A stretch of 64,000 nt of DNA from Dehalococcoidia bacterium (lineage in GTDB: Bacteria; Chloroflexota; Dehalococcoidia; UBA2979), in the NCBI GenBank assembly GCA_965219085.1, contig OZ244720.1, positions 1,504,001-1,568,000 of the forward strand. The letters are read 5' to 3'. Below are positions 1 to 64,000 of this stretch, one piece after another. How positions within the stretch are numbered: the stretch's first letter is position 1; the number at the start of each line of letters is the position of its first letter. The translations under genes were made by a program, and so were the position numbers. The notes beneath the pieces were generated by a model. It saw only the letters and a list, made by a program, of their open reading frames with translations. It did no database searches and was not told the DNA's origin.

Positions 1-303
1 GTCACGGTCGAGGGGCTGCTCGGTGACGAGGTAGCGGGGTGTGGGTGCGGCGCCGGCGCCGCCGGAGATGGGCTGGATGAGCGCGACCTCGTCGCCGGGG
101 CCGATCTCGGTGGCCGCGTCGAGGCAGTACTCCTGGTTGATCGCGACGGCGAGGGTTGGCAGGTACGGCTCGAGCGCGGGGTGCGAGCGCTCGAGGTGGC
201 GATGCAGCTCGGCGACGGTGATGCACTCGCCCGCGACGTCCTCGCGGAGGTCGCCGCCCATGAGCTCGCGGAGCTGCGCGAAGAGCCGGATACGTACCTG
301 CAC
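1..303 (-). CDS. MoaD-MoaE fusion molybdopterin synthase (MoaX-like), 3' end runs off the window
   Basis: Not in ORF track; translated by hand: MQVRIRLFAQLRELMG...AVAINQEY...GDEVALIQPISGG-AGAAPTPRYLVTEQPLDRD, a MoaD fold with internal GG followed by a MoaE N-terminus (TEQPLD). Confidence 0.85.
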   Translation of the reverse strand, partial: MQVRIRLFAQLRELMGGDLREDVAGECITVAELHRHLERSHPALEPYLPTLAVAINQEYCLDAATEIGPGDEVALIQPISGGAGAAPTPRYLVTEQPLDRD

Positions 304-413
304 GTCGGAAGTCCCTCGCTTCGAGCGCGTCCGCCGGGGCGGTTCCGCCAACGCCAGTATACGCTCGGCTTGTCGCAGGCTCGGCCCGGGCGACGCGGGA
401 ATGGCGAGGCGCG

Positions 414-1145
414 ATGAGGCTGCGGAGCGCGGTACGCACGCTGGGTCCAGCGCTGCGGCAGGGACTCGGCGATGCGTTGCTTCCGCAGCGCTGCATCGCC
501 TGCGGCCGCTTCGGCGCGGCGTTGCATGAGGAGTGCCTCGCCGCCCTCCCGCACGCCACGCCGCCACGCTGCCCGCGCTGCTGGCTCCCCACGGCCGCCG
601 AGCCGCGCGCCTCGCGGCGTCGCGACGGCGCGTGCTCGCGATGCGCCGCCGACCCGCCGCCGTTCGAGGGGCTTCGCACCCCGTACCGGTTCGCCGGCCA
701 CGCCCGGCGCGCCGTGATCGAGGCGAAGTTCCGCGGCGTGAGCGCGCTCCTCGACCCATTGGGGCGGGCCGCGGCGCGCGTCGTGCCCGCCTCGTGGAGC
801 GTCGACGTGGTCACGGCCGTGCCGCTCCACGGTGCGCGCAGGCGCAAGCGCGGGTTCGACCAGGCGCTGCTGCTCGCTGGGGCCGTGGCCGACGAACTCG
901 GCGTCCCGCTGCGAGGCGGCCTGCTGCGCCGCCGCCGCGCGACGAGTGCGCAGACCGCGCTCGGCGTCGACCGCCGCCGCAGCAACATGGCCGGCGCGTT
1001 CGAGGTCCTCGATGTCCCACCGCCGTCGGTGCTGCTCGTTGACGACGTGGCGACGACGGGCGCGACGCTCGGCGCGGGGGCTCGGGCGCTGCTCGATGGG
1101 GGCGCGGAGCGGGTGTACGCGCTGGCCGTGGCGCGTGAGGACTAA
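414..1145 (+). CDS. ComF family protein (zinc finger + PRTase)
   Basis: N-terminal CxxC pairs, VPLH..R...RGFDQA, LLVDDVATTGATL. Confidence 0.9.
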   Translation: MRLRSAVRTLGPALRQGLGDALLPQRCIACGRFGAALHEECLAALPHATPPRCPRCWLPTAAEPRASRRRDGACSRCAADPPPFEGLRTPYRFAGHARRAVIEAKFRGVSALLDPLGRAAARVVPASWSVDVVTAVPLHGARRRKRGFDQALLLAGAVADELGVPLRGGLLRRRRATSAQTALGVDRRRSNMAGAFEVLDVPPPSVLLVDDVATTGATLGAGARALLDGGAERVYALAVARED

Positions 1146-1159
1146 CGTTCAGCAGCCCC

Positions 1160-1951
1160 CTACAGGCCGTTCGTGTCGCAGATGTCGGTGTCGACAAGGA
1201 TCGAGCCGGTGAGCTCCTCGACTGGTTGCTCGCTGATCCAGACCGCCGCCTTGCCCATGCTGTCGGCCGTCTCGAAGTCCAGGGTCGGATGCTGCGGGTC
1301 GTTCTCCGCGAAGATGTTCCCGGGCGTGCGCACCCGGCGCGTGAGCAGCAACAGGTTCACGGACACCCCGGTGTCCTGCAGCTGCCACGCCTGTGTCTGC
1401 GTGAAGTGCCAGACGAAGCCCTCGGCCGGGCCGAAGAAGCCGTCCGCCGATGTCTGCTTGGCGGTCTCGGGATACGGGCCGGGCCCCGGCATCGCGCCCC
1501 CGCCGCCCGACACGAAGATGATGTGTCCCCCGCCGCGCGCCACCATGTGCGGCAGGACCGCGCGAGCGGTGAGCACGGGGCCGCGGACGTTCACCTCGAG
1601 GCTGACGTTGATGTGCCGCAGTTGCGCCGTGCGCAGGTCGCCCGGCACGAAGATCGCGGCGTTGTGCACGAGGATGTCGACGCCGCCCCACTCCTCGGCG
1701 GTGCGCTGCACGGCGTGCTCGATGCTGTCGGGATCGCGGACGTTCATCACGACCGGCAGGGCGCTGCCGCCCTCGGCCGCGATCTCCCCGGCGACCGAGT
1801 AGATCGTGCCGGGCAGCCGCGGGTCCCGGACCACCTCGGTGCGCGCGCCGGCGGCGACCTTCGCGCCGGCGCGCGCGAGGTGCTTCGCGATGTCGGCGCC
1901 GATGCCGCGACTCGCGCCGGCGACGATCGCCACCTTGCCGTCGAGGGTCAT
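1160..1951 (-). CDS. SDR family oxidoreductase
   Basis: MTLDGKVAIVAGASRGIG, DILVHNAA; GGAGG SD before ATG at 1951. Confidence 0.85.
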   Translation of the reverse strand: MTLDGKVAIVAGASRGIGADIAKHLARAGAKVAAGARTEVVRDPRLPGTIYSVAGEIAAEGGSALPVVMNVRDPDSIEHAVQRTAEEWGGVDILVHNAAIFVPGDLRTAQLRHINVSLEVNVRGPVLTARAVLPHMVARGGGHIIFVSGGGGAMPGPGPYPETAKQTSADGFFGPAEGFVWHFTQTQAWQLQDTGVSVNLLLLTRRVRTPGNIFAENDPQHPTLDFETADSMGKAAVWISEQPVEELTGSILVDTDICDTNGL

Positions 1952-2271
1952 CGTGGTCCTCCAGCGTGTCGTCTCACGCGGCCGTCGTGCGTGCTCGTGG
2001 CGGCCGGTCGTCCCGTGCGCCGGTACCGGCAGGGTAGACCTCGATGGACACTGCGACAGTTGCCGGGCGCCTCGATCCGTGCATCGGGGGCGCGTACCGC
2101 CCGACGAAGACATCGCGAGACGGAGCGGGCGCCATCGCCGAGCCCGTGCTCCCGGCCGCGGTCATCGCCACGCTCGCGATCAGCCTGCGGCGTCTGCGGC
2201 GCCCCGGGGGCTGGTAAGTGCACCCGGCACGGACCTAGAATCGTTCGACTGGGCTACGGCGGGGGGCTCCA

Positions 2272-3231
2272 GTGATAGTGACCGTAACCCTCAATCCCGC
2301 GATCGATCAGACCATCGAAATCGACGCACTCATCGAGGGCGACACGAATCGTGTCGCCTCGAACCGCTGGGACGTGGGCGGCAAGGGCATCAACGTCGCC
2401 CGCGTGCTCAAGGAGCTCGGCTACGAACCGCTCGCCTGCGGGTTCGCGCCCGGCGACATGGGACGGATGATCGAGGACTCGCTGCTCGACGCCGGGATCG
2501 GCTGCGAGTTCATGTTCGTGCCGGGCGAGACCCGCACCAACATCACGATCCTCGACCGCACCAGCCACGTGCACACGGTCCTCGCCGCCGCCGGGCCGAG
2601 GGTGACCGACCACGCCATCACGCAGCTGCGGTCCCGCCTCGCGCGCAGGCTGCGGCCGCGCATCGAGAGCTGGCTCGTGCTCGCCGGCTCGATCCCGCCC
2701 GGCACCGACGCCGGGCTATACGTCGACCTGCTCGGCATCGCGGCCGACCGCCAGGCGAAGACGGCGCTGGACGCCGACGGCCAGATCGTCGCGCAGGTGC
2801 TCGCCGCCGGCGCCGCGCCGCACCTGCTCAAGCTCAACGACCACGAGGCCGGGCGACTGCTCGGCAGCACCATCGAGGGCGCCGACGCGGCGCTCGATGC
2901 GGCGCGCATGCTGCGTTCGTGGGGCGTCGAGCACGCGGTGATCACGCTCGGGAGCGAGGGCTGCGTGGCGTCGACCTCCGAGGGCGACTTCCGCGTCCCG
3001 GCGCCGTTCGTGGAGGTCAACTCGGCGGTCGGGGCGGGCGACGCGTTCCTCGCCGGCCTGCTGTTCTCGCTCGTGCGTGACCATGCGTGGTCCGAGGCAC
3101 TGGTGACCGCGACGGCGGCCGGAGCGGCGACGTGCCTGTCGCCGGGCACGGCGCTGTGCGGAGCCGCGGACACGCACCGCCTGGAGACACGCGTGCGCGT
3201 CGAGCGGGTGGGCCCTGTGGTCGCGGTCTGA
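2272..3231 (+). CDS. 1-phosphofructokinase family (PfkB) hexose kinase
   Basis: [37 protein letters not shown]. Confidence 0.9.
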
Positions 3232-3322
3232 CTCCGCTCGTCCAGGCCTCGGCTCCCACGGACGCCGCGCGTATGCGTGCTACGGTGGAAGAGCAGACAC
3301 ACGGGTGTTGCGAGGGGCAAAT

Positions 3323-4591
3323 ATGAGCATGGTGGCGAACTTGAGCGGGGCGCTCGCGGACACGGATCCGGCGGTAGCGGCGTCGATTTCGCGCGAGGAG
3401 GATCGACAGCGGACGACGCTGGAGATGATCGCCTCGGAGAACTTCACCTCCCGCGCGGTGCTCGAGGCCGTCGGCAGCGTGCTCACCAACAAGTACGCCG
3501 AGGGCCTGCCCGGCCGCCGCTACTACGGCGGCTGCGACTTCGTCGACGAGGTCGAGACGCTCGCGATCGAGCGCGCCCAGGCACTCTTCGGCGCCGACCA
3601 CGCCAACGTGCAGCCGCACTCCGGCGCGCAGGCGAACATGGCCGTCTACTTCTCCGTGCTGAAGCCAGGCGACACCGTGATGGGCATGCGCCTCGACCAG
3701 GGTGGCCACCTCACCCACGGCAGCCACGTCAACTTCAGCGGCAAGCTCTTCGAGTTCGTCTCCTACGGCGTCGACCGCGAGAGCGAGACCATCGACTACG
3801 AGGAGATGGCGCGACTCGCCGAGGAGCACCGCCCCAAGCTCATCGTCACCGGCGCCACGGCATACCCGCGGCGGATCGACTTCCAGCGTGCCCGCGAGAT
3901 CGCCGACGGCATCGGCGCGATGCACATGGCGGACATGGCGCACATCGCCGGGCTCGTCGCGGCCGGCGTGCACCCCACGCCCGTGGGCCACGCGCAGCTC
4001 ATTACCAGTTCGACGCACAAGACGCTGCGCGGTCCGCGCGGCGGCCTCGTGCTGTCCGACGCGGACTACGCCCGCCGGGTCGACCGCGGCGTGTTCCCGG
4101 TGGCGCAGGGCGGGCCGCTCATGCACGTCATCGCCGGCAAGGCGGTGGCGCTGGGCGAGGCCTCGACCGAGGCGTTCCGCGCCTACTCGCGGCAGACGGT
4201 CGAGAACGCGCGCCTGCTCGGCGAGACGCTCGTCGACGCCGGGCTGCGCGTCGTCAGCGGCGGTACCGACAACCACCTGCTGCTCGTCGACGTGACGCCG
4301 AAGGGCCTCACCGGCCAGAGCGCCGAGGACGCGCTGGCCCGCGCGGGCATCGTCGTCAACAAGAACGCGATCCCCTACGACGAGCTGCCCCCGGCGACCG
4401 CATCGGGCATCCGCATCGGCACGCCCGCGCTCACCTCGCGCGGCCTCGAGTCGGACGAGCTGCGCCGGGTGGGCGAGCTGATCGCGCGCGTCCTCGACGC
4501 GCCCGAGGACGACGATATGGCCGCGGCCGCGCGCGCCGAGGTGCTGGAGCTGTGCGACGCGTTCCCGGCGCCGGGAGTGCCCGCGGCGTAG
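3323..4591 (+). CDS. glyA: Serine hydroxymethyltransferase
   Basis: [34 protein letters not shown]. Confidence 0.97.
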
Positions 4592-4632
4592 CTCACCCGG
4601 CGTTCGTTGTGCGATCCGAGTCGGAGGAACCT

Positions 4633-4905
4633 GTGACGGCTGCCCGCCGTCCCGCCGAAGAAGTGGCGCGCCTCGGCGATGCGATCTACGAGCGCGACAT
4701 CCGTTCGCGCGTCGAGGACACCCACGATGGAGCGTTCGTAGCCATCGATGTAGGAAGCGGCCGCTGGGCAATGGGCGACAGCGAACTGTCTGCCGCCGAC
4801 CGCCTTCGCGCGCAGCAGCCTGACGCGATCGATGTCTGGCTACTGCGGATTGGCTATCGGGTGGTTGCCAGTATTGGGGGCGGCGCCCCGCAGAGGAGCC
4901 GATGA
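4633..4905 (+). CDS. Small hypothetical protein (DUF5678-like), partner of the downstream retropepsin
   Basis: GGAGG SD then GTG; GDAIYERDIR...FVAIDVGSG...WLLRIG; ATGA overlap with next gene. Confidence 0.7.
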   Translation: MTAARRPAEEVARLGDAIYERDIRSRVEDTHDGAFVAIDVGSGRWAMGDSELSAADRLRAQQPDAIDVWLLRIGYRVVASIGGGAPQRSR

Positions 4906-5273
4906 TCGGGGGCGCTGTGAACGCCGCCCGACAGGCGGTGGTTGGCCTTCCGCTTCGCGGCCCCTCGGGCCGCGCTCTGGAAGTGGAGGCCGTGGTGGAC
5001 ACCGGGTTCGACCGCTTCCTCACCTTGCCCCTGGGGGTCGTGAGCGAACTGGCCCTGGCCTTCGCTGGTGTCAGTCGTGTGCTGCTGGCAGATGGCAGCG
5101 GAGCGGCCTTGGACAGCTACGCTGTCACGGTGCTGTGGGACGGCTGGCCCAGGCGCGTCGTCGCATACGTGTCGGACGCCACGCCGCTCGTGGGGATGTC
5201 CCTGCTCGTCGGTCACAGCGTGTGCGTCGATGTCGAGCACGACGGGCGAGTTGTTGTCGAAGCCCTGCGGTAG
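4902..5273 (+). CDS. Clan AA (retropepsin-like) aspartic protease
   Basis: AVVDTGF catalytic motif and C-terminal LVGMSLL. Confidence 0.85.
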   Translation: MIGGAVNAARQAVVGLPLRGPSGRALEVEAVVDTGFDRFLTLPLGVVSELALAFAGVSRVLLADGSGAALDSYAVTVLWDGWPRRVVAYVSDATPLVGMSLLVGHSVCVDVEHDGRVVVEALR

Positions 5274-5359
5274 CGATCGACTCGGGCGCACTCCGTGTCT
5301 CGCACGGTCGACAGGCCGGCGGGCCCACGCCTTCGGCCCGGCGCCACAACGGCGCGGGG

Positions 5360-5387
5360 TTGCCCGTCGATCGGGGCGACTTATACT
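5360..5387 (+). promoter_or_regulatory. Sigma70-type promoter of rpsF-ssb-rpsR
   Basis: TTGCCC-N16-TATACT. Confidence 0.6.
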
Positions 5388-5539
5388 TGCCTGCGCGAGC
5401 GGGGTGCGCCCGTCACTTCGGGTGCGTCCGGCCGCTGCGTTGCCGGCGGCCCCGCCACCAGGGCCGGAACGCCTCGCAAACGTATCGGAATCGGTCGGGC
5501 TGATGGCCCGTGGGCTGGACAGCCCGGCGAAGGAGACGC

Positions 5540-6181
5540 TTGAACGAGTACGAACTGCTGTACGTGATCAGCCCTCGGCTGTCGGCCGACGACGTTGACG
5601 GCATGGTCGAGCGGGTGGGCGCGCTGATCGAAGGCGCCGGCGGCTCGGTCTCGATGGTCGACAACTGGGGCCGGCGTCGCCTGGCCTACCCCATCCGCCA
5701 CCACTTCGAAGGCACCTACGTCCTCACCTACCTCAACATCCCGGGCGAGCGCGCCGCCGAGTTCGAGCGCGCCCTGAACATCAACGAGGACATCCTCCGC
5801 CACCTGCTCATCGCCGGCGTGCTCCCGGGCTACGGGGGTCCACCGGAACAGGAAGTCGACATGCGTCGCGCCACCGGTGGTCGTCCGTCGTTCGAGGACC
5901 GGCCGCCGGCCGACCCGACGGCCGCTGAGGCCCCGGCGGACGCGCCCGCAGAGGAGACCGAGGCGGCTCCGGCGGAGGCCCCTGCCGCGGAGGCCGAAGC
6001 GCCGGTCGCGGAGGCAGCGGCTGCGGATGCGTCGCCAGCAGAGGCCGAAGCGCCGGTCGCGGAGGCAGCGCCCGCAGCGCCAGCGGCGGAGGCCGCGTCC
6101 GAGGAGACCGAAGCGCCAGCCGCGGAGGCAGCGCCCGCGGAGACCGGGGCGCCTCCGGCGGCCGTCGCCGGTACCGAGTGA
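5540..6181 (+). CDS. rpsF: 30S ribosomal protein S6 with long acidic Ala/Glu/Pro tail
   Basis: AAGGAG SD + TTG; [26 protein letters not shown]. Confidence 0.95.
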
Positions 6182-6275
6182 TTCGCCACTTGCCGGTCGC
6201 GCACGGCGGACGCGAGGGCGTTACAGTACGTCGAGAACGCAACCACTCCCCACTGCACCATGGGGGACGTGCGCC

Positions 6276-6695
6276 ATGCTGAACAAGGTGATGATCATCG
6301 GGAATCTGGGTGCGGACCCGGAGATGCGCTACACGGCCAACGGCAGCGCGGTGACCGAGTTCCGCGTCGCCTCCAACCGCCGCTACACCACGCGCGACGG
6401 CGAGGCCCGCGACGAGACGGAGTGGTTCCGCGTCGTGACCTGGAACCGCCTCGCCGAGATCTGCAGCCAGTACCTGTCCAAGGGACGCCAGGTCTACGTC
6501 GAGGGCCGCCTGCGCACCCGCTCCTGGGAGGGCCAGGACGGCGTCACGCGCTACACGACGGAAGTCATCGCCGAGGAGGTCAAGTTCCTCGGCGGCCGGG
6601 GCGACGCTGCGCCGTTCGGGCGCGAGGGCGCGCCGGCCATGGCGGTGGGCGCGGACGCCGAGGGCGACGTCGAACCCGACGACCTGCCGTTCTAG
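6276..6695 (+). CDS. ssb: Single-stranded DNA-binding protein
   Basis: [21 protein letters not shown]-terminal DDLPF. Confidence 0.97.
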
Positions 6696-6742
6696 GCTGA
6701 AGACAGAGCCGCCGGCGAGGGTCGGCGCGCAGGGAGGATTTC

Positions 6743-7150
6743 GTGACGAACGAACCGACGCCGGATACCGCGGCCGCGCCGCCCCGCGACGAGGGTGCGG
6801 CGCGCCCGTTCGACCGCGACGACCGTCCGCCGCGCGGCGACCGTGGTGATCGCCGCGACCGCGGCGACCGCGGACGCCGCTCGGGTGGTGGTGGCGGCGG
6901 CCGGCGCCGGCCGTGCGACTTCTGCCCGCCCGGCACGCGCGTGATCGACTACAAGGACGTTCCGCTGCTGCGCCGCTACCTGAACGACCGCGGCAAGATC
7001 GAGGGGCGTCGGCGCGTGGGCTGCACGGCGAAGTGCCAGCGGCTGCTGGCGCAGGCGGTGAAGCGCGCGCGCCACATGGGGCTGCTGCCGTACACCTCCG
7101 AGCACGTGCGTGTCTCGGGCGTGCCCGCCGGCCGGCCCTCGCGCCGCTAA
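6743..7150 (+). CDS. rpsR: 30S ribosomal protein S18 (Zn-binding type, RGD-rich N-terminal extension)
   Basis: CDFC..IDYKDV.LLRRYL.DRGKI...AVKRARHMGLLPY. Confidence 0.95.
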   Translation: MTNEPTPDTAAAPPRDEGAARPFDRDDRPPRGDRGDRRDRGDRGRRSGGGGGGRRRPCDFCPPGTRVIDYKDVPLLRRYLNDRGKIEGRRRVGCTAKCQRLLAQAVKRARHMGLLPYTSEHVRVSGVPAGRPSRR

Positions 7151-7210
7151 CGATTCCACCCGGCTCGCAGTCGTCGAGCGCAGCGGCAATCGACGGAGAA
7201 GGAGCCGGGC

Positions 7211-8191
7211 TTGACCGCCTATCGACCGCCGGGCACCTCGCGCCGTGAGCGCGAGGAGCGTGACCGGCGCAGAGAACGGCTTGTCATCGTTGGTGCGGTC
7301 GGCGTCCTTGCCGTCGCGATCCTCGTCGTCCTCGTCGGCCTCTACACCACGCAGTACCAGCCCCCACGCGCGCACGTCCTCAGTGTCGGCGACAGCGACT
7401 ACAGCGCGTCCGCCGTCGCCCGGCGGGCGCTCTACGAGATGCGCTACGGTGACGAGGGCCTCGCCAGCTTCGACACGGCTGTCAGCGAGACCCTCGAGCT
7501 CATCGAGAACACCGAAATCGTGCTCGCGCGCGCACCGGCCCTCGTGGGCGAGGTGTCCGCCGACGAGGTGCGCGCGGACCTGTACGTGCGGCTCGCCCTC
7601 GCGGAAGAGGCCACCGAGAGCGAATTCGCCGAAGCGCTGGCGGAGATGCTGCGAGACTCGCGTCTCTCGCGTGGGGAGCTCGAAGCGATCGTCACCGCGA
7701 ACATCCTCGTCGGGCGGCTGCGCGATGCGTTCGTCGACGCGTACGGCGAAGCGATGCCGCAGGTGCTGCTGTCCCGCATCCGCGTTGCCGACGAGACCGC
7801 GGCCGAGGACATCTTCGCTCAGGTCTCCCGGGGCTCGGACTTCGCGGCACTCGCGGACGAGCGCAACTCGGGGGGCGCGGGCGGCGTGGGTGGCGACATT
7901 GGCTGGTACCCCGTGGCCGCACTCTCGCCCGAGGCGCAGGCGGCGCTCGATGGACTCGAGCCGGGCGCGGTCAGCGCGATCGTGCGCGATGGCCTGTTCT
8001 ACGATGTGTACCTGGTGCGCGAGGGTGACGAGGCGCGCGCGATCGATGAGGATCAGCGCGACTCGCTGGGAGCCGCGCGGTTCCTCGAGTGGCTCGAAGC
8101 CGAGCGCGAGACGGTCGAGGTGGAGCTGGATCTGTCGCCGGGCGAGGAGCGTTGGATCCTCGACCGCCTGATCAGCGACCTCAGGAGCTAG
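7211..8191 (+). CDS. Membrane-anchored parvulin-type peptidylprolyl isomerase (PrsA/SurA-like)
   Basis: N-terminal TM helix; GSDFAALADERN...GGDIGW...LEPGAVSAIV. Confidence 0.75.
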   Translation: MTAYRPPGTSRREREERDRRRERLVIVGAVGVLAVAILVVLVGLYTTQYQPPRAHVLSVGDSDYSASAVARRALYEMRYGDEGLASFDTAVSETLELIENTEIVLARAPALVGEVSADEVRADLYVRLALAEEATESEFAEALAEMLRDSRLSRGELEAIVTANILVGRLRDAFVDAYGEAMPQVLLSRIRVADETAAEDIFAQVSRGSDFAALADERNSGGAGGVGGDIGWYPVAALSPEAQAALDGLEPGAVSAIVRDGLFYDVYLVREGDEARAIDEDQRDSLGAARFLEWLEAERETVEVELDLSPGEERWILDRLISDLRS

Positions 8192-8217
8192 CGCGTGGCG
8201 GTGTCTGGAGGCAGTCC

Positions 8218-9504
8218 GTGACTGACGCGATAGGCGTTTCGCTGCTGGGCGCGGGCAACGTGGGCGCGGGCGTGATCCGCGCACTCACCGCCGGCGCCGA
8301 CCGCTACGCCGCCGCGGTGGGGCGTCACCTGGAGCTCCGGCACGTGCTCGTGCGCGACACATCGAGGCTGCGCGAGGGCGTGGAGCCGCACCAGCTCACG
8401 ACGGACCTGGACACCGTGCTCGGCGACGACCAGACCTCGATCGTGGTGGAGCTGATGGGCAGCGAGGAGCCTGCGCGCTCGTACATCGCCGAGGCGCTGG
8501 GCTCCGGCCGGCACGTGGTCACCGCCAACAAGGAGGTGATCGCAAAGCACGGCGCGGCGCTGCGCGACCTCGCGGCGGAGGGCGGCGTCCGGCTGCTCTA
8601 CGAGGCTTCGGTGGGCGGCGGCATCCCGATTATCAGCCCGCTCTTCCGCGACCTCCTCGCCAACGACATCACGGCGGTGACCGCCATCATCAACGGCACG
8701 ACGAACTACATGCTGACCGCCATGGCGCAGGACGGCGCCAACTACGCCGATGCCCTGGCTGACGCGCAGCGCCTCGGCTACGCCGAGCCGGACCCGACCG
8801 CCGACGTCGAGGGCCACGACGCGGCCTTCAAGCTCGCGATCCTGTGTGGGCTCGCCTTCCACGTGGAGGTGGGGCCGGAGGAGGTGGTGCAGCGCGGGAT
8901 CACAGAGGTGACCGCGCGCGACATCCGCTACGCCTCGACGCTGGGGTACGCGATCAAGCTCATCGCCGAGGGGCGGCTCGTCGACGGCGAGTTGCTCGCG
9001 TCGGTGCAGCCCACGCTGATCGCCCGCGACGAGCCGCTCTCGAAGGTCGACGGCGTGCTCAATGCCGTGCAGGTCGAGGGTGACCTGGTCGGCCGCGTCG
9101 TGCTCGAGGGGCCCGGCGCCGGATCCGCGCCGACATCGAGCGCGGTGCTGGCGGACGTGCTCGACATCGCGCGTGATATCGTCGCCGAGCGCCGGCCGCC
9201 GCCGCCACAGGCGTACCGCTCGATGCGCGTGCGGTCGCCAGGGGAGCACCACGCGCGGCGTTACGTGCGGATGACCGTGGCCGACCGCCCGGGTGTGCTC
9301 GGCGAGATCGGCAGCGCGCTGGGCGCGCGCGGCGTGAGCATCGCCTCGGTGGTGCAGTTCGAGGTGGACGACGACGAGCGGACGGCTGAGATCGTGCTGA
9401 CGACGCACGCCGGGCCGGGCGCGGCGCTGGAGGCGGCGCTGGATGACATCGCCGCGTCCGAAGTGGTGATCGAGGTCGGCAACGTGCTGGCCATGGCGGG
9501 CTGA
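8218..9504 (+). CDS. hom: Homoserine dehydrogenase with C-terminal ACT domain
   Basis: LLGAGNVG, VVTANK, EASVGGGIPII, GYAEPDPTADVEG, DRPGVLG. Confidence 0.95.
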   Translation: MTDAIGVSLLGAGNVGAGVIRALTAGADRYAAAVGRHLELRHVLVRDTSRLREGVEPHQLTTDLDTVLGDDQTSIVVELMGSEEPARSYIAEALGSGRHVVTANKEVIAKHGAALRDLAAEGGVRLLYEASVGGGIPIISPLFRDLLANDITAVTAIINGTTNYMLTAMAQDGANYADALADAQRLGYAEPDPTADVEGHDAAFKLAILCGLAFHVEVGPEEVVQRGITEVTARDIRYASTLGYAIKLIAEGRLVDGELLASVQPTLIARDEPLSKVDGVLNAVQVEGDLVGRVVLEGPGAGSAPTSSAVLADVLDIARDIVAERRPPPPQAYRSMRVRSPGEHHARRYVRMTVADRPGVLGEIGSALGARGVSIASVVQFEVDDDERTAEIVLTTHAGPGAALEAALDDIAASEVVIEVGNVLAMAG

Positions 9505-9517
9505 GCGGAACGGCGCG

Positions 9518-10501
9518 ATGACCGGTGAACGCGTGACCATCGAGCCGACGGCGGACGCCCCCGACGCCTCGCCGCCGCCTGAAGGCGTGTCGGGCTGGGT
9601 GGAGCGCCAGGTCGCCGGGCTGCGCGCGGACGCCGACCGGCTGCGCCACGAGCTGGACGTGTCGCGTTCCTCGCTGCACGAGGAGCAGCGCACCGTCGCC
9701 GGCCTGCAGAACACGCTCACGTCCATCGAGGAGGGCGTCCGCCGTCACGAGACGGAGCAGCAGATGATGCGCTCCATGCAGCAGCGCATGCAGGCATCCC
9801 TCGAAGGCGTGGAGGCGGTCATCAGCAGACTGAGCGAGCGTATGCAGGCGCTGGAGCAGCGGAGTTGGTCGGCGGACTCGATGCACGGCGGCCGCGGATC
9901 GGGCGCGGGTGCGGACGATGAACCGGTGGTTTCGGGGCGGGTGGAGGAGATCGACAACCGCCTCCGATCCGTCGCGGAACTTGCGATGCAGGGCCGGCAG
10001 GCGAAAGAGCGCCTGGAGCTCGCGCTCCCCGAGATCGGCAACTCGATCAACCAGCTCGACGCAAAGGCGGAGACCCTGCGCACCGAGTTGCGGCGCACCG
10101 GCGACGAGCTCGCGCAGGAACGCGCGCGCCGCGACCGCGAGAACGAACTCCTGGAACTGATCGACCAGCAGCGCTCGACGCGCATCCGCTTGGAGGAGCG
10201 GCTCGCGCTCTACGGCGAGTACCTGGAGGAGGCGCGCGAGCGCCTGGGCGCCGCCGCCGAGGAGCGCGGCGCGCTTGCACGCCAGCTTGCACGCACAGAC
10301 GAGCGGCTGCTCATACTGAGCGAAGCGCTCGACATGCAGCGCGAGGCGGTGGTCGACCATTTCCAGCGGCTGCTCGAGGCCGAACGCGCCGCCAGCGACA
10401 AGCAGGTCGAAGGCATCGAGACACGCCTCCGCGAGGGCCAGCAGTTGCTGACCAGGCTGCGAGAGGCGGGCGACCAGAGGGCCCCGGAGGAACCGTTGTG
10501 A
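9518..10501 (+). CDS. Hypothetical long coiled-coil protein
   Basis: E/R/L/Q-rich heptad pattern, high-GC3 codons, GTGA overlap with thrC. Confidence 0.75.
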   Translation: MTGERVTIEPTADAPDASPPPEGVSGWVERQVAGLRADADRLRHELDVSRSSLHEEQRTVAGLQNTLTSIEEGVRRHETEQQMMRSMQQRMQASLEGVEAVISRLSERMQALEQRSWSADSMHGGRGSGAGADDEPVVSGRVEEIDNRLRSVAELAMQGRQAKERLELALPEIGNSINQLDAKAETLRTELRRTGDELAQERARRDRENELLELIDQQRSTRIRLEERLALYGEYLEEARERLGAAAEERGALARQLARTDERLLILSEALDMQREAVVDHFQRLLEAERAASDKQVEGIETRLREGQQLLTRLREAGDQRAPEEPL

Positions 10502-11568
10502 GTGGGACGGGGACCCGCTTCATCCTCGAACGCTACGCCGACTTGCTGCCGGTCACCGATCGCACACCGCGCATCACCCTCGGCGAGGGCGGGACGCCGC
10601 TGGTGCGCTCGCGCAAGCTGGAGCGCGAACTCGGTCTCGAGGCGCTCTACTTCAAGCTCGAGCTCGCCAATCCCACGGGCTCCTTCAAGGACCGCGGGAT
10701 GGTGCTCGCCGCCGCGAAGGCCGCCGAGGACGGCGCCGAGGCGGTGATCTGCGCCTCCACCGGCAACACGTCGGCTTCGATGGCGGCGTACGCGGCGCGC
10801 TACGGGATGCGCGCCTATGTGATCGTCCCGGCGAACCGCGTCGCCATGGGCAAGCTCGCGCAAGCCGTCGCCCACGGCGCCGAGATAGTCACGGTCGATG
10901 GCTCGTTCGACGACGCGCTGCGCGTTGCACGCGCCCTCGCCGACGCCTATCCGGTGGTGCTCCTGAACTCCGTGAACCCGAACCGCATCCAGGGCCAGAA
11001 GACGGCCGCGTTCGAGATCGTCGACGAGCTCGGGGCAGCGCCCGACGTGCTCGCGATCCCCGTCGGCAACGCGGGCAACATCACGGCGTACTGGATGGGC
11101 TTCGTCGAGTACCACCGCCGCGAGCGCGCGGCGACGCGGCCGCGTATGTGGGGCTTCCAGGCGGCAGGCGCCGCGCCGCTGGTCCTCGGCGGACCGGTGG
11201 CGGAGCCCGAGACGGTGGCGACCGCGATCCGCATCGGCAACCCCGCGTCCTGGCAGGGCGCGATCACCGCGCGCGACGAGTCCGGCGGTTCGATCAGCGC
11301 GGTCAGCGACGCTGAAATCCTCGAGGCGTACGAGCGCCTCGCTGCCGACGAGGGTGTGTTCTGCGAGCCCGCGTCGGCGGCTTCGGTCGCCGGGCTGTTC
11401 GCCATGGCGCGGGCGGGAGAGTCGCTTGAGGGGCTGACGGCGGTGTGCGTGATCACGGGGTCGGGGCTGAAGGATCCGGAGACCGCGCTCGGCATCGACG
11501 CGGTGACGCACGAGACACCGGCCGAGGCCGAGGCGGTGGCGTCCGCGCTGGGCTGGCGTGCGCCATAG
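10498..11568 (+). CDS. thrC: Threonine synthase
   Basis: NPTGSFKDRGM, CASTGNTSAS, PVGNAGNI, TGSGLKD. Confidence 0.95.
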   Translation: MSGTGTRFILERYADLLPVTDRTPRITLGEGGTPLVRSRKLERELGLEALYFKLELANPTGSFKDRGMVLAAAKAAEDGAEAVICASTGNTSASMAAYAARYGMRAYVIVPANRVAMGKLAQAVAHGAEIVTVDGSFDDALRVARALADAYPVVLLNSVNPNRIQGQKTAAFEIVDELGAAPDVLAIPVGNAGNITAYWMGFVEYHRRERAATRPRMWGFQAAGAAPLVLGGPVAEPETVATAIRIGNPASWQGAITARDESGGSISAVSDAEILEAYERLAADEGVFCEPASAASVAGLFAMARAGESLEGLTAVCVITGSGLKDPETALGIDAVTHETPAEAEAVASALGWRAP

Positions 11569-11581
11569 GCGACGGCGCCGT

Positions 11582-11598
11582 GTACCCCCACGGGGTAC
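11582..11598. promoter_or_regulatory. CsoR-family operator upstream of folE
   Basis: GTACCCC-CAC-GGGGTAC palindrome, same core and spacing as 49339-49355; extended -10 TGCTACGAT just downstream. Confidence 0.65.
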
Positions 11599-11700
11599 GG
11601 GGTCGTGCTACGATCGCTTGTGGCGCCCGATGTGGGCGCATTCCTGCGCGAGTCGGCTGTCGCGTCCGCAGATGGCGCGCGTCGCTGGAAGGGACTTCGT

Positions 11701-12300
11701 GTGACGGCGATCCACCCGTCCCCGTTGACCAGCGGGCGGTTTGATGTCGACGCGGCCGAGGATGCGGTCCGCAGGCTGATCAAGGCGATCGGCGAGGACC
11801 CCGACCGCGAGGGCCTGCGCGAGTCGCCACGGCGCATCGCGGCGATGTACCGCGAGGTCTTCGATGGCCTCGAGCAGGATCCCGCCGCGACTCTGTCGGT
11901 CGGGTTCGAGGAGGGTCACGATGAACTCGTGATCCTGCGCGAGATTCCGTTCCACTCCATGTGCGAGCATCACTTCATGCCGTTCCACGGGCAGGCACAC
12001 GTCGGCTACCTGCCGGACGGGCGGATCGTGGGACTCTCCAAGATCGCGCGCGCCGTCGAGATCTTCGCACGGCGCCCGCAAGTGCAGGAGCGGCTCACGA
12101 ACCAGATCGCGGAATGCATCGAGGAGGTGCTGGACGCGCGCGGCGTGGGCGTGGTCATCGAGGCCGAGCACCTGTGCATGACGGCACGCGGCGTCCGCAA
12201 GCCAGGCGCGAAGATGGTCACATCGTCGATGCGCGGCGCGTTCCGCACCGACGCCAACACCAGGCACGAGTTCCTGGAACTGATCCGTCCGCCGCGCTAG
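11701..12300 (+). CDS. folE: GTP cyclohydrolase I
   Basis: [36 protein letters not shown]; start approximate. Confidence 0.95.
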
Positions 12301-12348
12301 ACGCGGCAACCCAGGGTGGGGGACCACGTTGCGGATGATGCTGTCCCG

Positions 12349-13638
12349 ATGACACTCGCGAACGGCATGCACGCGGCAGTCGCGGCGACGGCCCCCGTTC
12401 GCCGCGTCGCGATGATCTCGATGCACACCTCGCCGCTCGCGCCGCTCGGCGGCCGCGAGACCGGCGGGATGAACGTCTACGTGCGCGCCGTCTCGGCCGC
12501 ACTCGCCCGCGCCGGGCTCCGCGTCGACGTGTTCACACGCCGCACCGATCCCTTCTCACCCGAGGTGGAGACCGTCACAGGCGGCGTCCGCCTCATCCAC
12601 GTGCCGGCGGGCCCCGCCGAGCGCGTCGAGAAGGAAGAGATGGACGGCTTCGCCGACGAGTTCGCCTCGGGCGTCCTCGCCTTCGCCGCGAGCGAGGGCG
12701 CGCGATACGACGTCGTGCACTCGCACTACTGGCTGTCCGCCGCCGCGGGCCGGCGGCTCGCCCGAGCCTGGGACGCGCCGCACGTCGCCATGTTCCACAC
12801 GCTCGCCGACGTCAAGCTCGACGTCGGCTACTCCGAGTACGAGCCCGCCGCGCGCGTCGAGGCCGAGCGCACGCTCGTCCACGACGTGGACCGCGTGGTC
12901 GTGGCCACCGAGCACGAGATGCACTTGCTCGGCGAGCTCTACGGCGTCCCCGGCCGCAGGGTCGCCGTCATCCCGCCGGGCGTGGACCGCGAGCGCTTCC
13001 GCCCGCGCGACCGCGCCGCCGCCCGCTCCGAACTCGGCCTCACCGCCGGAGCGCGCATCCTGCTCGCCGCCGGGCGCATCGAGCGCCCGAAGGGCCTCGA
13101 CATGCTGATCGAGGCGTTGGGCGAGATGACGGCGCGTGACGGCGTGCAGTTGCTCATCATCGGCGGCGACGAGCGCTCGCGCGCCGAGGTGGCCCGCCTG
13201 ACCCGCGTTGCCGAGGGCGCCGGCGTGAGCGACCTCGTGCGCTTCGTCGGGTCGGTCACGCACGAGCAGATCGGCACGTACTACAACGCCGCCGACGTGG
13301 TCGTGATGCCGTCGCGCTACGAGTCATTCGGGCTTGTCGCCGCGGAAGCGATGGCGTCCGGCGTGCCGGTCGTCGCCTCGCGCGTGGGCGGGCTCGCCTC
13401 GACGGTCGCGGACGGACGCACGGGGTACCTGATCCCGTGGCGCGACCCGGACCTGTTCGCCGAGAAGCTCGACCTGCTGCTCGACGACGAGGCGCTCCGC
13501 GAGCGACTCGGCGCGAGCGCGGCCGAGGCGATGCGCGTCTACGACTGGCGCTCCGTCGCCGCGCAGCTCGTCGACCTCTACACGCACCTGGTGCGCGACG
13601 CCGTTGCCGTCGCCGCACCGGCCGGCAGCGCCCCGTGA
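12349..13638 (+). CDS. MshA-like GT4 glycosyltransferase
   Basis: SMHTSPL..LGGRETGGMNVYV, HSHYWLS, PSRYESFGLVAAEAMASG. Confidence 0.85.
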   Translation: MTLANGMHAAVAATAPVRRVAMISMHTSPLAPLGGRETGGMNVYVRAVSAALARAGLRVDVFTRRTDPFSPEVETVTGGVRLIHVPAGPAERVEKEEMDGFADEFASGVLAFAASEGARYDVVHSHYWLSAAAGRRLARAWDAPHVAMFHTLADVKLDVGYSEYEPAARVEAERTLVHDVDRVVVATEHEMHLLGELYGVPGRRVAVIPPGVDRERFRPRDRAAARSELGLTAGARILLAAGRIERPKGLDMLIEALGEMTARDGVQLLIIGGDERSRAEVARLTRVAEGAGVSDLVRFVGSVTHEQIGTYYNAADVVVMPSRYESFGLVAAEAMASGVPVVASRVGGLASTVADGRTGYLIPWRDPDLFAEKLDLLLDDEALRERLGASAAEAMRVYDWRSVAAQLVDLYTHLVRDAVAVAAPAGSAP

Positions 13639-13657
13639 ACCGGGCGAGGCTGTCCGC

Positions 13658-14458
13658 ATGACCCCGGCCGCCGACATCGTGGCCGTTGAGGCGCTCACCG
13701 CGAACATAGAGGAGCGGCGGGCGATGGTGCTGACCGCGCACCCCGACGACAGCGAGTTCATGTGTGGCGGCGCCGTCGCGCTGCTCATCGCCGCGGGCTG
13801 GGCCGTCGACATGCTCATCGCGACCAACGGCAACAAGGGCACGAAGGACCCGCGCCGCACCGCGCAGATGCTCGCCGCCGAGCGCGAGGAGGAGCAGCGC
13901 GAGGCCGCGCGCATCCTGGGCGCGAACGAGCCGATCTTCCTGGGCTTCGGCGACGGCGAGCTGCAGGCCGACGACGAGCTGCGCGGGCTGGTGGTGCGCC
14001 AGCTGCGGCGGCTGCGGCCGATGCTCGTGATCACGTGGGACGGCTTCCGTCCGGGGTTCAATCACCGCGACCACCGCCGCATCGGCCGCGTGACCTACGA
14101 CGCGATCTGGCCCGACACCGATGACCGGCTCTTCTTCCCCGAGCAGATCGAGGACGAGGGGCTGGAGCCGCACCGCCCGCAGATGATGCTGCTGGGCGGC
14201 GCGACCGAGCCCGACGTGTACCTCGACATCGAGCCGGTGCTGGAAACGAAGGTGCGGGCGGTCTCGGCGCACGTCTCGCAGGTGGGCCGCTCGGCTGAGC
14301 AGCTCCTGCAGTTCTGGCGGGAGCGCGCGGAGACCGAGGCGCGGCAGCGTGGCGAGGACGACTCGGGGTTGCCGCGCTACCGCGAGGCGTTCCGGCGTAT
14401 CGAGTGGCCGCGGCAGCCGCGTCGGCGGCCCCGGCTGCGGACACGCGGCGCGCGTTGA
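13658..14458 (+). CDS. PIG-L family deacetylase (MshB/Mca/BshB-like)
   Basis: AHPDDSE, TNGNKG, R..EQ..AA.ILG, HRDH. Confidence 0.88.
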
Positions 14459-14483
14459 CACTGCCCTAGCTGAAACGTAGCAT
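14455..14483 (+). promoter_or_regulatory. Sigma70 promoter of the ribosomal superoperon
   Basis: TTGACA-N17-TAGCAT. Confidence 0.8.
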
Positions 14484-14694
14484 TCCTTGTTGCGCGTTCG
14501 GCGGCGCATACCCTGCGTACGGTCGGTTGGCCGATGCGGGTGAGGACCAGCGGCGGAGCACCGATGGTGCGGGCGCCGCAAGGCTCACACCGCTGCCTGC
14601 TGGCCGTTTCTTGTGCCTCGGAACAGCAGCCGGGACGTGTGGATAAACAGGGCTCGTTCACGAGCCCCATCGAACATCGGATGAGGAAGCCACG

Positions 14695-15108
14695 TTGCCG
14701 ACCATCAATCAGCTGGTTCGCAAGGGCCGTAAGCAGGTCTCCAGGAAGACCAAGGCGCCCGCGCTGCGCTTCAGCTACAACTCGCTCACCAACCGCATGA
14801 CGCGCGGCAAGAAGGGCTCGCCCCAGAAGCGCGGCGTCTGCACCCAGGTGCGCACCGTCACCCCGAAGAAGCCGAACTCCGCACTGCGCAAGGTCTGCCG
14901 CGTACGGCTCACCAACGGTATCGAGGTCACCGCCTACATCCCGGGCGAAGGCCACACGCTGCAGGAGCACTCGGTGGTGCTTGTGCGCGGCGGCCGCGTC
15001 AAGGACCTGCCCGGCGTGCGCTACCACGTGGTGCGCGGCGCGCTCGACGCTACCGGTGTCGAGGGCCGGCGCCGCGGGCGCAGCAAGTACGGGACCCGCA
15101 AGGAGTAG
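14695..15108 (+). CDS. rpsL: 30S ribosomal protein S12
   Basis: [31 protein letters not shown]. Confidence 0.98.
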
Positions 15109-15111
15109 CCG

Positions 15112-15579
15112 GTGCGTCGTAACCGAGCCGAACGCCGCCCCGTCGATCCCGACCCGCGATTCCAGTCGCGGCTCGTCACCGCGTTCACCAACAAGGTGCT
15201 GATGAACGGCAAGAAGAGCGTGGCCGAGCGCATCGTCTACAGCGCCCTCGACCGCGTCGAGGGAACGTCGGGCCGGCCCGGCATCGATGTGTTCGAGCAG
15301 GCCGTGCGCAACGTCACCCCGGTGATCGAGGTCAAGCCGCGCCGCGTAGGTGGCGCGACGTACCAGGTACCGGTGGACATCCGTGCCGAGCGCCGTCAGG
15401 CGCTCGCTCTGCGCTGGCTGCTCAGCGCGGCGCGCGGCCGCAACGGCCGCTCCATGGAGGAGCGGCTGGCAGCGGAAGTGCTCGACGCCGCGAACAACAC
15501 GGGCGTCGCCGTACGACGCAAGGAGGAGACGCACCGGATGGCGGAGGCCAACCGTGCGTTCGTCCACTATCGCTGGTAA
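15112..15579 (+). CDS. rpsG: 30S ribosomal protein S7
   Basis: [21 protein letters not shown]. Confidence 0.98.
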
Positions 15580-15690
15580 GCGCCGGACTTCCGGCAAGCA
15601 CGCCCCCGGCCTGTGCCGGGGGCGAAATCATGCAGGAGAGCTGCGGACGGTCAGGCGGGACCGCCGCGTGTCGAGGGAGCAATCAGCGGC

Positions 15691-17784
<2,094 letters not shown>

Positions 17785-17825
17785 TCCGAAGACCCACGGG
17801 GTTCGAGGGCAGACGGGAGCGGGAC

Positions 17826-19025
17826 ATGGCGCGAGGGAAGTTCGAGCGGACGAAGCCGCACGCCAACGTCGGGACGATTGGTCACGTCGACCACGGCAAG
17901 ACGACGCTCACGGCGGCGATGACGAAGGTGCTGGCGCTGCGCGGCGAAGCCGAGTTCCGGGAGTTCGACTCGATCGACAACGCCCCGGAAGAGAAGGCGC
18001 GCGGGATCACGATCGCGATCGCCCACGTCGAGTACGAGACCGACGCCCGTCACTACGCACACGTCGACTGCCCCGGGCACGCCGACTACATCAAGAACAT
18101 GATCACCGGCGCCGCGCAGATGGACGGCGCGATCCTCGTCGTCGCGGCGCCCGACGGCCCGATGCCGCAGACGCGCGAGCACCTGCTGCTGGCGCGCCAG
18201 GTCGAGGTCCCGGCGGTCGTGGTCTTCCTCAACAAGGTCGACATGATGGACGACGAGGAGCTCTTGGAGCTCGTCGAGCTGGAGATGCAGGACCTGCTCA
18301 CCACCTACGAGTTCCCCGGCGACGACGTGCCGATCATCCGCGGCTCGGCGCTACAGGCGCTCGAGTCGACCTCGGAGGACCCCGGCGCGCCCGAGTACGA
18401 GTGCATCTGGCAGCTCATGGAGGCGGTCGACAACTACATCCCGCAGCCGGCGCGCCCGAAGGACGAGCCGTTCCTGATGCCGATCGAAGATGTGTTCGGC
18501 ATCAAGGGCCGCGGCACGGTCGTGACGGGGCGCATCGAGCGCGGCGTGGTGGCCGTGGGCGACTCGGTCGAGATCGTGGGCATCAAGGAGACCGAGACGA
18601 CGGTCGTGACCGGCGTCGAGATGTTCAAGAAGCTGCTCGACACCGGTGAGGCCGGCGACAACGTCGGGTGCCTGCTGCGCGGCGTGGACCGCGAGGACGT
18701 CGAGCGCGGTCAGGTGCTGGCGCAGCCGGGCTCGATTACCCCGCACCGCAAGTTCAGTGGCGAGGTGTACGTGCTCTCCAAGGAGGAGGGTGGGCGGCAC
18801 ACGCCGTTCTTCACCGGGTACCGGCCGCAGTTCTACGTGCGCACGACCGACGTGACGGGCGTGGTGACGTTGCCGAGCGGCACCGAGATGGTGATGCCCG
18901 GCGACAACGTGACGGTGGACATCGAGCTGATCACGCCGATTGCGATCGAGGATGGGCTGCGCTTCGCGATTCGCGAGGGCGGCCGCACCGTCGGCGCAGG
19001 CGTCGTGACCGGTATCAACGAGTAG
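17826..19025 (+). CDS. tuf: Elongation factor Tu
   Basis: [27 protein letters not shown]. Confidence 0.99.
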
Positions 19026-19060
19026 GCAACCGGCGGACGGAACCGCCCGAGGAGTCCTGA

Positions 19061-19375
19061 GTGGTAGCTGCGCGTCAACGGATACGGATTCGGCTCAAGG
19101 CCTACGATCACCGCGTGCTGGACCGCTCGGCGGCCCAGATCGTGGAGACGGCCGAGCGGACGGGCGCGCAGGTGGCGGGCCCGGTGCCGCTGCCCACGCG
19201 GATCCGCAAGTACACCGTGATCCGCTCGCCATTCATCGACAAGGACTCCCGCGACCAGTTCGAGATCCGCACGCACAAGCGGCTGATCGACATCTTCGAT
19301 CCGACCTCGCGGACGGTGGACACGCTGATGCGGCTGCAACTGCCGTCCGGCGTCGACATCGAGATCAAGCTGTAG
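19061..19375 (+). CDS. rpsJ: 30S ribosomal protein S10
   Basis: [19 protein letters not shown]. Confidence 0.98.
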
Positions 19376-19388
19376 GGCGGCGGTCGAG

Positions 19389-20225
19389 ATGATTCACGGG
19401 ATGCTGGGCCGCAAGGTGGGCATGATGCGCCTCTACGACGGCGCCGGCCGCGCGCGCGGCGTGACCGCCATCCAGCTCGGCCCGAACCGTGTCACGCAGC
19501 TCCGCACCGAGGAGCGCGACGGCTACACCGCCGTGCAGGTCGGCTTCCGGGGCAACCGCAAGCGGGTCAACCGCCCCTCGCGTGGCCACCTCCGCACCGC
19601 CGACCTCGAGGGCGAGACCCTCACGCTGCTGCGCGAGTTCCCCGCCGACAACCTCGACGACCACGCCCTCGGCGAGGTCATCACCGTCGGGCAGTTCGAG
19701 GCGGGCAGCTACGTCAACGTGAGCGCCACGTCCAAGGGCCGCGGATTCGCCGGCAGCGTGAAGCGCTGGGGATTCCACGGCGGCCCGAAGACGCACGGCC
19801 AGTCCGACCGCCACCGCGCGCCGGGCTCCGTCGGCGCGGGCACCACGCCGGGCAAGGTCTTCAAGGGCCAGAAGATGGCCGGCCACATGGGCGCCCGCAC
19901 GGTCTCCGTGCTGAACCTGCTCGTGGTCGCCACCGACCCCTCGCGCGACCTGCTGTTCGTCGAGGGCTCCGTGCCGGGGCCACCGAACGGCCTGGTGCAG
20001 GTCACGCCCGGCCGCAAGGCCGCACTCCCCGACTACGAGCCGCCCGAGATCGTAGCGGCGGACGAGGCGACCGAGATCGCAGCGGCGGACGAGGCGGTCG
20101 AGATCGCACCGGCGGACGAGGCGGTCGAGGTCCCGGCCGACGAACCGGCCCCCGAGGCCGCCGAACCTGCAGCCGTCGAGGCCGAGGACGGCGACACCGA
20201 GACAGCGGAAGAGCAGGACGAGTAG
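19389..20225 (+). CDS. rplC: 50S ribosomal protein L3 with acidic tail
   Basis: [24 protein letters not shown]. Confidence 0.97.
20046..20126 (+). repeat. 3 x 27-nt coding tandem repeat (EIxxADEAx) in L3 tail
   Basis: [27 protein letters not shown]. Confidence 0.8.
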
Positions 20226-20227
20226 CG

Positions 20228-20899
20228 ATGCAACTCGCGGTGCGCGACGCACAGGGCGCGGGCCTCGACCCGATCGAGGTCGATGACGCCGTCTTCGGCA
20301 TCGAGCCGAACGCGGCCGTGGTGCACCAGACGCTGGTGGCGCAGCTCGCCGCGCGCCGCGGCGGCAACGCCAGCACGAAGTCGCGCGGCGAGGTGCGGGG
20401 CTCGACGGTCAAGGTGCGACGCCAGAAGGGCCTCGGCATGGCGCGAGTCGGTTCGAATCGCTCGCCCATCCGCCGCGGCGGCGGCGTCGCCTTCGGCCCG
20501 AAGCCGCGCTCGTACGCGCAGCGCCTGCCGAAGCGCATGCGCCGGCTCGCGATCCGTTCCGTGCTCTCCAGCCGTGTCGCCGAGGGTCGTCTGCACGTGG
20601 TCGACAGCCTGGCGATCGAGGAGCCCTCGACGAAGGCGGCGACGGCGCTGCTGGCGCAGCTCGGTATCGAGCGTTCGGCGCTTGTGGTGACCGGCGAGCC
20701 GGACCGCGCGGCGGTGCTGTCGACGCGCAACATCCCCGGCGTGCGCGCGGTGCCCGCCGACGTGCTGAACGTGGCGGACATGCTCGCGCACCGTACCCTC
20801 GTGCTGACGGTCGACGCGGTGCGTCGCGCCGAGGCGCTGTGGGGCGGGGAGCGCGCGAGCGGCCGGGCGATCGGCGACTCGATGGCGGCGGAGGTCTAG
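20228..20899 (+). CDS. rplD: 50S ribosomal protein L4
   Basis: TKSRGEVRG, RQKGLG.AR.G, GGGVAFGPKPRSY. Confidence 0.97.
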   Translation: MQLAVRDAQGAGLDPIEVDDAVFGIEPNAAVVHQTLVAQLAARRGGNASTKSRGEVRGSTVKVRRQKGLGMARVGSNRSPIRRGGGVAFGPKPRSYAQRLPKRMRRLAIRSVLSSRVAEGRLHVVDSLAIEEPSTKAATALLAQLGIERSALVVTGEPDRAAVLSTRNIPGVRAVPADVLNVADMLAHRTLVLTVDAVRRAEALWGGERASGRAIGDSMAAEV

Positions 20900-20903
20900 C
20901 GCG

Positions 20904-21200
20904 ATGCCGAAGGCGATGCACCCGCTACAGGTGCTCAAGCGCCCCGTCGTCACCGAGAAGACGACGATGCTCGGCGGGCTCGGCCAGTACGTGTTCGAGG
21001 TCGACACCCGCGCGAACAAGCCACAGATCGCCGAGGCGGTCGAGACGGCGTTCGACGTCAACGTGGTCAAGGTGCGTACGATGATGGTGCGCGGCAAGAC
21101 GAAGCGGTTCGGGACGCGTATTTCGACGTCACCGGCATGGAAGAAGGCCGTCGTGACGCTGGCGCCCGGCGAACAGATCCAGTACTTCGAGGGGGTGTAG
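20904..21200 (+). CDS. rplW: 50S ribosomal protein L23
   Basis: PVVTEKT, ANKPQI, WKKAVVTL. Confidence 0.97.
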   Translation: MPKAMHPLQVLKRPVVTEKTTMLGGLGQYVFEVDTRANKPQIAEAVETAFDVNVVKVRTMMVRGKTKRFGTRISTSPAWKKAVVTLAPGEQIQYFEGV

Positions 21201-21203
21201 GCG

Positions 21204-22046
21204 ATGCCACTGCGGACCTACAAGCCAACCTCGCCCGGCCGTCGCAACGCGATGGGCCACACGTTCGATGAGATCACGAAGAAGCGCCCGGAGAAGCGCC
21301 TGCTGGCGACCAAGAAGCAGAACGCGGGCCGCAACCGTGACGGCCGCATCTCCGTGCGCCACCGCGGCGGTGGCCACAAGCGGCGCATCCGCATCATCGA
21401 CTTCAAGCGCGACAAGGACGGCGTGCCGGGCCGCGTCGCGGCGATCGAGTATGACCCCGGGCGCAGCGCCCGGATCGCGCTGATCTTCTACGCCGACGGC
21501 GACAAGCGGTACATCATCGCGCCGGACCGGCTGCGTGTGGACGACACGGTGGTCGCCGGCCCCGGCGCCCCGATCGCGCCGGGGAACTCGCTGCTGCTCC
21601 GCGACATGCCGCCGGGCACGATGGTGCACAACGTGGAGTTGCAGCCCGGACGTGGCGGGCAACTCGCGCGCTCGGCCGGGGCGGGCATCCAGGTGATGGC
21701 GCGCGACAGCGGCTATGTGCTGTTGCGCATGCCGTCGGGCGAGATGCGCCAGGTGCTGGAGAGCTGCCGGGCGACGGTCGGGACCGTCGGCAACCCGGAG
21801 CACGCGCTGATCAAGCTTGGCAAGGCGGGCCGCAACCGCCACCGCGGGCGACGTCCGCAGGTGCGCGGCTCGGCGATGAACCCGGTCGACCACCCGCACG
21901 GGGGCGGCGAAGGCAAGGCCCCGGTGGGCCTGCCCGGGCCGAAGACGCCGTGGGGCAAGCCCGCGCTGGGTTATCGGACGCGCCGCAACAAGCGCACGGA
22001 CCGGTACATCGTGCGCCGGCGCACGCGCGGCGGGCGGAGGCGCTAG
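21204..22046 (+). CDS. rplB: 50S ribosomal protein L2
   Basis: [23 protein letters not shown]. Confidence 0.98.
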
Positions 22047-22048
22047 CG

Positions 22049-22333
22049 ATGTCTCGATCGACGAAGAAGGGGCCGTACGTCCACCCGAGCCTGATGAAGC
22101 AGGTAGAGGCGGCGCAGCGCTCCCAGAACAAGCAGGTGATCCGCACCTGGTCGCGGGCCTCCATGGTGATGCCGGAGATGGTCGGCATGACCATCGCGGT
22201 ACACGACGGGCGTCGCCACGTGCCGGTGTTCTGCACCGAGAACATGGTGGGGCACAAGCTGGGCGAGTTCGCCTTCACGCGCACGTTCCGCGGCCACCGC
22301 GGCCGCAGCGAGTCGAGTTCGAGGGTTCGGTGA
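22049..22333 (+). CDS. rpsS: 30S ribosomal protein S19
   Basis: [18 protein letters not shown]. Confidence 0.97.
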
Positions 22334-22674
22334 TGGAAGTGCGCGCCGTCGCTCGTCATCAGCGCGTGTCGGCCCGCAAGGTGCGGCTGGTGCTGGACGT
22401 CATCAAGGGCATGCCGGCGGACCAGGCGTTGACGACGCTGCAGTTCATGCCGCAGCCCTCGGCGCGCATCGTGTGGAAGACGCTCCGTTCGGCCATGGCC
22501 AACGCGGAGAACAACTTCAACCTCAATCCGGACGGGCTGGTGGTGAAGAGTGCGATAGCGGGCGACGCGCGCACGTTGCGGCGCTTCAAGGCGCGCTCGC
22601 GCGGCCGCGCGGCGCCACGGCTCAAGCGTTACAGCCACATCGAGATTGTCGTCGACGGCGAGGGGGCGTTCTGA
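22333..22674 (+). CDS. rplV: 50S ribosomal protein L22
   Basis: SARKVRLV, SAMANAENN, RSRGRA. Confidence 0.97.
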   Translation: MEVRAVARHQRVSARKVRLVLDVIKGMPADQALTTLQFMPQPSARIVWKTLRSAMANAENNFNLNPDGLVVKSAIAGDARTLRRFKARSRGRAAPRLKRYSHIEIVVDGEGAF

Positions 22675-23342
22675 TGGGTCGCAAGGTTCACCCCTACGGC
22701 TTCCGCATGGGGATCACCAAGGACTGGCAGGCGAAGTGGTTCAGTGAACGCGGCTACGCGGACCTGGTCCACGAGGACTTGCGCATGCGCAAGGTGGTGC
22801 TGGACCGCCTGCCGGACGCGGGCATCTCCGAGATCATCATCGACCGCAACGCGAACCAGCTCACGCTGACGGTGAAGACCGCGAAGCCCGGCATCGTGAT
22901 CGGCCGCGGCGGCGCGAACGTCGAGCAGCTCCGCAACGCGCTCGAGATGGCGACCGACCGGCGCGTGCGGCTCAACATCGAGGAGATCCGCGTGCCGGAG
23001 ACAGACGCGTACCTCGTCGCGCGGTCCGTGGCGGACCAGCTGGAGCGGCGTGTGGCGTTCCGGCGCGCGATGAAGCAGTCGGTGCAGCGCACGATGCAGC
23101 GCGGCGCCGAGGGCTGCAAGATCAAGATCGGCGGTCGGCTCGGCGGCGCGGAGATGTCGCGCTCCGAGTACGAGCTGCAGGGGCGCGTGCCGCTGCACAC
23201 GCTGCGCGCGGACATCGACTACGGTCAGGCGGAGGCGCGCACCACGTTCGGCATCGTGGGCGTGAAGTGCTGGATCTACAAGGGCGACATCGCCCCCGAG
23301 CAGTCGCCGTTCGCCATCGCCGGCACCGAGGAAGCGGAGTAG
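22674..23342 (+). CDS. rpsC: 30S ribosomal protein S3
   Basis: [31 protein letters not shown]. Confidence 0.98.
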
Positions 23343-23346
23343 CGCG

Positions 23347-23760
23347 ATGTTGATGCCGCGTCGCGTCCGCTACCGCAAGCAGCACCGTGGCAAGCGCCGC
23401 GGGATGGCGCACTCGGGCAACTACGTCGCCTTCGGCGAGTGGGGCCTGCAGGCGCAGACCACGGGCTGGGTGGACGCGCGCCAGATCGAGGCAGCGCGAC
23501 GCGCCATCACCGGGTCGCTGCGGCGCGGCGGCAAGGTGTGGATCCGCGTGTTCCCGGACAAGCCCGTTACCAAGAAGCCCGTCGAGACGCGCATGGGCAA
23601 GGGCAAGGGCAACCCGGACCACTGGGTCGCCGTGGTGAAGCGTGGCCGTGTGATCTTCGAGGTCGCGGGAGTGCCCGAGGATGCGGTGCGGGAAGCGTTC
23701 CGGCGCGCGCACCACAAGCTCTCCGTCGACACCAAGATCATCGCGCGCGAGGAGGCGTAA
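23347..23760 (+). CDS. rplP: 50S ribosomal protein L16
   Basis: [16 protein letters not shown]. Confidence 0.98.
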
Positions 23761-24023
23761 TGCCAGCGGCAGACGTCCAGGACCTCCGCGCCATGTCAGA
23801 CGCCGACCTCCGCAACGAGCTGGAGGAGACGCAACGCGCGCTGTTCAACCTGCGGTTCCAGGCGTCGACGCGCCAGCTCGCGGACGTCTCGCAGATCCGC
23901 GGCGCCCGTCGCCGCGTGGCCCGCATCAAGACGTTGCTGCACCAGCGTGAGCTCCTGGCCGAGTACGGCGAGCTGGTCGAAGCAGCCGCCGCGTCCGGCG
24001 ACGACGCGGACCAGGAGGAGTAA
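23760..24023 (+). CDS. rpmC: 50S ribosomal protein L29
   Basis: LFNLRFQ, RRRVARIKTLL. Confidence 0.95.
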   Translation: MPAADVQDLRAMSDADLRNELEETQRALFNLRFQASTRQLADVSQIRGARRRVARIKTLLHQRELLAEYGELVEAAAASGDDADQEE

Positions 24024-24026
24024 GCC

Positions 24027-24812
24027 GTGGTCCAGGCCGAACGACTGGTCAACCGCAAGCGGCGCACCGGCACCGTGGTGTCGTCGACGAACGACAAGAC
24101 GGTGATCGTTGCCGTCTCGCGCGCGACGCGCCACCGCCTCTACCGCAAGGTGATCCGCCAGACGAAGCGCTACGCCGTGCATGACCCCGACAACCTCGCG
24201 ACCGTTGGCGACCTCGTGACGATCGAGGAGTCGCGGCCGATCAGCAAGACCAAGCACTGGCGGCTCGTCGATGTGATGACCGAGCGTGACGTGGCCGAGG
24301 TGGCCCCGACGAGCCTCGACGAAGCGCTGGTCGACGAGATGCAGCGCACCGCCGCCCGCGCGGCCGCCGAGGCCGGTGAGGCCGGCGGCGCCGGCGCCGA
24401 CGCCGCCGCGCGCGCAGCCGCCGACATGGGGCCGGCCGCGACGGAGCCCGCCACCGCTGATGTGGAGCCCGCCGCGACCGAGCCCGCCACCACTGAGGTG
24501 GAGCCGGCCGAGACGGAGCCCGCGACCGCTGAGGTGGAGCCCGCCGCGACCGAGCCCGCCACCACTGAGGTGGAGCCGGCCGAGACGGAGCCCGCCACCG
24601 CTGAGGTGGAGCCCGCTGAGGTGGAGCCCGCCACCACTGAGGTGGAGCCGGCCGCGACCGAGCCCCCGACCGCTGAGGTGGAGCCCGCCGAAACGGAGCC
24701 CGCCACCGCTGAGGTGGAGCCCGCCGAAACGGAGCCCGCCCCCACTGCGGTGGAGCCCGCCGAAACAGAGCCCGCCGAGGACGGCGACAACGAACGTGGA
24801 GCCGGGTCGTGA
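24027..24812 (+). CDS. rpsQ: 30S ribosomal protein S17 with a C-terminal extension of about 170 aa
   Basis: GTVVS..DKTVIV, HD..N...[15 protein letters not shown], followed by repeats. Confidence 0.95.
24432..24776 (+). repeat. About 9.6 x 36-nt coding tandem repeat (PA[AE]TEPAT[AT]EVE) in rpsQ
   Basis: Directly adjacent 12-aa units, no spacers. Confidence 0.95.
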
Positions 24813-25180
24813 TCCAGCAAGAGAGCCGTCTCAAGGTCGCGGACAACTCCGGCGCACGCGAGTTGCTGTGCATCCGCGTGCTGGGTGGGAGCGGGCGCCG
24901 CTATGCCGGCGTCGGTGACCTGATCGTCGCGACCGTCAAGGACGCGCAGCCCAACAGTCCCGTGCGCAAGGGCGAGGTCGTGCACGCGGTCGTCGTGCGT
25001 ACCGCGCACCCCGTGCAGCGCCCGGACGGCTCAACCATCAAGTTCGACGACAACGCCGCGGTCGTCCTCGAGAGCCGCGACGGCAACCCGCGCGGCACGC
25101 GCATCACGGGTCCCGTGGCGCGGGAGCTGCGCGACCGCCAGTTCATGCGCATCGTCTCGCTCGCTCCGGAGGTGCTGTGA
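24809..25180 (+). CDS. rplN: 50S ribosomal protein L14
   Basis: [21 protein letters not shown]. Confidence 0.98.
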
Positions 25181-25497
25181 TGGCGGCCCGGGTGAAGCGC
25201 AACGACACGGTCCAGGTGATCGCGGGCAAGGACCGCGGGCGCCGCGGTTCGGTGCGGCAGGTGTTGCCGAAGAACGACCGCGTGATCGTGACCGGGATCA
25301 ACATGGTGAAGAAGCATCGCCGGTCGCAGAATCCGACGACCCCGTCGGACATCATCGACCTCGAGGCGCCGCTGCACCTCTCCAACGTGATGCTGGTCTG
25401 TCCGTCCTGCGACGCGACCACGCGAGTAGGGTTCCAGGCGCTGGATGGCGGCGGCAAGACGCGCGTCTGCAAGCGCTGCGGCGACGCAATCGACTAG
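25180..25497 (+). CDS. rplX: 50S ribosomal protein L24
   Basis: [17 protein letters not shown], two CxxC. Confidence 0.97.
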
Positions 25498-25511
25498 GGG
25501 TACGAGTACTG

Positions 25512-26072
25512 ATGGTCACGGCGACAAAGCCCCGGCTGCGACAGCGCTACGAGGACGAGATCCACGGCGCGCTCATGCGCGAGTTCGGCTACTCGAACCC
25601 GATGGAGGCGCCGACCCTGCGCAAGATCGGGGTCAACATCGGCCTCGGGGAGGCGCTCGACAACGGCCGCGCGATCGACAGCGCGACCCAGGATCTGCGG
25701 TTGATCACCGGGCAGAAGCCGGTGGTGACACGGGCCAAGCGGGCCATCTCCAACTTCCGGCTGCGCGAGGGCAACGCGATTGGCCTCAAGCTGACGCTGC
25801 GCCGCGACCGCATGTGGGAGTTCTACGAGCGGCTGGTGCACATCGCGCTGCCGCGCGTACGCGACTTCCGCGGCGTCTCGCCGAACTCATTCGACGGACG
25901 CGGGAACTACTCGCTCGGGGTGACCGAGCAGGTGATCTTCCCGGAGGTGAGCTTCGACAGCATCGAGCGCGTGCGGGGGCTGCAGATCAACGTGATCACC
26001 TCGGCGCGGACAGACGAAGAGGGCAAGCGGCTCCTGGAGCTGCTGGGCATGCCGTTCGCGCGGGCGCAGTAG
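25512..26072 (+). CDS. rplE: 50S ribosomal protein L5
   Basis: [22 protein letters not shown]. Confidence 0.98.
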
Positions 26073-26113
26073 CGCACGCGCTTCGGGATGCATGAGTACG
26101 GAGGAAGAGACGG

Positions 26114-26317
26114 ATGGCGCGCAAGTCGCTGATTGCGGCCGCGAACCGCGAGCCGAAGTACTCGAGCCGCAAGGTGAACCGCTGCCCTGTGGTGTGGCGC
26201 AACCGGCCGTGCGGTCGTGCCCGGGCGTTCATGAGACGCTTCCAGATGTGCCGGATCTGTTTCCGGACGCTGGCCAACCAGGGCAAACTGCCCGGCGTTC
26301 GCAAGTCGTCGTGGTAA
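26114..26317 (+). CDS. rpsN: 30S ribosomal protein S14, Zn-binding (type Z)
   Basis: NRC-x8-CGR...MCRICFR...LPGVRKSSW. Confidence 0.93.
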
Positions 26318-26357
26318 GCACGGCGAAGCACGGCGGAGAGGGGACGAGCACGAACCG

Positions 26358-26756
26358 ATGAGCATGTCTGACCCCCTGGCCGACATGTGCACGCGCATCC
26401 GCAATGGGCTGGGCGCGCGCCATGACTCGGTCCGCGTACCCGCCTCCAAGCTGAAGCAGGCGATCGCCGACGTCCTGCAGTCCGAGGGCTTCATCGCCGG
26501 CTACTCGGAGGAGCAGGAGGGCAGCCGCAGCTATCTGCGGCTGCGCCTCAACTACCTCTCCGACCAGCAGGCCGCAATCGGCGGTATCCGGCGCGTCTCG
26601 CGCCCCGGCCTGCGCGTATACGTGAACCGCCGCGAGATCCCGAGGGTCTACGGCGGCCTCGGCGTGGCCGTGATGAGCACCTCCCAGGGCGTGATGACGG
26701 GACAGGAAGCCTGGCGCCGCAAGGTCGGCGGCGAGGTCCTGTGCTACGTCTGGTAG
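26358..26756 (+). CDS. rpsH: 30S ribosomal protein S8
   Basis: [28 protein letters not shown]. Confidence 0.98.
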
Positions 26757-26779
26757 CCGGATAGGCAGGCAGAACAACG

Positions 26780-27313
26780 ATGTCTCGCGTGGGCAAGCAG
26801 CCGGTTCCCGTCCCCGACGGCGTGCAGGTGCAACTCGACGACGGCGTGTGCCGCGTGCAAGGGCCGCGCGGCGAGCTGTCGCAGGCACTGCACCGCGAGA
26901 TGGACGTGCAGCTCGACGACGGCGCCGTCGTCGTCACGCGGCCGTCCGACGCGCCGAACCACCGCGCGCTGCACGGGCTGACACGCTCGCTCATCGCCAA
27001 CATGGTGGAGGGCGTGACGCAGGGCTTCACGAAGTCCCTCGAGATTGTCGGTACCGGGTACCGCGCCGAGCTGCGCGGGGACAGCCTGGTGCTGAACGTC
27101 GGCTTCTCGCACCAGGTCGAACTGCAGCCGCTCGACGGCGTTACGTTCGAGGTGGAGACGGCGACACGCGTGCACGTGCACGGCATCGACAAGCAGGTGG
27201 TGGGGCAGCAGGCGGCGCTGGTGCGTCGCGTGCGGCCGCCCGAGCCGTACCAGGGCAAGGGCATCCGCTACCGTGGCGAGCAGGTCCGGCGCAAGGCCGG
27301 GAAGCGCGGCTAG
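26780..27313 (+). CDS. rplF: 50S ribosomal protein L6
   Basis: [21 protein letters not shown]. Confidence 0.98.
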
Positions 27314-27324
27314 GAGCGCTCGCG

Positions 27325-27693
27325 ATGAGCAGCAGCCAGAACACACGCCGCGCGGGGCGGCTGCGCCGTCACCGGCGCCTCCGCAACCGCGTCGCCGGCA
27401 CCGCCGAGCGTCCGCGCCTTGCCGTGTACCGCTCGGCGCAACACATCTACGCGCAGGTCATCGACGACCGCGCCGGGCACACGCTCGCGTCAGCCTCGGA
27501 CCTCGATCCGGCGCTGCGCGAGAACGGCAGCGGGACGAAGACGGATCGCGCACGCGCCGTGGGCACGCTGCTCGCGCAGCGCACGCGCGAAGCGGGGCAC
27601 GAGGCCGTGGTGTTCGACCGCGGCGGCTTCGCCTTCAAGGGCCGTGTGCGCGCGCTGGCCGAGGCCGCGCGCGAGGAAGGGCTGGTCTTCTGA
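27325..27693 (+). CDS. rplR: 50S ribosomal protein L18
   Basis: [24 protein letters not shown]. Confidence 0.97.
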
Positions 27694-28265
27694 TGGTGCA
27701 GCAGCGCGGCGGGCGCGACCGAGGCGACCGCGACCGTGATCGCGGCGGCCGGGGCCGGCGCGGCGACCGTCGCCGCGACGCCGAGCCCGAGGGCCCCGAA
27801 TACATCGAGAAGGTCGTGGACATCAACCGCGTCGCGAAGGTCGTCAAGGGCGGGCGGCGCTTCTCCTTCACCGCCGTCGTCGTCGTCGGCGACGGGGCGG
27901 GGCGCGCCGGCTTCGGCATGGGCCGCGCCAACGAGGTGCCCGAGGCGATCCGCAAGGGCGGCGTCATCGCACGGCGCTCGATGATCCAGGTGCCGATGCG
28001 CGAGGGCACGATCGTCCACGAGCTGGTGGCGCGCTTCAAGGCGTCGAAGATCGTGATGCGGCCGGCCGCGCCGGGCGCGGGCATCATCGCCGGTGGTGCC
28101 GTGCGCGCGATCATGGAGGCGGCGGGCGTGACCGATGTGCTCACGAAGTCGCTCGGCTCCAACAACCCCGTGAACGTGGTGCGCGCGACCATCGACGGCC
28201 TCAACTCGCTGCGCGACCCGGAGCAGGCGGTGGCCGCCCGGCGCGCACTGGTGGGTGCGGAGTAG
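27693..28265 (+). CDS. rpsE: 30S ribosomal protein S5
   Basis: [24 protein letters not shown]. Confidence 0.98.
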
Positions 28266-28269
28266 CAAG

Positions 28270-28452
28270 ATGGCGAAGCTGCGCATCACCTGGGTCAAGT
28301 CCGGCATCGGCTACGCCGAACGCCAGAAGCGCACGATCCGTGCGCTGGGGCTCAAGCGTCTCCACCACAGCGTGGAGCACGACGACAACCCCACCATCCG
28401 GGGTATGGCGCACAAGGTGCGGCACCTGGTGACCCTCGAGGAGGTCGAGTAG
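28270..28452 (+). CDS. rpmD: 50S ribosomal protein L30
   Basis: KSGIG, TIRALGL, IRGM..KV.HLV. Confidence 0.96.
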
Positions 28453-28949
28453 TGGACCAGCACACGCTCCGGCCGCCGGCCGGCGCGAAGCGGCCGCGGC
28501 TGCGGCGCGGCCGCGGTAACGCCTCCGGCAAGGGCACGTACTCAGGCCGCGGGCTGAAGGGCCAGAAGGCGCGCAGCGGCGGCAAGGTGCGGCCGGGCTT
28601 CGAGGGCGGGCAGATCCCGCTGATCCGCCGCATCGCGCACAAGCCCGGGTTCCGCAACCCGTTCCGCACCGAGTTCCAGGCCGTGAACCTGCGCGACCTC
28701 GAGGCGCGCTTCGAGCCGGGCGCCGTCGTCGACGGCGAGTCGCTCGCCGCCCTACGGCTCATCGACGACCCCGACGAGCTCTTCAAGGTGCTGGCCAAGG
28801 GCGAGCTGACGCACGCGCTCACGGTGCGCGCGCCGCGCCTCTCCGCCTCCGCGAAGGAGGCGATCACGGCTGCCGGTGGCAGCTTCCAGGAACTGGCCCC
28901 GGCCGTGCGCAGGGTGCGCAACCGCATCCACCGGCGCGGGGAGAACTAG
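28452..28949 (+). CDS. rplO: 50S ribosomal protein L15
   Basis: GRG..SG.G..SGRG.KGQKARSG, FEGGQ.PL. Confidence 0.97.
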   Translation: MDQHTLRPPAGAKRPRLRRGRGNASGKGTYSGRGLKGQKARSGGKVRPGFEGGQIPLIRRIAHKPGFRNPFRTEFQAVNLRDLEARFEPGAVVDGESLAALRLIDDPDELFKVLAKGELTHALTVRAPRLSASAKEAITAAGGSFQELAPAVRRVRNRIHRRGEN

Positions 28950-28952
28950 ACC

Positions 28953-30293
28953 GTGGCGCAGCAGCAGACCGCTCCTCCCCAGCGGCCGCGGCTGCTGCAG
29001 GCGGCCGTCGACGCGTTCCAGCAGCCCGATATCCGCCAGAAGATCCTGTTCACGCTCGCGATGCTGCTCATCTTCCGCTTCGTCGCGCACGTGCCCGTGC
29101 CGGGCATCAACTCCGACGTGCTGCAGGACGTCTTCGACAACAACGCGATCCTTGGCTTCCTCAACATCTTCTCGGGCGGCGCGCTGGAGAACCTCTCCGT
29201 GGCCGCGCTCGGGGTCTACCCCTACATCACCGCCTCGATCGTGATGCAGCTCGCCGTGCCGCTCATCCCGCGGCTGCAGGCGCTGTCGCGCGAGGGCGAG
29301 TCCGGCCGGCAGCGGATCCAGCAGTACACGCACTACCTGTGCGTGCCGCTGGCCGCGTTCCAGGGCTACGCACAGCTGCTGCTGATCCAGCAGTTCGGCG
29401 GCGTGAGCGGCATCTCGCTGAGCGGCGCCGAGGCGCTCCCGACCGTCGCGACCATCGCCTCTATGGTGGCGGGCACGATGTTCCTCGTGTGGCTCGGCGA
29501 GCTGATCTCGGAGGAGGGCATCGGCAACGGCATCTCGCTCATCATCTTCAGCGGCATCGTCGCCGGGCTGCCGGGCATCGTCGGCCGGGCCGGGCTGTCC
29601 GGGACGGGCGCGACGCTGAGCGCGATCCTGCTGCTGGCGCTCATCACCCTCGCCGTCGTGGCGCTGATCGTGCTGTTCCAGGAGGCGCAGCGCCGCCTCC
29701 CCGTGCAGTACGCGAGGTCGACCATCCGTGGGGGGCGGATGTACCGGCAGCAGGGGCAGACGCACATACCGCTGCGGGTGAACACGGCGGGGATGATCCC
29801 GCTGATCTTCGCGTTCTCGATCATGATCTTCCCGCCTGCGTTCGCGCAGTTCGTGGCGGAGACCTCGGACGTGGGGTGGATCGCGGACGTGGCGCGGTTC
29901 GTCCAGAACACGCTCACGCCGGCGAACTTCATCTACTGGCTGCTGGTCTTCGTCATGGTCGTGCTGTTCGCGTTCTTCTACACGATGGTGGTGTTCCAGC
30001 AGCAGAACCTGGCCGAGAACCTCCAGCGGCAGGGTGGGTTCATCCCCGGCATCCGGCCGGGACGCCCGACGCAGGAGTACATCTCGCGGGTGCTGATCCG
30101 CATCACATGGGGCGGCGCCATCTTCCTCGGATTCGTCGCGATCCTGCCGTTCTTCGCCACGATGCTGACGAACGTGCAGGCGCTGCAGATCAGCGCCGCC
30201 GGGCTGCTGATCGTGGTGGGCGTCGTGATCGATACGATGCGGCAACTGGAAGCGCAGATGATGATGCGCAACTACGAAGGGTTCATAGCCTGA
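28953..30293 (+). CDS. secY: Preprotein translocase subunit SecY
   Basis: ALGVYPYITASI, GIGNGISL, FIPGIRPG; 10 TM pattern. Confidence 0.98.
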   Translation: MAQQQTAPPQRPRLLQAAVDAFQQPDIRQKILFTLAMLLIFRFVAHVPVPGINSDVLQDVFDNNAILGFLNIFSGGALENLSVAALGVYPYITASIVMQLAVPLIPRLQALSREGESGRQRIQQYTHYLCVPLAAFQGYAQLLLIQQFGGVSGISLSGAEALPTVATIASMVAGTMFLVWLGELISEEGIGNGISLIIFSGIVAGLPGIVGRAGLSGTGATLSAILLLALITLAVVALIVLFQEAQRRLPVQYARSTIRGGRMYRQQGQTHIPLRVNTAGMIPLIFAFSIMIFPPAFAQFVAETSDVGWIADVARFVQNTLTPANFIYWLLVFVMVVLFAFFYTMVVFQQQNLAENLQRQGGFIPGIRPGRPTQEYISRVLIRITWGGAIFLGFVAILPFFATMLTNVQALQISAAGLLIVVGVVIDTMRQLEAQMMMRNYEGFIA

Positions 30294-30856
30294 TGCGGCT
30301 GGTGATTCTGGGACTGATCGGCGCGGGCAAGGGCACGCAGGCCAAGATCTGCGCCGAACAGCACAACCTCCTCCACCTCTCGACCGGCGACATGCTGCGC
30401 GAGGCCGTCGCGGCCGGCACCGAGCTGGGCAACCAGGCCAACGAGTACATGACCTCCGGCCAGCTCGTCCCCGACGAGCTCGTGATCGACATGCTGCTCG
30501 AGCGCATCGGCCAGCCGGACGCCGAGGGCGGGTTCATCCTCGACGGCTTCCCGCGCACGGTCGGGCAGGCGGAGGCGCTGGAGACGGCGCTGACCGGGCG
30601 CTCGCTGGACATCGACACGGCGCCGTTCATCCGCGTGCCGGAGGAGATGCTGCTGGAGCGCGTCGCGCGCCGCGCGGAGATCGAGGGCCGCGCCGACGAC
30701 TCGCCGGAGGTGGCGCAGCGCCGCCTGCGCGAGCAGTCTGAGGGCATCGAAGGCGTCGCGAGCTTCTACGCGAGCCGCGGCAAGCTGCAGGACGTGGACG
30801 GCGTCGGCAGCGTCGAGGAAGTGAACGCGCGGCTGGAAGCCGCGCTGGCAGGCTAG
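30293..30856 (+). CDS. adk: Adenylate kinase (short form, no LID domain)
   Basis: GAGKGTQA, STGDMLR, LDGFPRT, RADD. Confidence 0.95.
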   Translation: MRLVILGLIGAGKGTQAKICAEQHNLLHLSTGDMLREAVAAGTELGNQANEYMTSGQLVPDELVIDMLLERIGQPDAEGGFILDGFPRTVGQAEALETALTGRSLDIDTAPFIRVPEEMLLERVARRAEIEGRADDSPEVAQRRLREQSEGIEGVASFYASRGKLQDVDGVGSVEEVNARLEAALAG

Positions 30857-30908
30857 GTCCCGGTCACGCCCAGTGCGTGCCGGGTACATCGTGAAGGCGT
30901 AACATAGA

Positions 30909-31709
30909 TTGACGTCCGTCGAACTGAAGTCGTCAGACGAGATCGCGGTCATGCGCGAGGCCGGGCTTCGCAACGCCGAGGTGCGCAAGGTGCTCCTCGA
31001 CGCGATCGAGCCGGGCGTGACGGGCCGGGAGCTGGACGAGCTGGCGAAGGCGGAGATCGCGAAGCGCGACGCCGAGCCGACGTTCATGGGGTACGCGCCG
31101 GGCGGCAGACCGCCCTACCCGGGCGCGATTTGCTACTGCGTGAACGCGCAGCTCGTGCACGGGATTCCCGGCGACCTCGCGCTTGTGGAGGGGGACATCG
31201 TCAGTATCGACCTCGGCGTGACGTACCACGGCTACGTGTCGGACGCGGCGTTCACCGTTGCGGTGGGCGACGTGTCCCCGGAGGTCGCGGAGTTGCTGCG
31301 AGTGACGCAGGCCGCACTGCTCGCGGGAATCGAGCAGGCGCGTGCCGGGAAGTACCTGGGGGACGTCTCGCACGCGATCGGCGCGCAGGGGCAGCAGGCC
31401 GGGTACGGCATCATCCGCGAGTACGGCGGACACGGCGTGGGCCGGGAGATGCATGAAGCCCCGCACATCGCCAACTTCGGCCGGCCCGGCGTTGGGTACC
31501 GGCTGAAGGCCGGGATGGTCCTGGCGCTCGAGCCCATGTTCGCGATGGGCGGCGAGCGTACGTTCGAGGAGGAAGACCACTGGACGGTGAGCATGCTTGA
31601 CGGCAGCCTGTGCGCCCACTTCGAGGAGACGGTGGCGATCACCGGAGATGCGCCGGAGGTGCTGACCAGCCTCGCCCGGCTGCCCTCGCGAGCGGAGGCG
31701 ACGGCCTGA
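30909..31709 (+). CDS. map: Methionine aminopeptidase type I
   Basis: VHGIPG, GHGVG..MHE.P, LEPM, AHFE. Confidence 0.95.
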
Positions 31710-31960
31710 TGCCGCAACGCAAGGAGAAGCAGCGCCAGCAGCAGAAGAAGAAAGAGGTCATCGAGGTGGAGGGCGTCGTGCGCGACGCGCTCCCGAACGC
31801 GCAGTTCGACGTGGAGTTGCCAAACGGCCACCACGTCCTCGCGCACGTGTCGGGGAAGATGAAGGTGCACTACATCCGCATCCTTCTGGGCGACCGTGTG
31901 CTGGTGGAACTGAGCCCGTACGACCTCACGCGCGGACGGATCACGTACCGCTTCCGCTAG
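31709..31960 (+). CDS. infA: Translation initiation factor IF-1
   Basis: [25 protein letters not shown]. Confidence 0.97.
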
Positions 31961-31982
31961 ACGCGGACGGACGGAGCAGGCG

Positions 31983-32096
31983 ATGAAGGTACGAGCCTCT
32001 GTGAAGAAGCGGTGCGACCGCTGCCAGATCATCCGGCGACACGGCCGGTTGCGCGTGATCTGCGTGATCCCGCGACACCGCCAGCGCCAGGGTTAG
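31983..32096 (+). CDS. rpmJ: 50S ribosomal protein L36
   Basis: Not in ORF track; translated by hand: [37 protein letters not shown]. Confidence 0.97.
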
Positions 32097-32134
32097 AACA
32101 CGAGACGAAGCGGACTGGGCGAGGAGGACGGACG

Positions 32135-32518
32135 ATGGCACGAATAGCCGGCGTCGACATCCCCAACGACAAGCGTCTGGAGTTCTCACTGCCGTACGTG
32201 TACGGCATCGGCCGCTCGCGGACGAAGCAGATCGCGAAGCAGATCAACATCCCGCTCGACAAGATGGTCGGCGACCTCACCGAGGAAGAGCTCGTGCGCC
32301 TGCGCGCGGTCGTCGAGGGTGAGTACATGGTCGAGGGTGACCTGCGGCGCGACGTGCGGCAGAACATCCAGCGGCTGATCGAGATCAACTGTTACCGGGG
32401 GTTCCGCCATCGGCGCGGGCTGCCGGTGCGAGGCCAGCGCACGCGCACCAACGCGCGCACGCGCCGAGGCTCGAAGCGCACCGTCGCCGGCAAGCGACGC
32501 GTGGCGCGCAAGAAGTAA
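32135..32518 (+). CDS. rpsM: 30S ribosomal protein S13
   Basis: [26 protein letters not shown]. Confidence 0.98.
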
Positions 32519-32533
32519 GGGAGCGCGCGACAT

Positions 32534-32917
32534 ATGGGAGGCCGGCGCGGACGGCGACGCGAACGCAAATCGATCCCGAGAGGGCGGGCGTATATCCGCT
32601 CGACGTTCAACAACACCCTGATCACCATGACCGACCCGAACGGGAACGTCGTGGCGTGGGGCTCGGGCGGCACCGCGGGATTCCGTGGTTCGCGCAAGAG
32701 CACGCCGTACGCGGCGCAACTCGCGGCCGAGGGCGCCGCGCAGACAGCGATCGAGAACGGCATGCGCGAGATCGAGGTCTACGTGCGCGGGCCGGGAGCC
32801 GGCCGCGAGGCCGCGGTACGCGCACTGCAGGCCACCGGGCTGCGCGTCTCCTCGATCCGCGACACCACGCCGATCCCGCACAACGGCTGCCGCCAGCGGC
32901 GCCGGCCGCGGACGTAG
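32534..32917 (+). CDS. rpsK: 30S ribosomal protein S11
   Basis: [23 protein letters not shown]. Confidence 0.98.
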
Positions 32918-32931
32918 GGCGGGTAGCGCTC

Positions 32932-33540
32932 ATGGCTCGATACACCGGCCCCAGGGTCAAGAAGGCACGGCGCTACGGCGCGCCGATCTTCGCCAACGCA
33001 GCGGTGCTGCGCATGCGGCGGCAGGGCCCGCCCGGCGCGCGTCCCGCCCGCAGGCGCAAGATCTCCGACCGCGGCCTCCAACTCATCGAGAAGCAGAAGG
33101 TGCGTTTCGCCTATGGGCTGATGGAGAAGCAGTTCCGGCGCTACTACGAGCGCGCCGCGGCGCGCCCGGGCGTGACCGGCGACAACCTCATGGCCTCGCT
33201 CGAACGGCGCCTCGATAACGTCGTGTACCGCATGGGCTTCGGGGGCACGCGGGCGCAGGCGCGCCAGCTGGTGACGCACGGCTTGATCGCCGTCAACGGC
33301 AAGAAGCTGGACGTGCCGAGCGCGGCGACGTCGATCGGCGATCGTGTGGGCTTCTCGGATCGAGGCAAGCGCTCGAAGTACATCGATATCGTCAGGGAAG
33401 AGGTCCAGGGGCGCGAAGTGCCCGGCTGGATCGAAGTCGACCGCGATGCGCTGGAGGGACGCGTGTCGGGTGCGCCCGGCACGGGGGACGTCGAGCCCTT
33501 TTTCAACCCCAGCGCCATCGTCGAGTACTACTCACGCTAG
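32932..33540 (+). CDS. rpsD: 30S ribosomal protein S4
   Basis: MARYTGP, LERRLDNVVYR, IVEYYSR. Confidence 0.98.
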   Translation: MARYTGPRVKKARRYGAPIFANAAVLRMRRQGPPGARPARRRKISDRGLQLIEKQKVRFAYGLMEKQFRRYYERAAARPGVTGDNLMASLERRLDNVVYRMGFGGTRAQARQLVTHGLIAVNGKKLDVPSAATSIGDRVGFSDRGKRSKYIDIVREEVQGREVPGWIEVDRDALEGRVSGAPGTGDVEPFFNPSAIVEYYSR

Positions 33541-33597
33541 CAACAGGGCGGCCGAGCCGGACGGCCTGCCGCCACTACCACGCAGCGAGGTGTTTCA

Positions 33598-34710
33598 TTG
33601 GCTGCTGAACTGCAGAGCCCGGAGCTTCGGGTCGAGGACCAGAACTCGGACTACGTGAAGCTCGTGATGGAGCCGCTCGAGTCCGGCTTCGGCACGACTG
33701 TGGGTAACGCGCTCAGGCGCGTGCTGCTGTCGTCGTTGCCGGGCGCGGCGATTACGTCCGTACGCATCGAGGGCGTCGACCACGAGTTCTCGACCGTCGA
33801 CCACATGCAGGAGGACGTGACCGAGCTGCTGCTCAACCTCAAGGAGGTGCGCCTGCGCGCCTTCGCGGACCGGCCCGCGCGGCTGTTCCTGGAGGCAAGC
33901 GGCGAGACGGAGGTGCGCGCCGGAGACGTGCGCGCCACCGCGGACTACGAGGTCATCAATCCCGACCTGCATGTCGCGACGCTCGATAGCCCCGAGGCTT
34001 CGCTCGTCGTCGACCTCAACGTCGAGACCGGGCGCGGGTACACGCCGGCGGCGATGGCCGAAGGCCTGCCGATTGGCGTCATCCCCATCGACGCGCTGTT
34101 CACGCCGGTGCGGCGGGTCAACTACCACGTCTCCAACACCCGCGTGGGACAGGACACCAACTACGACCGCCTCGAGATCGAGGTGTGGACGGACGGCACC
34201 GTCGGCGGCGAGCAGGCGATCTCGATGGCCGCGGATATCCTCCGCGACCAGCTCCAGCCGCTCCAGTTGCTCGGTCACACCGAGCCGGAGCCGGAGCGCG
34301 TCGCGACGGATGCCGCGCGCCCCTTCGACGGCTACGAGACGCCGATCGAGGAACTCGAACTGTCGGTGCGCGCCTACAACTGCCTCAAGCGCTCCGGGCT
34401 GACCACGGTCGGCGCTATCCTCGAGCGCTCCGAGGAGGAACTGCTGGCGCTGCGCAACTTCGGGGAGAAGTCCTACGAGGAGCTGCGCGACAAGCTGACC
34501 GAGCACGGGTTCCCGTCCCCGCGCGGCGACGCGCGGCGTCAGGCCGAGCCCGCGGCGGTCGCCGAGCCGGTCGCGGCCGGTGCGGGGATGACCAGCGAGG
34601 CGCCCGCGGCCGAGGAAGAAGAGGCCGGTGTGGGTTCGCTCGGGGCGGCGCTGATCCAGGCGCTGCGTGAGGCCGGCGAGGATCCCTCGGACCTCGTCGA
34701 GGCCGAGTAG
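33598..34710 (+). CDS. rpoA: RNA polymerase alpha subunit with C-terminal extension
   Basis: EPLE.GFG.T.GNALRR.LLSS, LELSVRAYNCLKR, NFGEKS. Confidence 0.98.
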   Translation: MAAELQSPELRVEDQNSDYVKLVMEPLESGFGTTVGNALRRVLLSSLPGAAITSVRIEGVDHEFSTVDHMQEDVTELLLNLKEVRLRAFADRPARLFLEASGETEVRAGDVRATADYEVINPDLHVATLDSPEASLVVDLNVETGRGYTPAAMAEGLPIGVIPIDALFTPVRRVNYHVSNTRVGQDTNYDRLEIEVWTDGTVGGEQAISMAADILRDQLQPLQLLGHTEPEPERVATDAARPFDGYETPIEELELSVRAYNCLKRSGLTTVGAILERSEEELLALRNFGEKSYEELRDKLTEHGFPSPRGDARRQAEPAAVAEPVAAGAGMTSEAPAAEEEEAGVGSLGAALIQALREAGEDPSDLVEAE

Positions 34711-34748
34711 CGGCAACGAACACGGACGGCAGAGGCAGGTAGCGAGTT

Positions 34749-35099
34749 ATGCGCCACAAGGTCGACGGCCGGAAGTTCGATATGCCCACCGCGCAGCGGA
34801 TGGCCATGCTGCGCAACCTCACCACCGACGTGCTGCGTTACGGCTCGGTGCAGACCACCGAGGCGCGCGCCAAGGAAGCACGCCGATTCGTCGACCGCAT
34901 GGTCACGCTCGGCAAGCGCGGCACGCTGCACGCACGCCGTCAGGCGCTCGCGTTCGTCTACGACCCGAAGGTCGTGCAGCGGCTGTTCGACGAGCTCGCG
35001 CCGCAGTACGCGAACCGGCCCGGCGGCTACACGCGCGTCCAGAAGCTGGGCCAGCGCAAAGGCGACGGCTCGCGCATGGCGAAGCTGGAGTTGGTGTAG
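34749..35099 (+). CDS. rplQ: 50S ribosomal protein L17
   Basis: MRH, TT.ARAKE, RPGGYTR. Confidence 0.97.
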   Translation: MRHKVDGRKFDMPTAQRMAMLRNLTTDVLRYGSVQTTEARAKEARRFVDRMVTLGKRGTLHARRQALAFVYDPKVVQRLFDELAPQYANRPGGYTRVQKLGQRKGDGSRMAKLELV

Positions 35100-35105
35100 G
35101 CGCCC

Positions 35106-35927
35106 GTGGACACCCTGCGACGCGTCGCACTGCTCGTTGAGTACGACGGGACGGAGTTCTCCGGCTCGCAACTGCAGCCGGGCCGCCGCACCGTGCAGGG
35201 CGCCATCGAAGACGCCGTCTATGCCTACGACGCCGAGCCGGACGCGGAGCCGCGCAGGGCCGCCCTGGCCGGGCGTACCGACGCCGCCGTGCACGCCCGC
35301 GGCCAGGTCGCGGCCATCGACCTCAACCGCCGCGACGACCTCGCCACGGTGCGGGACGCCATCAACCACTACCTGCCCGATGACGTGGCGGTGCTGGCGG
35401 CGGCCGACGTCGACGCTTCGTTCGACCCTCGGCGCTGCGCCACATCGCGCTGCTACCGCTACCGCATCGAGGACGGACGGCCGCGCTCGCCGCTGAGCCG
35501 CCGCGACCGCTGGCAGGTGCGCAAGCGCCTCGACGATGGCGCGATGGCGGAGGCTGCGGCGCTGCTGCCGCGCGACGAACGAGACTGGTCGGCGTTCGCG
35601 AGCCCGCTCGATGAGGGGCGCTCGCCGCTGCGCACGCTGCACCACCTCTCGGTGGTGCGCACGGGCACGCACGCCATTGAGATCACGATGGAGGCGGACG
35701 CGTTTCTGCCTCACCAGGTACGGCGCACGGCGGGCGCGCTTGAGCGCGTCGGCGGCGGCGCGTGCACGCCGGAGGCGTTCGCGGCGCTGGTGGACGGCGA
35801 GGTGGCGAGCGTGGGCCCGACGGCCCCGCCGCAGGGGCTCACGCTGGAGGCGGTGCGCTACGCGCCGGACCTCCCGGCGTGGGATTGTGACAACACGGCA
35901 CCGGGCGGTGCGGGAGGTCCGAGGTGA
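35106..35927 (+). CDS. truA: tRNA pseudouridine(38-40) synthase
   Basis: YDGT.F.G.Q.Q, AGRTDA.VHA.GQ, TAPPQGL.L. Confidence 0.95.
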   Translation: MDTLRRVALLVEYDGTEFSGSQLQPGRRTVQGAIEDAVYAYDAEPDAEPRRAALAGRTDAAVHARGQVAAIDLNRRDDLATVRDAINHYLPDDVAVLAAADVDASFDPRRCATSRCYRYRIEDGRPRSPLSRRDRWQVRKRLDDGAMAEAAALLPRDERDWSAFASPLDEGRSPLRTLHHLSVVRTGTHAIEITMEADAFLPHQVRRTAGALERVGGGACTPEAFAALVDGEVASVGPTAPPQGLTLEAVRYAPDLPAWDCDNTAPGGAGGPR

Positions 35928-36688
35928 CGACGAAGACGTACCGGCTGCGCGCGTCCGACATCGAGCGCAAGTGGCACGTGCTGGACGCCAGCGGGCGGCC
36001 GCTCGGCCGCATCGCGAGCGACGCGGCGCGCCTGCTGCTGGGCAAGCACAAGCCGACCTACGAGCCGCACCTGGCGATGGGCGACCACGTGATCGTCGTC
36101 AACGCGGGCGAGGTGATCCTGACCGGCAACAAGGCGAGCCAGAAGACCTACTACCGGCACTCCGGCCACCCGGGCAACCTGCACGCGCGCTCGTTCGAGC
36201 AGCAGATGGAGCGCGACCCGCGCAAGGTCATCGAGATCGCCGTGCGCGGGATGCTCCCGCACAACGTGCGCGGCCGCGAGCTGTTCCGGCACCTGAAGGT
36301 CTACGCCGGCCCCGAACACCCGCACGAGGCGCAGGTCAACGCCGGTACGGGCGCCCGCGCCCGGCGCCGCGCGGCGGCCGAGGCCCGCGCGGCTGCCGCG
36401 CCCGCCCCGGCCGTCGAGATCGAGGAGCCTGTCGCCGAGGAGCCGATGGTCGAGGAGCCGACCGTCGAGGAGCCCGTGGCCGAGGCGCCCGGCGAGGCAG
36501 CCGGGGAGGCCACGAGCGAGGCGGCGCCGGCGCGCCTGACCGGCTCGCTGTCGCGCTACCGCCGTGACGAGCTGGACGCCGAGGCGGAACGGCTCGGCTT
36601 CACCATCGAGTCGGAATGGCGCAAGGGCGACGTGGTCGAGGCCATCTCAGCGCACTACGAGGCGAACCCGCTGGACGAGGAAGAGTAG
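35924..36688 (+). CDS. rplM: 50S ribosomal protein L13 fused to an acidic linker and a small helical domain
   Basis: W.VLDA....LGR.AS, GKHKPTY.P, RGMLP, LKVYAG..HPHEAQ, then about 105 extra aa. Confidence 0.95.
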   Translation: MTTKTYRLRASDIERKWHVLDASGRPLGRIASDAARLLLGKHKPTYEPHLAMGDHVIVVNAGEVILTGNKASQKTYYRHSGHPGNLHARSFEQQMERDPRKVIEIAVRGMLPHNVRGRELFRHLKVYAGPEHPHEAQVNAGTGARARRRAAAEARAAAAPAPAVEIEEPVAEEPMVEEPTVEEPVAEAPGEAAGEATSEAAPARLTGSLSRYRRDELDAEAERLGFTIESEWRKGDVVEAISAHYEANPLDEEE

Positions 36689-36691
36689 ACG

Positions 36692-37093
36692 ATGACGACT
36701 GACGCGCAGCACTACTACTACGGCCTCGGCAGACGCAAGGCGGCGGTCGCGCGGGTGCGGCTCTACCCCGGCAACGGAGCGGTGGTCGTGAACGGGCGGC
36801 CGCTCGAAGACGTGATCTTCCGGGCCTCGCAGCGCCAGGACATGATGCTCCCGCTCACCATCACCGAGACGGCGGGGCGCTTCAACGTGCAGGCGATGGT
36901 GAAGGGCGGCGGCGTGACCGGCTGGACCGGCGCGCTCCGCCTGGGCATCGCGCGCGCGCTCCTCGCGGCCGACGAGGGCTACCGCCGGACGCTGCGGCAG
37001 AACGGGCTGCTGACGCGCGACGCGCGGGTGAAGGAGCGCAAGAAGCCGGGCCTGAAGCGCGCCCGCAAGGCTCCGCAGTTCACCAAGCGCTAG
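36692..37093 (+). CDS. rpsI: 30S ribosomal protein S9
   Basis: GRRK.A.ARV, LTRD.R.KERKK.G. Confidence 0.98.
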
Positions 37094-37120
37094 CGAGCGA
37101 GTCCTCGGGACACTCGAGCC

Positions 37121-37150
37121 CGGGGCGGCATTGCCGCCCCGTTACTTGTC
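37121..37150 (+). terminator. Intrinsic terminator of the ribosomal superoperon
   Basis: CGGGGCGGC-ATT-GCCGCCCCG followed by TTACTTGT. Confidence 0.7.
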
Positions 37151-37194
37151 ATTCCGTCGTGGCGGGGGTTCATCGACGCTGCACGGGCCCAGAT

Positions 37195-37220
37195 ATACGC
37201 AAAGCCCCCGAAGGGGCTTC
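37195..37220 (-). terminator. Probable terminator after pgm/pmm
   Basis: Minus strand GAAGCCCC-TTCG-GGGGCTTT then GCGTATAT. Confidence 0.55.
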
Positions 37221-37282
37221 GCACCCGGCCCGCGAACCGACCGGGGGAGTGCCTTAACTGTGCTACGGAACGACGCAGTTCG

Positions 37283-38695
37283 TCAAGGTACGCCCGCGAT
37301 GCGCTGCCCCTCGCGCAGCGCCGCCTGCACCAGGTTCGTCGACGGCATCTCCGCGTAGATCCGCAGCAGCGGCTCCGTGCCGCTGAACCGCAGCAGCAGC
37401 CACCACCCGCCCTCGAGCGTGAAGCGGTAGCCGTCCAGCGTGTCCTTCGAGGTGACCGCGAGGCCCGCGATCGTTGACGGCTCCGCAGCAGCGACGCGCG
37501 CGGCGATGGCGTCGCGGTCTTCGGGGCGGAGTGCGATGTCGACGCGGTCGTACTCGTGGTGGCCGACCTCCTCGTACAGCTCCGCGAGGAGCTGCGAGGG
37601 CGGCTTGCCGGTGCGCACGACGTAGTCGAGCAGCAGCAGGCCGGACAGGATGCCGTCGCGTTCCGGGATGTGGCCGCGGAACGCGTAGCCGCCCGACTCC
37701 TCGCCGGCCACGAGCGCGTCTTCCTCGATCATCTTCGGGCCGAGGAACTTGAACCCGACCGCCGTCTCGTGCACCGGGACGCCGAAGCGCTCGCCGAGGC
37801 GGTCGATCATCCGCGTCGAGGTGATCGAGCGCACGAACGCGCCGCGCTCGCCGCGCACATCGAGCAGGTAGCGCACGAGCAGCGCGAACGCCTGGTGCTG
37901 GTTGAGGAACGCGCCCCGCTCGTCGACGAGACCGAGGCGGTCGCCGTCGCCGTCGGTGGCGAGGCCGATGTCGTAGCCGCCGCCCTCGACGATGTCGAGC
38001 AGCGCGCCGAGGTTCCGTGCGATCGGCTCCGGCGCGTGCATGCCGGGGAACGCCGGGTTCGGCTCGCCACGCAGCTCGTGCACCGTCGTCGCGCCCTCGC
38101 CGAGCACGCGCGCCGTGAGGCCGCCCGCCGCGCCGTGCATCGAGTCGACGGCGACGCGCAGCCCAGCGGCACGGATGCGCTCGACGTCTACGAACGCGCG
38201 CAATGCCTCGACGTACTCGGGGCGCGGGTCGAAGCGCTCGATCGCGCCGTCCCGGACGGCACGGTGGACGCCGCCTCCGGCGAGGATGGCCGGGATGTCC
38301 CGCTCGATCTCCGAGGTGACCTCGGGCGGGGCGGAGTTGCCGACCGCCTGCTTCACCTTGAAGCCGTTCCACTCCGCGGGGTTGTGGCTGGAGGTGATGA
38401 CCACGCCCGCCCCGGCCCCTCGATGCCGCACGGCGTGCGAGATGGCGGGTGTCGGAGCGGCCGCCGACGCAAGCCCGACGGTGATGCCGTTGCCGGCGAG
38501 TACCTCGGCCACCGCCTGCGCGAACTCCGCCGAAAGGAAGCGCGTGTCGTAGCCGACGACGGCGCCACTGGCGGCGAGGCCGGCGCGCTGCATCCACGCG
38601 GCCGTGGCCTGCGCGACCGCGCGCACGTTGTCGAAGGTGAAGTCCTCGCCGATGACCGCGCGCCAGCCGTCGGTGCCGAAGCGGATCTCGGCCAT
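37283..38695 (-). CDS. Phosphoglucomutase/phosphomannomutase family protein
   Basis: FGTDGWR, TSSHNP, DGDGDR, GEESGG, RFSGTEP. Confidence 0.95.
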   Translation of the reverse strand: MAEIRFGTDGWRAVIGEDFTFDNVRAVAQATAAWMQRAGLAASGAVVGYDTRFLSAEFAQAVAEVLAGNGITVGLASAAAPTPAISHAVRHRGAGAGVVITSSHNPAEWNGFKVKQAVGNSAPPEVTSEIERDIPAILAGGGVHRAVRDGAIERFDPRPEYVEALRAFVDVERIRAAGLRVAVDSMHGAAGGLTARVLGEGATTVHELRGEPNPAFPGMHAPEPIARNLGALLDIVEGGGYDIGLATDGDGDRLGLVDERGAFLNQHQAFALLVRYLLDVRGERGAFVRSITSTRMIDRLGERFGVPVHETAVGFKFLGPKMIEEDALVAGEESGGYAFRGHIPERDGILSGLLLLDYVVRTGKPPSQLLAELYEEVGHHEYDRVDIALRPEDRDAIAARVAAAEPSTIAGLAVTSKDTLDGYRFTLEGGWWLLLRFSGTEPLLRIYAEMPSTNLVQAALREGQRIAGVP

Positions 38696-39759
38696 CAGGC
38701 GCCGCGGCTGCCTGCCGCGGGGTGCACCGTGCCGTCGCGGAACACGGCGTCCGAGTCGATCTCGATGCCCGCTGGCGGCCGCTCTCCCGCGGCCACCTCG
38801 GCGCCGTGCCCGAGCACCGCGTCGCCGAGCACCGCGCCCGCGCCGACGCGCGCGCCGCTCGCGAGCACGCAGCGATCGACGCGCGCGCCCGCGCCGATGT
38901 GCACGCCGTCCCACAGCACACTCGACGTGACGAGTGCGCCCGCGCCGATACGGCATTCGGCCCCGGCGACCACACCCAGCCCGAGCATCGCGGACGCGGC
39001 AACGGTCGCGCCCGTGGCGACCAGCGCCGGAAAACCCTCGGCCGCGAGTGCCGGCGCGTCGCCGCGCAGCAAGTCGATATTGGTCTGGAGGTAGGCCGCC
39101 GATGTGCCCACGTCGGCCCAGTACCCGTAGTGGCGGAACCCGACGATGGCGCGCCCGCCGTCGGCCATGCCGGGGAACAGCTCGTCCTCGACGCGGTTGA
39201 ACCGGGTCGCGTCGAGTTCGCGTGCGACGTGCGGCTCGAACAGCCACACGCCCGCGTTGATGAGGTTGGAGGGGGCCTCGGCCGGCGGGGGCTTCTCGAC
39301 GAAGCGTGTGATGCGGTCGCCGTCGAGCGCGACGACGCCGAAGCGCGAGGGGTCGTCGACCTCGTACAGCGCGATCGACAGCTCCGCTGCGCGCGCGCGG
39401 TGTGCCTCGACCATCGCGCCGAGGTTGATGTCGCAGACGAGGTCGCCGTTGCAGACCAGGAACGGCTCGTCCCACCCGGCCGCGCAGGTCGCGATCGCGC
39501 CGCCGGAGCCAAGTGGCTCCCCCTCGTACACCCGCTCGATGGAGAGCCCGAGGTGCGCGCCGTCCCCGAACGCATCCTCGATCGCCTCGTCGGGAGCGGT
39601 CATCGCGAGCGTGACATCGCGTACGCCGTGGAGCTGCAGCCGCCGCAGCAGGTACTCGAGCAGCGGGCGGTTGAGGATCGGGACGAGCTGCTTGAGCGTG
39701 CGCGGGGTGAGCGGGCGGAGGCGCGTGCCGCGCCCACCCACGAGTACGATCGCCTTCAT
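38695..39759 (-). CDS. NDP-sugar synthase (mannose-1-phosphate guanylyltransferase-like)
   Basis: LVGGRGTRLRPLT...K, FVEKP, INAG, C-terminal hexapeptide repeats. Confidence 0.9.
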   Translation of the reverse strand: MKAIVLVGGRGTRLRPLTPRTLKQLVPILNRPLLEYLLRRLQLHGVRDVTLAMTAPDEAIEDAFGDGAHLGLSIERVYEGEPLGSGGAIATCAAGWDEPFLVCNGDLVCDINLGAMVEAHRARAAELSIALYEVDDPSRFGVVALDGDRITRFVEKPPPAEAPSNLINAGVWLFEPHVARELDATRFNRVEDELFPGMADGGRAIVGFRHYGYWADVGTSAAYLQTNIDLLRGDAPALAAEGFPALVATGATVAASAMLGLGVVAGAECRIGAGALVTSSVLWDGVHIGAGARVDRCVLASGARVGAGAVLGDAVLGHGAEVAAGERPPAGIEIDSDAVFRDGTVHPAAGSRGA

Positions 39760-40144
39760 GTTGGGGCCCCCACCGCGGCCCTCGATCCAAGAGCGCGCGT
39801 TGACCTCGTGGGGCATCGTACAACCCGCCGCGGCAGGGGCAAATGAGACGATCGGCTCCTTTGACCGACGAGGGCCGAGGGGGCGCGCAGAGCGCCCTTC
39901 GGTACTTAGGTTAGAATCTCCTACGAATAGTTACACGTCTGCGAAACACCAGACGCTGGACATATTGAACTCGGATACGTCGGTAATTCACCAATGTATT
40001 CCTCCAATGCCGCGAGCCTCGCCTAGTCGACCGACCCTAAGGGGCATCGCTGCCTCTGAGAGCTAGGTTCGATGGCTCAATTTCAAATCGCCTAGGTGCC
40101 ATCAAAGGGATCCGGCACCTACGTGCGCCAGTATACTCCATCTC

Positions 40145-40885
40145 GTGAGAACTCGATTGCTCTTGGCTGTGGCCATAGCCTCCTTGGCCCTGCTCGGCGC
40201 AGCTGGCTACGCCGCCTACGGCGCCAATCACGAAGCTGAGGTGCGCATCGTCGCGCGTCGACTTGACGACGGGCGCACCGAGTTCGGCCTGCAGCAACGC
40301 GGCACCGACGGGGAGTGGGCCGAACGCCGGTTGCCCACGCGCAGATTCTTCCCTGCCGATCCTGGGCATGGACGTTGGGTTTCCAGTTCTCCGCTGTCGG
40401 TTGCCCCGCCCCCTCAGGAGCCATTCGAGGGAAGCGGCACCATGAATGGGGTTGCGTTCTACACGTCGGAGGACAAGTTCACGGATCGCATTGGGACGCG
40501 CATATCCATCGACGAGCTGGGGGAAGGTGGAGCGTATAGTAGAAAAGCTGAATTGACGATGGTGTGTAACTGGCTCGGAGAGGTGGAGCTCTTCTTCGTG
40601 ATATTTGAACCTCTTGAAGACTACGATGATGAGGAGGTTCAGGTCACGTACCGGCTCGACGAGGCGACTCAAATCGTTGAGAAGTGGCGTATCGGCGATC
40701 TTGTCCAAATTGCTACATACCTGTCCCCCTCTGAATCGAGCGCGTTCTATGACGACCTACGCGATGTCGAGACGTTGCTCATACGGTTGCGTATACGTGA
40801 CCGAGGCGCGCAAACCTTTACGTTCGATGTGTCGGATTTCTTCAATACACCCGCTCAGGGAAATATCGATCAGTGCGGGCCATAG
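40145..40885 (+). CDS. Hypothetical exported protein, lower GC, inserted in the opposite orientation
   Basis: Signal-peptide-like N-terminus; TATACT 7 nt before GTG; many A/T-ending codons in C-terminal half. Confidence 0.75.
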   Translation: MRTRLLLAVAIASLALLGAAGYAAYGANHEAEVRIVARRLDDGRTEFGLQQRGTDGEWAERRLPTRRFFPADPGHGRWVSSSPLSVAPPPQEPFEGSGTMNGVAFYTSEDKFTDRIGTRISIDELGEGGAYSRKAELTMVCNWLGEVELFFVIFEPLEDYDDEEVQVTYRLDEATQIVEKWRIGDLVQIATYLSPSESSAFYDDLRDVETLLIRLRIRDRGAQTFTFDVSDFFNTPAQGNIDQCGP

Positions 40886-40950
40886 GCTGAGCGCCTGAGC
40901 CCAACTGGACGGCACTCCGTCTCCTTGCCAGCGGCTACGCGGCTCTCGCG

Positions 40951-44388
<3,438 letters not shown>

Positions 44389-44392
<4 letters not shown>

Positions 44393-45291
44393 GGCCCCTC
44401 TCCCTCGGGTGTCCCGCCATCGGCCGGGCCCCAGTAGCGGTCGACGAGCAGCGCAAGGCGGCTGCGTGTCTCGGCGGGCACGAGCTGTGGCGCCGTCATC
44501 AGCGCCGACGCGAGCGCGCTGCCACACCCGCACGGGCGGCCGTCCCCGATGCCCTCGATCGCCGCCGCGAGGATCGAGCGCGCACGGGCGGTGTTCTCGC
44601 GCAGCACGCGCATGACGAGATCGGCGCTGACGTCGTCCTCGTGCGCGTGCCACACGTCGTAATCGGTAACGAAGCAGATCGATGCGTAGCAGAGCTCGGC
44701 CTCGCGGGCGAGGCGGGCTTCGGGAAGCGCGGTCATGCCGATGATGTCCGCGCCCCACGAGCGGAACAGCTGAGACTCCGCGCGCGTCGAGAACGCGGGG
44801 CCCTCGATGACCACCAGCGTGCCGCCCTCGTGCGCCGTCGCGCCCACGCCGATTGCCGCGTTGGCGAGTTGGTGCGAGAGCGCCTGGCAGAACGGGTCGG
44901 CCAGCCCGACGTGCGCAACGAGGCCGTCGCCGAAGAAGCTCGGCGGCCGTCCGCGCGTGCGGTCGATGAGCTGGTTCGGCACCACCGCGTGCCCCGGCGC
45001 GATGTGCTGCTGTAGCGAGCCGACGGCCGAGGCGGCGAAGAGCCGCTCGACGCCGAGCTGGCGGAAGCCGTGGATGTTCGCGCGCGCGGGCAGCTCGTGG
45101 GGCAACAGCGTGTGCCCCTCGCCGTGGCGGGCGAGGAACGCGACGCGCTTCCCGCGCAGCGAGCCGACCACGTACGGCCCGCTCGGCTTCCCGAACGGCG
45201 TGTCGAGATCGACGCGTTCCGGCGCCTCGAGGGCGTCGAGCGCGTAGAAGCCGGAGCCGCCGATGACGCCGATCTCGGGCGTCGCGGTCAC
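44389..45291 (-). CDS. mtnP: S-methyl-5'-thioadenosine phosphorylase
   Basis: IGVIGGSG, TPFG.PS, RHG..H, EGP.FSTRAES, GMT..PEA.LAREAE, TDYD.W. Confidence 0.95.
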
Positions 45292-45319
45292 CTTCGCGCC
45301 TCCTTCGTCGACCCGACCG

Positions 45320-45514
45320 CTAGACGATCGAGTCACTCTTCTGCCGGTTGCAGTCTCCGCACAGGATCTGGATGTTGTCGATGGCGCCGCCGCCCTTCGC
45401 CACGGGGATCATGTGGTCGAACTGCAGGTCGTCTTCGGCCCCGCAGCGCGTGCATTGTCCGGCGTCGCGCTCCCGCACGAACGCGCGCACCTCGTCGGGG
45501 ATGCGCAGGCTCAC
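45320..45514 (-). CDS. Minimal stand-alone HNH endonuclease (64 aa)
   Basis: V.ERD...CTRCG, DHMIP..KGG, NIQILC..CN..K; GAGGGG SD. Confidence 0.8.
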   Translation of the reverse strand: MSLRIPDEVRAFVRERDAGQCTRCGAEDDLQFDHMIPVAKGGGAIDNIQILCGDCNRQKSDSIV

Positions 45515-45524
45515 GGCCGCCCCC

Positions 45525-46610
45525 TCACGACGGGACCTCGACGCTCGCGGGTGACGCGGCGACGGCGGCGGCGATCGAGGGACCGTAGGGAGCGCGCAGC
45601 ACGCCCCGCTCGGTCACGATCGCGTCGATGAGCTCCGCGCGTGTCACGTCGAACGCCGGGTTGAGGGCGCGCGCCCCCGGCGCGGCGAGGTCGGCGCCGC
45701 CCGGCCGCAGCACCTCGTCCTCGGCGCGCTCCTCGATCGGGATCGACGCGCCGTCGGGCGTGTGGGGATCGAGGGTGGAGACGGGCGCGACGATGTAGAA
45801 CGGGACGTGGTGGTGGCGGGCGAGCACGGCGAGCATGTAGGTGCCGATCTTGTTGGCGGTGTCGCCGTTTGCAGCAACGCGGTCGGCGCCCGTGACGACG
45901 GCGCTGACGCGGCCCGCGGCCATGAGCGAAGCCGCCGCCCCCTCGACGACGAGGCGGAATGGCACGTCGTGCTGCTGCAACTCCCACGCCGTGAGCCGCG
46001 CGCCCTGCAGGCGCGGGCGCGTCTCGCACGCGAGCACCTCGGTGAGGCGACCGCTGCGCCACCCCTCGACGATGACGCCGAGGGCGGTGCCGCCGCCCGC
46101 CGTGGCGAGCGGGCCGGTGTTGCAGAGCGTGAGCACGTGCGTGTCGGGCGGGAACAGCGCCGCGCCGAGCTCCGCCATGCGGGCATCGGCGTCGTGTTGC
46201 GCCTCGTGGATGGCGCGCGCCTCGTCGAGGGCGGCCGCGCGCGCCCCCTTGTCGCTCGACGACGACGCCACGCGCGCCGCGACGCGGTCCAGCGCCCAGC
46301 GCAGGTTGACGGCGGTCGGGCGCGTCGCGCCCAGCTCCCGCGCGGCCTCCTCGACGGTCCCGGCCACGTCCGATGACGCACGAGCAGCGGCCGCCGCGAG
46401 CGCGTATGCGGCGGTCACGCCGATGGCCGGCGCGCCGCGCACGCGCATCGTCGTGATCGCCTCGGCGGCGGCGTCGACGGTATCGAGGGGGATGTAGCGC
46501 GTCTCGCCGGGGAGCAGCGTCTGGTCGAGCAGCCACAGCCGCCCGTCGCGCCACGCGACGGGCTCGTACGGCTCGCGGGTGGTGGAAGCGGCAGCCGGTG
46601 CCCGTGCCAT
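45525..46610 (-). CDS. mtnA: Methylthioribose-1-phosphate isomerase
   Basis: LDQTLLP, VRGAPAIG, TRPTAVNL, ETRP.LQGARLT, ANKIGTY, NPAFDVT. Confidence 0.96.
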   Translation of the reverse strand: MARAPAAASTTREPYEPVAWRDGRLWLLDQTLLPGETRYIPLDTVDAAAEAITTMRVRGAPAIGVTAAYALAAAAARASSDVAGTVEEAARELGATRPTAVNLRWALDRVAARVASSSSDKGARAAALDEARAIHEAQHDADARMAELGAALFPPDTHVLTLCNTGPLATAGGGTALGVIVEGWRSGRLTEVLACETRPRLQGARLTAWELQQHDVPFRLVVEGAAASLMAAGRVSAVVTGADRVAANGDTANKIGTYMLAVLARHHHVPFYIVAPVSTLDPHTPDGASIPIEERAEDEVLRPGGADLAAPGARALNPAFDVTRAELIDAIVTERGVLRAPYGPSIAAAVAASPASVEVPS

Positions 46611-46850
46611 GTGCATATGGTAGAGCGAGCGGCCCTCCGGAGGCATCCGGGGGATGGGATTACATATCTAGTTACCCAAAGTGAAACAACGGGCTAGCCG
46701 AACACAGAATTGTCCCAAAAATAGTGGTCGGAATATGGGGGAGCGGCAATTCGGTCTGTTGTTTTTAGGTGCTCTCGAAATCCCCGCACATGAAAACCAA
46801 AAACCGATGTTCGTGTACGCTACTTGTCAAAAGGCCGCGCGCACACTTAC

Positions 46851-46972
46851 GCTTGTGACTCGAAGTGAGGGTCGGGCTAGCAGGGTTCATTTTGGCTTGG
46901 GGTGGTTTTGAGCGTATTCCCCGCGCCGAAAAGGAAAAACCCGCTGCCCGGCCCTCGCCTCGCGTCACAAGC
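46851..46972. ncRNA. Candidate structured ncRNA: rod-like hairpin of about 45 bp
   Basis: GCTTGTGAC...GTCACAAGC arms; hand count of 42 WC + 3 G-U pairs on the + strand; flanking promoter-like motifs. Confidence 0.45.
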
Positions 46973-47069
46973 CTCAGATAGAGCCTAGCACCCCCCAAAG
47001 GTGACCTGTCAACGGGCGTGACTGTCCGGCAAGTCCATGACGGCGAGCCTTGCTACCACCCCGGATGAG

Positions 47070-47105
47070 CCGGATGGGTACCTTGCGATATAGGCACCCA
47101 TCCGG
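47070..47105. repeat. Inverted repeat (14-bp arms, 1 mismatch)
   Basis: CCGGATGGGTACCT-N8-AGGCACCCATCCGG. Confidence 0.7.
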
Positions 47106-47121
47106 GCACTCTCGCCCAACA

Positions 47122-47151
47122 TTGACCCCCGCCGGAGCCCGAACCTAGCAT
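47122..47151 (+). promoter_or_regulatory. Sigma70 promoter, probably leaderless transcript
   Basis: TTGACC-N18-TAGCAT, 7 nt before ATG 47159. Confidence 0.65.
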
Positions 47152-47158
47152 CGAGCCG

Positions 47159-47947
47159 ATGCCTGAACCGTCACCCGACCCGTTCGCGCGGATCGCGCGC
47201 TTCTACGACCTCGACCTCGAGGGCTTCGACGACGACCTCGCGCTCTACCTCCACCTCGCCGACGGCGTCGAGGTGATCGAGCTCGGCTGCGGCACGGGAC
47301 GCGTCGCCGTCCCGCTCGCCGAGGCGGGCGTGCGGGTCACGGGCGTCGACCTCAGTCCGGCGATGCTCGCCATCGCGCGCGGTCGCGCCGAGGGACTGCC
47401 GCTGCGGCTGATCGAGGGCGACCTGCGCACGCTCGACCTCGGCGAGCGCTTCGGCGCGGTGTTCGTCCCGCTCGGCGGACTCCAGCACATGGCGACCGCC
47501 GCCGAGGTCGCCGCCGCGCTCGCGACGGTCGCGCGCCACCTCGCCCCCGACGGTCAGGCGGTGGTCGACGTCGAGACGCCGCACCCGGACGATTGGCTGC
47601 CGGGCCCGCGGCCGCTGCTCCAGCACTGGACGCGCGAGTTGCCGCCTGAGCCGGGCTCGCTCGGAGGCGTCGTCACCAAGCTCGTCGCCGTCGAAGGCCG
47701 GCCGGTGGAGGCGCTGCGCGAGGTGACGTACCACTTCGACGTGCAGCCGCCGGAGGGGCCGCTGCAGCGCGTCACGCAGCAGTTCGCGCTGCGCGTCATC
47801 ACGGCCGGCGAGCTCGAGCTCGCCACGCGCCTCGCCGGGCTGCGCGTCGCCGCCTGGTACGGCGACTACGACGGGGCGCCGCCGCGCGAGGGCGACGACC
47901 GCCTGATCGCAGTCCTCGAACACGACGCAGGGAGAGGGGGCGCCTGA
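47159..47947 (+). CDS. Class I SAM-dependent methyltransferase
   Basis: ELGCGTGRV, GVDLSPAML, EGDLR. Confidence 0.9.
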   Translation: MPEPSPDPFARIARFYDLDLEGFDDDLALYLHLADGVEVIELGCGTGRVAVPLAEAGVRVTGVDLSPAMLAIARGRAEGLPLRLIEGDLRTLDLGERFGAVFVPLGGLQHMATAAEVAAALATVARHLAPDGQAVVDVETPHPDDWLPGPRPLLQHWTRELPPEPGSLGGVVTKLVAVEGRPVEALREVTYHFDVQPPEGPLQRVTQQFALRVITAGELELATRLAGLRVAAWYGDYDGAPPREGDDRLIAVLEHDAGRGGA

Positions 47948-48951
47948 TGACGCGTGTTGTCCTCGACGCCATGGGCGGCGACCTCGCGCCGCAGGCCACG
48001 GTCGCCGGCGGCGTCGCCGCCGCGCGTGACGGCGTCAGCGTGGTACTCGTCGGCGTCGAGGAGCAGCTGCGCGCCGAGCTCGCCCGGATCGAGGAGCCGA
48101 CGCCCAACATCGAGGTCGTACACGCGCCCGAGGTCGTGGCGATGGGCGACCACGACGCGCGGACGGCGCTGCGGCGTCGCGACACCTCGATCGCCGTGGG
48201 CCTGGAACTGGTGCGCGACGGTGCGGCCGACGCGTTCATCTCCGCCGGCAACACCGGCGCCGTGCTCGCGGTCTCGCTCGTGCGGCTGGGGCGGCTGCCG
48301 GGCATCGAACGCCCGGCGATCGGCGTCGTAATCCCCACGCCGAAGGGGCCGCTGCTGCTGCTCGACGCGGGCGCGAACGCGGAGGCGCGGCCCGCGCACC
48401 TGCTACAGTGGGCGCGCCTCGGCTCCTCCTACATGCGCACCACGAGCGGGCTCGCCGCGCCCAGGGTCGGGCTGCTCAACATCGGCGAGGAGGCGACGAA
48501 AGGCTCGCAGGTGACGGTGGAGGCGCACGAGCTGCTGTCGGCGTCGGGCCTCAACTTCACGGGCAACATCGAGGGCCGCGACCTGCCATCGCATGGCGCG
48601 GACGTGGTGGTGGCGGACGGCTTCACGGGCAACGTCGTGCTCAAACTCGCCGAGGGGTTGAGCTCGATGCTCTTCGAGGAGCTGCGCGACGCCGCCTCGA
48701 CATCCCTGCGAGCGCGCATCGGCGGCCTGCTGATACGCCCGGCGGCGCGGCGCATGCGCGACCGCCTGGACTACCGCATCTACGGCGCGGCCCCGCTGCT
48801 CGGGCTGCAGGGCACGGTGTACATCGCGCACGGCGCGAGTGACGCGCGCGCCATCGCCAACGCGATCCGCAGCGCCGACGCGGCGGCATCCGCGGGGATC
48901 GTCGACGCGCTGCGCGCTGCGGCGGCCGAGGGGGATCAGGCGGCCTCGTAG
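47947..48951 (+). CDS. plsX: Phosphate acyltransferase PlsX
   Basis: DAMGGD.AP, SAGNTGA, LD.GAN, LNIGEE..KG, DGFTGNV.LK. Confidence 0.97.
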   Translation: MTRVVLDAMGGDLAPQATVAGGVAAARDGVSVVLVGVEEQLRAELARIEEPTPNIEVVHAPEVVAMGDHDARTALRRRDTSIAVGLELVRDGAADAFISAGNTGAVLAVSLVRLGRLPGIERPAIGVVIPTPKGPLLLLDAGANAEARPAHLLQWARLGSSYMRTTSGLAAPRVGLLNIGEEATKGSQVTVEAHELLSASGLNFTGNIEGRDLPSHGADVVVADGFTGNVVLKLAEGLSSMLFEELRDAASTSLRARIGGLLIRPAARRMRDRLDYRIYGAAPLLGLQGTVYIAHGASDARAIANAIRSADAAASAGIVDALRAAAAEGDQAAS

Positions 48952-48973
48952 GTCCCGGTGCTGGCGGCGACGG

Positions 48974-49303
48974 TCAGGGCACGGGCTGTTCCCGGGGCTC
49001 GTCGCCCGCCTCGTCGGCGGGGGCGAAGCCGGCCGCGCCGGGGGCGAAGCGCCACCACAGCTTCATCGAGTCCCGCAGCTGCGCGATGCGCTCGGGGCTG
49101 TCGTCCTCGGCGAGGCAGCGTTCGAGGTGCGTGTCGAGGATGAGCGCACCGGCGGTGTCGATGCCGGAGCGCACGGCCATGAGCTGCGTGACGATGTCCT
49201 CGCAGGCGCGCTCGTTTTCGAGCATGCGGGCGATGCCGCGGATCTGGCCCTCGATGCGACGCAGGCGTGCGCTGACCTGGTCCGGGGTTGCCGAGTCGTT
49301 CAT
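48974..49303 (-). CDS. CsoR/RcnR family repressor
   Basis: RLRRIEGQIRGI..M, C34, H59xxxC63. Confidence 0.92.
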   Translation of the reverse strand: MNDSATPDQVSARLRRIEGQIRGIARMLENERACEDIVTQLMAVRSGIDTAGALILDTHLERCLAEDDSPERIAQLRDSMKLWWRFAPGAAGFAPADEAGDEPREQPVP

Positions 49304-49333
49304 GGCTGCGTCCCCGCGCTGCTGCTGCTCTCG

Positions 49334-49390
49334 TTGACATACCCCACTGGGGTATATAGAATCCTATGTGTCCGGCAGGTGCCTTGTCAA
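49334..49390. promoter_or_regulatory. Overlapping divergent promoters with a CsoR-type operator
   Basis: + strand TTGACA-N17-TAGAAT (49334-49362); - strand TTGACA-N18-TAGGAT (49390-49361); operator ATACCCC-ACT-GGGGTAT at 49339-49355. Confidence 0.85.
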
Positions 49391-49593
49391 CGCGCAGTCG
49401 GCGTGGACGGGCGGGGTGCGGAGCCGGATCGAGGTCCGGGTGCGGCGAGCGGCGGCGCGTTCGGGCAGGGCTCCCCGGGATGACGTTTCCGGGTAGCAGT
49501 ACCCCCGGAGTAGCGGGGTCAAGCCGATCTTTGCTAGGTTGCGCGCGGCGCGGCGATACGATCGCCGGGCCCGCCAGTGCGAAAGGAATCCCA

Positions 49594-49920
49594 ATGGCAG
49601 CACCGACCAACACTTCCGACACCACCTTCAGCGCTGACGTGCTCGATCACGACACCCCGGTCCTGGTCGACTTCTGGGCCCCCTGGTGCGGCCCGTGCCG
49701 CATGGTCGCCCCCATCGTCGAGGAGCTCGCCGAGGACTACGACGGCCGCGTCAAGTTCGTGAAGCTCAACACGGACGAGAACCCGATGGTCGCCGGCCAG
49801 TACGGCATCCGCTCGATCCCCACGCTGCTCGTCTTCAAGGGCGGCGAGAAGGTCGGCGAGATCATCGGCTTCCGCCCCAAGGGCGACCTCTCCAAGCGCC
49901 TCGACGACGCGCTCGCCTAG
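49594..49920 (+). CDS. trxA: Thioredoxin
   Basis: [18 protein letters not shown]; AAAGGA SD. Confidence 0.97.
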
Positions 49921-49988
49921 CCGGTTACCGGCTCCTCGCCCTTGCGGCCGCCCGGCGGCCACAGGTCGGCCGGGACAGGCGAAGCACC

Positions 49989-50019
49989 AGCCGCGGCTTG
50001 CATTGCAGTCCGCGGCTTT
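49989..50019 (+). terminator. Probable terminator after trxA
   Basis: AGCCGCGG...CCGCGGCT followed by TT. Confidence 0.45.
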
Positions 50020-50169
50020 CGTGTGTCCGGCGCCTCTGGTCGTCGCGCCCGCGGTCGTCGGGCTGGTGGGCGTCGGGTCGGCGGGCGTTGAGGCACACAC
50101 GCACGGACCGCGGCCGGGGGGCCGCGGTCCTTCGCGTGTCGACCGTGGTGGGGCTGGACCCCGGGGTCG

Positions 50170-50610
50170 TTACTTGCGGATGGTGCGGCCCTGCTTCTCC
50201 TCGAGGCGGGCGAGGGCGCGCCCCTTGTCGGGGTGCGGGTCCTTCACGAGGCCGTAGATCTCGCGGCCTTCGTGGTCTGCTGGGAGGTACTCGGTGATGG
50301 GAAGACCTTCCTCATTACAGAAGAGCAGTCAGTGGCAGTACTTGAACTTCTGCATCTCCTCGCAGGCGCAGATCCACGTCGAGCGTGTGACCTCCTCCTG
50401 CTTGTCGTCGTAGAAGTTGCAGGGGCAGAGCGGGCGCCCGAGGTCGTCGACGTGCTTGGCGAGGCCGATCACGAGGAACTCGGTGATCTCGCGCTGGGGG
50501 TGCAGGTACGAGCCGCTCTTCTCGGCGAACTTCTCGACGAACTTCCACATCCGGTTCAGCGACTTCTCCGACGCCTCCGCGCGGTCGGCGTCGGTTGGCT
50601 GTTCGAGCAC
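50170..50610 (-). CDS. Ferredoxin:thioredoxin reductase catalytic subunit, selenoprotein (in-frame UGA at 50331-50329)
   Basis: CPC / CAC / CH-U motifs; frame stays open after TGA (LLFCNEEGLPITEYLPADHEGREIYGLVKDP...RK) to TAA at 50172-50170; SECIS-like hairpin; tRNA-Sec nearby. Confidence 0.88.
50294..50318 (-). promoter_or_regulatory. Bacterial SECIS element
   Basis: GUAAUG-A-GGAA-GGUC-UUCC-CAUCAC starting 10 nt after UGA; G in apical loop; locally A/T-ending codons. Confidence 0.75.
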
Positions 50611-50729
50611 GGTCAGGCTCCCGCCCGTTGCTGCGTGCGTGGTGGCCGGGTCAGCGTATCACGGCGCCCGCACTGGCACCCCGCGCTTCGAGGGGGCGGC
50701 GCGAGGCGCGACACGTGATGGACAAAACG

Positions 50730-50896
50730 GATGGGCCGCGCGGAGTGGCTTGCGGATCGGTCCGCCGAAGCAAGCAGACGGGCCGCGCAGGGTGGCTTGA
50801 GGGGCGGTCCGCTGAGGCAAGCAGACGGGCCGCGCGGTGTGGCTTGAGGGGCGGTCCGCCGAGGCAAGCAGACGGGCCACCCGAGGGCGGCCCGTC
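50730..50896. repeat. 3 x 47-bp tandem repeat plus the groEL terminator hairpin
   Basis: Units 50730-50776, 50777-50823, 50824-50870; hairpin GACGGGCCACCC-GA-GGGCGGCCCGTC at 50871-50896. Confidence 0.9.
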
Positions 50897-50923
50897 CGTG
50901 TGCTCGAACGATGCGCTGCGAGG

Positions 50924-52618
<1,695 letters not shown>

Positions 52619-52630
52619 GCTGGACTGCTC

Positions 52631-52930
52631 CTAGCCGTCGACGAGCTTCGCGAGGACGTCCGAGAAGCGGATGATGATGTAGTCCTCGTTCTCGACGTTG
52701 ATCTCCTGGCCCGTGTACTTCTGGTAGAGGACCCGGTCACCGGCGCCGAGGTCGATGGTCTCGACGACGCCTGCTTCGTTCATCTTGCCGGGGCCGACGG
52801 AGACGACGTTGCCGTGCTGGGGCTTCTCCTTCGCGGACTCGGGGATGACGAGCCCGGAGGCGGTCATCTCGTCTTCCTCGACGGACTGCAGCACGATGTG
52901 ATCGGTGAGCGGGACGACTGACGTTGCCAA
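52631..52930 (-). CDS. groS: Co-chaperonin GroES
   Basis: PL.D, TASGLVIPESAKEKPQ.G.VV.VGPG. Confidence 0.96.
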   Translation of the reverse strand: MATSVVPLTDHIVLQSVEEDEMTASGLVIPESAKEKPQHGNVVSVGPGKMNEAGVVETIDLGAGDRVLYQKYTGQEINVENEDYIIIRFSDVLAKLVDG

Positions 52931-53071
52931 GTTCGGTTACCTCCCCATTTGCCTGTCTTGCCTGCCTGGCTGGTATCCGCCGCCGCGGGACCGGAGCCGG
53001 CCTGACATGCTCGCGTCTCCTCCTCGGCCGCGACGTCCCGTCGCGCCCGCACCGCTGCGGCGAACGGTAGC

Positions 53072-53098
53072 TTAGCACTCTATATGGGAGAGTGCCAG
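53072..53098. promoter_or_regulatory. CIRCE element (HrcA operator)
   Basis: TTAGCACTC-N9-GAGTGCCAG upstream of groES. Confidence 0.92.
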
Positions 53099-53126
53099 CG
53101 CCCCACACGCTCACGACGGCGAACGG

Positions 53127-53150
53127 ATCGTACACGAATTCGTGTACGAT
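53127..53150. promoter_or_regulatory. Perfect 24-bp palindrome, probable XRE operator overlapping a -10 box
   Basis: ATCGTACACGAA|TTCGTGTACGAT; TACGAT 7 nt before ATG 53158. Confidence 0.75.
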
Positions 53151-53157
53151 GGAGGGC

Positions 53158-53427
53158 ATGAGCGAGCAGGCCGGCGAGTACGGGGCCGGACAGCCACGCG
53201 GCGAGGAGTGGGCAAGCGGGCGGCGCGTGCGCCGGCTGCGCCGCCACCTCGGCGAGACGCAGGCGGCGTTCGCGGACCGCCTCGGCACGAACCAGCAGAC
53301 GGTGTCGGAGTGGGAGCGCGGCGCGCGCCAGCCGCGGCGCATGGCGCGGCGCCTGCTGCACCTCGTCGCCGAGCAGGCCGGCTACTACGACGCCAGCGAC
53401 GGCGCCGCCGCCGCCGAGGACGTGTAG
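53158..53427 (+). CDS. XRE-family HTH regulator
   Basis: VRRLRRHLGETQAAFADRLGTNQQTVSEWERG. Confidence 0.88.
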   Translation: MSEQAGEYGAGQPRGEEWASGRRVRRLRRHLGETQAAFADRLGTNQQTVSEWERGARQPRRMARRLLHLVAEQAGYYDASDGAAAAEDV

Positions 53428-53431
53428 GCGC

Positions 53432-54538
53432 GTGGTCACCACCGTCCCCCCGCCGCGCGCCGTCGCCCGCACCGCCGCTCCGCTGCGGGAGCGGGAGCTC
53501 GTTGCGCTGTGGCTGCTCGGGCGCGTGCCGGCGGAGCTGCTGCCGTGGCCGCTGCTGCGCGCGGGTCGCGCCGGGCGCGGGCCCGGGCCGGACGTGCGCG
53601 AGGCCGCGTTCGCGGGCCCGGACGGCGTGGTGCTGTGCGGGGACGTCGAGGTCCACCTCGCGGCCAGTGACTTCGTGCACCACGGCCACCTCGCCGACCC
53701 GGCGTACGCGGGCGTCGTGCTGCACCTCGTGTGGGCGGACGACCGGGCGCTGCGCGGCACGCCGCAACCGCTCCCCGGGGGCGCGAGCGCGCCGGCGGTG
53801 GAGGTCGGGCCGGCGCTGGGCCGGGACCCGGATCGCCTGCGGCGGCTGCTGCGGCGGGGGCCGCGCGGCGCGGAGCCATGCGCCGCCGCGTCGCGGGCGC
53901 GCGGGATCGCGGCCACCTCGGAGCTCGTGCGCGCGGAGGGCCGGCGTCGGCTCGCCGAACGCGCGTGGCGCGCCGCCGAACTCGCCGCGGAGCACGGCTG
54001 GGACGGCGCGTGGGACGTGCTGCTGGACGGCGCGCTGCACGGCAGCGCCGGACGCCGTCGCGAGACCCCGGAGGAGCGCGCCGGGCTCGCGGCGCGGCTC
54101 AGTGCAACGCTGTGCTCCCCTGCACGCGGGGATACCCCGTGTCTTCCTTCCCGCGGGGATACCCCGCGGGGGCCGGACGTGCTGCGCGCCCTGCGCGGGC
54201 ACGCCCTGGACGGCGGGGCGCGGCCGCGCGCACTGATCGCGGCGCTCCGCGGCGAGGGCGCGGTCGGCCCGGGCCGCGCCGCCGAGCTGGGCTGGAACGC
54301 CGCGCTGCCGCTGCTCGCCGCCGCGGCCGCCGCCTACGACGACGCCCCCCTCGCGCGCGCCACGGCGGATCTCGCCGAACGCTGGCCGGCGCCGCGTCCC
54401 TACGGCCGCACGCGCGCGCTCGCGGGCCTGCTCGGCCCGCCGCCGCGCGGCGCCGGCGCGCAGCACGCGCAAGGCCTGCTCCACCTCCAGGACCTGTGGT
54501 GCGAACGCGGCGGCTGCGGGACCTGTCCGGTCTCATAG
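53432..54538 (+). CDS. DUF2851-like protein
   Basis: GPD...GDVEVH..ASDF..HGH..DPAY..V.LH.VW; C-terminal QGLLHL...C....C..CP. Confidence 0.75.
   Translation: MVTTVPPPRAVARTAAPLRERELVALWLLGRVPAELLPWPLLRAGRAGRGPGPDVREAAFAGPDGVVLCGDVEVHLAASDFVHHGHLADPAYAGVVLHLVWADDRALRGTPQPLPGGASAPAVEVGPALGRDPDRLRRLLRRGPRGAEPCAAASRARGIAATSELVRAEGRRRLAERAWRAAELAAEHGWDGAWDVLLDGALHGSAGRRRETPEERAGLAARLSATLCSPARGDTPCLPSRGDTPRGPDVLRALRGHALDGGARPRALIAALRGEGAVGPGRAAELGWNAALPLLAAAAAAYDDAPLARATADLAERWPAPRPYGRTRALAGLLGPPPRGAGAQHAQGLLHLQDLWCERGGCGTCPVS
54113..54170 (+). repeat. Two in-frame 27-nt units carrying GCGGGGATACCCCG
   Basis: TGCTCCCCTGCACGCGGGGATACCCCG and TGTCTTCCTTCCCGCGGGGATACCCCG (CSPARGDTP/CLPSRGDTP). Confidence 0.85.
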
Positions 54539-54807
54539 CAGGATTGGCCTCGCGTGGGTCGATGAGGTGGGGACCGTGATCATGCATGGACTGCACGGTC
54601 GTTGAGCGCCCGGCGGCGACAGCCGCTCTTTGCTGGAGGGGCCTCGGCCCAACCTGCGACGGCAAGGCGCTGCGTCTGTTTCGCCCACCCCGTCATTGAG
54701 GATCCGGGTCCGGGTGCCCCTTGTGCCTGGGAGTGGCGCTGCCTGACGGCCTCGGCGACTCGTGCGCGAACTGACGCCCTCGGCGGCTGGGGCCGTAGAA
54801 TCAGCGC

Positions 54808-54904
54808 GGGAGTGGATGGTGTCCGGTGGCGCCCGCGGTCTTCAAAACCGTTGTGGGGCTGCGTCGCAGTCCCGGGTGGGTTCGACCCCCACGCACTCCC
54901 GCCA
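54808..54904 (+). tRNA. selC: tRNA-Sec (UCA)
   Basis: CT-TCA-AA anticodon loop, 6-bp D-stem with 4-nt loop, long variable arm, GTGGG-TTCGACC-CCCAC T-arm, GCCA end; TAGAAT -10 upstream. Confidence 0.95.
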
Positions 54905-55018
54905 GGCGGCACTGCTGCCCTCTTGCAGGAGTTGGGCTGGCCGTGCGACGGGTCGGAGAGTGCTTGGTCGGCTGGTTGCGCGCCCACCGATCGAGCAGCG
55001 GCGCAGCCGGGCACACGT

Positions 55019-56008
55019 CTACGAGTTCGAAGCGGAGTCCTGTGGCAGCGCTCCAAAGATACGATGCGCAAGCGTGTTGAGCTCTGTCAGTTCATCACGC
55101 GTCGCGTCGCCTCGGTGTGTCGCCGCGATTGCTATCTCGGACACCGCCACGTGGTCCTTGTTCGCGGGATCGTAGTCGGGGAGATCCACGTATTCGGCTA
55201 CGCTCACGCCGAGAGACAGTTGGGATGCATAGGCGCCGATGGCGTCTGCCGCGACTGGTGCATTGAGCAGCCCCGCAATGAACGAGGCCGGCCGTTCTTC
55301 GTCAAACGGAATGAAAATGAAGTAGAGCTTGTGGTCCGGAATCACCGGGCGCCTGCCCAACCCTTTGATATCAACCGGGCCAGCCAGGGCGGCGATGAAC
55401 CTCCCGCCACTCATCTCCCTCCAAACAACCTTTGTAGGGGCTGAAGGTGTAGGGCCCCGTCGACCATAGCGACCAGTAGGGTTGGCCTCTTTGGTCACGC
55501 CGGTAGCTCCCTCGAGCTTCCAGGTGAGAGCGGAAGGCCGAAAGGAACTTGTGCATACCTGGGCTGTTGGCGGGCAAGTCAGGATCTCCATGCATCCCTC
55601 GTTGAGGTACGAGCACTTGCAGGTCCTCGTCTGTCTTGGCTTGGAATCGAGATACGCCGCGTCCCCGAAGTAGTGGGAACACGTGCTCCGCTTCAACCTG
55701 TCCCGTGCGTCGTGCAACTCCCTTCGTGCGTCCGGCGCTCGGCTCGTTGGTAACGGTTGCAACGCCGTTATCAATCCCGTCGACGCGCACCCAATAGATT
55801 CCATTGCGGTCCGTCGTGATCCCTTTCCGGGCCCGGTAGCTTGTCTTACCAGCGCCGAAGACAGACTTCCATAGAACCAGATCGGATTGCGAGCCGCGCA
55901 GCCATGGGCCTGCGTCTGAACCTGGAACCGGCTCGGCGAAGTAGACGGTGGCAGTGGTTGTCTCCGACAGGCGCAAACCCGATGCGACCGATGCAATCAC
56001 AGCGTCGC
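55019..56008 (-). pseudogene. C-terminal (specificity) fragment of a type IIG restriction-modification enzyme, frameshifted near 55432
   Basis: FPLLRGR...GPYTFSPYK|VVWREMS...IPDHKLYFI...GLLN split across two frames; lower GC. Confidence 0.7.
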
Positions 56009-56086
56009 TGACCTGACCCCTTGAAACGGGACCACCGTTGATGAGAGTCCTTTGGCCCATGAAAGTGGGTGGAGGAGGACATCACG

Positions 56087-56365
56087 GTGAAACGACGCAG
56101 GCACACGCCCGAGCAGATCGTGCGGAAGCTGCGCGAGGTGGAGCGGCTGCTCGGTGAGGGGCAGACGATCGCCGAGGCGGCGAAGCAGGTCGAGATCTCG
56201 GAGCAGACCTACCACCGCTGGCGCAACCAGTACGGCGGGATGAAGGCCGACGACGCCAAACGGCTGCGCGAGCTGGAGCGCGAGAACGCCCGGCTGAAGC
56301 GGATCGTCGCCGACAAGGAACTCGAGATCGACGCGCTCAAGGAGATCGCCCGGGGAAACTGGTAA
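56087..56365 (+). CDS. IS3 transposase OrfA
   Basis: RRHTPEQIVRKLRE HTH plus leucine zipper; G-GGA-AAC -1 slippery site at 56353-56359. Confidence 0.93.
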   Translation: MKRRRHTPEQIVRKLREVERLLGEGQTIAEAAKQVEISEQTYHRWRNQYGGMKADDAKRLRELERENARLKRIVADKELEIDALKEIARGNW

Positions 56366-57219
56366 GCCCGTCGCGCCGGCGCGAGGCAGTCTGCATGTTG
56401 CAGGACCGCCTCGAGTTGTCGGAACGGCGGGCATGCCGGGTCACCGGCCAGCACCGCTCCACACAGCGCCGCCTCCCGGTGCGCGGCCGCGGCGACGACG
56501 CGCTGCGCGCGGAACTCCACGCCTTCTCGCGTGGCCACCCCCGCTGGGGCTACCGCCGGGCCTGGGCGACCTTACGCGAGGAGGGATGGGGCGTGAATCG
56601 CAAGCGGGTGCAACGGCTCTGGCGTGAAGAAGGGCTGCGCGTCCCGGTGAAATGGCGCAAGCGTCAGCGCCTGGGGGACTCGGCGGTGCCCGCCGCCAGG
56701 CTGCGCGCTGAGCGGCCGAACCACGTCTGGGCGCTGGACTTCCAGTTCGACCAGACCGCGGACGGGCGGGTCCTGAAGCTGCTCAACATCGTCGACGAGC
56801 ACACACGGGAGGCGCTGGCGATCGTGGCCGCCAGGAGCATCAACGCCGACGCCACGGCCTCAACGCTCGACGGGATCGTCGCCCGGCGCGGGACGGCGCC
56901 TGGGTACATCCGTTGCGACAATGGGCCCGAGCTCACGGCCAACGCGCTGCGCGACTGGTGCCGGTTCAGCGGTACGGGCAGCAGCTACATCGAGCCCGGT
57001 GCGCCGTGGGAGAACCCGTACGTGGAGTCGTTCAACGGCCGGCTGCGCGACGAGTTCCTGCCGGTCGAGCAGTTCGACAGCCTGCTCGAGGCGCAGGTGC
57101 TGCTCGAGGACTGGCGGATCGAGTACAACACGAAGCGCCCGCATAGCAGCCTGGGCTGGCTCGCCCCGGCTGCCTACGCCGAGCGCTGGGAGACTCAGCT
57201 ACACGCTGGACTCTCATAA
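56356..57219 (+). CDS. IS3 transposase OrfB (DDE), expressed by -1 frameshift
   Basis: WALDF, RCDNGPEL, N.YVESFNGRLRDE. Confidence 0.95.
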   Translation, partial: KLVSPSRRREAVCMLQDRLELSERRACRVTGQHRSTQRRLPVRGRGDDALRAELHAFSRGHPRWGYRRAWATLREEGWGVNRKRVQRLWREEGLRVPVKWRKRQRLGDSAVPAARLRAERPNHVWALDFQFDQTADGRVLKLLNIVDEHTREALAIVAARSINADATASTLDGIVARRGTAPGYIRCDNGPELTANALRDWCRFSGTGSSYIEPGAPWENPYVESFNGRLRDEFLPVEQFDSLLEAQVLLEDWRIEYNTKRPHSSLGWLAPAAYAERWETQLHAGLS

Positions 57220-57248
57220 GCGGTGGACTCGCGAAGGGGGTCCGGTCA

Positions 57249-57581
57249 CTCCTCTGGCCTGCCTTCCTCCCGCGCGAGCAGTTGGCAGTACTCGACGGCT
57301 TGGGCGCGCGCGTGATCTAGTTGGGCCGAGCCTTCTCGGACGAGGCTGCGCGGCGACTCCTACTCGATGACCACAGCCCCGTGCGCGACGTCCAAGAATC
57401 GCGGCCGCCGCGGGTCGCCAGTCCTGAGGAGTTGGTCAAGTTGGAACGGAACCCAAGGGAGGCCTGTTTCCGACGCTGCCTTTGAGAGAGCGTTCTCGAT
57501 CTCATGCCTCAGCGTGGCCTCGTTGCTTGCGTGGGCTGTCGCATGCCCGACCGTACGGACAAGGTCAGTGACTGCGCTAAT
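57249..57581 (-). pseudogene. N-terminal nuclease fragment of the same type IIG R-M enzyme
   Basis: GGAGG SD then ATT; FLDVAHGAVVIE*ESP (TAG where Tyr is expected), AQAVEY motif; cut off by the IS. Confidence 0.65.
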
Positions 57582-57670
57582 GAGGATCCTCCCGTCGGCC
57601 GTGTCGCTACTGTGGGTATCGCGCGTGGGGTCAGTCGGTTTGATAGCGGCAGGTCGCGCGGCCAGCCAAC

Positions 57671-58753
57671 CTAGTTTGCCCTCCCGAGGCGATCCAGCAG
57701 GCCGTCCTCCCAGGCCCAGTCGAAGGGCTGCGACTCGTACAGGCCCTCTGAGCGGTACCACTCGTAGGTCTGCTCGACGGCCGAGCGGAACGTGTAGGCG
57801 GGCGCCCAGCCGACGTCGCGGTGGAGCCGCTCGATCGAGAACACCGTGTTCTCGTTCCAGCGATGGATGTACGGCGCCAAGCGCTGAATCATCTGCTGGA
57901 GGTACGGCAGGTTGCGCTGGCTCACAGGCGCGGTCACGGCGCCGAAGTTGCCCGGCTCCTCGGGGTCGTCGGCGAGCGGGATCTGGCCGTCGTAGACGGC
58001 GTCCATCGTGTCGGGCGGGATGAACACCTTGTCCGCCTCGACGCCGAGGATGTCGGCGAAGGTGTCGACGTAGCCCTCGTCGCTCCAGTAGTCGCGGCCG
58101 GTCAGGTTGTAGCGCTTGCCGTAGGTCTGCGGCTGCTGCATGAGCATGCGCATCGCGGTCGCCTCGTCGTCGACGTGGCCGATCTGGCTGAGCGTGGTGC
58201 CGTCGCCGGGGATGAGCACGGGCCGGCCCAGCAGCAGGCGGCTGAACATGCGCTGCTCGCGCACGGGGATGATGTTGTGCGGCCCGAACACCATCGAGAA
58301 CGGCACGATGGTGGCGGGGAAGCCGTTCTGGCGGTACTCGCGCAGCAGGATCGCCTCGCAGGCCAGCTTGTCGAGGCCGTACTGGGACTGCCGCTCGGTG
58401 CCGTCGACAGGCGAGCTCTCGCGGATCGGCAGCAGCTTCGTGGCGGCGTAGATCACGGTCGAGCTGGCGAAGATGTAGTGGCCGGTGCGGCCGCGGAAGA
58501 TGTCGACCATGCTCTCGACGTCGGCCGGGGTGTAGGCAGAGATGTCCTGGATGCAGTCGAACTCCTCGCCGGCGAAGACCTCGCGCATGCCGTCGTGGTC
58601 GGTGCGGTCGCCGTAGAGGCGGCGCACGCCGCGCGGCAGCGTCGCCTCGGTCTGGCCGCGGTTGAAGATCGTGACGTCGTGGCCGTGCCTGGCCAGCTCG
58701 TGGACGAGGGCGAGCCCGTTGAAGCGCGTCCCGCCCATCACCAGCACCTTCAT
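57671..58753 (-). CDS. NAD-dependent epimerase/dehydratase family protein
   Basis: VMGGTRFNG, FNRG, YGLDK, GH.DD.A. Confidence 0.9.
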   Translation of the reverse strand: MKVLVMGGTRFNGLALVHELARHGHDVTIFNRGQTEATLPRGVRRLYGDRTDHDGMREVFAGEEFDCIQDISAYTPADVESMVDIFRGRTGHYIFASSTVIYAATKLLPIRESSPVDGTERQSQYGLDKLACEAILLREYRQNGFPATIVPFSMVFGPHNIIPVREQRMFSRLLLGRPVLIPGDGTTLSQIGHVDDEATAMRMLMQQPQTYGKRYNLTGRDYWSDEGYVDTFADILGVEADKVFIPPDTMDAVYDGQIPLADDPEEPGNFGAVTAPVSQRNLPYLQQMIQRLAPYIHRWNENTVFSIERLHRDVGWAPAYTFRSAVEQTYEWYRSEGLYESQPFDWAWEDGLLDRLGRAN

Positions 58754-58805
58754 CGTGGCCTCCTTGCGTGTTGGGTGCGTGTCGTCTGGCGCTTGTGCCG
58801 TTAGC

Positions 58806-58835
58806 CGGTTTCCCTCAACGCGGGGATACCCCGCG
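58806..58835 (+). repeat. Third copy of the GCGGGGATACCCCG element
   Basis: CGGTTTCCCTCAACGCGGGGATACCCCGCG; supplies the last codons and stop of the hydrolase. Confidence 0.8.
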
Positions 58836-59498
58836 GGCCAGGGCCTCGGCGAAGAACGGCCCGACGGCCTGCTCGATCGCGTACTCGTCGCCCCACCAGA
58901 AGTGGTCGGCGCCGGCGACGACGCGCACCGTCGCCTCGCCCGCGCACGCCGCGGCGAGGGCGTTCAGGCCGTCCTCGCTGCTGCCCTCGTCGTCGCTGCC
59001 GGAGATGAGGAGCAGCGGGCCCGTGTAGGCCCCGAGGGTTTCGCTCGCGCCCTCGGCCATCATCAGCGGCAGCGAGATCAGCGCGAGCGCCGGCAGCGCG
59101 TCGCTCACGACGCCCACCACCGTGCCCGCGCCGAAGGAGTAGCCGGCGAGGGCGACGCGGTCGGCGTCGATCTCGTCGAGGGTGGCGACGTAGGCGAGCA
59201 CTGTCGTGGCGTCGGTGAGCGCCTCGTCGCGGTCACCGGCGACGCCGTCGCTGGCGCCGACGCCGCGGAAGTTGAACATCACGGCGGCGATGCCGCGCGC
59301 GACGACGCTGGAGGCGACGGCGGCGACGACGTTGTTGTGCATCGACCCGCCGTACTGCGGGTGCGGGTGGCAGATCACGACCGCGGGGAACGGGCCTGTA
59401 TCTGCATGCGGGGATACCCCGCTGGCTCCCTCGGGCAGCGTGAGCACGCCTTCGAGGCTGGCGCCGTCGCTCTCGATGGTGATGCGGCGTTGCGGCAT
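58815..59498 (-). CDS. Alpha/beta hydrolase
   Basis: CHPHPQYGGSM.N.VV, FNFRGVG.S, GYSFGA, GADHFW. Confidence 0.9.
   Translation of the reverse strand: MPQRRITIESDGASLEGVLTLPEGASGVSPHADTGPFPAVVICHPHPQYGGSMHNNVVAAVASSVVARGIAAVMFNFRGVGASDGVAGDRDEALTDATTVLAYVATLDEIDADRVALAGYSFGAGTVVGVVSDALPALALISLPLMMAEGASETLGAYTGPLLLISGSDDEGSSEDGLNALAAACAGEATVRVVAGADHFWWGDEYAIEQAVGPFFAEALARGVSPR
59394..59423 (+). repeat. Fourth copy of the GCGGGGATACCCCG element
   Basis: GCCTGTATCTGCATGCGGGGATACCCCGCT; encodes SGVSPHADT inside the hydrolase. Confidence 0.8.
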
Positions 59499-59626
59499 GG
59501 CGGCTCCCCCGTGGGCTTGCGGTGCGCTCGGTGCGCTCAGTGCGGCGCAGCCTACCGCATCGGCGGGGCGTCGCGACGCGACGGTGGCGAGGGTATGCTC
59601 GCGCTCCGGAAAGAGGAGGGTGAACA

Positions 59627-60058
59627 GTGCCGAAATTCCAGTACTTCTCCGTGGCCGTGCGCGACCTCGAGGCGGGCATCAAGCGCTACGAAGAGATGTT
59701 CGGGCTCAAGCAGACGGGCGAGATCTTCGAGCAGCGGTGGGGCTTCCGCGGCGTCATGATGGGCAACGACGACGGCAACATGCTCGAGCTGATCTCGCCG
59801 CAGCGCGAGGACTCGGCGCTCAAGCGCTTCATGGACATGCGCTCAGGCGACGCGTACCCGGACGGCGAGGGCCTCTACCTGATCGGCATGGAGGTCGACG
59901 ACATCGACGAGGCGGTGCAGCGCGCGCAGGACGCCGGCGCCACCGTCACGCTCGAGGAGGAGTCGCCGACGAGCGCGTGGATCCACCCGCTCAGCAACGG
60001 CAACGTCTTCGTCGAGTTCAACCAGGTCAGCGACGACGACGAAGAGGGCGACGGCTAG
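59627..60058 (+). CDS. VOC family protein (methylmalonyl-CoA epimerase-like fold)
   Basis: VAVRDLE, LELISP, GEGLY.I..EVDDI, WIHP...NG.FVEF. Confidence 0.85.
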   Translation: MPKFQYFSVAVRDLEAGIKRYEEMFGLKQTGEIFEQRWGFRGVMMGNDDGNMLELISPQREDSALKRFMDMRSGDAYPDGEGLYLIGMEVDDIDEAVQRAQDAGATVTLEEESPTSAWIHPLSNGNVFVEFNQVSDDDEEGDG

Positions 60059-60218
60059 CCGCTCCCCCGCTTCCCCGGGGCTTTGTGCTGCTCCTCCGCG
60101 CAGCGCGGGATCGCAGCGGCGCGCGCCGTTAGCATCGAACGCAGCACGCCCGTGCGTCGCACGGGTGCTACCGGCCCCGCATCGCGGGGCCGGGTGGCGC
60201 GCGAGCGCCGGGGGGGAC

Positions 60219-61442
60219 ATGCGCCAGGCCCTCGTCCTCATCACGCTTGCGACGCTGGTGACGGCGCCGGCGCTGTACCTGCGCGTCACCGGCAGCCACA
60301 TCGAACTCGTCACCGACACGGCGCTGTACGGGCTCGCGATCGTGGCGGCGGCGTTCCTGCTGGCCTGGGCGGCCGAGGCGGCGGAGGTCGACATCTCGCA
60401 GGCGCTCGCGGTCGCGTTCATCGCGTTCGTGGCGGTGCTGCCGGAGTACGCCGTCGACCTCACGTTCGCGTGGAAGGCGGGCCAGGACCCGGAGTACGCG
60501 CCGTTTGCGGTGGCGAACATGACCGGCGCGAACCGGCTGCTGATCGGCATCGGCTGGTCGGCAGTGTTCTTCATCTTCTGGATCCGGACGCGCGGCAACG
60601 TGCTGAGCCTGGGCCGCGGTAACGCGCTCGACGTGGTCGCGCTGGGGGCGGCGACGCTGTACTCGTTCACGATCCCGCTCAAGGGCTCGATCAGCCTGTT
60701 CGACACGGTGATCCTGTTCGCGATCTTCATCGCGTACATCTACGGCGTCTCGCGCGCGGAGGGCGAGGAGCCGCACCTCGTCGGTCCGGCCGCGTGGCTC
60801 GGGGGACTCGCGCAGAAGCGACGCCGCGCGGCGAACGCGTGGCTGTTCATCTTCTCCGCCGCCGTGATCCTCGCCTCGGCCGAGCACTTCGCCGAGGGAC
60901 TCGTCGAGAGCGGGACGAAGCTCGGCATCGACGAGTTCCTGCTGGTGCAGTGGCTGGCGCCGCTGGCATCGGAGGCGCCCGAGTTCCTGGTGGCGGGCAT
61001 CCTCGCGTTCCGCGGGCGCGCGGCGGTGGGGCTGGCGGCGCTGCTGTCGTCGAAGGTGAACCAGTGGACGCTGCTGGTGGGGGGCTTGCCGGTGGCGTTC
61101 AGCATCTCGGGCGAGACGCTGGGCGGTTTGCCGCTGGACGGCCGGCAGACCGAGGAGGTGCTCCTGACGGCGGCGCAGTCGCTGTTCGCAGTGATGGTGC
61201 TGGTCAATCTCAGCCTCGGACGCTACGAGGCGGGGGCGCTGCTCGGCCTGTTCCTGGTCCAGTTCCTGATCCCGATCAGCGAGGTGCGGCTGGTGATCGC
61301 GGGCATCTACATCGTGCTGGCGGTGGTGCTGATGGTCCGCGAGCGCCGCGAGCTGCGGCAGCTGATCGGGTGGGCGCGGATGGCGATCCAGGACCGGGAG
61401 CGGCTGGATGCCGAGTCCAGCGGGGGCACATCGCACGGATGA
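60219..61442 (+). CDS. Sodium/calcium exchanger (CaCA) family antiporter
   Basis: Alpha repeats AVLPEYAVD...ANMTGAN and PLASEAPE...SSKVNQ; many TM helices. Confidence 0.88.
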   Translation: MRQALVLITLATLVTAPALYLRVTGSHIELVTDTALYGLAIVAAAFLLAWAAEAAEVDISQALAVAFIAFVAVLPEYAVDLTFAWKAGQDPEYAPFAVANMTGANRLLIGIGWSAVFFIFWIRTRGNVLSLGRGNALDVVALGAATLYSFTIPLKGSISLFDTVILFAIFIAYIYGVSRAEGEEPHLVGPAAWLGGLAQKRRRAANAWLFIFSAAVILASAEHFAEGLVESGTKLGIDEFLLVQWLAPLASEAPEFLVAGILAFRGRAAVGLAALLSSKVNQWTLLVGGLPVAFSISGETLGGLPLDGRQTEEVLLTAAQSLFAVMVLVNLSLGRYEAGALLGLFLVQFLIPISEVRLVIAGIYIVLAVVLMVRERRELRQLIGWARMAIQDRERLDAESSGGTSHG

Positions 61443-61461
61443 GCGCTACAGGAGTCGTCAG

Positions 61462-61704
61462 ATGAGCGCGGCAACGATCGAGGACTACCTGAGGCGGCCG
61501 TACCACATCGAGATCGTCACGAGCGAGAGCGAGGACGGCGACTCCGGCTGGGTCGCGGAGGTGCGCGAACTCAAGGGCTGTATCGCCCAGGGACGCACGC
61601 ACGCAGAGCTCTTCGAGAACACCGAGCGCGCGATGACCGCGTGGATCGACGACGCCTTGCACGCGGGCGATCCCATCCCGGGCCCGACCGAGGCTTCGTC
61701 CTAG
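61462..61704 (+). CDS. HicB-family antitoxin (short, no HicA adjacent)
   Basis: Y.I.I...EDG.GWVAEV.EL.GCIAQG.T..E...N...A...W......GDPIP. Confidence 0.85.
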   Translation: MSAATIEDYLRRPYHIEIVTSESEDGDSGWVAEVRELKGCIAQGRTHAELFENTERAMTAWIDDALHAGDPIPGPTEASS

Positions 61705-62555
61705 AGTTCGATGATCTCGGCCGGCTCGGGCGCAGGAATGCGGCGTTCGCGCGGCGCGCGGGCGGCCTCCAGGCGCGATAGCAACGCCAGCGCCTTGCGC
61801 GTGTCCGACGCCACCCGCGCCGGCTCGGCCAGCCGGAAGCGGTACTTCGAGCACCAGTACGTGAACGCCGCCAGCTCCGCCTGGCTCACGTTCGACCCGA
61901 GGCTGGCCCCGGTCTCGGCGCGGTACTCAGCGGTGAGTTCGGCGAACGTCTTGCCGTAGACGCGCTCGTAGGCAGCCACGTCGGAGGGCTCGCCGCGCGG
62001 GCCCTCCAGGTGGCGCGCCTTGTGCAGGTCCTGCTCGGCCTGCAGCAGCAGCGCCTCCTCGACCGTCACGCCGTACTGGAAGTTGAGGTGCGCGCGGTAC
62101 TTCTCACGGCCGATGGTGCGCGCGAACGCCTCCTCCGAGGGGTCCTCGCCCACAGGCGGCTTGCCTTCGAACAGCAGCCGCTCCGCCTCTTTGGCCGGGA
62201 CGAGCTCGCCGGCGGCGTCGATCAGGCGCTCGGCGAGCCGCCGCCAGTCGAACGCCTCGCCGCCGAGCAGGTAGCGGTACGTCGCATCGTCGACCGTCTC
62301 CTCGGGCGTCACCCAGCGCGCCACGACGCCGAGCAGCGCCGGGTACCACGGCTCGCCGGCGTGCAGCGCGTCGAGGAACGCCTCGACGCCATCTTCGGCG
62401 CCGAGCGGGGGCAGGAGCGGCAGGTCCGAGTCGGCGAAGGTGTCGAATCCCGGGTGGGTCTCCGCGCCGGGTGCGCGCCGGGCGCCGTTGCCGCGGGACG
62501 TGGATGCGCCCGCGCGCCGCGAGCGCTTCGTCGTGCCGCCGCGGGCGGGGGTCAC
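61701..62555 (-). CDS. Conserved hypothetical protein coupled to secA
   Basis: GTGA overlap with secA stop; [36 protein letters not shown]. Confidence 0.75.
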
Positions 62556-64000
62556 GCCGCCCGTCCGTGGCAGCGCTTGTACTTCTTGCCCGAGCCGCAC
62601 GGGCACTGCTGGTTGCGGCCCACCTTGGCCACGACACGCGTGACGGCGCCTGCGGCCGCACCATTGTCGTCGCCCGGCCCGCTCGCGCGCGCGCCCATGG
62701 GGATCGCGGGCCGCGGCCGCGGCGCCTCTACGGGCCGGGCGTGGAAGAGCTGGCGCGCGACGGTGGATCGGATGTTTTCGAGCAACTGCTCCCACATATC
62801 GTGGGCCTCGCGCTTGTAGGTCACGAGCGGGTTCGCCTGCCCGTAGGCGCGCAGGCCGATGCCCTGGCGCAGCTCGTCGACGGCCGTGAGGTGCTGCACC
62901 CACAGCGCGTCGATGGTGCGCGCCAGCACCATGCGCTCGATCACGCGCTGCAGCTCCTCGCCGGTCTCCTGCTCGAGCTCCGCGTAGTGGTCGAGTGCGA
63001 ACTCGATGAGGCGGTCGACGGTGTCCTCGGCGGGCTGGTCGGCGATCTCGTCCACGGGGAACGCGTCGCCCAGCGGCACGATCGCGTCGACGGCGACGCG
63101 GAACGCGTCGTGGTCCTTGGCCTCGCCGAGGTGTTCGTCGCCGAGGGCGCGCAGCTCGTCCTCGACCATGCCGAGGGTGGTCTCGCGCAGCGACTCGCCG
63201 GCGAGGACCTTGTCGCGCTCGCTGTAGATCACGTCGCGGTGCTGGTTCATCACGTCGTCGTAGTCGACGACATGCTTGCGGATGTCGAAGTGGTAGGCCT
63301 CGACCTTGGCCTGCGCGGTCTCGATGGCGCGCGTCACGGCCTTGGATTCGAGGGGCATGCCCTCCTCCATGCCGAGCTTGCTCATCACGCCCGGCAGCCA
63401 GTCCGGCGCGAAGCGCTTCATGATGTCGTCCTCGAACGACACGAAGAATCGCGAGGAGCCGGGGTCGCCCTGGCGGCCCGAGCGACCGCGCAGCTGGTTG
63501 TCGACGCGCCGCGACTCGTGCCGCTCGGTGCCGACGATGTGCAGGCCGCCGGCCCTGGCGACGCCGTCGCCGAGCTTGATGTCGGTGCCGCGCCCGGCCA
63601 TGTTCGTCGCGATGGTGACCGCGCCGCGCTGGCCCGCGCGGGCGATGATCGTGGCCTCGCGGTGGTGCTGCTTCGCGTTGAGCACCTCGTGGTCGGTCCC
63701 GCGGCGGCGCAGCAGGTCCGACAGCAGTTCCGAGTCCTCGATCGAGACCGTGCCGACGAGGACCGGGCGGCCTTCCACGTTACGCTCCATCACCTCGTCG
63801 ACGACGGCGTTGAACTTCTCGCGCTGCGAGCGGTAGACGAGGTCGGCCGAGTCCTCGCGGACCATCGGGCGGTGTGTGGGGATGATCAGGACGTCGAGCT
63901 TGTAGATCTCGTGGAACTCCTCGGCGTCGGTGACGGCGGTGCCGGTCATGCCGGAGAGCGTCTCGTAGAGGCGGAAGAAGTTCTGGAGTGTGATCGTCGC
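62552..64000 (-). CDS. secA: Preprotein translocase SecA, C-terminal part
   Basis: [42 protein letters not shown] motif [13 protein letters not shown]. Confidence 0.98.

Follow-up and report, generated by a model that had tools for sequence, protein, structure and literature searches.

A genus-specific 27-nt hairpin repeat, probably a miniature mobile element, inserted in genes of a Dehalococcoidia bacterium

In a 64-kb stretch of Dehalococcoidia DNA, here called the window, the exact 14-mer GCGGGGATACCCCG occurs at positions 54126, 54153, 58820 and 59408, each time on the + strand. The copies fall in two unrelated genes on opposite strands, one for a DUF2851-family protein (+) and one for an alpha/beta hydrolase (-), which raises the question of what kind of element is carried inside both. 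An initial annotation had reported the four copies, their common orientation and their unrelated hosts, and each of these observations holds; the mean count over 100 dinucleotide shuffles of the window was 0.00. When up to three mismatches were allowed, we found 17 matches in the window vs 17.3 expected. Four of these are the exact copies, three are the palindrome read in reverse and the other 10 are background. Because all 17 are accounted for, there is no further copy within the window, where the annotation had spotted none either; the 17 do not include the partial match that it listed at 50990-51007. We located the host genes with a third-position GC frame plot together with our own gene caller. 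These genes, the repeat units and a nearby tRNA gene are as follows.

53432..54538, + strand: host gene 1, DUF2851-family protein, 368 aa (frame plot, translation, Pfam PF11013 with E 9.5e-14)
54111..54170, + strand: two head-to-tail units with 14-mers at 54126-54139 and 54153-54166, differing 5' linkers and a CGGG tail
54808-54904: tRNA-Sec gene
58808..58837, + strand: single antisense unit at the C-terminal end of the hydrolase gene, 14-mer 58820-58833
58815..59498, - strand: host gene 2, alpha/beta hydrolase, 227 aa (frame plot, translation, Pfam Peptidase_S15, Hydrolase_4 and Abhydrolase_1)
59400..59427, + strand: single antisense unit in the hydrolase gene, 14-mer 59408-59421, adds SGVSPHADT

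Alignment with relatives showed what these units contribute to their host proteins. The genus set contained 19 genomes, namely the genome under study (G000; 3.3 Mb, 70% GC) and 18 sister species. DUF2851 orthologues are present in all 19. The unit pair at 54111..54170 is in sense orientation and in frame in this gene, where it encodes CSPARGDTPCLPSRGDTPR; at this site G000 has 19 additional residues (two units), the sister species G018 has eight (one unit), and the other 15 of 17 orthologues have none. Of the 19 genomes, 17 have a full-length hydrolase orthologue (E <= 4e-68). The unit at 58808..58837 provides the final six hydrolase codons (RGVSPR), with the stop codon at 58815-58817 lying within its linker. 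This tail occurs in G000 only, and the 16 other orthologues end unextended in ...AL(A/S/T/E/R)(G/S/E/V). The unit at 59400..59427 is a net insertion of 27 nt, with boundaries uncertain by ~1 nt. The resulting block, SGVSPHADT, is present in G000, decayed in G018 and missing from 15 of 17 aligned hydrolase orthologues, and when the DNA is aligned, the five closest empty orthologues lack exactly 27 nt at this site. In a structure model, SGVSPHADT is placed in a loop that separates two strands, with pLDDT <50 at residues 26-32, and the RGVSPR tail is likewise predicted at pLDDT <50. The suggestion of the annotation that the copies add peptide blocks or a new C-terminus was thus borne out at all three sites, with the additions missing from most orthologues.

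We also compared fragmentary metagenomic contigs from four sequencing runs with this region. A contig of one run, which may be the source sample, was identical across 53400-54837, another with ~95% likeness retained the DUF2851 array gap-free, and a further one had 27 gap letters somewhere inside 58818-59544.

The window copies belong to a larger family. Genome-wide, GCGGGGATACCCCG has 70 exact copies (32 on the + strand and 38 on the -), which is above the 0.02-0.14 expected from Markov models of orders 1-5. With a threshold of one mismatch or fewer there are 88 units distributed over 41 loci, 21 of them singles and 20 of them head-to-tail arrays. The unit is ~27 nt long, 27 being its commonest length, and consists of a loose pyrimidine box (YYCCCY), two to four variable bases, A-Y, a near-invariant hairpin (GCGGGG-ATA-CCCCGC, with a stem of 6-7 bp and a loop of 3 nt), and a CRGG tail. 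The core is perfect in 70 of the 88 units and the linkers vary; ATA or TAT forms the loop in 66 of 72 genomic GCGGGG-NNN-CCCCGC hairpins. A position matrix built from the 41 loci holds information only from -11 to +17, with an A at position -2 in 40 loci and a pyrimidine-rich stretch from -11 to -5, so that the pyrimidine-rich 5' flank first noticed in the window is a genome-wide property.

Among neighbour pairs within 300 nt, 48 are in the same orientation and none are in opposite orientation. Tandem arrays have periods of 25-30 nt and contain up to 11 units; within genes, in-frame arrays reach six units. Adjacent gaps of <=10 kb number 14 vs 4.7 expected (P = 0.0002). New copies tend toward the neighbourhood of older ones, and they stack head to tail only.

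By our own gene caller, a crude one on which the coding status of all 41 loci rests, 23 loci (56%) are in coding sequence, 13 sense and 10 antisense; six of the 23 were additionally checked by alignment of orthologous protein or DNA. Host proteins include LigD, Lhr, an ImuB-like polymerase, MurT, dihydropteroate synthase (DHPS), CysS, ribonucleotide reductase and a NUDIX-DinB protein, and the arrays in LigD and NUDIX-DinB sit between Pfam domains. The unit is free of stop codons in all six frames and coding loci use all six, with a different peptide read from each. Spacings within coding arrays are divisible by three in 19 of 19 cases vs 11 of 28 elsewhere. Counted by array, spacing keeps the frame in 9/9 coding arrays vs 6/11 others (Fisher P = 0.03), a comparison that is partly circular because the caller would miss a gene whose frame an array breaks. 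Of 80 loci judged in other species, only 10 lie deep in an ORF. No coding array occurs among the 92 loci sampled there, so the support for the frame rule comes from G000 alone.

We compared 13 loci with relatives. Seven are filled in G000 only: MurT (two sites), DHPS (+27 nt), the ImuB-like polymerase (+60), Lhr (+27), LigD (+108) and the hydrolase C-terminus. The remaining six are common to at least one relative with differing unit numbers, and at several sites the copies in relatives have decayed. Three independent single-unit insertions each give a net gain of 27 nt. The alignments thus show clean lineage-specific insertions, with sister species having nothing at the corresponding sites. 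No target-site duplication was detected, the best flank match being 5.17 within loci vs 5.24 between loci. These empty sites and 27-nt gains, together with the 41 loci, the six stop-free frames and the 19 of 19 coding spacings, support the initial proposal of a frame-preserving mobile palindrome similar to the Rickettsia palindromic elements (RPEs).

The family has a narrow distribution. Using an exact 17-mer as a probe, we found it in 13 of the 18 sister species, in none of six other genera of the same family and in none of 16 genera from other families. Variant-loop families were absent from four sister genomes with few or no copies. Among the 80 stretches listed by a scan of public sequences, 74 come from Dehalococcoidia/Chloroflexi MAGs, and viral contigs gave no matches to the repeat. 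Our literature search returned no paper on this repeat or on palindromic repeats in Dehalococcoidia. The annotation had also proposed binding sites flanking a selC island. The tRNA-Sec gene is indeed present at 54808-54904, but because the family is genome-wide and most orthologues lack a copy at each of the four window sites, nothing ties the four copies to this island; the hairpin itself could still have a protein-binding role.

Based on these results, we think it probable that the four window copies are members of a genus-specific family of miniature palindromic repeats that is mainly selfish DNA and spreads as an enzyme-pasted hairpin. The entire unit would pass through a single-stranded hairpin copy, to be pasted in by a hairpin-recognising enzyme that acts in trans, presumably one other than a known RAYT/IS200-type transposase. 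Arrays of non-identical units would result from insertion beside an existing unit, and arrays of identical units from replication slippage. Frame-keeping insertions in protein loops, linkers and C-termini would survive, while frame-breaking ones would be purged from genes and persist only between them. The visible effect would be short peptide blocks or new C-termini on otherwise conserved proteins.

We searched for the putative mobiliser. RAYT/Y1_Tnp (PF01797) is absent from all 19 genus genomes by a search that gave matches in six of 14 reference genomes, and when 87 proteins encoded near seven clusters were scanned against Pfam, no recombinase or nuclease recurred beside the copies. No mobilising enzyme was found, which leaves the enzymatic copy-and-paste step an inference. 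Variation is much greater in the linker than in the core, which simple recent copy-and-paste does not predict unless the core alone is needed for mobilisation. An IS110-family transposase ORF carries four one-mismatch copies in the part for its C-terminal tail. As neither the ends nor the flanks of this IS contain the repeat, IS110 neither targets the repeat nor bears it terminally. A target motif, CCSTCGG, was suspected from five junctions and was unsupported by the 41-locus position matrix. A rule of insertion 3' of CCCCG fits the Lhr site and could not be demonstrated at DHPS or LigD.

Spread might also need no dedicated enzyme. Replication forks could stall at the GC-rich hairpin and switch template through microhomology with a nearby copy, with slippage adding further units. 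This is possible, if unlikely. It would fit the failure to find a transposase, the lack of target duplication, the strong local clustering of copies, the exclusively head-to-tail arrays and the Ku and LigD encoded in the genome. Several empty sites also resemble the repeat end, the Lhr site in G014 reading CCCCGCGGG, and the junction at MurT site 1 shares CGGG. However, short GC-rich matches of this kind are frequent in a genome of 70% GC, and CCSTCGG was not upheld. Template switching is also hard to reconcile with the sharp boundaries over 41 loci, where nothing extends beyond -11/+17 and no donor flank is carried along, and with inserts of exactly 27 nt net at three independent single-unit sites.

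We are more doubtful that a novel mobilisation or homing system has the 27-nt hairpin as its functional unit, one that uses no Y1 transposase, makes no target duplication, favours sites close to existing copies and on their 3' side and keeps its core beyond neutral expectation, perhaps with partial domestication as a protein-binding or hairpin site around the replication origin. A 3'-side preference would account for the fact that non-identical units are arrayed strictly head to tail. If such a system exists, it would be the smallest known coding-compatible mobile module.

A further reading, which we regard as distinctly improbable, is that the repeat is primarily a selected host site, either bound by a chromosome-organising or regulatory protein or acting as an RNA hairpin that protects or ends transcripts, with spread being secondary. 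The core is near-invariant despite variable linkers, and its folding energy is ~ -14 to -15 kcal/mol. Single-unit cores shared by G000 and G018 at three loci differ at 4/42 positions, compared with 25.7% at four-fold sites (P = 0.008), a hint of constraint or homogenisation as opposed to neutral change alone, and the G018 copy of locus 1471931 has a double change that keeps the stem. Many intergenic copies are 12-47 nt past a stop codon. In G000, 17 of the 41 loci fall in the 13% of the genome around dnaA; this placement is not a general property, however, as it is missing in G014, G015 and G012. Orientation is unbiased with respect to transcription, both at the coding loci given above and at co-directional intergenic copies (6 vs 5), and with respect to replication (23 vs 18). 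The decay of copies in relatives and the lack of copies in several sister species also count against a host site, and arrays of up to 11 units and insertions in essential genes are unexpected for operator-like sites. Our preferred reading remains the enzyme-pasted selfish hairpin.

The remaining proposal of the annotation, of ectopic CRISPR repeats cleavable by Cas6e in mRNA, here taken as strays or degenerate forms of the type I-E repeat, retains almost no probability: copy 54112-54139 can be aligned with the quoted I-E repeat and units of 27-30 nt are near repeat length, but that likeness came from one hand-picked copy, the I-E-type stem (CCCCGC within 12 nt upstream of GCGGGG) occurs in one of 70 units, Cas1 (PF01867) and Cas6e (PF08798) have no match in the genome (the Cas6e control being weak, with a match in one of 14 reference genomes), spacers are absent with the 25-30 nt periods being the unit itself, 11 of 11 candidate arrays in the genome are whole-period tandem repeats, and Rfam at E <= 10 matches no family at the copies. 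The genome has no CRISPR array of its own with which the copies could be compared, and the repeats of the three sister genomes with Cas1 are unrelated, their periods being 73-75 and 65-66. Taken as a claim of type I-E membership, the proposal is refuted.

The way in which REP-like hairpins spread without a transposase has still to be explained in the field. This family is small (41 loci) and recent, with seven of 13 examined loci private to one species. Because many sequenced relatives preserve empty sites, junctions, timing and candidate enzymes can be compared directly. Through the repeat, conserved proteins such as LigD, ribonucleotide reductase, MurT, CysS and dihydropteroate synthase naturally come to vary in length with their frame intact. 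The repeat can mislead CRISPR and tandem-repeat finders, and its variable arrays could be strain markers for uncultured Dehalococcoidia.

Comparison with known systems places the repeat more precisely. It shares with the type I-E repeat a length near ~28-29 nt and the GCGGGGAT-type 3' half of the repeat quoted in the annotation, but here the pairing partner of the 3' arm lies downstream instead of upstream, and neither spacers nor cas genes accompany the repeat. Unlike MITEs, the unit makes no target duplication and is far below MITE size, and the copy in the IS110-type element is internal to the transposase gene instead of terminal. The small dispersed repeats known from cyanobacteria seem similar. 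Elhai et al. in 2008, in 'Very small mobile repeated elements in cyanobacterial genomes', reportedly described mobile-looking repeats of ~21-27 nt that lie inside conserved sequences and for which the transposase is not known; these are from another phylum and have another sequence.

The repeat also resembles REP/REPIN-RAYT systems. These too are short GC-rich palindromes of 20-40 nt, with tens of copies, that are patchy between related species, often lie just downstream of genes, are sometimes clustered and make no target duplication. According to PMC3116915 and PMC3733652, REPs and REPINs are mobilised by RAYTs, which are IS200/IS605-like Y1 transposases, and inverted dimers predominate, with head-to-tail ones absent or negligible (PMC3733652). 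By contrast, the 19 genus genomes have no RAYT, none of the 48 neighbour pairs is inverted, the GTAG tag is lacking (CTAC precedes the stem in two of 88 units), and with 23 of 41 loci in genes the repeat is not extragenic.

The CGTC-tagged REPs, which include RPE-4 and RPE-6 of Rickettsia and dRS3 of Neisseria (PMC3733652), resemble our repeat in having no associated transposase and in their intragenic in-frame copies, many of them in replication or repair genes. Counterpart hosts here are LigD, Lhr, the ImuB-like polymerase, ribonucleotide reductase and NUDIX-DinB. Table 1 of the same source gives these REPs stems of 8-9 bp, loops of 4-5 nt and head-to-head dimers, unlike the 6-7 bp stem, 3-nt loop and head-to-tail arrays found here; GACG, which is CGTC on the other strand and overlaps the stem, occurs in only 22 of 88 units. 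This source lists no CGTC repeats in Chloroflexi. Classic RPEs (Ogata et al. 2000) are described in PMC10969869 and PMC3733652 as ~100-150 bp long with a family-specific peptide conserved in one frame. Like our repeat, they are selfish palindromes in frame in unrelated conserved genes to which they add tolerated peptide segments, and orthologues without the insert exist here for the hydrolase, DUF2851, MurT, DHPS, Lhr, LigD and the ImuB-like polymerase. The differences are the 27-nt unit, the use of six frames, the tandem in-frame arrays and the free-standing high-GC Dehalococcoidia host. We conclude that this repeat is a REP/RPE-like miniature mobile palindrome and is not CRISPR-derived, and that it is set apart from the known kinds by having no known mobilising enzyme, by the high share of its copies inside genes and by its head-to-tail arrays.

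The 14-mer GCGGGGATACCCCG occurs in the window at 54126, 54153, 58820, and 59408, with every copy on the + strand, and is absent from all of 100 dinucleotide shuffles, confirming the four same-strand copies described in the initial annotation. The copies and their surroundings involve the following features.

53432-54538, + strand: DUF2851 protein gene
54808-54904, + strand: tRNA-Sec gene (ARAGORN; Rfam RF01852, 73.7 bits)
56069-56362: HTH_Tnp_1 (Pfam) of an IS3-type transposase pair
56479-57216: rve (Pfam) of the same pair
58815-59498, - strand: alpha/beta hydrolase gene

Allowing up to three mismatches yielded 17 matches in the window versus 17.3 expected, indicating that the extra matches are background; three of them are the palindrome in reverse reading. 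Because this search adds background only, the partial match previously noted near 50990, which is absent as such from it, is not a copy. The genome containing the window (G000) is a single 3.306-Mb contig with 69.8% G+C, of which the window covers positions 1,504,001-1,568,000. It holds 70 copies of the 14-mer (32 on the + strand and 38 on the - strand), whereas Markov models of orders 1 to 5 predict 0.02-0.14, a frequency above the background model. Another 22 copies have one mismatch. Four of these (GCGGGGATACGCCG) belong to another repeat and were left out, giving a total of 88 units, each a palindromic repeat of approximately 27 nt around the 14-mer, at 41 loci that are either single units or arrays.

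The four excluded copies lie in an IS110-family transposase ORF of ~404 aa, whose C-terminal tail (..RRIPASAG..) they encode. The IS with this ORF is 1.58 kb long and has about five copies on the G000 contig, C1.

C1:3084420-3086004: IS110-family IS, 1.58 kb
C1, near 756303; C1:751255-752438; C1:1081856-1083099; C1:3172964-3174361: other copies

In one truncated copy, the 14-mer marks the exact start. Another, different IS that has at least 15 copies adjoins the IS110-family IS, and the palindromic element was not found at the ends or flanks of the latter. In the window, the tRNA-Sec gene is directly downstream of the DUF2851 gene and is followed by 2.7 kb of weak coding signal that includes the IS3-type pair, which is multi-copy as judged by its very high summed contig depth in metagenome runs. 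In two other species of the genus (G014 and G018), only some 2 kb separates the DUF2851 gene from the hydrolase gene, and G000 therefore contains extra DNA between them.

Two position matrices, one on all units and one on the outer flanks of the 41 loci, showed that information is limited to about -11 to +17 relative to the 14-mer. The 5' part of the unit is a pyrimidine box with C at -7 in 30 of 41 loci, bearing out the pyrimidine-rich flank seen initially. This box is separated by 2-4 free bases from an A-Y (A at -2 in 40 of 41 loci, C or T at -1), the core GCGGGG-ATA-CCCCG is invariant, and the final CCCCG is followed by C, then A or G, then G and G. The loop is ATA/TAT in 66 of the 72 GCGGGG-NNN-CCCCGC hairpins of G000. 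Single units are predicted to fold as RNA into a 6-7 bp hairpin of about -14 to -15 kcal/mol. There are 21 single units and 20 arrays of 2 to 11 units, with spacings of 25, 27, 28, 29, or 30 nt, of which 27 is most frequent. The array at 1,465,655 comprises 11 units of 25 nt with identical linkers; linkers differ within the arrays of the DUF2851 gene (two window units) and a NUDIX-DinB gene (six units). New units favor the vicinity of existing copies, head to tail: all 48 neighbor pairs within 300 nt of each other have the same orientation and none is inverted, and 14 gaps between adjacent loci are 10 kb or less versus 4.7 expected (P = 0.0002). Upstream of an Rrf2-family regulator gene, at C1:1466344, a one-mismatch copy, GTGGGGATACCCCG, lies within a hairpin-like stretch. 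This stretch shows partial conservation in G018, G016, and G007, whereas G014 and G008 have a deletion of it; it may represent an ancient unit that has decayed or a regulatory hairpin unrelated to the element.

Location relative to genes was determined with our own caller, a crude one using codon log-odds trained on long high-GC3 ORFs, which yielded 2,694 genes that together span 83% of G000. By this map, 23 of 41 loci are in coding sequence (13 sense and 10 antisense), 17 are intergenic, and one lies across a gene start. The coding share is below the coding fraction of the genome (P = 5e-5) and is far above what the name "extragenic palindrome" implies. The unit is compatible with any reading frame: none of its six frames contains a stop, and all six are in use (RGDTP, AGIPR, TRGYPA, RGIPA, GVSPR/H, and PAGYPR). 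Spacings are divisible by three in 19 of 19 cases in coding arrays versus 11 of 28 outside genes, where periods of 25, 28, and 29 are exclusively found, and all spacings are multiples of three in 9 of 9 coding arrays versus 6 of 11 others (Fisher P = 0.03), a rule that is partly circular because a frame-breaking array would keep a gene from being called. The 11-unit array is truly intergenic since five relatives retain the stop codon upstream of it. Of the 23 coding loci, seven are within 51 nt of the stop codon of their gene. According to Pfam, host genes encode cysteinyl-tRNA synthetase, MurT (two loci), dihydropteroate synthase (DHPS), an ImuB-like Y-family polymerase, a NUDIX-DinB_2 protein, class II ribonucleotide reductase (two loci), Lhr helicase, LigD, a MoxR ATPase, and an ECF sigma factor; the LigD and NUDIX-DinB arrays are situated between Pfam domains.

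Alignment of the hydrolase with 16 orthologues of the same genus showed that the block SGVSPHADT is restricted to G000 and G018, where it has decayed to SGESPHEGD, and that the five orthologues next in similarity (85-86% identity) lack exactly 27 nt at this site. The C-terminus RGVSPR-stop occurs in G000 alone, with the stop codon supplied by the linker of the element. The DUF2851 protein has 19 extra residues in G000 (two units) and eight in G018 (one unit), with none in the other 15 of 17 orthologues. Thus, the peptide additions initially proposed for these host proteins are real. An AlphaFold model of the hydrolase from 16 sequences has a mean pLDDT of 78.4. In this model, residues 26-34 belong to a predicted loop that connects strands 13-20 and 37-44, and the C-terminal extension comes after the last predicted helix; pLDDT is below 50 at residues 26-32 of the loop and at 224-227 of the extension. 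The G018 DUF2851 orthologue (L041) contains elsewhere an unrelated in-frame tandem repeat, NGHPT, in several copies where all other orthologues have a gap. In several relatives (L007, L008, and L010, from G016, G008, and G014), the last ~35 nt of the hydrolase gene (GGGCCGTTCTTCGCC...GGCTGAG) are duplicated in tandem once or twice directly after the stop codon; this duplication differs from the palindromic unit but occupies the same spot as the G000 unit.

We compared syntenic DNA from five close relatives, G018, G014, G016, G008, and G007. Both MurT arrays, the DHPS unit (+27 nt), the Lhr unit (+27 nt), the LigD array (+108 nt), and the ImuB-like array (+60 nt; four relatives, with a G016 contig break at the site) were found only in G000. 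The 11-unit array corresponds to three decayed units in G018 and to empty sites in the other four relatives. The locus at 1,471,931 is filled in G000, G016, and G018 and empty in three relatives, with the G018 copy carrying a double change that preserves the stem. The NUDIX-DinB array has six units in G000, three in G018, two in G014, one each in G007 and G016, and none in G008. Including the window sites, 7 of 13 loci compared are private to G000 and six are common to at least one relative. The short-read assembly of G016 breaks (contigs C12 and C13) exactly at the two-unit array of the ImuB-like gene, so that fragmented sister assemblies probably give copy counts that are too low. No target-site duplication was detectable in G000, the best 8-mer flank match averaging 5.17 within a locus versus 5.24 between loci. 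Thus, a defined ~27-nt unit gains new sites lineage-specifically and without target duplication. These insertions, stop-free in six frames, support the frame-preserving mobile palindrome suggested in the initial annotation.

Of the 18 other species of the genus, 13 contain the exact 17-mer, as do none of six other genera of the family or 16 other families of the class; a reversed-pattern control gave zero everywhere. No family with another loop was found in four low- or zero-copy sister genomes. A 20-mer scan of 185,579 species genomes found at least 103 stretches; among the 80 matches listed, 74 are titled Dehalococcoidia or Chloroflexi MAGs and six are single matches in unrelated taxa. This places the host in a high-GC Dehalococcoidia lineage rather than among the actinobacteria, to which its composition had initially pointed. 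The viral contigs searched had no match. In G000, 17 of 41 loci are inside 13% of the chromosome (C1:1.13-1.57 Mb) around dnaA (1443985) and the GC-skew minimum. Loci are clustered in relatives too, but are not centered on dnaA in G014, G015, and G012. There is no bias for replication strand (23 versus 18 loci) or relative to transcription.

We suggest that the unit is copied as a hairpin and would be inserted by a trans-acting enzyme, that arrays of identical units may expand by slippage, and that selection would purge frame-breaking copies from genes. Taken as one reading, enzyme-mediated hairpin copying with slippage and selection is moderately probable. The main rival, enzyme-free templated insertion through fork stalling and template switching, would account for the missing transposase, the clustering of copies, and some junction microhomologies; however, it fits poorly with the sharp, constant unit ends, and we regard it as unlikely. 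Less likely still is that the hairpin is a site used by the host. The invariant core would agree with this, as would the three single-unit loci shared by G000 and G018, where core differences number 4 of 42 versus 25.7% (621/2,419) at four-fold sites (P = 0.008), but orientation is unbiased and copies are decayed in relatives or missing from sister species. A CRISPR-derived element, as once proposed from resemblance to type I-E repeats, is rejected: Cas1 and Cas6e were not found in G000 (the Cas6e control being weak), all 11 candidate regions are whole-period tandem repeats rather than arrays with unique spacers, the I-E-type upstream arm occurs in 1 of 70 units, no Rfam family matched the copies at E <= 10, and the repeats of Cas1-bearing sister genomes are unrelated, with periods of 73-75 and 65-66 nt.

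Membership in the classical REP/REPIN group was rejected, since a Y1 transposase was found in none of the 19 genomes of the genus, the GTAG tag occurs in only 2 of 88 units, and there are no inverted pairs, whereas PMC3733652 describes head-to-head REP dimers as predominant and head-to-tail ones as absent or negligible. Only 22 of 88 units have CGTC, the tag of CGTC REPs, on the opposite strand. The same paper reports intragenic REPs, many of which lie in genes for replication and repair, as well as CGTC REPs that have no transposase, and these are the closest published parallels. The classic in-frame case, according to PMC10969869, is the Rickettsia RPEs, which share in-frame insertion with the present unit but are about 150 bp long versus ~27 nt. 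The element is of the REP/RPE kind and is a new variant.
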